Below are positions 1 through 32,536 of a DNA stretch of 32,536 nt, piece after piece. Every line of letters starts with the position of its first letter. Position 1 is the first letter of the stretch. This stretch comes from Bacteroidota bacterium (lineage in GTDB: Bacteria; Bacteroidota; Bacteroidia; J057). The notes under the pieces are model-generated. The model was not told where the DNA came from and ran no database searches. It saw only the letters and a program-made list of their open reading frames with translations. The stretch lies in the NCBI GenBank assembly GCA_004292985.1, contig RDXT01000797.1, positions 1 through 32,536 of the forward strand. The letters run 5' to 3'. The position numbers and the translations under genes were made by a program.

Positions 1-783
1 ACTTTTCACGTTTCGGGGCAGGACCTGGCCTTTCGCCTGCTGGTGGGCGATGCGTATTACCACTTGTGGTATTTTATCCTGATTTTTCAGTTTTATCTTA
101 TCTATCCATTGATAGTCAAATGGATACACGATTCGCGATTTGAGAAACATTTCTTGCCTGCGGGCATTTTTCTCCAGATGCTCTACCTCTTTTTCCAGCC
201 CTCCCTCAGCCAGATGTGGGTATCCGCTTTTCCGGGATTCTGGGGTTATGTGCTGAATGGTTTGCTGTTCGACAAGCGGTTTTTTGTCTCCCACCTGGGT
301 TATTTCCTGCTGGGGGCATATATGGCCAGGCAAGCGGTGAAAGGAACTGAAAAGGCCTCCCTCAACCTGTCTGCGGGGCTGTTGTTGTCCGGGCTAATCG
401 TGGCAGGCATCGCGGCGGGGAGCTGGATCTGGACACAGGGCATCGCGCAATTTGGCAGCTTCAACCAGATTCCGGCCTCTTTTCTCCAGAGTAAATCCCT
501 CACAGACACACTCTTACACCTTTCCACCCTGCTCTGCCTCTGGCTGCTTCCCCTGCGCCGCACTTCTGTCTGGATACATACACTCGGAGAAGCCTCTTAC
601 GGGATATATCTGGTGCATGTCTTTGTGCTCGAAGGACTGGCTTATCTATTGACTATCAATAACATAACTCCCGACCGGGTTATCTTTTACCCCCTGCTGT
701 TTGCCGGAAGCCTCGCAGGTGCCTGGGGACTCACCCTGCTGATCGAAAAACTTCCTTTCCGAAAATACCTGATCGGTTCGTAA
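1..783 (+). CDS. acyltransferase family 3 (OafA-like) integral membrane protein, 5'-truncated by the window edge
   Basis: Frame 1 is open from nt 1 (TFHVSGQDLAFRLLVGDAYYHLWYF...), so the GTG listed at 43 is not the true start. The protein is multi-pass hydrophobic, with the YHLW(Y/F)F-type motif and the C-terminal GxxSYGIYLxH motif typical of Acyl_transf_3. Confidence 0.6.
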   Translation, partial: TFHVSGQDLAFRLLVGDAYYHLWYFILIFQFYLIYPLIVKWIHDSRFEKHFLPAGIFLQMLYLFFQPSLSQMWVSAFPGFWGYVLNGLLFDKRFFVSHLGYFLLGAYMARQAVKGTEKASLNLSAGLLLSGLIVAGIAAGSWIWTQGIAQFGSFNQIPASFLQSKSLTDTLLHLSTLLCLWLLPLRRTSVWIHTLGEASYGIYLVHVFVLEGLAYLLTINNITPDRVIFYPLLFAGSLAGAWGLTLLIEKLPFRKYLIGS

Positions 784-791
784 ATTCGCGC

Positions 792-1418
792 ATGTCCCAA
801 CGCATTTTCTACATCTACGACGCCCTTTGCGGCTGGTGTTATGGATTCAGTCCTGCGGTTCGCCGGATTTACGACACCTTTTCTCCCGAAATCCCTTTCG
901 AAATCATCAGCGGCGGCATGGTCATGGGTGCCCGCCGGGGGCCGATGACCCAGATGGCTGCCTATATCGAGCAGGCCAGCAAACGGATTACCGAAATGAC
1001 CGGGGTGGAATTCAGCCCCGCTTTCTACGAAAACATCCTCTACAACCCGCAGTACAACGGCGACTCCGAATATCCGGGTATTGCCCTGAGCCTCTTTAAA
1101 TCGCAGCGCCCCGAAGAATCCTTCGACTTTAGCGCCGCCCTGCAGAAGGCTTTGTTTATGGAGGGCAAAAGTTTGTCCGATATGGCTACCTACCATGAAA
1201 TTGCCCTGCAATTTGGCTTTGAGCCAGGGGAATTTGTCGCGGCCATGCAGCTTCCGGAGGCACGGGAAATCGCCCATTCAGAGTTTGATTGGGTCAAAGG
1301 GCTGGGGATTCAGGGTTTTCCGGCCATGGTCGGCCTCAAAGACGAAAAGCTCACGCTCCTCGCCAACGGCTGCATGCCTTTTGAAAGCGTGCAGGAGAAC
1401 ATCCTCAAGTGGAAATAA
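792..1418 (+). CDS. DsbA-family thioredoxin-fold protein
   Basis: ATG start. The N-terminal YIYDALCGWCYGF contains a CxxC (CGWC) in the position typical of DsbA/FrnE-like proteins. 208 aa. Confidence 0.65.
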   Translation: MSQRIFYIYDALCGWCYGFSPAVRRIYDTFSPEIPFEIISGGMVMGARRGPMTQMAAYIEQASKRITEMTGVEFSPAFYENILYNPQYNGDSEYPGIALSLFKSQRPEESFDFSAALQKALFMEGKSLSDMATYHEIALQFGFEPGEFVAAMQLPEAREIAHSEFDWVKGLGIQGFPAMVGLKDEKLTLLANGCMPFESVQENILKWK

Positions 1419-1633
1419 GCGCTTTCCCGCTACAGAGAAAATACATATATTAGTTCCCGGCGAGGCTATAGAGAAAAGGGACACCGTGATGGTGCCCCTT
1501 CTATGAACCAAACTACTACAAAACTGGTGAGAATTAACGTCCTGGGAAAAATAGACTTTATTTTTCCCGCATACAATATAAAAAGATTCCTTTTCTTTCC
1601 CTACTACTCTCTTTTTCATTTTATCCCCAGCCT

Positions 1634-2527
1634 ATGTCACCAAATATGAGCCGTACCGAGGCCATCCGCCTGCTCGCAGCAGCCTCGGCGGGACTAATCA
1701 TGCCTCTGAGCCTCTCTGCTACCCCCGAAACTGACAAATCTACCCCTATGACACCCCTGCCCCTCAAAGGAAATGTGAATCATTCCGCCTGCCGCTGGTG
1801 CTACGGTGGCATTCCGCTCGATGAGCTATGCGTTGCGGCCAAAGAAATGGGACTCAAAGGCATTGACCTCCTCAATCCGCCCGAATGGAAAACGGCCATC
1901 GGCCACGGACTGGCGGTCTCCATGTCCTTCGGCAGCCCCCTGGGCATCACCAAGGGTTTTAACGACCCCTCCCTGCACAAGCAGCTTCAAAAAGACTACG
2001 CCGAACTGATCCCCAAAGCAGCTGAGGCCGGGGTAAAAAATGTGATCTGCTTCTCCGGAAACCGCAACGGCATCACCGAGCAGGCCGGACTCGACAACTG
2101 CGCCCGCGGCCTCGAAGCCTCGGTAAAACTCGCTGAAAAACACGGCGTTATCCTCATGATGGAGTTGCTCAACAGCAAGGTGGACCACGCCGATTACCAG
2201 TGCGACCACACTCCCTGGGGCGTGCAACTGGCCGAGAAACTGGGTTCCCCCAACTTCAAACTCCTCTACGACATCTACCACATGCAGATCATGGAGGGAG
2301 ATGTGATCGCCACCATCCGCAAATACCACCCCTACATCGGCCACTACCACACAGGCGGCGTTCCCGGACGGCACGAGATTGACGAGTCGCAGGAGCTCTA
2401 CTACCCGGCCATCATCAAAGCCGTGCTGGAAACAGGATACAAAGGATTTGTCGCGCAGGAGTTTATCCCCGCCGGCAAAGATCCGCTGGCCTCGCTGCGT
2501 CAGGGCGTAAGCATTTGCGACGTTTAA
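1634..2527 (+). CDS. xylose-isomerase-like TIM-barrel protein (hydroxypyruvate isomerase family), secreted
   Basis: ATG start with a hydrophobic N-terminal signal-like segment (AIRLLAAASAGLIMPLSLSA). The motifs NHSACRWCY, MELLNSKVDH, YDIYHMQIMEGD and GHYHTGG..GRHE resemble Hyi/AP-endonuclease-2 TIM-barrel proteins. Confidence 0.6.
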   Translation: MSPNMSRTEAIRLLAAASAGLIMPLSLSATPETDKSTPMTPLPLKGNVNHSACRWCYGGIPLDELCVAAKEMGLKGIDLLNPPEWKTAIGHGLAVSMSFGSPLGITKGFNDPSLHKQLQKDYAELIPKAAEAGVKNVICFSGNRNGITEQAGLDNCARGLEASVKLAEKHGVILMMELLNSKVDHADYQCDHTPWGVQLAEKLGSPNFKLLYDIYHMQIMEGDVIATIRKYHPYIGHYHTGGVPGRHEIDESQELYYPAIIKAVLETGYKGFVAQEFIPAGKDPLASLRQGVSICDV

Positions 2528-2622
2528 GCGTATTGGCCGAAACGTAATAAAGTACCTTTTATCGTAATTTTAAATTATTAAAATTTACGGAAATTGCTGC
2601 TTGTTCTTCCAAAGGCAAGCAG

Positions 2623-4221
2623 ATGAATCAACGTTTACTTTTCCGGAGATGCAGGACCATGATAGGATTCCTTCTGGCCCTGCACTCTCATATCAGCGCC
2701 CAGAACGCCAGCCAGACCGCCGCCTATCTCAATGACATTGTGGCGAGTCTCGGGCGCAGGGTGGAGCTGCAATGGGCTTTGCACAAGGATGTGGAAGCGT
2801 TTAATGAGTCCATGAACCGTTATTACCGCCAGGCGCCCCTCGACGAGCCGGGCAGAGCGGCTTATGGGGAAAAATTAACGTTTCAGCCCACCGCCTTTGC
2901 CGCGATATGGGGCGCATCGGCCCGCAAGGCAGGCGATCTGGACTCGCTTCTCCAGCGGGTGTCCACCCTTCCCGACGAGCGCGAAGCGGCCGTGGCAGAA
3001 AAACTCAGCCAGCTCCGGCGGCTCCATGAGCAATTGTTCCAGTTGGTGGCGCGCCTCGAAGCCTATACCACCACCGCCGACTACCGGGAGGACATGCACC
3101 TCGAACAAGGCTATGGATACATCAGCCGCCTGGCCATTTTGTATGAAGACTTCTCCAATGTGAGCGCCCGCCTCCAGTTCGACCTGCAGGAGGTGCGCAA
3201 TGCCCTCGCGCCTGCCGATGGCCCGGAGCCCTATGCGGCAGTGCAGCGCGAACTGATGCCCCTGCTGCGCCACTCCCGGAGTCTGCTCTATGCGGTGCGC
3301 CAGGGAGACACCGCCGAGGTGCGCAGGCAAAGCCTGACCCTTGTCAAAAGCATCAACCTGGCGGCAGGGCGAAAAGCGGCAACCCTGAAATCCATTGTCC
3401 CGCCGCCGGGCCAGAATCCGCTTGCAGCCTATGAGGCCGTGCTGAGCCAGGCACGCGAGCTGCGCAGCATGGCCCTCGACTACCTGGGCGGAGCAGCAGT
3501 GGGAGCTTCCTGGCAGGCCTATGAAAGGGAGTATTTTTTCTTTAATCAATTGATGGTCAATAAATTCAGCAGGCCAGGAGAAAGCGTTACGGCCAGTTGG
3601 AACCGGATCGCGCGGATGGCCGACCTTCCCCTGCTCTGCGTTTCAGGGGAAGTAAACTGGGTATTTGCCCTGGTTCCGCCCCGGCGCTCTCTGGCGACCC
3701 GGGCGGTTGCCGCTGCGCCAGAGGGTCGAAATCTGGTCGTTTTGCTCGACATCTCAGGCTCTATGGGTCGGCCCGAAAAACTGCCCCTGGCCCGGAAAAC
3801 GCTGGCGGAGCTTGTCGCAGACCTGCAAGCCAATGACCGGATATCGCTGGTAACCTTTACCGAAACAGCGCAGGTACAGCAGGTGTCTGCCGACAATTCT
3901 TCACGTAATTCATTGATTTCCAGCCTTTCCAATCTAAAACCCGAAGGAGGAAGCGAAATCGTTCCCGGCCTGGAACTGGCCTATGCGGAGCTGGCACAGC
4001 ACAGCGCAGCCGGAAAGCGAAGCGAAGTTTTGCTCATCACTGATGGCGGTTTTGACCTGCCCGAAACCCTCGCCCCCCTGATCCGGAGCCAGCAGGAGGC
4101 GGGCATCCACCTCTCCACGCGCTATGTAGGCGTTGAAGAAGCCCGGATGGCGCCCCGTCTGCGGCGTATGGCCGAACTGGGTGGCGGAGACTACCGCTAC
4201 CTTCAGCAGACATTCCGCTGA
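2623..4221 (+). CDS. secreted von Willebrand factor type A (vWA) domain protein with a long helical N-terminal domain
   Basis: ATG start and a signal peptide ending ...HSHISAQ. The C-terminal third carries a MIDAS-type motif LVVLLDISGSMG (DxSxS), then TF/T and LITDG motifs typical of vWA. The N-terminal ~340 aa are helical and I cannot assign them. Confidence 0.65.
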   Translation: MNQRLLFRRCRTMIGFLLALHSHISAQNASQTAAYLNDIVASLGRRVELQWALHKDVEAFNESMNRYYRQAPLDEPGRAAYGEKLTFQPTAFAAIWGASARKAGDLDSLLQRVSTLPDEREAAVAEKLSQLRRLHEQLFQLVARLEAYTTTADYREDMHLEQGYGYISRLAILYEDFSNVSARLQFDLQEVRNALAPADGPEPYAAVQRELMPLLRHSRSLLYAVRQGDTAEVRRQSLTLVKSINLAAGRKAATLKSIVPPPGQNPLAAYEAVLSQARELRSMALDYLGGAAVGASWQAYEREYFFFNQLMVNKFSRPGESVTASWNRIARMADLPLLCVSGEVNWVFALVPPRRSLATRAVAAAPEGRNLVVLLDISGSMGRPEKLPLARKTLAELVADLQANDRISLVTFTETAQVQQVSADNSSRNSLISSLSNLKPEGGSEIVPGLELAYAELAQHSAAGKRSEVLLITDGGFDLPETLAPLIRSQQEAGIHLSTRYVGVEEARMAPRLRRMAELGGGDYRYLQQTFR

Positions 4222-4254
4222 AACCCGAACCCCATTTTTCCCCGTATAAGACAC

Positions 4255-4908
4255 ATGCGGTATTTCCTGTTCCTGCTGCCTTTTGTGGCGCTTCTCCCGC
4301 TTCGCGCGCAGACACATGTGGCCCCCGCCGATGGCGATCTGGGCATTCCCGGACGTGAGGCGCATTCGTTTTTGCTCTTCTGGAGCCGGGCCGACTCTGC
4401 CATCGGGTACGAGTATGTGCTGAGCGACAATTTTGTCTGTACGGCGGGCTGTGCGGGCGATACGCGCGAAGCCTTTGTAGCGGATACATTTACCGTGGAA
4501 TATGACCTGATCGAAGGCAAAACCTACTACTGGATCACGCGCATCCTCTACCCCAACAGCGCCAGCCAGTGGACGCTTCCGAGCGATTTTTACACCTATA
4601 CCCCTGAGCAAAAGCCTCTTGCGAAACTGGCCCCCAGCCCGGCACAGGCCTCAGATCTCCGGATTTTGCTCGACTGGACAGGCGCTTACCAGGCAGGCAG
4701 CCTCGAAATGCAGCTCTACGATCCGCAGGGACGCAGCCAGGGCCTGCCGATAATGATAGAGCGGCCCCGGCAGGGACAACGTTTTCAGACCCTCACACCC
4801 GAAGTGGCGGGACTTTCACCGGGCCTGTATTTCGCTGTGTTTCAGCCCCGCCACCAGGAAGGAAGCACGCTGCGGCCTTTTGTGCAAAAAGTGCTGATTA
4901 CCGAGTAA
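4255..4908 (+). CDS. small secreted protein with a probable T9SS (Por) C-terminal sorting domain
   Basis: ATG start and signal peptide MRYFLFLLPFVALLPLRAQ. The last ~80 aa (LEMQLYDPQGR...GLSPGLYFAVF...VQKVLI) match the beta-sandwich pattern of T9SS type A CTDs. It lies 33 nt downstream of the vWA gene. Confidence 0.5.
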   Translation: MRYFLFLLPFVALLPLRAQTHVAPADGDLGIPGREAHSFLLFWSRADSAIGYEYVLSDNFVCTAGCAGDTREAFVADTFTVEYDLIEGKTYYWITRILYPNSASQWTLPSDFYTYTPEQKPLAKLAPSPAQASDLRILLDWTGAYQAGSLEMQLYDPQGRSQGLPIMIERPRQGQRFQTLTPEVAGLSPGLYFAVFQPRHQEGSTLRPFVQKVLITE

Positions 4909-4956
4909 TGATATCGCTTTTCCTGTAATTTGGGGCAGCATTTTAACTGGCTGTTC

Positions 4957-5571
4957 ATGCACCCTTTTCCCGTCAAAAACCTGCTCATTGACCTCGGCGA
5001 TGTCCTGTATGCCATAGACATCAAAAGTACCCTCGACAAATATGCCCTGCTGGCCCGCGACAAGGGCACCCGCATAGAGTTCAGCAAAAGTGGCCAGAAT
5101 GAATGGTTTTCGCTGCTGGACACGGGTAAAGTGGAGATAGACGAATTTGCAGCGGGTCTGCGCGAGGACTTTAACCTCGATGCAGACATCGAAACGATCA
5201 AACGCATCTGGCTTGAGCTATTGGTGGGGGTAATTCCGGGGCGCGAAGCGCTGCTGCGTCAGTTGGGCCAGCGATACCGCCTCGCACTGCTGAGCAATAC
5301 CAGCCGCTACCATTTCCAGCACTTCAGCCCCCAATGCAAGCCCCTCTTCGACCAGATGGACCACCTCTTTTTGTCCTTCGAAATGGGCCTGCGCAAACCC
5401 CATCCGGAAATCTACCTCGCTGCCCTCGAAAGCGCAGGCTGGAAAGCCGAAGAAACCCTTTTTCTCGACGATTCGCATCCCAATATTCAGACAGCCGAAA
5501 CCCTGGGCCTGCGCACCTGGTGGATCGAGCGGCACGAAGATTTTGAGCGCATGGCGGAGGTGTATGGGTGA
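4957..5571 (+). CDS. HAD-superfamily hydrolase (subfamily IA-like phosphatase)
   Basis: The ORF-track start at 4930 is TTG. The first ATG (4957) gives MHPFPVKNLLIDLGDVL. HAD motifs are present: I (IDLGDVL), II (LLSNTS), III (RKPHPEIY) and IV (FLDDS). Confidence 0.7.
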   Translation: MHPFPVKNLLIDLGDVLYAIDIKSTLDKYALLARDKGTRIEFSKSGQNEWFSLLDTGKVEIDEFAAGLREDFNLDADIETIKRIWLELLVGVIPGREALLRQLGQRYRLALLSNTSRYHFQHFSPQCKPLFDQMDHLFLSFEMGLRKPHPEIYLAALESAGWKAEETLFLDDSHPNIQTAETLGLRTWWIERHEDFERMAEVYG

Positions 5572-5607
5572 GTAAAGATACTCAGCTCCTGTTGTGCCTA
5601 ACACCCG

Positions 5608-6741
5608 TTACCTGCTGTTTTTGGCTTCCAGCTCCAATAAATACTTCTTCCGCCATAGTCCACCGCCATAGCCTGTCAGTTGGCCATCTGAGCCAATAAC
5701 CCTATGGCAAGGAATTAAAATCGAAATTCTATTCATTCCGTTTGCATTGCCTACTGCTCTGATGCTTTCCGGTCTTCCAATAGCAATTGCTTGCTCTTTA
5801 TACGATTTTGTTTGTCCATAAGGAATATGTCGTAGTGCTTCCCAAACCCTATTTTGAAAGTCAGTACCCGGGGTGTGCAATGGGACAGAAAAATCTGCTC
5901 GTTTCCCATCAAAATATTCGCTCAGCTGAATTTCTAATAAATCAAAATACTTGTTACTTCCCTGAATAATTACTGCATTCAAAAGCCTGGCAATTGATTT
6001 TAACTCCGTTTCCAGCATTTTTCTGTCCGTAAATTCTAACAGGCAAATTCCCTGCTTGCTTGCACAGGCAAGCATTGTTCCTAACGGTGTTTCCAATCGT
6101 TTGAGGTCAACGATGTTCTTTTGCTTTCCACTTTTGGGGGAAACGCCAAAAATATTTTTAAAGCTCTCTCCAAAACCACTTAGGGATTCAAACCCAAGGT
6201 CAAAAGCTGTTTGTGTAACACTCTCGCCGCCTTGTATTTTTTTAAATGCCGAATTTATCCTGAACATCCTCTGATAAGCGTGAAATGTAATCCCGTGATT
6301 CTTTAAAAACCATCTTCTTATTTGACTCGGTTCTATTCCTCTTTTCTTTAAGTCGTAATCCTTGAATTTCAGAGATGGATTTTGAGAAAGTTCATCTATT
6401 ACTGTTTGATACAAATCAGGGGTTTTATGTACATTTTCCAACGGATTACAAACCTTACAGGGCCTGTATCCCTTCAGGATACATTCTTTCGTAGTGGTAA
6501 AAAATTCCACATTTTCAAATTTAGGCTTTCTTGCCGAACAAGTTGGACGGCAAAAAATTCCTGTAGTTTTAACAGCGGTAAAAAAGACACCTTCAAAACA
6601 TGCGTCTTTCTCAATAATTGCCTGGTACATTATTTCTACTGTCAATTTCATATTGAAAAAACTGAATGAACTGATGTTCTCCGCAACATCAGTTGCATTT
6701 TCTCGATCTTCCAACTCTTTGAATGTTGAATACGGGGTCAT
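5608..6741 (-). CDS. ada: bifunctional Ada-type regulator / methylated-DNA-protein-cysteine methyltransferase (Ada Zn-binding + AraC HTH + Ogt domains)
   Basis: Three domains are recognisable.
- Ada N-terminal Zn domain: FFTAVKTTGIFCRPTCSARKP...GYRPCKVCNP.
- A central AraC-type HTH region.
- A C-terminal MGMT active site IPCHRVIG.
The listed start at 6768 is TTG and lies upstream of the predicted -7 box. The first ATG is 6741, and alternative starts at 6651 or 6630 fit Ada N-termini better. The gene is strongly AT-rich relative to its neighbours. Confidence 0.8.
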   Translation of the reverse strand: MTPYSTFKELEDRENATDVAENISSFSFFNMKLTVEIMYQAIIEKDACFEGVFFTAVKTTGIFCRPTCSARKPKFENVEFFTTTKECILKGYRPCKVCNPLENVHKTPDLYQTVIDELSQNPSLKFKDYDLKKRGIEPSQIRRWFLKNHGITFHAYQRMFRINSAFKKIQGGESVTQTAFDLGFESLSGFGESFKNIFGVSPKSGKQKNIVDLKRLETPLGTMLACASKQGICLLEFTDRKMLETELKSIARLLNAVIIQGSNKYFDLLEIQLSEYFDGKRADFSVPLHTPGTDFQNRVWEALRHIPYGQTKSYKEQAIAIGRPESIRAVGNANGMNRISILIPCHRVIGSDGQLTGYGGGLWRKKYLLELEAKNSR

Positions 6742-6765
6742 TTGTTTTCTCTTCGTTTGTTTGGG

Positions 6766-6797
6766 CAAAGATATTCCTGCTCCACGCTATGCAACAA
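6766..6797 (-). promoter_or_regulatory. Bacteroidota-type promoter for the ada-like gene (TTG-N18-TATCTTTG)
   Basis: The minus strand reads cggTTGTTGcatagcgtggagcaggaaTATCTTTGccc. It has a perfect TAnnTTTG -7 box (6766-6773) and a TTG about 18 nt upstream (6792-6797). Confidence 0.45.
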
Positions 6798-6909
6798 CCG
6801 AAAAATTGACACGTATTTTTTTGAACCGTCGGGGCTTAGCTTTCTCCCCTCACCTCCCGGAAGCGCTCGATCCCTGCCACCAGATTTTCGATGATCTCCA
6901 TTAAAACCC

Positions 6910-7497
6910 CTACCCCATCTCCTCCCAAACCCTCCGGCTAAGCTCAGGCACCACCTCCTGCTCAAACCAGGGGTTTTGAAGCCGCCAGCCGATGTTGCGG
7001 GGCGAAGGGTGTGGCAGCGGGAAAACGCCTTGTCCGATGTATTTTTCCCACTGTTTGACGGTCTGGGCGAGGCTGCCGCCGGGCATGCCGCCGAGGTGGT
7101 AGCGGATGGCATATTGCCCCACGGCGAGGATCAGCCGCACGTCTTTCAGTTCGCCCATCAGGCGGGAGCGCCACAGCGGCGCGCACTCCGGACGCGGAGG
7201 CAGGTCGCCGCGCGTGCCCTTGCCCGGATAGCAAAACCCCAGCGGAGCAATGGCGATCCGTCCTTCATCATAAAAGGTATCTCTGTCCATCTGGAGCCAG
7301 TTGCGGAGGCGGTCGCCGCTGAGGTCATTCCACGGAATGCCCGTAGCATGCACCTTCGTACCCGGCGCCTGGCCTGCGATCAGGATACGGGCCGTAGCCG
7401 TAGCCCGCAACACAGGCTGCGGACCCAGGGGCAGATGCGCCTCGCATACGCGGCAGGCGCGAATCTCTGCCAGCAACTCATCGAGGCTCCGGGACAT
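6910..7497 (-). CDS. uracil-DNA glycosylase superfamily protein
   Basis: ATG start. It has an N-terminal C-x2-C (CRVCE) followed by ILIAGQAPG (the GxAPG motif of UDG families 4/5-like) and a C-terminal HPSPRN motif. 195 aa. Confidence 0.65.
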   Translation of the reverse strand: MSRSLDELLAEIRACRVCEAHLPLGPQPVLRATATARILIAGQAPGTKVHATGIPWNDLSGDRLRNWLQMDRDTFYDEGRIAIAPLGFCYPGKGTRGDLPPRPECAPLWRSRLMGELKDVRLILAVGQYAIRYHLGGMPGGSLAQTVKQWEKYIGQGVFPLPHPSPRNIGWRLQNPWFEQEVVPELSRRVWEEMG

Positions 7498-7524
7498 CCT
7501 TCACGACTTATATTCAACCACTTC

Positions 7525-8403
7525 TCAGGCCTTGTCTTCTTCATTCGCCGCGGTCTTCGCCACAGCCTTCTCGGCTTTCTCCCGCTCCGCTCTTTCCTTC
7601 TCGGCTCTCTCTTTCTCGGCCTTTTCTTCTTCTTTCTGCTGACGGTCGCGCTGCCGCACAGCAATCGCCGAGATGCCGATGCTCACCTCATACAAAATCT
7701 GCAAAGGGATAAAGATCAGAATCTGGCTCAGCCAGTCCGGAGGGGTAATCACCGCAGCCACGACCAGCAGGACCACAATCGCATGGCGACGGTAGGTGCG
7801 CAAAAACTCAGGTGAAATCACCCCCATCCGGGAGAGATAGTAGGCAACCACAGGCATCTCAAATACAATGCCCCCGCCCAGTGCAATCTGGGTAACCATC
7901 GAAATCACCTCGCCGATCCGCCACTGGTTTTCTACGTTGTCCGATATTTTAAAGCTGGAAAGAAATTGCACCGAAAATGGCGTGATGACATAGTAGGAGA
8001 ATGCCACACCCGCAAAAAACAGCACGCTCATCACAAAAATATTGCCCTGAAGGCCTCCCCGCTCCGTAGGTTTCAGACCCGGCTTCACAAAACGCCAGAT
8101 CTCCCACAGAAAATAGGGAAACGAAAAGATGAATCCGGCGATCAGACCAATGGTAATGGACTTGAGAAACTGCTCGTAGGGGCTGATGGAAATAAAAATC
8201 ACATCTATCTTGTCGAAGCAGAGTGCCTGCTGTATCTGGCACAGTAAACGGTTGGTCGGAAACTCCGGACGGAAAGGAGCCAGAATCACATCGTCGAGCA
8301 GCCATTTCATGTTGAAATACATGACAACGGCAATAATAACAATCATGGCCAGGCTCCGAAGCAGGTGCCAGCGTAACTCTTCAAGATGGTCGAGAAAGGA
8401 CAT
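7525..8403 (-). CDS. tatC: twin-arginine translocase subunit TatC with a charged repeat tail
   Basis: MSFLDHLEELRWHLLRS is the canonical TatC N-terminus, followed by six TM segments. The longer ORF start (ATG 8511) sits in the loop of the glyA terminator hairpin, so I prefer 8403. The C-terminus carries a KAEKE/RAEKE/RAERE/KAEKA repeat. Confidence 0.8.
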   Translation of the reverse strand: MSFLDHLEELRWHLLRSLAMIVIIAVVMYFNMKWLLDDVILAPFRPEFPTNRLLCQIQQALCFDKIDVIFISISPYEQFLKSITIGLIAGFIFSFPYFLWEIWRFVKPGLKPTERGGLQGNIFVMSVLFFAGVAFSYYVITPFSVQFLSSFKISDNVENQWRIGEVISMVTQIALGGGIVFEMPVVAYYLSRMGVISPEFLRTYRRHAIVVLLVVAAVITPPDWLSQILIFIPLQILYEVSIGISAIAVRQRDRQQKEEEKAEKERAEKERAEREKAEKAVAKTAANEEDKA

Positions 8404-8494
8404 TTCCTTTTCTTCCTCCTCTGCAGAAGGGTCCTTTTCTTTCTGCCGAAACGTCTTAAACTGGGATATCAGACTCACAGGACAGCTATTAATT

Positions 8495-8523
8495 AAAAAA
8501 CCGGACGACATACAATCGTCCGG
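8495..8523 (-). terminator. rho-independent terminator downstream of glyA
   Basis: The minus strand reads CCGGACGA-ttgtatg-TCGTCCGG followed by TTTTTTAATT, 39 nt after the glyA stop. Confidence 0.7.
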
Positions 8524-8561
8524 CTAATGTAACGAATATCCTGGTATCTTCAGGGGCTTTC

Positions 8562-9872
8562 TTACCACTGAAACATCGGGAACTTGTGCATAAATTCATT
8601 TACCTCGCCGCGTACGTCTGCGATCACTGACTCGCTTTCGGGGTTCATCAGCACACGGTCAATCAGGGAGGCTACCACTTCCACATCCGCTTCTTTCAGG
8701 CCGCGGGTGGTGAGGGCAGGTGTACCCAGACGGATGCCGCTGGTTACCATCGGGCTGCGGGTATCGAAAGGCACCATGTTTTTGTTGATGGTGATGTCGG
8801 CGCGCACGAGGGCATCTTCGGCAATTTTTCCGGTGAGGGTCGTGCTTTTGGCGCGTAAGTCAATCAGCATCAGGTGGTTATCAGTACCGCCGGAAATGAC
8901 TTTGTAGCCGAGGGCCGTCATGGCGTTGGCCAGTGCCTGGGCGTTTTTAATCACCTGACGGGCATAGGTATCGAACTCCGGACGAAGGGCTTCTCCGAAT
9001 GCAACCGCCTTGGCAGCGATCACGTGCATCAGCGGACCGCCCTGGGTGCCGGGAAATACGGCGCTGTCGAGGATCGAACCCATGGTACGAACCTGGCCTT
9101 TGGGGGTGGTGATTCCCAGCGGGTTAGGTACATTCTTGCCCACGAGAATCATACCGCCCCGGCTTGCGCGGAGGGTCTTGTGGGTGGTGGTCGTTACCAC
9201 ATCGCAATAGTCGAGCGGATTGCGCAGGAGGCCCTTGGAGATCAGACCCGCAGGGTGTGCCATATCGCACATCAGCAGCGCGCCTACCTCATCGGCGATC
9301 TCGCGGAAAGCGGCATAGTCCCAGTCGCGGGAGTAGCTGCTGGCACCTGTGATCAGCAGACGGGGCTTTTCACGGCGGGCGGTGTCGCGCACCTGGTCAT
9401 AGTCCACATAGCCCGTTTCCTGGCTTACGCCGTAGAATACCGGACGGAAATATTTACCCGAAAAATTGACTGGCGAACCGTGGGTCAGGTGACCGCCATG
9501 CGAAAGGTCAAAGCCCATAATGGTATCTCCGGGCTTCAGCAGCGCCAGAAATACAGCCGCATTGGCCTGGGCACCGGAGTGAGGCTGCACATTCACCCAT
9601 TCAGCGCCAAAAAGCGCCTTCGCACGCTCGCGGGCAAGCTCCTCTACCTCATCTGCATACTGGCAGCCGCCATAATACCGCGCTCCGGGAAGTCCCTCGG
9701 CATATTTGTTCGTCAGACAACTGCCCGCTGCCTGCATCACAGCTTCGCTCACGAAGTTCTCGGAAGCGATCAGCTCCATACCTTCCCGCTGCCGCTTCTC
9801 TTCTTTCCCGATAATGTCAAATACTTCGTCGTGGCCGGCAAGGGTGGCAGCCTGATGTTGAAGTTCGGTCAT
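8562..9872 (-). CDS. glyA: serine hydroxymethyltransferase
   Basis: ATG start. Motifs ELIASENF, GYPGxRYYGG-like (LPGARYYGG) and the PLP-lysine region [14 protein letters not shown]. 436 aa. Confidence 0.95.
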
Positions 9873-10013
9873 TGCAAAATGAATGATTAATGGATCAATT
9901 TATTCGAAATATCCGCTGTCTTACTGCCAAAATCAAAACAGAACGGGCCAAGCTGTCGGAATAGCGTATAAGATGTCTGTTTTTCATCCTTAAAGGAGGA
10001 ACAGAATTCTGCC

Positions 10014-10526
10014 TTACGACAAAAAAGCCTGAATCTGGCCGCCTGATGGCTCGATTTCGACAGATACATGCTGCTGAATAGTAGTCGCTAACTGTAACCC
10101 GACAAAATCCGCGCCGATTGGAAAAAGTCTGTGGCCCCGGTCTATCAAAACGGCTGTCTGTAAGGTACGGGGCATAGCAGGGAGAAGGCCCGCCACCACA
10201 TGAAGCAGGGTTTTGCCCGAATACAATACATCATCCACGACCAGCACCGCCTTGCCTGTCAATACCGAATCTGCCTCCGAAAGACGCAGCCCCGTCACCG
10301 GACTGAGGCTGCGGTCGAGATAACTTTTGATGAGGGTAATGCGCAGGGGACTGATCTGGCGCAGATGCGACACAATCTCATCTGCGAGCAGGCCGCCGCG
10401 CTCATCCACACCGATCACCACCAGCTCTTCTTCGAGGTAATTGGCCTCGTAAATCTGATAGGCCATGCGGCGGAGACCCGCCATAATGCCTGTGTGATTG
10501 AGAATATGTACCCGCGTTTCAGACAT
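10014..10526 (-). CDS. pyrR: PyrR-like phosphoribosyltransferase (pyrimidine operon regulator / uracil PRTase family)
   Basis: ATG start. PRPP-binding motif VLVVDDVLYSGKT and the downstream LIDRGHR..PI motif characteristic of PyrR. 170 aa. Confidence 0.7.
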   Translation of the reverse strand: MSETRVHILNHTGIMAGLRRMAYQIYEANYLEEELVVIGVDERGGLLADEIVSHLRQISPLRITLIKSYLDRSLSPVTGLRLSEADSVLTGKAVLVVDDVLYSGKTLLHVVAGLLPAMPRTLQTAVLIDRGHRLFPIGADFVGLQLATTIQQHVSVEIEPSGGQIQAFLS

Positions 10527-10596
10527 AAGATGCAGACGACCAATGGTAAAACAAAGATATAAAAAAACTGACGCTTACGTTGAAAAACTGGGTGGT

Positions 10597-11319
10597 CTAC
10601 GTTCGGTAATACAGCGCAGCAGGCAGAATCCGGAGCAATCCCGCGATCAAACGCCAGCGGCGGGACACATATACCACAGATGCCTTCTTTCTGATCGCAT
10701 CCATGATCTGCCGGGCTGCCTTCTGCGGCGTAGAAACCCAGAAATGGCCATCTCCCTTCATCATAGCTGTATCCACAAACCCCGCCCGGACATCTGTTAC
10801 AACAATAGGAAGCTGATCTTTTGTAACCGCATGCCTGATACCTTCCAGAAAATGAATCTGATAGGCTTTGCTGGCATTATAGACTGCGGCACCTCTCGCA
10901 CCTCTTACCCCCGCCACAGAAGTGATGGCTACCAGATGGCCGCTGCCCTTATTCTGAAAATACCGCATCGCCCAGTCAGCCACGTTCGTAAATGCAGCCA
11001 CATTCAGGTCAATGGTCGGTTTGTCGAGGGAAAAATCAAAGGTTTCATTCAGCTCACCCGTTCCGGAGCTGATCACCATCAGATCGAAGCCTCCCAGCGC
11101 CTCACACAGCTCATCCAGATGGCGGCTATTTTCTTCTGTCAGGGTTGCATCAAAGGCCTTAACGATAAATTTTTCAGGGTTTTCCTGCTCCAGTTCGCGC
11201 AGCAAAGACTCTCTCCGGCCAGTGATGCCCACACAACAGCCTTCTTCGGCCAGCATGCGGGCGATTTCGCGGCCTATACCGGAGGTAGCTCCCACTACAA
11301 TGGCTTTTTTCATGTTCAT
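10597..11319 (-). CDS. short-chain dehydrogenase/reductase (SDR) family oxidoreductase
   Basis: Rossmann motif VVGATSGIGREIA, NAA-like motif, and catalytic S...YNASK. The ORF-track GTG start (11346) lies inside the rpoC terminator hairpin, so ATG 11319 (MNMKKAIVVG) or 11313 is preferred. Confidence 0.8.
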   Translation of the reverse strand: MNMKKAIVVGATSGIGREIARMLAEEGCCVGITGRRESLLRELEQENPEKFIVKAFDATLTEENSRHLDELCEALGGFDLMVISSGTGELNETFDFSLDKPTIDLNVAAFTNVADWAMRYFQNKGSGHLVAITSVAGVRGARGAAVYNASKAYQIHFLEGIRHAVTKDQLPIVVTDVRAGFVDTAMMKGDGHFWVSTPQKAARQIMDAIRKKASVVYVSRRWRLIAGLLRILPAALYYRT

Positions 11320-11330
11320 CTGCTTCTTAA

Positions 11331-11358
11331 CGAAAAGAAGGGGCACGAATGCCCCTTC
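11331..11358 (-). terminator. rho-independent terminator downstream of rpoC
   Basis: The minus strand reads GAAGGGGCA-ttcg-TGCCCCTTC followed by TTTTCG, 23 nt after the rpoC stop. Confidence 0.7.
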
Positions 11359-11380
11359 TTCTTTGTTCTATGTCCACACA

Positions 11381-14300
11381 TTAGTCAATCACAGCCTGGC
11401 TTGCGCGTGAGAAACGGGGTTTTTCGACCCGCTCTTCATACTCCACCTGGTCGCCGACAATGATGTCCTGGTAGCGGCGGATACCTGTACCGGCAGGAAT
11501 CAGGTGACCCACGATCACGTTTTCTTTCAGGCCGAGGAGTTCGTCGGTCTTGGCAGAAATCGCAGCTTCGCTCAGTACCTTCGTCGTTTCCTGGAAGGAA
11601 GCCGCCGACAGCCAGCTCTTCGTACCCAGCGATGCACGGGTAATACCCATCAGCACCGGCTGACATACGGCAGGACGTGCCGGGCGGGCAGTTGCCAGTT
11701 TCTTATCCTGACGGCGCAGCAGTGAGTTTTCATCACGCAGTTTGCGCTGCGGAATGATCTGTCCTGCCTTCAGCGTTTCGGAGTCACCGGCATCTTCCAC
11801 AAAGTACTTGTCGAAAATCCAGTCGTTTTCCTCCTGGAAGTCCAGACGGCCTACCACTTCGCGTTCGAGGAAGAGTGAGTCACCGGCATCCACGATCTCG
11901 ACGTTTTTCATCATCTGGCGAACGATCACCTCGATGTGTTTGTCATTGATCGGTACACCCTGCATACGATACACTTCCTGGATCTCATTCACGATGTAGG
12001 ACTGCACCGCACTCGGACCTTTGATGGCCAGAATGTCTTTTGGCGCAATGGCGCCATCGGAAAGCGGCTCTCCGGAAAGCACATAGTCGCCGTCGTGTAC
12101 CAGGATGTGCTTATTCAGCGACACCATGTACTTGCGCTCATCAGAGCCATCCGTAGCGGCGATAAACACCTCACGGTTACCCCGTTTGATTGCACCCAGG
12201 CGTACAATGCCCTCGATCGCGCTGACCACAGCGGGGTTCGAAGGGTTACGTGCTTCGAAAAGCTCCGTTACCCGTGGCAGACCACCGGTGATGTCAGCTG
12301 TACCACCGCCTGAGCGGGGGATTTTCACGAGTACCTGTCCGGCTCTTACTTCTTCGCCGTCTTCAGCTGCGATGTGGGAACCTACGGGCAGGTTGTGGTC
12401 GCGGAGGGTTTTTCCGCTTTCATCCTGTACCAGAAGGGTTGGGTTTACCCCTTTGTCGCGGCTGTCTATAATTACTTTCTCTTTGTGGCCGGTTTGCTCG
12501 TCGATGTCTTCGAGGTAGGTGATACCTTCTTTTACATCTTCAAACTTCACCCTACCATTAAACTCAGAGATAATCACCGAGTTATATGGGTCCCAGATAG
12601 AGAGCATTTGTCCTTTGTGGACCATTTGTCCGTCTTCCACCATCAGGTTGGCACCGTAAGGCACTTTGTTGGAGAAGAGGATACGTCCCTGGTCATCAAC
12701 GATCTTGAGTTTACCGGTCCGGCTGGTAACGATCTTGTCAGACTGGTCGAACACTTCGTACATAACGATACGTACGTTTTCGAGTTCGATGCGTCCGGCA
12801 AACTTCGCCACAAGCTGGCTCTGGTTAGCTACACGCTGGGCAGTACCACCTACGTGGAAGGTACGAAGCGTAAGCTGTGTACCCGGCTCACCGATGGACT
12901 GCGCTGCGATAACACCTACGGCTTCCCCTGCCTGCACCATCTGGCTGTTGGCGAGGTTACGGCCATAACATTTGGCGCAGACACCGAGCTTGGACTCGCA
13001 GGTAAGTACCGAGCGGATTTCCAGTTCCTCGATGGCAGTCTCTTCGATCTGCTTCACGACAAACTCATCAAAGGATTCGCCGGCAGCTACGATCAGCTTA
13101 TCAGGATCGAGGGGGTCATATACATCGTTCACCGCTACGCGGCCCAGAATACGCTCACCCAGAGGCTGGATCACGTCTTCGTTCTCTTTCAGCGCGGAGA
13201 CACTGATACCACGCAGGGTACCGCAGTCTTCTTCTGTAATGATCACGTCCTGAGCTACGTCCACCAGACGACGGGTGAGGTAACCAGCATCCGCTGTTTT
13301 CAGAGCGGTATCGGCCAGACCTTTCCGGGCGCCGTGGGTAGAGATGAAATATTCAAGTACCGAGAGGCCTTCTTTGAAGTTAGCCAGGATCGGGTTTTCA
13401 ATGATCTCACCTGCCGAGCCTTTGAGGGTTTTCTGCGGCTTGGCCATCAGACCCCGCATACCGCCGAGCTGACGAATCTGCTCTTTGGAACCCCGTGCAC
13501 CGGAGTGGAACATCATGTAGATGTTGTTGAAACCGTCTTTATCCTTCTCCAACTGAGCCATCAGGGTTTCTGTCAGGCGGGAGTTGGTGTGGGTCCAGAT
13601 GTCGATGACCTGGTTGTAACGTTCGTTATCCGTGATCAGACCCATGCTGTAGTTCATGCCTACCTCTTCGATCTTCTCTTCGGCTTCAGCGACCAGTTTA
13701 TCCTTCTCTTTAGGTACAATCACCTCATTAAGCGAGAAAGAAAGACCGCCGAGGAAGGCCTCACGGAAACCGAGATCCTTCAGATCATCGAGGAAGCGAA
13801 CCGTGGCGACCAGACCTGTGCGTACAAAGATGTCGGTGATGACCGTACGCATGGACTTCTTGGTGAGCAGCTGGTTCACATATCCGGCGCCATCGGGTAC
13901 AATCTTATTAAAGAGTACGCGACCTACGGTAGTTTCCAGAATTTCCTTTACGACTTCACCGTTTTCGTCCATTACAGGGCGACCGATCTCGTCGAATTTG
14001 GTATTCCGGTACATAATGTAGGCATGTTTGGCTACCGTACCTTCGTTGTAGGCAATTTCCACCTCTTCGGTGCTGCCAAAGACCATACCTTCGCCTTTTT
14101 GGCCCGGACGGCCTTTGGTGAGGTAATATACACCCAATACCATGTCCTGGGTAGGCAGGGTGATGGGGTTACCGTTGGCAGGGTGAAGAATGTTGTGGCT
14201 GGCCAGCATCAGCACGATCGCCTCCATACAGGCCTCATTGCTGAGGGGTACGTGCACAGCCATCTGGTCACCGTCAAAGTCAGCGTTGAAGCCCGTACAC

Positions 14301-15700
14301 ACCAGCGGGTGAAGCTGGATCGCTTTACCTTCGACCAGGCGTGGCATAAATGCCTGAATACCCAGACGGTGAAGGGTTGGAGCACGGTTGAGCAGTACCG
14401 GGTGGCCTTTGAGAATGTTTTCCAGGATGTCCCAGATCACAGGGTCACGACGGTCAACCAGTTTCTTGGCGCTTTTTACGGTCTTTACAATACCCCTTTC
14501 GATCAGTTTGCGGATGATAAAGGGCTTGAAAAGTTCGGCAGACATAGACTTGGGCAGACCGCACTCATAGAGTTTGAGGGTAGGGCCTACCACGATAACC
14601 GAACGACCGGAGTAGTCCACACGCTTACCGAGCAGGTTCTGCCGGAAACGTCCCTGCTTGCCTTTCAGCATGTCGGAGAGGGACTTTAGTGCGCGGTTGG
14701 ACTCGGAGCGAACCGCATTTACTTTGCGCGTGTTGTCGAAAAGGGAGTCCACAGCTTCCTGCAGCATCCGTTTTTCGTTGCGCAAAATCACTTCAGGCGC
14801 TTTGATTTCGATCAGGCGCTTGAGGCGGTTGTTCCGGATAATCACCCGGCGGTAGAGGTCGTTGAGGTCAGAGGTAGCGAAACGTCCCCCTTCGAGCGGT
14901 ACGAGCGGACGAAGCTCGGGCGGGATCACCGGCACAATGCGGATCACCATCCACTCGGGCTTGTTCTCGATGCGGCGGTTGGCACCCCGGAACGCTTCGA
15001 CCACTTTCAAACGCTTGAGGGCGTCGGTCTTGCGCTGCTGGGAGGTTTCCTGCGCGGCACGCTGGCGGAGGGTATAGGACAGTTCGTCCAGGTTGATTCT
15101 GCCCAGCAGCGATTCCAGTGCTTCGGCGCCCATTTTGGCGACAAACTTGGCCGGATCTTCATCAGGCAGCATCTGGTTCTCACGGGGCAGGGTCTCAAGT
15201 ATGCTCAGGTATTCCTCTTCTATGAGGAAATCCATCTGCTGAATGCCTTCTTTTTCCACCACGCCCGCGTTGATTACTACGTAACGTTCGTAGTAGATCA
15301 CCTGGTCGAGTTTTTTGGAAGACAGACCCAGCAGGTAGCCGATTTTGCTCGGCAGGGTACGGAAGTACCAGATATGGGCTACGGGGACCACCAGTTGAAT
15401 ATGGCCCATGCGTTCGCGGCGCACCTTTTTCTCGGTCACTTCCACGCCGCAACGGTCGCAGATAATGCCCTTGTAACGGATGCGTTTGTACTTTCCGCAA
15501 TGGCACTCATAATCCTTCACCGGACCAAAGATTCGCTCGCAAAAGAGACCATCTTTCTCCGGCTTGTAGGTCCGGTAGTTAATGGTTTCCGGCTTGAGCA
15601 CTTCGCCGTTGGATCGGTTCAGGATCGACTCCGGCGAGGCCAGGCTGATCGTGATCCGTTTGAAATCGCTGGTGATCTTTGTGTTCTTGGCAATAGGCAT
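11381..15700 (-). CDS. rpoC: DNA-directed RNA polymerase subunit beta'
   Basis: 1439 aa. It has the zinc-binding CHCGKY...C..CGVEV motif, the catalytic NADFDGDQM motif, and bridge-helix and trigger-loop regions. It lies directly downstream of rpoB. Confidence 0.98.
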
Positions 15701-15766
15701 GCGTCACCTCCGACATTAAGATCCGAAGCGGATCAGGTAAAGCAAAACCCCTTTTCAGGGATAAAT

Positions 15767-18700
15767 TTAGTCAAGCGTAACTTCGAGCGCGAGGCCGCGA
15801 AGCTCGTGTATCAGTACGTTGAACGATTCAGGGATGCCGGGCGTAGGCAGTACGTCTCCTTTTACAATGGATTCATACACCTTGGCGCGACCTACCACAT
15901 CATCCGATTTCACTGTCAGCATCTCGCGAAGGATGTTTGCTGCACCGAAAGCTTCGAGTGCCCATACTTCCATCTCACCAAAACGCTGGCCACCAAACTG
16001 AGCCTTACCACCGAGCGGTTGCTGGGTAATAAGAGAGTATGGTCCGATAGAACGTGCGTGCATCTTGTCATCTACCAGGTGAATCAGTTTCAGCATGTAG
16101 ATAACACCCACCGTGGTTTGCTCGCGGAACGGAACCCCCGTCAGACCATTGATCAGGCGGATAACTCCATATTCCGGAAGACCGGCTTCGCGCATACGTT
16201 CATTCACATCCTCGAAGGTAGCTCCGTCAAAAATAGGCGTAGCAAATTTCACACCGAGACGTTTACCGGCCCATCCAAGGATGGTTTCATATACCTGGCC
16301 CAGGTTCATACGTGAAGGTACGCCCAGTGGGTTCAGTACGATGTCGATCGGTGTGCCGTCGGGCAGGAATGGCATGTCTTCCACAGGCACAATCCGGGAT
16401 ACAACCCCTTTGTTACCGTGGCGGCCCGCCATTTTGTCCCCTACTTTCAGCTTACGTTTCTTGGCGATCCATACTTTAGCCAGTTTCAGAATGCCGGATG
16501 GAAGCTCGTCACCTACGCGGATCTGATATTCTTCCCGGCGGTACTGGCCTTCGATGATGTCCAGCTTACGCTTAAAGTTGTGGAAGATACGCTCGATGTT
16601 TTTGTTCAGTTCCTCATCTTCCGTCCAGTTGTTCGGGATCAGGTCTTCAAACTTGAGCGATACGAGTGATTTTTCCGTGAATTTCTTCCCGGCGGCGATC
16701 ACCTCTTCGTTAAACTTATTCTTTACGCCACGGGATTTCACCTCACCTACCAGGTTGCTCAGCTTGGCAAGCATCTGCTCGTTCAGCTCGCGGATCTGGG
16801 TATTATGGGTTTCCTCCAGGGAAGTAAGCGTTTTCTTATCGCGGACTTTGGCTTTGGATTCTTTTTTCTCTTTGGAGAAGAGTACCTTATCTATCACCAC
16901 ACCTCCGCTGGAAGGCGGTACGCGCAGCGAAGCGTCTTTTACGTCACCAGCTTTGTCGCCGAAGATCGCGCGGAGCAGTTTTTCTTCCGGTGTCGGGTCA
17001 GACTCACCTTTAGGGGTAATCTTACCGATCAGAATGTCTCCGGGGTTCACTTCAGCACCGATGCGGATCAGGCCGTTTTCGTCCAGGTGTTTAATGGCAT
17101 CCTCGCTCACGTTCGGAATCTCACGGGTGAGTTCCTCTTCGCCGCGCTTGGTGTCACGCACCTGAAGTTCAAACTCTTCGACGTGGATAGAGGTGAATAC
17201 GTCTTCAGCCACTACACGCTCGGAGATTACGATCGCATCCTCAAAGTTGTATCCCTGCCAGGGCATAAATGCCACGAGGAGGTTTTTACCGAGGGCGAGT
17301 TCGCCTTTTTCCGTCGAATAGCCTTCTGCGATAATGGTATCCTTGTCCACTTTCTGGCCGGGGCGAACCACCGGACGCAGGTTGATGCTGGTATTCTGGT
17401 TGGTCCGGATGAACTTGGGAACCTTGTAGGTAGTCAGGCTTGAGTCGAAGCTGACCAGTTCGTCAATGTTGGACCGCTCGTAGCGGATCATCACTTTGGA
17501 ACCGTCCACATATTCCACCACACCGGGGCCTTCGGCCATCATCATGGAGCGGGAGTCGCGGGCTACCTTGCCTTCGATACCTGTGCCCACAATCGGAGCA
17601 TCGGGTTTCAGCAGAGGTACAGCCTGGCGTTGCATGTTCGAACCCATCAGGGCGCGGTTGGCATCGTCATTTTCCAGGAAAGGAATCAGCGAAGCAGCCA
17701 CACTCACGATCTGGTTGGGCGCAACGTCCATGAAGGCAAGTTCCGTAGGATCCACCATCGGGAAGTCACCCATTTTGCGGGCTTTCACCTTGGGCATCAG
17801 GAAGTTACCAGCCACATCCACAGGCGCATTGGACTGGGCGATAATAATATCGTCTTCTTCTTCTGCGCTGAGGTAGGTAGCGTCATTGGCCACCACGCTG
17901 CTCGTTACCTTACGGTAAGGCGTTTCGATAAAGCCCATATCGTTGATCTTCGCATAGGTACAGAGCGAAGAAATCAGACCGATGTTTGGACCTTCCGGCG
18001 TTTCGATGGGGCAGAGACGGCCGTAGTGGGTATAGTGAACGTCACGAACTTCGAAGCCTGCGCGCTCGCGGGAGAGACCGCCTGGTCCGAGGGCTGATAC
18101 GCGTCGTTTGTGGGTCAGTTCTGACAGAGGATTGGTCTGGTCGAGGAACTGGCTGAGCTGGTTGGTGCCAAAAAAGGAGTTAATGACACTCGACAGCGTA
18201 CGGGCGTTGATCAGGTCGGCAGGGGTAAATACCTCATTGTCACGGATGTTCATCCGCTCGCGGATGGTCCGCGCCATACGGGCCAGACCTACGCTGAACT
18301 GGGCATACAACTGCTCGCCTACGGTACGTACGCGGCGGTTGCTCAGGTGGTCGATGTCGTCCACGTGCGCCTTGCTGTTCTGAAGCTCTACGAGGTACTC
18401 GACGATTTTGATGATGTCCTGCTTGGTCAGCACGAGACTCTTCTCTTCGAAGGTACTGTGGAGTTTTTTGTTGAGGCGGTAGCGGCCTACGTCACCGAGG
18501 TCGTAGCGCTTGTCGCTGAAGAACAGCTTGTCGATCACGCTCCGGGCGGTTTCCTCATCCGGTGGTTCGGCGTTGCGGAGCTGACGGTAAATCAGGTCCA
18601 CGGCCTCACTCTGGGAGTTGGAGTTGTCCTTCTGGAGGGTGTTATAGATAATGGAGTATTCAGCGGCGTTGGCGGACTCCGACACGAGGATCATCGAGGA

Positions 18701-19570
18701 GATACCGGAATCGAAGATTTTTTCGATGTCGGCGGCGCTGATGATGTGATCGCGCTCGAAGAGCACTTCGTTACGGGTGATCGAAACCACCTCACCTGTG
18801 TCCTCGTCCACGAAGTCTTCGGTCCAGGTGCGGAGAATCCGCGCAGCGAGTTTGCGGCTGATACACTTTTTGAGGTTCGCTTTATTGATCTTCACCTCTT
18901 CGGCGAGGCCGAAAATCTCCAGGATGTCCTTGTCCGTGCTGTATCCGATGGCACGGAGCAGCGTAGTGACCGGGAATTTCTTTTTCCGGTCAATGTAGGA
19001 GTACATGACGTTGTTGACGTCAGTGGAGAACTCGATCCATGAGCCTTTAAACGGAATAATCCGCGCCGAATACAGCTTGGAGCCGTTGGCGTGGTAGGAT
19101 TGTCCGAAAAAGACACCGGGAGAGCGGTGGAGCTGGGATACGACGACACGTTCGGCACCGTTAATGATAAAGGTACCTTCTTCGGTCATGTATGGGATGT
19201 TCCCGAGATACACTTCCTGCGTTACCGGCTCGAAATCTTCATTTTCGGGGTCGGTGCAGTAGAGGAAGAGTTTTGCTTTGAGGGCTACGGAGTAGGTAAG
19301 TCCGCGGGCTTTACACTCTTCTATGCTGTATCGTGGGGGATCAATATAGTAATCCAGGAATTCAAGCACGAAATTCTCCCGCGCATCCATGATGGGGAAG
19401 TTTTCTTTGAATACCTTATAGAGACCTTCTTCCTTGCGCTTGTCAGCGGGAGTGTCCACTTGCATAAACTCCTTGAAGGAGTGAAGTTGCACTTCGAGGA
19501 AGTCAGGATACTCAATGACCTTCTTGATTTTGGAGAAGGAAATCCGGTGGAACCCGTTTGTACTAATCAA
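15767..19570 (-). CDS. rpoB: DNA-directed RNA polymerase subunit beta
   Basis: 1267 aa. Rif-cluster region ([29 protein letters not shown]), [15 protein letters not shown] and C-terminal motifs. The start is TTG at 19570, the first start codon after an in-frame TAA. No ATG precedes the conserved YPDFLEVQL. Confidence 0.97.
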
Positions 19571-19647
19571 TCCTGTAGTTTTTTAGAGGTTCTATCGAAA
19601 TAAGCTCTTTTGAGAGCGGGCAAAAACCGGAACTCATAAGATAGGGA

Positions 19648-19679
19648 AATAGACCTGATTGCACCGAATCAGGTCTATT
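19648..19679 (-). promoter_or_regulatory. 13-bp stem-loop in the rplL-rpoB spacer (attenuator-like)
   Basis: Perfect inverted repeat AATAGACCTGATT-N6-AATCAGGTCTATT between the rplL stop and the rpoB start. No U-tract follows, so it looks like a partial terminator or processing hairpin, analogous to the E. coli rplL-rpoB attenuator. Confidence 0.4.
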
Positions 19680-19714
19680 GAAAGGTAGAACTTTGGTCGA
19701 AGCCAAATGTTTAC

Positions 19715-20095
19715 TTACTTCAGCTCTACCTCAGCGCCAGCTTCTGTCAGTTCTTTTTTGATAGCTTCAGCTTCATCCTTGGAAACTTTTTCTTTCACAG
19801 GGGTAGGAGCTTTGTCCACCAGATCTTTCGCTTCCTTAAGGCCCAGTCCGGTAAGGTTCTTTACGATCTTTACGATGTTAAGTTTACCTGCGCCGGGGCT
19901 TTTCAGGATCACGTCGAATTCAGTTTGTTCTACGACGGCAGGAGCGCCACCGCCATCGGAAGGAGCGGCAGCAACAGCCACTGCAGCAGCAGCGGGTTCA
20001 ATGCCATAGTTTTCCTTCAGTATTTTAGCCAGCTCGTTCACCTCTTTTACTGTGAGGTTCACCAGTTGCTCAGCAAAAGCTTGCAGATCAGCCAT
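19715..20095 (-). CDS. rplL: 50S ribosomal protein L7/L12
   Basis: 126 aa with an Ala-rich hinge ([13 protein letters not shown]) and a C-terminal [23 protein letters not shown]...GAEVELK. Confidence 0.97.
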
Positions 20096-20182
20096 TGTTA
20101 TCGTTCGTTTGAAAGGTTCTACAGAAGAATGAAAGTAAAGAAAGATTGGAACAGGGGGTTAAACCTGTGTCCGATTTGGTAA

Positions 20183-20710
20183 TCAGCCCTCTTTTTCGGA
20201 GAGCGTTTTGACGATTCCAGCCAGTTTGGCGCCGCCTGATTGCAGGGCAGAAACCACGTTTTTGGCTGGGCTCTGGAGCAGTCCCACCACTTCGCCGATA
20301 AGGTCCGCTTTGGTTTTGAGGGTAGATAGAACATCTATCTGGTTATCTCCAACAAAGACAGACTGATCGATATAAGCGGCTTTCAGTACAGGCTTTTCGG
20401 CGGTCTTACGAAAAGCTTTGAGCATTTTTGCCGGATCGCTTGGGCGGTCAACTTCAGCAAACACCAGTGCCGAAGGTTGTTTCAGAGCAGGGATCAGTTC
20501 GGAGTAGTCTCCGCCGATTTCCTCTAAAGCCTTGACAATGAGTGTGTTTTTTACTGTCGTAAGCTGGAAGTTGCTTTCGAAGCATTTTCTCCGAAATTTA
20601 TTCACTTCCGCTACGGTCATACCACCCGCGTTCAGCACGTAGAAGTTGGGAGTTTCCTTCAACCTCTCGACCAGCTCATTCACTAATTGTTGTTTCTCTT
20701 GCTTCGTCAT
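20183..20710 (-). CDS. rplJ: 50S ribosomal protein L10
   Basis: 175 aa, positioned between rplA and rplL, with an L10-like N-terminus (MTKQEKQQLVNELVERLKE). Confidence 0.93.
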   Translation of the reverse strand: MTKQEKQQLVNELVERLKETPNFYVLNAGGMTVAEVNKFRRKCFESNFQLTTVKNTLIVKALEEIGGDYSELIPALKQPSALVFAEVDRPSDPAKMLKAFRKTAEKPVLKAAYIDQSVFVGDNQIDVLSTLKTKADLIGEVVGLLQSPAKNVVSALQSGGAKLAGIVKTLSEKEG

Positions 20711-20717
20711 AACCCGC

Positions 20718-21416
20718 TTAGATTCCCGTTACAGAGGATTTGTCAACCTTGATACCGGGGCCCATGGTAGAGCTTAGGAAGATTGACCTGAAATAGATGC
20801 CTTTTGCGCCCGTAGGCTTCAGCTTGTTGATGGTCTGAAGCAGTTCGGTAGCGTTTTCGGTGAGCTTATCCGCATCGAAGGAAAGCTTTCCTACTCCGGC
20901 ATGTACGATTCCGGTTTTATCAACACGGAAGTCAATCTTACCCGCTTTAACCTCTTTCACAGCCGACCCTACGTCGGGGGTTACGGTTCCGCTCTTAGGG
21001 TTTGGCATGAGGCCACGTGGACCGAGTACACGGCCCAGTTTACCTACCTTAGCCATAACATCCGGAGAACAGATGATCACATCAATGTCGGTCCAGCCGC
21101 CATTGATTTTTTCGATGAAGTCGTCGAGACCTACATACTCGGCACCTGCTTCGCGTGCGGCAGCTTCTTTGTCGGGGGTGGTAAGTACCAGCACCCGAAC
21201 TGTTTTACCCGTACCGTGAGGCAGGGCAGCAGTACCGCGCACGTTTTGGTTGGCCTGGCGGGGATCTACTCCCAGCCGGACGTGCAGTTCGATCGTTTCA
21301 TCAAACTTGGCGAAAGTAGCTTCTTTGAGCATTTTGATTGCATCAGAGAGCGCATAGACTTTCGTCTTGTCCACGGCTGCACCAGCCTTCTTGTTATTCT
21401 TTGTCAGTGTTGCCAT
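20718..21416 (-). CDS. rplA: 50S ribosomal protein L1
   Basis: 232 aa with L1 motifs ([34 protein letters not shown]). Confidence 0.96.
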
Positions 21417-21425
21417 GCTTCACAA

Positions 21426-21872
21426 TCACTTTTGCTCCCAGGGGGGCGTGCCTTCAACTGTAATACCCATGCTTCGGGCTGTACCGGCGACCATTTTCAT
21501 TCCAGACTCTACTGTAAAACAGTTGAGATCCGGCATTTTGGCTTCAGCGATCGTCCGCACATCGTTCCATGTTACCTTGCCGTTTTTCTTGCGATTCGGC
21601 TCGGCAGAACCCTTCTGGATTTTGGCAGCTTGCATGAGCAAGGTAGCCGCAGGAGGGGTCTTGATAACAAAGTCAAACGATTTGTCGGTATAGATCGACA
21701 CGACAACCGGTACTACCTGTCCCATTTTGTCCTGCGTGAGCGCGTTGAAGCGCTTGCAGAACTCCATGATGTTCACACCTTTCGAGCCCAGAGCGGGACC
21801 GATCGGCGGAGCGGGGTTGGCTTGCCCTCCTTTGACCTGGAGCTTGACGTAAGTACTAATTTCCTTGGCCAT
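21426..21872 (-). CDS. rplK: 50S ribosomal protein L11
   Basis: 148 aa: [34 protein letters not shown] is the canonical L11 N-terminal domain. Confidence 0.97.
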
Positions 21873-21971
21873 TGATCTGGATCAGGTTAACATCGGAGAG
21901 ATATCGGAAACCCAGTGGGAAGCGTTCGACAGATTTCAGAGGAATGAGACCTGCCAACAACCAGATTTCCA

Positions 21972-22514
21972 TTAAAATTCTTTTTCGACCTGGAAGTAGT
22001 TGAGTTCGATCGGCGTATTTCGTCCGAAGATTTTCACAACCACTTTGAGTTTTTTTCTGTCTTCATAGACTTCGTCCACCACACCGGAAAATCCGTTGAA
22101 GGGACCCGCCATTACCTTTACCGGTTCGCCCTTGATAAAAGGCTCTTCCGGCTGTTCGCCTTTCTCATTGGCTTCGTCCACCTTGCCGAGGATTTTGTTT
22201 ACCTCTGCATGGCGAAGCGGCACAGGGTCACCCCCTTTGCTTTCAGCGAGGAAGCCGATGACGTTGGGCACATCTTTAATAACCGGTATAAGCTCCGAGG
22301 AGATTTCGCACTCCAGGAGGATATAGCCGGGCAGGAAGCTACGTTCGCGCAACTTTTTCTTGCCGTTGCGCATTTCAAAGACTTTTTCGGTTGGGATCAG
22401 CACCTGTGAAATCTGCTCATGGAGCTTCAGTCGCTCAATTTCGCTTTCGAGGTACTGCTTTACCTTTTTTTCTTTGCCACTCACTGCCCGAAGGACGTAC
22501 CATTCTTTGGCCAT
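21972..22514 (-). CDS. nusG: transcription termination/antitermination factor NusG
   Basis: MAKEWYVLRAVSGKEKKV (NGN domain) and a C-terminal KOW (GEPVKVMAGPFNGFSGVV). The ORF-track start at 22520 is TTG, so ATG 22514 is preferred. Confidence 0.93.
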   Translation of the reverse strand: MAKEWYVLRAVSGKEKKVKQYLESEIERLKLHEQISQVLIPTEKVFEMRNGKKKLRERSFLPGYILLECEISSELIPVIKDVPNVIGFLAESKGGDPVPLRHAEVNKILGKVDEANEKGEQPEEPFIKGEPVKVMAGPFNGFSGVVDEVYEDRKKLKVVVKIFGRNTPIELNYFQVEKEF

Positions 22515-22525
22515 TCTCAACCTGC

Positions 22526-22720
22526 TTAATTAACGAGAGAGTACAACCCTTTCATAGCAGAGTTGAACACGAAGTCCATACCAAATACAACGAGCGCGAT
22601 CATGATAGAGGCGATCAGTACCGTGACGGTGCTGCTTTGCAACTCTTCGATGCTCGGCCACTGAACTTTATACAGAAGCTCATCTGCATACTCCTTAAAT
22701 AGAGTTCTTAGCTTCTCCAT
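22526..22720 (-). CDS. secE: preprotein translocase subunit SecE
   Basis: 64 aa with a single C-terminal TM helix. It sits in the canonical position between tRNA-Trp and nusG. Confidence 0.85.
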   Translation of the reverse strand: MEKLRTLFKEYADELLYKVQWPSIEELQSSTVTVLIASIMIALVVFGMDFVFNSAMKGLYSLVN

Positions 22721-22736
22721 TTTCTTGTTTTGTTTG

Positions 22737-22809
22737 CACGGGCGGAAGGTCTCGAACCCTCAGCCTTCGGTTTTGGAGACCGACGCTCTACCAATTGAGC
22801 TACGCCCGT
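22737..22809 (-). tRNA. tRNA-Trp (anticodon CCA)
   Basis: Hand-folded cloverleaf: ACGGGCG-TA-GCTC[AATTGGTA]GAGC-G-TCGGT[CTCCAAA]ACCGA-AGGCT-GAGGG[TTCGAGA]CCTTC-CGCCCGT-G. The 3' CCA is not encoded. Confidence 0.9.
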
Positions 22810-22833
22810 ATGCCGCGTGGCTTTCACCACAAA

Positions 22834-22868
22834 TAAGAAAAAGATACCCCCTTAGAAGCGGGGGTATC
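22834..22868 (-). terminator. rho-independent terminator downstream of tuf
   Basis: The minus strand reads GATACCCCC-gcttctaa-GGGGGTATC followed by TTTTTCTTATTT, 17 nt after the tuf stop. Confidence 0.75.
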
Positions 22869-22884
22869 ATACGTTTTGTTTCAA

Positions 22885-24084
22885 TTAATCAGGGAGAACT
22901 TCGGTTACCTGACCAGCGCCGATGGTACGACCACCTTCGCGGATAGCGAAACGAAGACCTTTTTCCATAGCTACTTCATAGATCAGCGCAACGGTAACAG
23001 AGATGTTATCGCCAGGCATTACCATGTCCACACCTGCTGGCAGGCTGATTACGCCTGTTACGTCGGTGGTACGGAAGTAGAACTGAGGACGGTAGTTGGA
23101 GAAGAACGGAGTGTGACGGCCACCTTCTTCTTTGCTCAGCACGTACACTTCAGCTTTGAAGTTTTTGTGTGGCTTTACAGAACCTGGCTTCACAACCACC
23201 ATTCCGCGACGGATCTGGGTTTTGTCAACACCGCGGAGGAGGAGACCTACGTTGTCACCTGCTTCACCGGTATCCAGAATTTTGCGGAACATTTCTACAC
23301 CGGTTACGGTAGAGTTCATTTTTTCAGCGCCGAGGCCGATGATTTCTACCGGATCACCTGTGTTGATGGTGCCGCGCTCGATACGACCTGTAGCAACGGT
23401 ACCACGACCTGTGATCGTGAACACGTCTTCTACGGGCATAAGGAAAGGCTTGTCTTTGTCGCGCTCAGGAGTTGGGATGAAGTCATCCACAGACTGCATG
23501 AGTTCGAGGATTTTTTCTACCCACACTGGCTCGCCGCTGAGGCCACCGAGAGCGGAGCCGCGGATAACGGGGGTGTCATCACCAGGGAAGCCATAGATGT
23601 TGAGCAGGTCGCGGATTTCCATCTCCACCAGTTCGAGGAGTTCTTCGTCGTCCACGAGGTCAACCTTGTTCATAAACACCACCAGCGAAGGTACACCTAC
23701 CTGACGTGCGAGGAGGATGTGTTCGCGGGTTTGAGGCATCGGACCGTCAGTAGCAGCAACGACCAGAATGCCACCGTCCATCTGAGCAGCACCGGTAACC
23801 ATGTTTTTCACATAGTCGGCGTGACCTGGGCAGTCCACGTGTGCGTAGTGGCGGTTTGCGGTTTCGTACTCTACGTGCGCAGTGTTGATGGTGATACCAC
23901 GCTCTCTTTCTTCGGGAGCGTTGTCAATCTGATCAAACGCGACGGCTTTAGCATTGCCACCTGTTTTGGATTCAGAGAGTACCTTGGTAATAGCTGCGGT
24001 GAGAGTGGTCTTACCGTGGTCAACGTGTCCGATGGTACCGATGTTTACGTGCGGCTTGTTACGTTGAAATTGTTCCTTTGCCAT
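22885..24084 (-). CDS. tuf: elongation factor Tu
   Basis: 399 aa. GTPase motifs [17 protein letters not shown] and NKVD, preceded by the usual tRNA cluster. Confidence 0.98.
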
Positions 24085-24133
24085 CGTGATATGCGTGTTT
24101 CTGAGAGACTTTGCTTAAAAAAAACAAAATTGA

Positions 24134-24206
24134 GAGCCAATGGCCGGAATCGAACCGGCGACCCCCACCTTACCATGGTGGTGCTCTACCTGCTGAGCTA
24201 CATTGG
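24134..24206 (-). tRNA. tRNA-Thr (anticodon GGT)
   Basis: Hand-folded: GCCAATG-TA-GCTC[AGCAGGTA]GAGC-A-CCACC[ATGGTAA]GGTGG-GGGTC-GCCGG[TTCGATT]CCGGC-CATTGGC-T. CCA is not encoded. Confidence 0.88.
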
Positions 24207-24226
24207 CTTCTCTGATACAAAAAAAA

Positions 24227-24299
24227 GAGCGGGAGACGAGGCTCGAACCCGCGACCCTCAGCTTGGAAGGCTGATGCTCTACCAACTGAGCTACTCCCG
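24227..24299 (-). tRNA. tRNA-Gly (anticodon TCC)
   Basis: Hand-folded: GCGGGAG-TA-GCTC[AGTTGGTA]GAGC-A-TCAGC[CTTCCAA]GCTGA-GGGTC-GCGGG[TTCGAGC]CTCGT-CTCCCGC-T. CCA is not encoded. Confidence 0.88.
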
Positions 24300-24343
24300 C
24301 CTGTTTAACCTTATCAAAAGAACGAAAGGCTTTCCATGCCTTT

Positions 24344-24426
24344 GTGGGGGAAGGAGGATTCGAACCTCCGAAGTCGTAAGACAACAGATTTACAGTCTGT
24401 CCCATTTGGCCGCTCTGGAATTCCCC
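24344..24426 (-). tRNA. tRNA-Tyr (anticodon GTA), type II with a long variable arm
   Basis: Hand-folded: GGGGGAA...ACAGA[CTGTAAA]TCTGT-TGTCTTACGACTTC-GGAGG[TTCGAAT]CCTCC-TTCCCCC-A. CCA is not encoded. Confidence 0.88.
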
Positions 24427-24443
24427 CAGATTTTCTATGTCAA

Positions 24444-24516
24444 GAGCCGGTGGACGGATTCGAACCCCCGACCTGCTGATTACAAATCAGCTGCTCTACC
24501 AGCTGAGCTACACCGG
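24444..24516 (-). tRNA. tRNA-Thr (anticodon TGT)
   Basis: Hand-folded: GCCGGTG-TA-GCTC[AGCTGGTA]GAGC-A-GCTGA[TTTGTAA]TCAGC-AGGTC-GGGGG[TTCGAAT]CCGTC-CACCGGC-T. There is one G-G mismatch in the T stem. CCA is not encoded. Confidence 0.85.
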
Positions 24517-24634
24517 CGGTAATACCTTTGTCGTATGGATACACCTGCCAAAAAAACCGCGTAAAGTTAGGGAAGCGGTGTTAAGAAATCAACAAGCTGA
24601 GAAAAAAAATATCGCTTCCCTTCGAAACCCTTTA

Positions 24635-24991
24635 TTAAGCTCTTCCTGACTCGTCTTCGCGGATACGGGCGTCTTTGCCGATCTTGTCGCGGAGATAAAA
24701 CAGGCGTGCCCGGCGAACGCGACCGCGCTTGAGGACTTCGATTTTTTCGACCGAAGGCGAGTGGAGCGGGAAAATCCGCTCTACGCCGATACCCCCTGAA
24801 ATTTTGCGTACGGTGAAGGTTTCGGTAGCACCTGCGCCTTTGCGCTGGATACAGACACCGCGGAACTGCTGAATACGTTCCTTGTTACCTTCAATAATTT
24901 TCACGTACACATTGACAGTATCACCGGCACGGAATGACGGAGTGTCTTTACGTAAAAAGGGGGCTTCGATAAGTTTAATCAAGTCTTCCAT
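24635..24991 (-). CDS. rplS: 50S ribosomal protein L19
   Basis: [48 protein letters not shown]... is a canonical L19 sequence. The 18 hydrophobic codons of the upstream extension (to 25045) are not L19-like, so ATG 24991 is preferred. Confidence 0.93.
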
Positions 24992-25122
24992 AGCGGTCTT
25001 TGATTTGACGGGCAGCAAAATTAGCACTATTTCCAGACAGAGCAAAGGGAAAAGGGAAAAAATATGAAGATTTTTTTGAGGCCTTCGAAGAGTGACTGTT
25101 GGGAGGGGGTGGAGTCTCCTTA

Positions 25123-25566
25123 TCAGGGGTTTTGACGACGCATTTCGGATTGGCGCATGGGCATAGCGTCTATGATGGCAAACAGTTTTTCAGGAGCGAC
25201 AGGCATCAGCGACCTGAATTTTTCGGTGCCGTCTTTGCCTATCAGGAGTACCGTAAAGGCATCAGAGGTAACGCTAAAGGTTTTGCGCCAGACTTCAAGG
25301 GTAGCCTGCGGTGGATTTTCGCTTTGTGGGGAAGGGAGAACGATGATTTTCAAATCGCGCTCCGGCAGGCCTGTGCTGCGCTGGGGTTCAAGCAGGGCAA
25401 ACTGCTGCTGTGTCTGCGGATCGTCAGCAGCAGGGGTAAAGATGAGGATCAGCCGGTTTGTCCAGCGGTAGGTATCGGGGGTCTGCGAAAAGGCAGGCAT
25501 CAGAGACAGGATGAGGGCGGAGAGGAAGAGCAAGGGACGTATGCAGGCAGGAAGGGATGCAGACAT
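25123..25566 (-). CDS. secreted DUF4174-like protein
   Basis: ATG start and signal peptide ([17 protein letters not shown]). The motifs W.NRLILIF, ERDLKII, LIGKDG.EK and [14 protein letters not shown] fit my recollection of the DUF4174 family signature. Confidence 0.55.
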
Positions 25567-25596
25567 GTGGAGATATTGAAGGCGTTCACAGGGGAG

Positions 25597-26274
25597 TTAT
25601 TCCTGGAGTAAATCGGGCCGGAGGCGGCGGGTTTTGTCGAGGGCGCTCTGGTCGCGCCAATCCTCAATATTGCGCTGGTGGCCGGAGAGGAGGACATCGG
25701 GCACGGTGTGCCCTTCGAAGTCGGCAGGACGGGTATAGACAGGCGCGTCGAGCAGGTTGTCCTGAAAGGCATCTAAGAGGGCGGAGCCTTCGTCGCCGAG
25801 CACGCCGGGGATCAGACGCCCAAGGGCATCTACGAGGACGAGGGCGGGCAGTTCTCCGCCGGAGAGAACGTAGTCGCCGATGGATATTTCGCGGGTGATG
25901 AAGAGGTCGCGCACACGCTGGTCCACGCCTTTGTAATGGCCTGCCAGCAGGATCAGGTTGTTCAGCAGAGAGAGCTGATTGGCCAGGGGCTGACGGAAGG
26001 TTTCGCCGTCGGGGCTGAGGTAAATGACCTCGTCGTAGCTGCGCTCAGCCTGAAGGGCACGGATGCAGCGCGCGATCGGCTCGACCATCATCACCATGCC
26101 GGGACCGCCGCCAAAGGGGTAGTCGTCTATGTGGCGGTGTTTGTTTTCGGCATAATCGCGCAGGTCGTGGACATGCACCTCAAGCAGGCCTTTGTCTTGT
26201 GCCCGCTTGAGGATGCTGTGAGAAAGCGGCCCCTCCAGAAGACGGGGCACGCAGGAAATAATGTCTATACGCAC
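25597..26274 (-). CDS. trmD: tRNA (guanine37-N1)-methyltransferase
   Basis: GTG start giving [17 protein letters not shown]. TrmD motifs [40 protein letters not shown] and [10 protein letters not shown]. Confidence 0.95.
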
Positions 26275-26284
26275 AGAAAGCGGC

Positions 26285-26773
26285 TTAAATGAATTCGAGT
26301 TCGCTCTCCTGAAGGATGCGGATGGGGCGCTTGAGGCTCTCTTCGAGGGAAATGAAGGTCTCCGTGCGCTGGATGCCTTCGATGGGCTGCACTTTGTCGT
26401 TGAGGATGCTGCGCAGCTCGCGGGTATTGCGGCTCACGATCTTGAGGAATATCCCGTAGCGGCCGGTCGTGTAGTGAATTTCCGTGATTTCGGGTATCTG
26501 CTCCAGTTGTTTCACGATGCGGTTGTATAAAGAACCTTTTTCGAGAAACATCCCCACGAAAGCACAGATGTCGTATCCCAGCTTGCTGGCGTCTATCTCC
26601 ATGTGAGAGCCTTTGACTACCCCTTTCTCCATGAGCTTCTTCATCCGCACATGAACCGTGCCCCCGGAAATCTCCAATTGCTTGGCAATCTCCGTGTAGG
26701 CCTTCTGGGCATCCTGCATGAGTATCGAAAGAATTTGCAGGTCCAGTTTATCAATTTCTAAAATAGTGCTCAT
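26285..26773 (-). CDS. Lrp/AsnC family transcriptional regulator
   Basis: ATG start. N-terminal wHTH ([40 protein letters not shown]) and a C-terminal RAM/AsnC_trans_reg domain. 162 aa. Confidence 0.85.
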
Positions 26774-26860
26774 AATTTTGAAACTAAAACAAAGGAATGG
26801 TAATAAAAAAGCATTTTTATTGATATAATTTTAATAAAGGAAAAAAATATTAAAAATTTC

Positions 26861-26891
26861 TTGACAAAAGGGGTGTTTTGTTATAGATTTG
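26861..26891 (+). promoter_or_regulatory. strong promoter driving the plus-strand tRNA-like RNA
   Basis: TTGACA (26861-26866), a 17-nt spacer, then TAGATT. The same region reads TAGATTTG (26884-26891), which matches the Bacteroidota -7 consensus TAnnTTTG with a TTG about 20 nt upstream. The predicted TSS is near 26897-26899. Confidence 0.55.
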
Positions 26892-26958
26892 TATCATAAT
26901 GACTGACGGAAATGCTCTGGTAGTCACGTTCTTGGATAGCGTTACTTTATTTTTACCC

Positions 26959-27075
26959 TGTAGGGTGATGAAACTGGCAGCCATGCCCTCTGGTCTCGAG
27001 GGTGGGGGCTGAGGCACAAATTCCCGCAAGGGAGCTAACCTCCCCGTGAAGGTTCGAATCCTTCCCCTACAGCCA
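26959..27075 (+). ncRNA. unclassified tRNA-like RNA (type-II Leu/Ser-like cloverleaf, aberrant anticodon loop, 45-nt variable arm, encoded CCA)
   Basis: Hand fold: TGTAGGG-TG-ATG[AAACTGGCAGC]CAT-G-CCCTC[TGGTCTC]GAGGG-T GGGGGCTGAGGCACAAATTCCC[GCAA]GGGAGCTAACCTCCCC GT-GAAGG[TTCGAAT]CCTTC-CCCTACA-G-CCA.
- Canonical features: 7-bp acceptor, U8, G18G19-type D loop, TTCGAAT T-loop.
- Non-canonical features: the anticodon loop has G at 33 and a pyrimidine at 37.
It has its own promoter and terminator. Confidence 0.6.
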
Positions 27076-27096
27076 GGTGTTTTGAGTCTGATGAAT

Positions 27097-27130
27097 AAGC
27101 CTTCTGAACAATTGTTCAGAAGGCTTTTTT
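27097..27130 (+). terminator. rho-independent terminator of the tRNA-like RNA (shared hairpin with the convergent gene)
   Basis: AAGCCTTCTGAA-caattg-TTCAGAAGGCTT followed by TTTTCG on the plus strand. On the minus strand the same hairpin follows the stop of the 27152..28312 gene but lacks a U-tract. Confidence 0.75.
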
Positions 27131-27151
27131 CGTATGAAGGTGCTATGCGCA

Positions 27152-28312
27152 TCACTTTTCTTCGTTTAAGCGGCGGCGCAGCACGAGAATGTCCTGCTGG
27201 AGCTTTTTGATGTCCTGCTGGGCCTGTACCAGGGCTTCATTATCCACGGGTGCGCCGCTCTGGGCCGGGCGGTTAGCGGCAGTGGTGGATTTAGGGGCTT
27301 TTTTGAAAATATCAAACAGGCCCCGCGTGCCTTCTTCTTCTGAGGCGAGGGAGGGATCTCCTTCGACAACGGCGGTTGTTACGGCTTCGAGGCGCTTGTT
27401 CACATTTTCGGCGTGTGCCTGAAAACGTTGCTCCAGTGCGTATTGTTTTTCGAGGGCATCGGCGCGGCTGCTGTCGAGGTTGATCCGGAACTGGAAGAGT
27501 TTGGCTGGCAGCTCGATAATGGCCCTGATGATCTGCAGGGGCAATTCGATCATGGCCATAGCTGTGCTGGGCTTCACGAGGCGAATGCTGGAAGGGTAGC
27601 CAGATGCATCAAAATTGATGTCAAACTCTGTCTGTACCCAAGGCTCAAGGGGGATTTCGATAAAGTGAACTTCGCTTTTGTGGGGCAGGCGCAGTTCGTA
27701 GCGGAACAGCTCATTTTCACCGGAACTCAGCACAAAGTCATAGGTGCCCATCGGCTTGCAAAACACCCCTGAACGAAGGGCCGCGTCATTGCGGCTCATC
27801 TGGCTGCTGATATTGGACGACTGCTCTTCGACGCTAAATATCAGGCTCATATCGGGGCTGTTTGCTGCGAGGGCTTTGTTTACCCGCTCAAGTGCCTTGC
27901 TATCAAATGGATTGATTACCCCCGAAAACAGCAGCACCGGCACAGCGGCCATCCCATCTATGTCGCGGGTACGCACACCCGGCGCAATGGCCACCTCGGC
28001 CACAGCAGAACCCAACTCCACAATTTTTCCCAGAAAAGCGCCTGTTTCGTCTTTAATTACGGTTTTGAGCGACTGGAGGAAGCCTTTTTCACTAAAAGCC
28101 ACATCAAGGGTATCGCTCGAAAAGGGAGACGCCGTATATTTCAGATAATATACGTGCTCAGGATCAGGGACCAGTTCAGCGGTAGGCTGCTCGAAAGCGA
28201 CGCTGCCTCCCTGCCGGGCAATTTTGATGCTCACCATTCCCTTCGGGAGGTGGTAACAGTGCAGGGTACCGCTCGAAGGTGTGGGAGTGGAGACGAGCAT
28301 GTTTTTAGCCAT
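27152..28312 (-). CDS. hypothetical protein with a C-terminal coiled-coil/disordered tail; no family recognised
   Basis: A long ORF with native-looking codon usage. ATG 28312 (MAKNMLVSTPTP...) is preferred over the upstream start at 28372. There is no signal peptide or TM segment. The last ~110 aa are heptad-like or low-complexity (ALEKQYALEQRFQAHAENVNKRLEA ... VQAQQDIKKLQQDILVLRRRLNEEK). Confidence 0.6.
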   Translation of the reverse strand: MAKNMLVSTPTPSSGTLHCYHLPKGMVSIKIARQGGSVAFEQPTAELVPDPEHVYYLKYTASPFSSDTLDVAFSEKGFLQSLKTVIKDETGAFLGKIVELGSAVAEVAIAPGVRTRDIDGMAAVPVLLFSGVINPFDSKALERVNKALAANSPDMSLIFSVEEQSSNISSQMSRNDAALRSGVFCKPMGTYDFVLSSGENELFRYELRLPHKSEVHFIEIPLEPWVQTEFDINFDASGYPSSIRLVKPSTAMAMIELPLQIIRAIIELPAKLFQFRINLDSSRADALEKQYALEQRFQAHAENVNKRLEAVTTAVVEGDPSLASEEEGTRGLFDIFKKAPKSTTAANRPAQSGAPVDNEALVQAQQDIKKLQQDILVLRRRLNEEK

Positions 28313-28549
28313 AGATTGGGGGTTCTGTTTGTGAGATGATGGGCAATTTACAGAAATTCTATAAACAGGCATTAAAAATTCAAAAAATAATAATGGCTGA
28401 ATTGAAAGACAATACGCCTCCGGTCATCCTAAGGGCCTGATTTACAGAAATTTAAAAAAATGGCCTGTTTTTTAGCGTAATATTTACACAAACCGAATAT
28501 TTTCCGGCCTGCTTCCAATCATTCCTATTTCCATATTGTTAATGCTTCT

Positions 28550-28596
28550 CTGAAAAGTGAAAGAGTCAAAGCCCCGCAGGTCTCTGACTCTTTCAC
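28550..28596 (-). terminator. rho-independent terminator downstream of susD
   Basis: The minus strand reads GTGAAAGAGTCA-N16-TGACTCTTTCAC (12-bp stem) followed by TTTTCAG, 23 nt after the susD stop. Confidence 0.65.
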
Positions 28597-28618
28597 ACAG
28601 GTGTATTTTGCCGGAAGT

Positions 28619-30097
28619 TTAATAGCCCGGATTCTGGATCAGGGCATCGTTGCTGAGGTCAATTTCTGACTGAGGCAGGGGCAAAAGTTCATGTTTACCG
28701 CTGACAAATGTTTTGCCTACGCCTTGCAGCACCGCAGCCGCACGTCCCTGCCGGGCAAGGTCAAACCACCTCCCCTGCTCCATCGCAAGTTCTACCCGGC
28801 GCTCATGCCAGATTTTGTCGCGGAGCTGGGCGGGATCGGTGGTGGTAACGTCGGGCAGGATGTTGGTAAGGCCGTTGCGGGCGCGGAAACGCACCTGGTT
28901 CAGGTAGCCCAGCGCCTGGCTTACCTCTCCGGTCTGGCTCAGGGCTTCGGCAGCGATGAGCAGAATATCTGCATAACGCAGGATCCGGATGTTACCCGCG
29001 CCATTGCCGTTGCCGCCTGTTACGGCGGGAGTCCAGGCCTTCTGGTTGTATCGCTCATTAAAAATGTCGGGATTGTCCTCCACAAAGGCAGAGCCATCGG
29101 GCAGCAACTCGCCGACATACAGGATGGTCGCATCGCGGCGGGGGTCGCGGAACTCATACTCCGTAATCAGGTTATCGGAAGGGCGGTTGAAGCCCCAGCC
29201 CAGGTTGGGCACACCACGCACGCCCTGCACTTCGTTGTACTGGCTGCCTGCGCCGCCGGTTTCGAGGGCCGTAGCCTGCACCTCAAACAGAGACTCGGAG
29301 GAATTTTCGCCTGCGCGGGTGAAAATGTCGGCATAGGAAGGATAGAGGCTATATTCACCCGACTGAATAACATCGACGGCAGCCGACGCTGCCTTCGGAT
29401 AGTCGCCGAGGCTCAGGTACACGCGGGCGAGCATGCCCTGTGCGGCACCCTGGGTAGCGCGGCCCAGGTCTTCGCTGCTGTACCCTGATTTTTTAGGCAG
29501 GGCCGCTGAGGCATCTTCAAAGTCTTTGATGATCTGGGCATAGACCTCTGACGAGGGGGTGCGGGGCTGCTCATATTCATCGGGGGCCAGATCCGCAGTG
29601 ATGAGCGGTACGTCGCCGAACCAGCGCACCAGGTTGAAGTAAAAGTAGCCCCGGAGAAATTTGCATTCACCGATCAGCCGCGCTTTGAGGTCCGGGTCCA
29701 TATCTATCTCCGGTATGCGCTCGATGGCAATATTGGCGCGGTGGATGCCCCGGTAGTAGCCGGTCCAGACGGTGCTGAAGGCCACATTGCCGGGATCAAA
29801 GGTGAAGTTGTCAATTTCGCTGAGAAAATTGGCATCGGTAGGCGTGCTGCCTTTGTCGGCATCGTCGGAGATAATGTCGGTGAGGCCCACATAGCTGAAC
29901 ACATGCACCTCCCAGCTTCTCAGGTGTTCATAGACCGCGTTGGTGGCCCAGACAGCATGTTCTTCCGTCTGAAAAAAAGTTTCGGAGGAAAGAACTCCGA
30001 GGGGTTCCTTGTCGAGAAAGCGGTCGCTACAGCCCGCCAGCAGCAGGGCCGACAGGGCAGAGGCTTTCACAAAGGGGGTTATTCGTATAGATTTCAT
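28619..30097 (-). CDS. susD: RagB/SusD family nutrient-uptake outer membrane lipoprotein
   Basis: The ORF-track start at 30112 is TTG. ATG 30097 gives MKSIRITPFVKASALSALLLAGCSD, a lipoprotein signal with a Cys lipobox. It has SusD-like TPR helices and the C-terminal ERRVELAMEQGRWFDL... motif. It lies immediately downstream of susC. Confidence 0.9.
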   Translation of the reverse strand: MKSIRITPFVKASALSALLLAGCSDRFLDKEPLGVLSSETFFQTEEHAVWATNAVYEHLRSWEVHVFSYVGLTDIISDDADKGSTPTDANFLSEIDNFTFDPGNVAFSTVWTGYYRGIHRANIAIERIPEIDMDPDLKARLIGECKFLRGYFYFNLVRWFGDVPLITADLAPDEYEQPRTPSSEVYAQIIKDFEDASAALPKKSGYSSEDLGRATQGAAQGMLARVYLSLGDYPKAASAAVDVIQSGEYSLYPSYADIFTRAGENSSESLFEVQATALETGGAGSQYNEVQGVRGVPNLGWGFNRPSDNLITEYEFRDPRRDATILYVGELLPDGSAFVEDNPDIFNERYNQKAWTPAVTGGNGNGAGNIRILRYADILLIAAEALSQTGEVSQALGYLNQVRFRARNGLTNILPDVTTTDPAQLRDKIWHERRVELAMEQGRWFDLARQGRAAAVLQGVGKTFVSGKHELLPLPQSEIDLSNDALIQNPGY

Positions 30098-30108
30098 AGG
30101 TTTTTCAC

Positions 30109-32536
30109 TCAAAATCCAAGATCGAGTCCGAGAAAATAGGTTTTGGCTACCGGATAAACGCCCCGGTCTATGCCGACACTGAGCACGGAGTTGCTGGTGA
30201 TTTCGGGGGTATAGCCGCTGTAGTCTGTTTTTGTGAACAGGTTGTTGGCGGCGGCATATACGCGCAGTTTACTGATCCGGGCAGGAGCGAGCAGGGCCTC
30301 CGGAAAGGAATAGCCGAGGGTAAGGCTCCGCACGCGGAAGTAAGCGCCGTCTTCGAGAAAACGCTCCGACACTTCGTAGTTGTGGCCACCGTTGGTAACG
30401 CGGGGTTCGGTAGTGCTGGTTCCTTCGCCATTCCAGCGGTCGAGAAAGGAGGTTTCGAAGTTGTAGGTACCGAAACGGGCGATTTTTTTGGCGTTAATGA
30501 TCTGGTTGCCCCGCACGCCATTGAAGTCGGCAGCGATATCGATCCCGGCATAAGCGGCACTCAGACTGGCACCATAAATCAGCGTCGGAATGGGACTGCC
30601 CAGATAGGTGCGGTCAGCCGTGGTAATCACGCCATCGCCATTGGTATCGGCAAATCGCAGATCGCCTGCCACCTCGCTCCCACGGGTAGGATATTGCTCC
30701 AGGTCGGCAGCATTCTGAAAAATCCCTTCGACTTTATAGCCAAAGAAAGAGCCAATGGGTAATCCGACAACGGTACGGGTACCCAGTTTGCCCCCTTCGC
30801 CAATATCTCCCCCGAAAATATCTTCATTTCCTTCGCCCAGGCTCAGCACCTCATTGTGCACGGTCGAGGCATTGGCAGAGAGGGAGTAGCTGAATTTTCC
30901 ACGGGTTTCGCGCCAGCTCAGGGCCATATCTATGCCTTCATTGAGCACTTCGGCGGCATTCACCACCGGGCGGTTGGCCGAGCCTACATAGCCCGGAATG
31001 GGCAGATCTACCAGAATCCCCTCGGTGACGCGGCGGTAATAGTCGGTTTCGATGCTGAGGCGGTTGTCGAGCAGCCCGATTTCGAGGCCGATGTCGGTTT
31101 GTGTAGTCGCTTCCCAGCGGATGTTGGGATTGGCGAGGGTAATAACCGATGCGCCAAAATTGAGGACTTCGCTGGGGCCAAATACACTGTTGAGGTTGGG
31201 GGTAACGGTCGGACGGCCCGCGTATGCACCGATTTTTTCATTGCCGATGATCCCCCAGCTTGCCCGGAGTTTCAGGCGGTCGAAGAGCTGCTGACCCTGC
31301 ATAAAGGACTCCTGCGCAATGTTCCAGCCCAGCGCGAAGGATGGGAAGTAGCCAAAGCGGTTATTTTTGCCAAATTTCGACGAGCCATCCCGGCGGAAGG
31401 AGGCCGTAAGCAGGTAACGGTCAAGCAGACTGTAGTTGACACGGAAAAGATACGAAAACATGCTCCAGGATTCGGAGGCATTGTAGTTGGTCTGGGCGGT
31501 TACTTCGCCTGCATTGAGGTAGTAAAATACAGGCGTGGCCCCCGGAAAGCCTGTGCGGGAACCGCCGAGGTTTTCAAAGGTATTTTCCTGGGCCGTGGCC
31601 CCTGCAAGGATATTTATCCGCTGTTTTTCCCAGGCACGGTCGTAGGTTAAGGTATTCTCCCAGAGCCAGTTAAGGTTGCGGTCGTGATTTACGCTCAGGC
31701 GGTCGGCATCATTTCGCTGAAGGTCGGACACAAAGAAAATCGGGACAAACTGCTTGCTGTCATTCATCGCCAGATCGAGGCCGAAGTTGGTTTTGAAGGT
31801 AAAGCCTTTCCAGAAGCTGAGGTCCACGAAAAAGTTGCCCGTAGCGCGGTAGCCGGTGCCTGCGTCATAGTTGTAAAAGAGCTGCGCCAGGGGATTTCCC
31901 ACAGAGGCCACGCGGGTGGTCTGACCGAAATTGCCCTGGGTATCGCGGGCGACCACAATGGGCGCAGCGCGGTAGGCATTGGCGACCACATCGCCGGGGG
32001 TGGAGTTGCCTTTGCGGTAGATCAGGGCAATGTTATGACCCGCGCGGATGGAGGGGCGAAGGGTGTACTGGTTATTCAGGCGAAGGGTAAAACGTTCAAA
32101 ATCAGACCCTTCGATGATACCATCCTGCCGGAACCAGCTCCCGCTGATGTTATATGTGCTGCGCGAAGACCCGCCCGAAGCCGACAACTGGTAGCTCTGG
32201 ATCGGTGCCGGGCTGAAGATTTCATCCTGCCAGTTAGTACCCACTCCATAGGAATCCGGATTGGGGTACAGGGGCTGGCGGCCTTCGTTCACTGCAATTT
32301 CATTGGCCAGGGTCGCAAATTCGCTTCCATTAACCATCGGAATTTCACGAAGCACATTCTGAACGCCGTAGTAGGTCGAAAAGTTGAAGGCTGTCTGCCC
32401 GTCGGTGGTGCCCTGGCGGGTGGTAATGATAATTACCCCATTGGCCCCGCGCGACCCGTAAATGGCTGTCGCTGAGGCATCTTTGAGCACTTCGACCGAG
32501 CTTACATCCTGCAGGCTGAGGAAGGAAATATCGGTC
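30109..32536 (-). CDS. susC: SusC/RagA family TonB-linked outer membrane protein, N-terminus outside the window
   Basis: The frame stays open to the window edge (...TDISFLSLQDVSSVEVLKDASATAIYGSRGANGVIIITTRQG is the plug-domain motif). A long beta-barrel ends in ...YFLGLDLGF with a terminal Phe. Its stop is 11 nt before the susD ATG. Confidence 0.92.
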   Translation of the reverse strand, partial: TDISFLSLQDVSSVEVLKDASATAIYGSRGANGVIIITTRQGTTDGQTAFNFSTYYGVQNVLREIPMVNGSEFATLANEIAVNEGRQPLYPNPDSYGVGTNWQDEIFSPAPIQSYQLSASGGSSRSTYNISGSWFRQDGIIEGSDFERFTLRLNNQYTLRPSIRAGHNIALIYRKGNSTPGDVVANAYRAAPIVVARDTQGNFGQTTRVASVGNPLAQLFYNYDAGTGYRATGNFFVDLSFWKGFTFKTNFGLDLAMNDSKQFVPIFFVSDLQRNDADRLSVNHDRNLNWLWENTLTYDRAWEKQRINILAGATAQENTFENLGGSRTGFPGATPVFYYLNAGEVTAQTNYNASESWSMFSYLFRVNYSLLDRYLLTASFRRDGSSKFGKNNRFGYFPSFALGWNIAQESFMQGQQLFDRLKLRASWGIIGNEKIGAYAGRPTVTPNLNSVFGPSEVLNFGASVITLANPNIRWEATTQTDIGLEIGLLDNRLSIETDYYRRVTEGILVDLPIPGYVGSANRPVVNAAEVLNEGIDMALSWRETRGKFSYSLSANASTVHNEVLSLGEGNEDIFGGDIGEGGKLGTRTVVGLPIGSFFGYKVEGIFQNAADLEQYPTRGSEVAGDLRFADTNGDGVITTADRTYLGSPIPTLIYGASLSAAYAGIDIAADFNGVRGNQIINAKKIARFGTYNFETSFLDRWNGEGTSTTEPRVTNGGHNYEVSERFLEDGAYFRVRSLTLGYSFPEALLAPARISKLRVYAAANNLFTKTDYSGYTPEITSNSVLSVGIDRGVYPVAKTYFLGLDLGF

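Follow-up and report, generated by a model that had tools for sequence, protein, structure and literature searches.

The window analysed here (a stretch of 32,536 nucleotides, contig RDXT01000797.1 of assembly GCA_004292985.1, from a Bacteroidota bacterium) carries on its plus strand, at positions 26959–27073, what sequence comparison identifies as one copy of a conserved family of tRNA-shaped RNAs, encoded by a stand-alone gene. About 40 homologues of this RNA were found in Bacteroidota genomes and metagenomes, among them three copies arranged in tandem in the cultured Pontibacter sp. G13 (CP134696.1, at about 5,110,190–5,110,565), and literature searches returned no description of such an RNA. 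The family is probably an undescribed relative of tRNA with a role outside translation. With a probability that we put at roughly 40%, and going by its sequence features, the RNA is non-decoding, probably aspartylated and tied to the metabolism of aspartate and asparagine. To our knowledge, only scattered cases of tRNA-shaped RNAs with roles outside decoding have been described; the present family is widespread and well conserved, combines a class II tRNA scaffold with an Asp identity set, a structured variable arm and a recurrent regulator partner, and was missed by standard tRNA and non-coding RNA annotation. If charged, the RNA would be an aminoacyl carrier or amino-acid sensor of a new type, and identity elements of two tRNA classes would occur naturally in one molecule. 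As Pontibacter sp. G13 is in culture, has a complete genome and possesses three copies in tandem, the question can be addressed directly in this organism.

Fold and covariation

The conserved core, delimited by the score of our covariance model (R1) and by covariation, extends from the acceptor stem through G73 (27072) to C74 (27073). The 7-bp acceptor stem (TGTAGGG at 26959–26965 with CCCTACA at 27065–27071) is followed after its 5' strand by U8 and G9, then by a D arm (26968–26984), whose 3-bp stem (ATG/CAT) closes an 11-nt loop, AAACTGGCAGC, that includes G18 and G19, by an anticodon arm (26986–27002; stem CCCTC/GAGGG, 7-nt loop TGGTCTC at 26991–26997, corresponding to positions 32–38), a variable arm of 45 nt (27003–27047) and a T arm (27048–27064; GAAGG-TTCGAAT-CCTTC), all on the plus strand. 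A preliminary description of this DNA, made from the sequence alone, had drawn the same cloverleaf by hand, and the drawing was correct in all its elements and their positions. The comparison of homologues that it had proposed as a check gave compensatory changes in, and thus covariation support for, all seven helices. D-stem pair 10:25 alternates between A-U and U-A among the members, T-stem pair 50:64 covaries (A-U, G-C, G-U), and the anticodon stem is nearly invariant in sequence, its pair 30:40 being mostly U.G, with U-A in the window and G-C in locus L117. The T-loop sequence UUCGAAU is conserved across the family. The cloverleaf nucleotides responsible for the tertiary contacts of the L-shape (U8, A14, G18-G19, U54-U55-C56 and A58) are likewise all present and conserved, and the family RNA retains everything that folding into the L-shape of tRNA requires.

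In an alignment of 40 sequences, 96.6% of cells were paired and 19 of the 32 pairs varied on both sides, and none of 500 shuffles equalled either the paired percentage or the covariation score; helix registers slid by one to three columns left 45–61% paired. The folding energy of the core as a single sequence was not significant (z = -0.18), and minimum-free-energy folding of the single sequence missed the cloverleaf. The comparative evidence for the fold is decisive. The absence of an energy advantage over shuffled sequences, together with tRNA finders that leave the RNA uncalled, would agree with a chance fold or with a decaying tRNA pseudogene unique to this genome, an alternative which the preliminary description had itself raised. 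However, the comparative data refute it, and we give it practically no chance: some 40 conserved homologues exist, with compensatory changes in every helix, invariant loops and conserved promoters and terminators, and the gene occurs in many genomic contexts.

A structural parse of 30 members divides the variable arm into three helices. H1 (GGGG at 27004–27007 with CCCC at 27042–27045) is followed by a 5' bulge and by H2 (AGG at 27012–27014 with CCU at 27039–27041), beyond which an internal loop (CACAAA at 27015–27020 opposite CUAA at 27035–27038) leads to the terminal hairpin H3 (UUCCC-GCAA-GGGAG, 27021–27034). Across these members H1 and H2 covary, the 6 x 4 internal loop is conserved as R-A-N-A-A-A opposite C-Y-A-A, and H3 is wholly divergent in sequence and length, yet still paired; the length of the whole arm is 40–55 nt family-wide. 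The conserved A-rich internal loop would probably dock a dedicated partner. Two details noted earlier on this arm proved to be local: the GCAA (GNRA) cap is present in the window copy and is unconserved in the family, and the alternative helix GGGAG/CUCCC, possible in the window copy and part of its minimum-free-energy fold, is not conserved and can form fully in only 1 of 37 members.

The family derives from a class II (long-variable-arm) tRNA. It shares with tRNA-Leu, tRNA-Ser and tRNA-Tyr the 7-bp acceptor stem, U8, the 3-bp D stem, the 11-nt D loop with G18-G19, the 5-bp anticodon stem with a 7-nt loop, the long variable arm, the T loop UUCGAAU and the encoding of C74 only, as in the genome's own tRNAs. 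The likeness of the D loop to that of tRNA-Leu, remarked on before, holds in comparison with a tRNA-Leu called by ARAGORN (L098, 3747–3833), whose D loop, GAAUUGGCAGC, is identical to AAACTGGCAGC at 10 of 11 positions. The family differs from class II tRNAs in its three-helix arm of 40–55 nt with a conserved internal loop, in the anticodon GUC, in U37 and, in some members, in G33. A tRNA bearing an insertion or intron in its variable region was rejected as an explanation, since the architecture of the arm is conserved and U37 would persist after removal.

Detection, gene organisation and neighbourhood

Family members scored 105–133 bits against R1 (the window copy 126 bits, E about 1e-33), and canonical tRNAs, class II included, at most 40 bits. 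As canonical we counted any RNA that reached the family threshold of RF00005 (29 bits) or was called by a tRNA finder. The region 26800–27200 was unmatched by RF00005, whether the gathering threshold or E ≤ 10 was applied, and ARAGORN left the window copy and its homologues uncalled, its sole call (in L110) being a spurious partial one. No family of Rfam 15 matched the core even at E ≤ 10, and all 17 family loci examined against Rfam were blank; the only weak matches in this region were a partial one to tRNA-Sec (RF01852; 16 bits, E = 1.8, against a threshold of 47) and others on the terminator hairpin. Neither ARAGORN nor Rfam called a tmRNA, which would combine a tRNA-like domain with a reading frame for a tag peptide. 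These results bear out the earlier view of a stand-alone RNA that is not a canonical tRNA, and the contrary option, membership in an ordinary family, fell away, as Rfam and ARAGORN assign the window RNA to none.

The gene occurs singly or in tandem arrays with short spacers, triple in L117 and L102 and double in L124. In a trmD-based synteny scan of species-representative genomes the RNA was present in only 2 of 80 loci, and the family is not a general feature of Bacteroidota. Viral contigs scanned with the family pattern gave no matches, which leaves an origin in phages unsupported. We also considered and rejected an integration target or mobile element, as there is no integrase close to the gene and conserved housekeeping genes surround it.

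The window gene is predicted to have a strong promoter of its own, an unconserved leader and a terminator-bearing trailer. The promoter read previously (26861–26892, plus strand; TTGACA at 26861–26866, a 17-nt spacer, TAGATT) was recovered by a consensus scan with 10 of 12 matches. The overlapping TAGATTTG (26885–26892) also fits TAnnTTTG, a motif recurring upstream of other family genes; most members have a TTTG element and then TAnnTTTG 35–150 nt upstream, which we take to be the -33 and -7 elements of Bacteroidota. The 5' leader (26897–26958, about 60 nt) is unconserved and presumably removed by RNase P. When the window is aligned with L003 and L004, conservation is confined to the core, and leaders (35–150 nt) vary between loci in both length and sequence. 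In the 3' trailer (27076–27132) a terminator scan located a hairpin at 27097–27126 followed by TTTTTT; hairpin and U-tract had been recognised correctly, and the stem measures 13 bp by the scan, not 12. A hairpin and then a T run lie downstream of most members. The CCA at 27073–27075 is genuinely encoded in the window copy, but this is no family feature: only 2 of 37 distinct members encode it, C74 alone being conserved. The five canonical tRNA genes of the window likewise encode C74 alone; the canonical tRNA genes of L004 also encode only C74.

Divergent from the RNA gene, with 185 bp of intergenic DNA between them, lies a gene for an AsnC-type regulator (26285–26773, minus strand), identified by NCBIfam and structure matches. 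The protein scored 167 bits against the NCBIfam AsnC model (E = 2e-49), under the equivalog cut-off of 227 bits, and 50 bits against the Lrp model, and its best match among solved structures is E. coli AsnC (2CG4, E = 2e-34). The regulator gene adjoins the RNA in 8 loci found via the RNA. Conversely, in 6 of 9 loci found via the regulator protein the RNA is located immediately upstream and divergent, and these 6 represent at least five distinct flanking contexts. Altogether, a divergent, adjacent AsnC orthologue was seen in the window and in L093, L099, L105, L106, L117, L118, L122, L124, L125 and L128; L099 has an RNA copy on both sides of the regulator gene. The orthologue is a likely controller of the RNA promoter. 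Inspection by eye of ten intergenic regions revealed no conserved AsnC operator, the promoter elements alone standing out. The link to AsnC offers a testable route into the regulation of Asp/Asn-family amino acids in Bacteroidota.

Other neighbours are less general. In 7 loci of another sub-clade, ThrA (aspartokinase-homoserine dehydrogenase), 64–87% identical among these loci, is encoded downstream on the same strand; in five of these 7 loci an opposite-strand gene separates the RNA from thrA. A cis-acting thrA leader was rejected because of this intervening gene and because the downstream genes of closely related members are unrelated. The proximity of ThrA and NUDIX genes may reflect no more than synteny, and about a third of the loci have no AsnC, ThrA or NUDIX neighbour within the DNA examined. 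A conserved neighbour of 406 aa, restricted to one lineage, was unmatched in Pfam, NCBIfam and PDB sequences.

Anticodon loop and predicted charging

Positions 32–38 of the window RNA read U, G, G, U, C, U, C; the consensus of the family, C-U-G-U-C-U-C, has U at position 33. Among 37 distinct members the loop is CUGUCUC in 23, UGGUCUC in 7, UUGUCUC in 3, CGGUCUC in 2, and UUGUCGC and CUGUCGC in 1 each. G34, U35, C36, C38 and G73 are invariant in both the 30- and the 40-sequence alignment; positions 32, 33 and 37 vary. A pyrimidine at 37, as pointed out earlier for the window, is close to a family rule (U37 in 35/37), while G33, also pointed out then, is real in the window but is a lineage variant (9/37, window included) tolerated across a whole sub-lineage with tandem copies, among them all three copies of the cultured strain. 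The combination expected for decoding, U33 with a purine at 37, is thus replaced in the window by G33 and U37. From U37, from G33 in the lineage of the window and from the three-helix arm of 40–55 nt, we infer that a non-decoding RNA is the better reading, in agreement with the preliminary description.

All five strong determinants of Asp identity (G73, G34, U35, C36 and C38), determinants conserved across life (PMC9976931), are present and invariant in the family, which shares with tRNA-Asp(GUC) the loop C-U-G-U-C-N-C together with G73. Pair 2:71 is invariantly G-C, as in tRNA-Asp, and G2-C71 is a minor Asp determinant in bacteria (PMC9976931). Because the strong set of G34, U35, C36, C38 and G73 is complete, binding by AspRS and aspartylation would be the most likely event. 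The loop of E. coli tRNA-Asp is CUGUCAC, position 37 being its sole difference from the family loop. On the other hand, the family departs from tRNA-Asp(GUC) in its class II scaffold, in U37, in the sequence of its anticodon stem, in the absence of G10 (position 10 is A or U) and in pair 1:72, which is U-A in 39 of 39 distinct rows. G10 matters in E. coli; as the variable region is the side of a tRNA that faces class II synthetases, the 45-nt arm could block AspRS. Bacterial tRNA-Asp, unlike the family with its U1-A72, has G1-C72, which helps to position the 3' end in E. coli AspRS (PMC9976931). Furthermore, the sequence-invariant anticodon stem exceeds the known needs of AspRS and hints at another partner that reads sequence.

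G73, G2-C71 and the long arm would suit SerRS as well, and the RNA might be a serine acceptor, the seryl-RNA serving as a non-ribosomal donor or as a substrate for conversion on the RNA, comparable to tRNA-Sec. Ser identity resides mainly in the variable arm and is anticodon-independent, replacement of A73 by G73 converts Leu identity into Ser identity, and C2-G71 is an antideterminant for SerRS (PMC9976931). The family has all three features in question, G73 and G2-C71 invariantly, on a scaffold of class II whose D loop resembles that of tRNA-Leu, so the argument for SerRS made in the preliminary description is possible on these grounds; it leaves unexplained why G34, U35, C36 and C38 should be invariant amid varying positions 32, 33 and 37 if the charging enzyme ignores the anticodon. 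In addition, the arm is two to three times as long as that of tRNA-Ser and bulges near its base, which could change the orientation read by SerRS. The acceptor sequence of tRNA-Ser also differs from the family, with its U1-A72 and U3-A70. Charging with serine is, in our judgement, unlikely. Somewhat doubtful, too, is an RNA that carries no amino acid and acts as a regulator, as a decoy or scaffold titrating or recruiting a protein that recognises the tRNA-Asp-like anticodon arm, the variable arm's internal loop or the two together; AspRS, an enzyme of tRNA modification and a dedicated unknown protein are candidates. The anticodon stem-loop and the R-A-N-A-A-A / C-Y-A-A loop are invariant in sequence while other helices covary, as is usual for surfaces that contact a protein, the tandem copies and strong promoters point to a need for stoichiometric amounts, and a regulator gene adjoins the RNA; but the acceptor stem, G73 and C74 are strictly retained, as in chargeable tRNAs, and a candidate partner gene linked to the RNA across all lineages was not found, the 406-aa protein belonging to a single lineage.

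Translation itself could still be the function if the RNA decoded GAY codons, as an odd tRNA-Asp isoacceptor or as a Ser or Asn mistranslator at Asp codons, with an oversized arm. The loop has 7 nt and, in some three quarters of the members, U33, the anticodon is invariantly GUC, the tRNA core is intact and the gene is organised like that of a tRNA, all as this would predict; one published study reports anomalous bacterial tRNA families that mistranslate (PMC10404621). G33 in 9 of 37 distinct members, including the three tandem copies of the cultured strain, the pyrimidine at 37 in 35 of 37, an arm of 40–55 nt that is far beyond the range of decoding tRNAs, and scores under threshold with general tRNA models speak against it and make this use of the RNA very improbable.

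Proposed mechanism and relation to known RNAs

According to the preferred reading of an aspartylated, non-decoding RNA, the transcript would be matured like a tRNA, with RNase P cutting the 5' end and the 3' end trimmed to C74, as in the ordinary tRNAs of the genome, before the CCA is completed. AspRS would then bind and aspartylate it, the divergently encoded AsnC orthologue would control its transcription, and the product would serve aspartate/asparagine homeostasis as a non-ribosomal carrier or sensor of Asp.

A more specific version, which we regard as decidedly unlikely, makes the RNA a dedicated non-decoding cofactor for asparagine synthesis. An ordinary, discriminating AspRS would charge it by way of the Asp anticodon loop and G73, GatCAB would accept it owing to U1-A72 and amidate the bound Asp to Asn, and U37, G33 and the large arm would bar EF-Tu and the ribosome, so that no Asn would appear at Asp codons; the AsnC orthologue would switch the gene on under asparagine shortage. 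In E. coli, asnC and asnA form a divergent, AsnC-regulated gene pair, and the putative AsnC orthologue is in the same way divergent from and adjacent to the family RNA gene, which would thus occupy the place of asnA beside asnC. In common with tRNA-Asn of the AspRS/GatCAB asparagine pathway, the family has invariant U1-A72 and, in addition, an AsnC-type regulator gene beside it; its anticodon is GUC, not GUU, and its D loop is of class II with extra nucleotides. For bacterial GatCAB, U1-A72 promotes amidation (PMC1635274, PMC2811023), and an extra nucleotide in the D loop (U20A) blocks amidation of tRNA-Asp (PMC1635274); the family has the favourable pair in all 39 distinct rows, but its 11-nt D loop has extra nucleotides. 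Some Bacteroidetes have kept GatCAB together with AsnRS and GlnRS and have no AsnA or AsnB (PMC4206432), which a cofactor of this kind, if real, would explain.

Among specialised tRNAs, the family resembles tRNA-Sec and allo-tRNAs, in which a long variable arm is read by dedicated proteins and conversion of the amino acid takes place on the tRNA. It differs from tRNA-Sec in its acceptor/T arrangement (7/5, not 8/5 or 9/4) and in having GUC in place of the UCA anticodon, and neither selA nor selB was seen near the RNA gene. Non-decoding or tRNA-like bacterial RNAs include the non-proteinogenic tRNA-Gly of Staphylococcus, tRNA-Other of Bacillus cereus and the tRNA-like domains of tmRNA and YrlA; such RNAs can be processed, and sometimes charged, by the tRNA machinery and have roles outside normal decoding. 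We know of none among them in which the scaffold is of class II and an Asp anticodon loop is joined with the variable-arm motif of this family. The complete Asp set in the CUGUCUC loop, U1-A72, the internal loop of the variable arm and the link to AsnC are observations additional to those of the preliminary description.

A conserved tRNA-derived RNA family of Bacteroidota

The RNA at 26959–27073 of the window (plus strand) belongs to a conserved, structured, tRNA-derived family with tRNA-style genes. On reading the sequence, the fold proposed in the preliminary description for 26959–27075 agreed exactly: a 7-bp acceptor stem, U8 and G9, a D arm with a 3-bp stem and an 11-nt loop (AAACUGGCAGC), an anticodon arm with a 5-bp stem and the loop UGGUCUC, a 45-nt variable arm, the T arm GAAGG-UUCGAAU-CCUUC, and finally G73 and CCA. 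The folding energy of this core was uninformative by itself (z = -0.18). The transcription signals claimed for this copy were recovered as well, the promoter (TTGACA-17-TAGATT) with 10/12 matches in a consensus scan and the terminator as a hairpin of 13 bp with a trailing T run (27097–27132).

ARAGORN called the five canonical tRNAs of the window and missed the tRNA-like RNA, for which Rfam 15 gave no match at gathering threshold. At E <= 10, a partial tRNA-Sec alignment was obtained (16 bits vs a threshold of 47), the other matches in the region being confined to the terminator hairpin. An Rfam scan of 17 family loci was likewise negative; the family thus escapes both tRNA finders and Rfam. 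No member was found in the viral contigs scanned, and nothing like this RNA was described in the literature searched.

Two homologues, both from MAGs of uncultured Bacteroidia (L003 and L004), emerged among 80 Bacteroidota loci compared for synteny around the neighbouring trmD. A pattern of D-loop and T-loop strings revealed members in 27 metagenome loci, some with two or three tandem copies. A search from the adjacent regulator protein added more, and the complete Pontibacter sp. G13 genome (order Cytophagales) carries three of them in tandem. Family members score 105–133 bits with R1, a covariance model built from 30 sequences, vs 40 bits or less for canonical tRNAs, including Tyr, Ser and Leu. 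Two divergent copies, 380 nt apart in locus L104 (2925–3053 and 3433–3564, minus strand), score 84 and 72 bits. In one, a 9-nt loop (CUGCUCUUC) replaces CUGUCUC, and the other carries a T-loop insertion (UUCGAUUAUCC); they may be decaying or represent a variant sub-family.

The structure was evaluated on a model-based alignment of 40 sequences with 32 pairs and 500 shuffles. Paired cells amounted to 96.6%, 19 of the 32 pairs changed on both sides, and neither the observed paired percentage nor the covariation score was reached in any shuffle. With the 3' partners shifted by one to three columns, pairing fell to 45–61%, and a MAFFT alignment, unfitted to structure, gave the same pairing picture. 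Compensatory change occurs in all stems: five pairs covary in the acceptor stem, pair 10:25 of the D stem alternates between A-U and U-A, pair 50:64 covaries in the T stem, pair 30:40 of the anticodon stem is U.G, U-A or G-C, and all three variable-arm helices covary. With homologues found and helices covarying, a pseudogene is excluded.

Variable arm and gene organisation

The variable arm, 40–55 nt long across the family, is not the simple interrupted helix initially drawn. It comprises a 4-bp helix H1 (GGGG/CCCC, GAGG/CCUC, GGAG/CUCC or AGGG/CCCU), a 5' bulge of 3–6 nt, a 3-bp helix H2, a conserved asymmetric internal loop (5'-R-A-N-A-A-A opposite 5'-C-Y-A-A) and, at the tip, a hairpin (H3) that differs wholly among members in sequence, length and loop. 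The GCAA tetraloop is therefore incidental to the window copy, and only one of 37 members can form the alternative helix GGGAG/CUCCC in full. Since the family D loop agrees at 10 of 11 positions with that of a tRNA-Leu called in locus L098, the scaffold is class II and Leu-like.

Most members are preceded, 35–150 nt upstream, by a TTTG element and then TAnnTTTG, which we take to be the Bacteroidota promoter type. The leader is conserved in neither sequence nor length, a hairpin and T run follow downstream, and tandem copies are spaced by 20–45 nt. The encoded CCA of the window copy is present, as noted earlier, and recurs in full in only one other distinct member; C74 alone is conserved. Ten canonical tRNA genes (window 22736–24517; L004 7211–9093) encode C74 without C75-A76, with one exception carrying full CCA, and C74-only encoding looks like a lineage-wide 3'-end style common to the tRNA-like family. 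Taken together, these features suggest that the functional unit is the core of ~115 nt, which would be cut out and finished by the usual tRNA-processing machinery.

Genomic neighbours

In the window, rplS, trmD and an Lrp/AsnC-family gene (26285–26773) lie on the minus strand, followed by the plus-strand RNA, a minus-strand gene for a 406-aa protein without family match, and susD. The regulator scores 167 bits with the NCBIfam AsnC model, below the 227-bit equivalog cut-off, vs 50 bits with the Lrp model, and among solved structures it matches E. coli AsnC best (2CG4, E = 2e-34; next best 4e-22); by these comparisons, it is specifically AsnC-like. Among loci found through the RNA, the regulator adjoins it in eight. 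In L099 an RNA copy stands on both sides of the regulator, which explains the difference in kept position between L003/L004 and the window. Among nine evaluable loci found through the regulator, six have the RNA immediately upstream and divergent, and their flanking contexts are of at least five unrelated kinds; it is absent from the three whose regulators are the most distant orthologues (Lewinellaceae, Phaeodactylibacter and one other).

The conserved protein encoded convergently with the RNA (window 27152–28372, minus strand; 340–406 aa) has homologues in L003, L004, L093, L099, L111, L114, L117 and L118 and is restricted to the lineage with the trmD-asnC arrangement. Charged residues abound in its C-terminal part, and searches of Pfam, NCBIfam and the PDB sequences gave no match.

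A second sub-clade, with the acceptor stem UGUGAGG or UGUGAAG, has other neighbours. In nine of its loci (e.g. L084, 3202–3993, minus strand) a NUDIX gene is divergent from the RNA; CoA pyrophosphatase is the best NCBIfam match, the proteins are 52–87% identical and the downstream genes differ. The NUDIX hydrolase is a second recurrent partner of the RNA. In seven loci, thrA, which encodes a bifunctional aspartokinase-homoserine dehydrogenase, is found downstream of the RNA in the same orientation; a role of the RNA as its cis-leader was rejected because an opposite-strand gene separates the two in five of them. RNA-thrA trailers in L083 (11140–11210) and L102 (5201–5345) contain a segment that could take the place of the terminator's 5' half in pairing with its 3' half. 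In L083, the two strands would be CCACCUUU and AAAGGUGG; the complementarity was spotted by eye and may be due to chance.

Aspartate-type anticodon arm and possible function

Of 37 distinct members, 23 have the anticodon loop C-U-G-U-C-U-C; the window loop UGGUCUC is common to six others, including the G13 copies. Position 32 is C or U, position 33 is U, or G in nine, and position 37 is U, or G in two, while G34, U35, C36, C38 and G73 are invariant. Exactly these five are the strong, evolutionarily conserved determinants on which aspartate identity mainly depends, G2-C71 being a minor bacterial one (PMC9976931), and the family shows the full set. It differs from bacterial tRNA-Asp (G1-C72) in the pair 1:72, U-A in every member, and in position 10, A or U. 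The family combines an anticodon arm of aspartate type with a distinctive variable arm and a recurring AsnC partner.

We propose that the RNA would be processed like a tRNA, that AspRS may bind and probably aspartylates it, that it would take no part in decoding, that AsnC may control its transcription and that it could act as a carrier or sensor in Asp/Asn homeostasis. True decoding of GAY codons, to which G34, U35 and C36 would correspond, is very improbable: U37 and the tolerated G33 argue against it, as the preliminary description had held. Its observations were confirmed and its interpretation was supported in part; serine charging, which it derived from the long arm and G73, appears unlikely. 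An uncharged decoy or scaffold is only slightly less unlikely. U1-A72 is the pair enabling bacterial GatCAB to amidate Asp-tRNA-Asn (PMC1635274; PMC2811023), and a dedicated cofactor for AspRS/GatCAB-dependent asparagine synthesis would fit some Bacteroidetes, which are reported to keep GatCAB with AsnRS and GlnRS and to lack AsnA and AsnB (PMC4206432). This role is weakened by the large D loop of the family, an extra D-loop nucleotide being an antideterminant for GatCAB amidation (PMC1635274), and we regard it as slightly less plausible than serine charging. The structure of the family, its identity signature and its link to the regulator are clear, and with a carrier strain in culture, decisive experiments are feasible.

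Two further elements were encountered. A distinct conserved element of ~215 nt in six metagenome contigs (L087, 3729–3843; L089, L091, L092, L113 and L115) has a D-loop-like string as in the family (TGAAATTGGCAGC) and the T-loop string GGTTCGAATCC, and is otherwise unrelated; in L087 it received no ARAGORN call and no Rfam match at E <= 0.01. In L098, the first half of a pattern match (3715–3833) falls outside the ARAGORN-called tRNA-Leu (3747–3833), so a second D-arm-like string lies just upstream of that gene. The same locus has sixteen tRNA genes in 7.5 kb (2342–9790), resembling a phage or mobile tRNA array.
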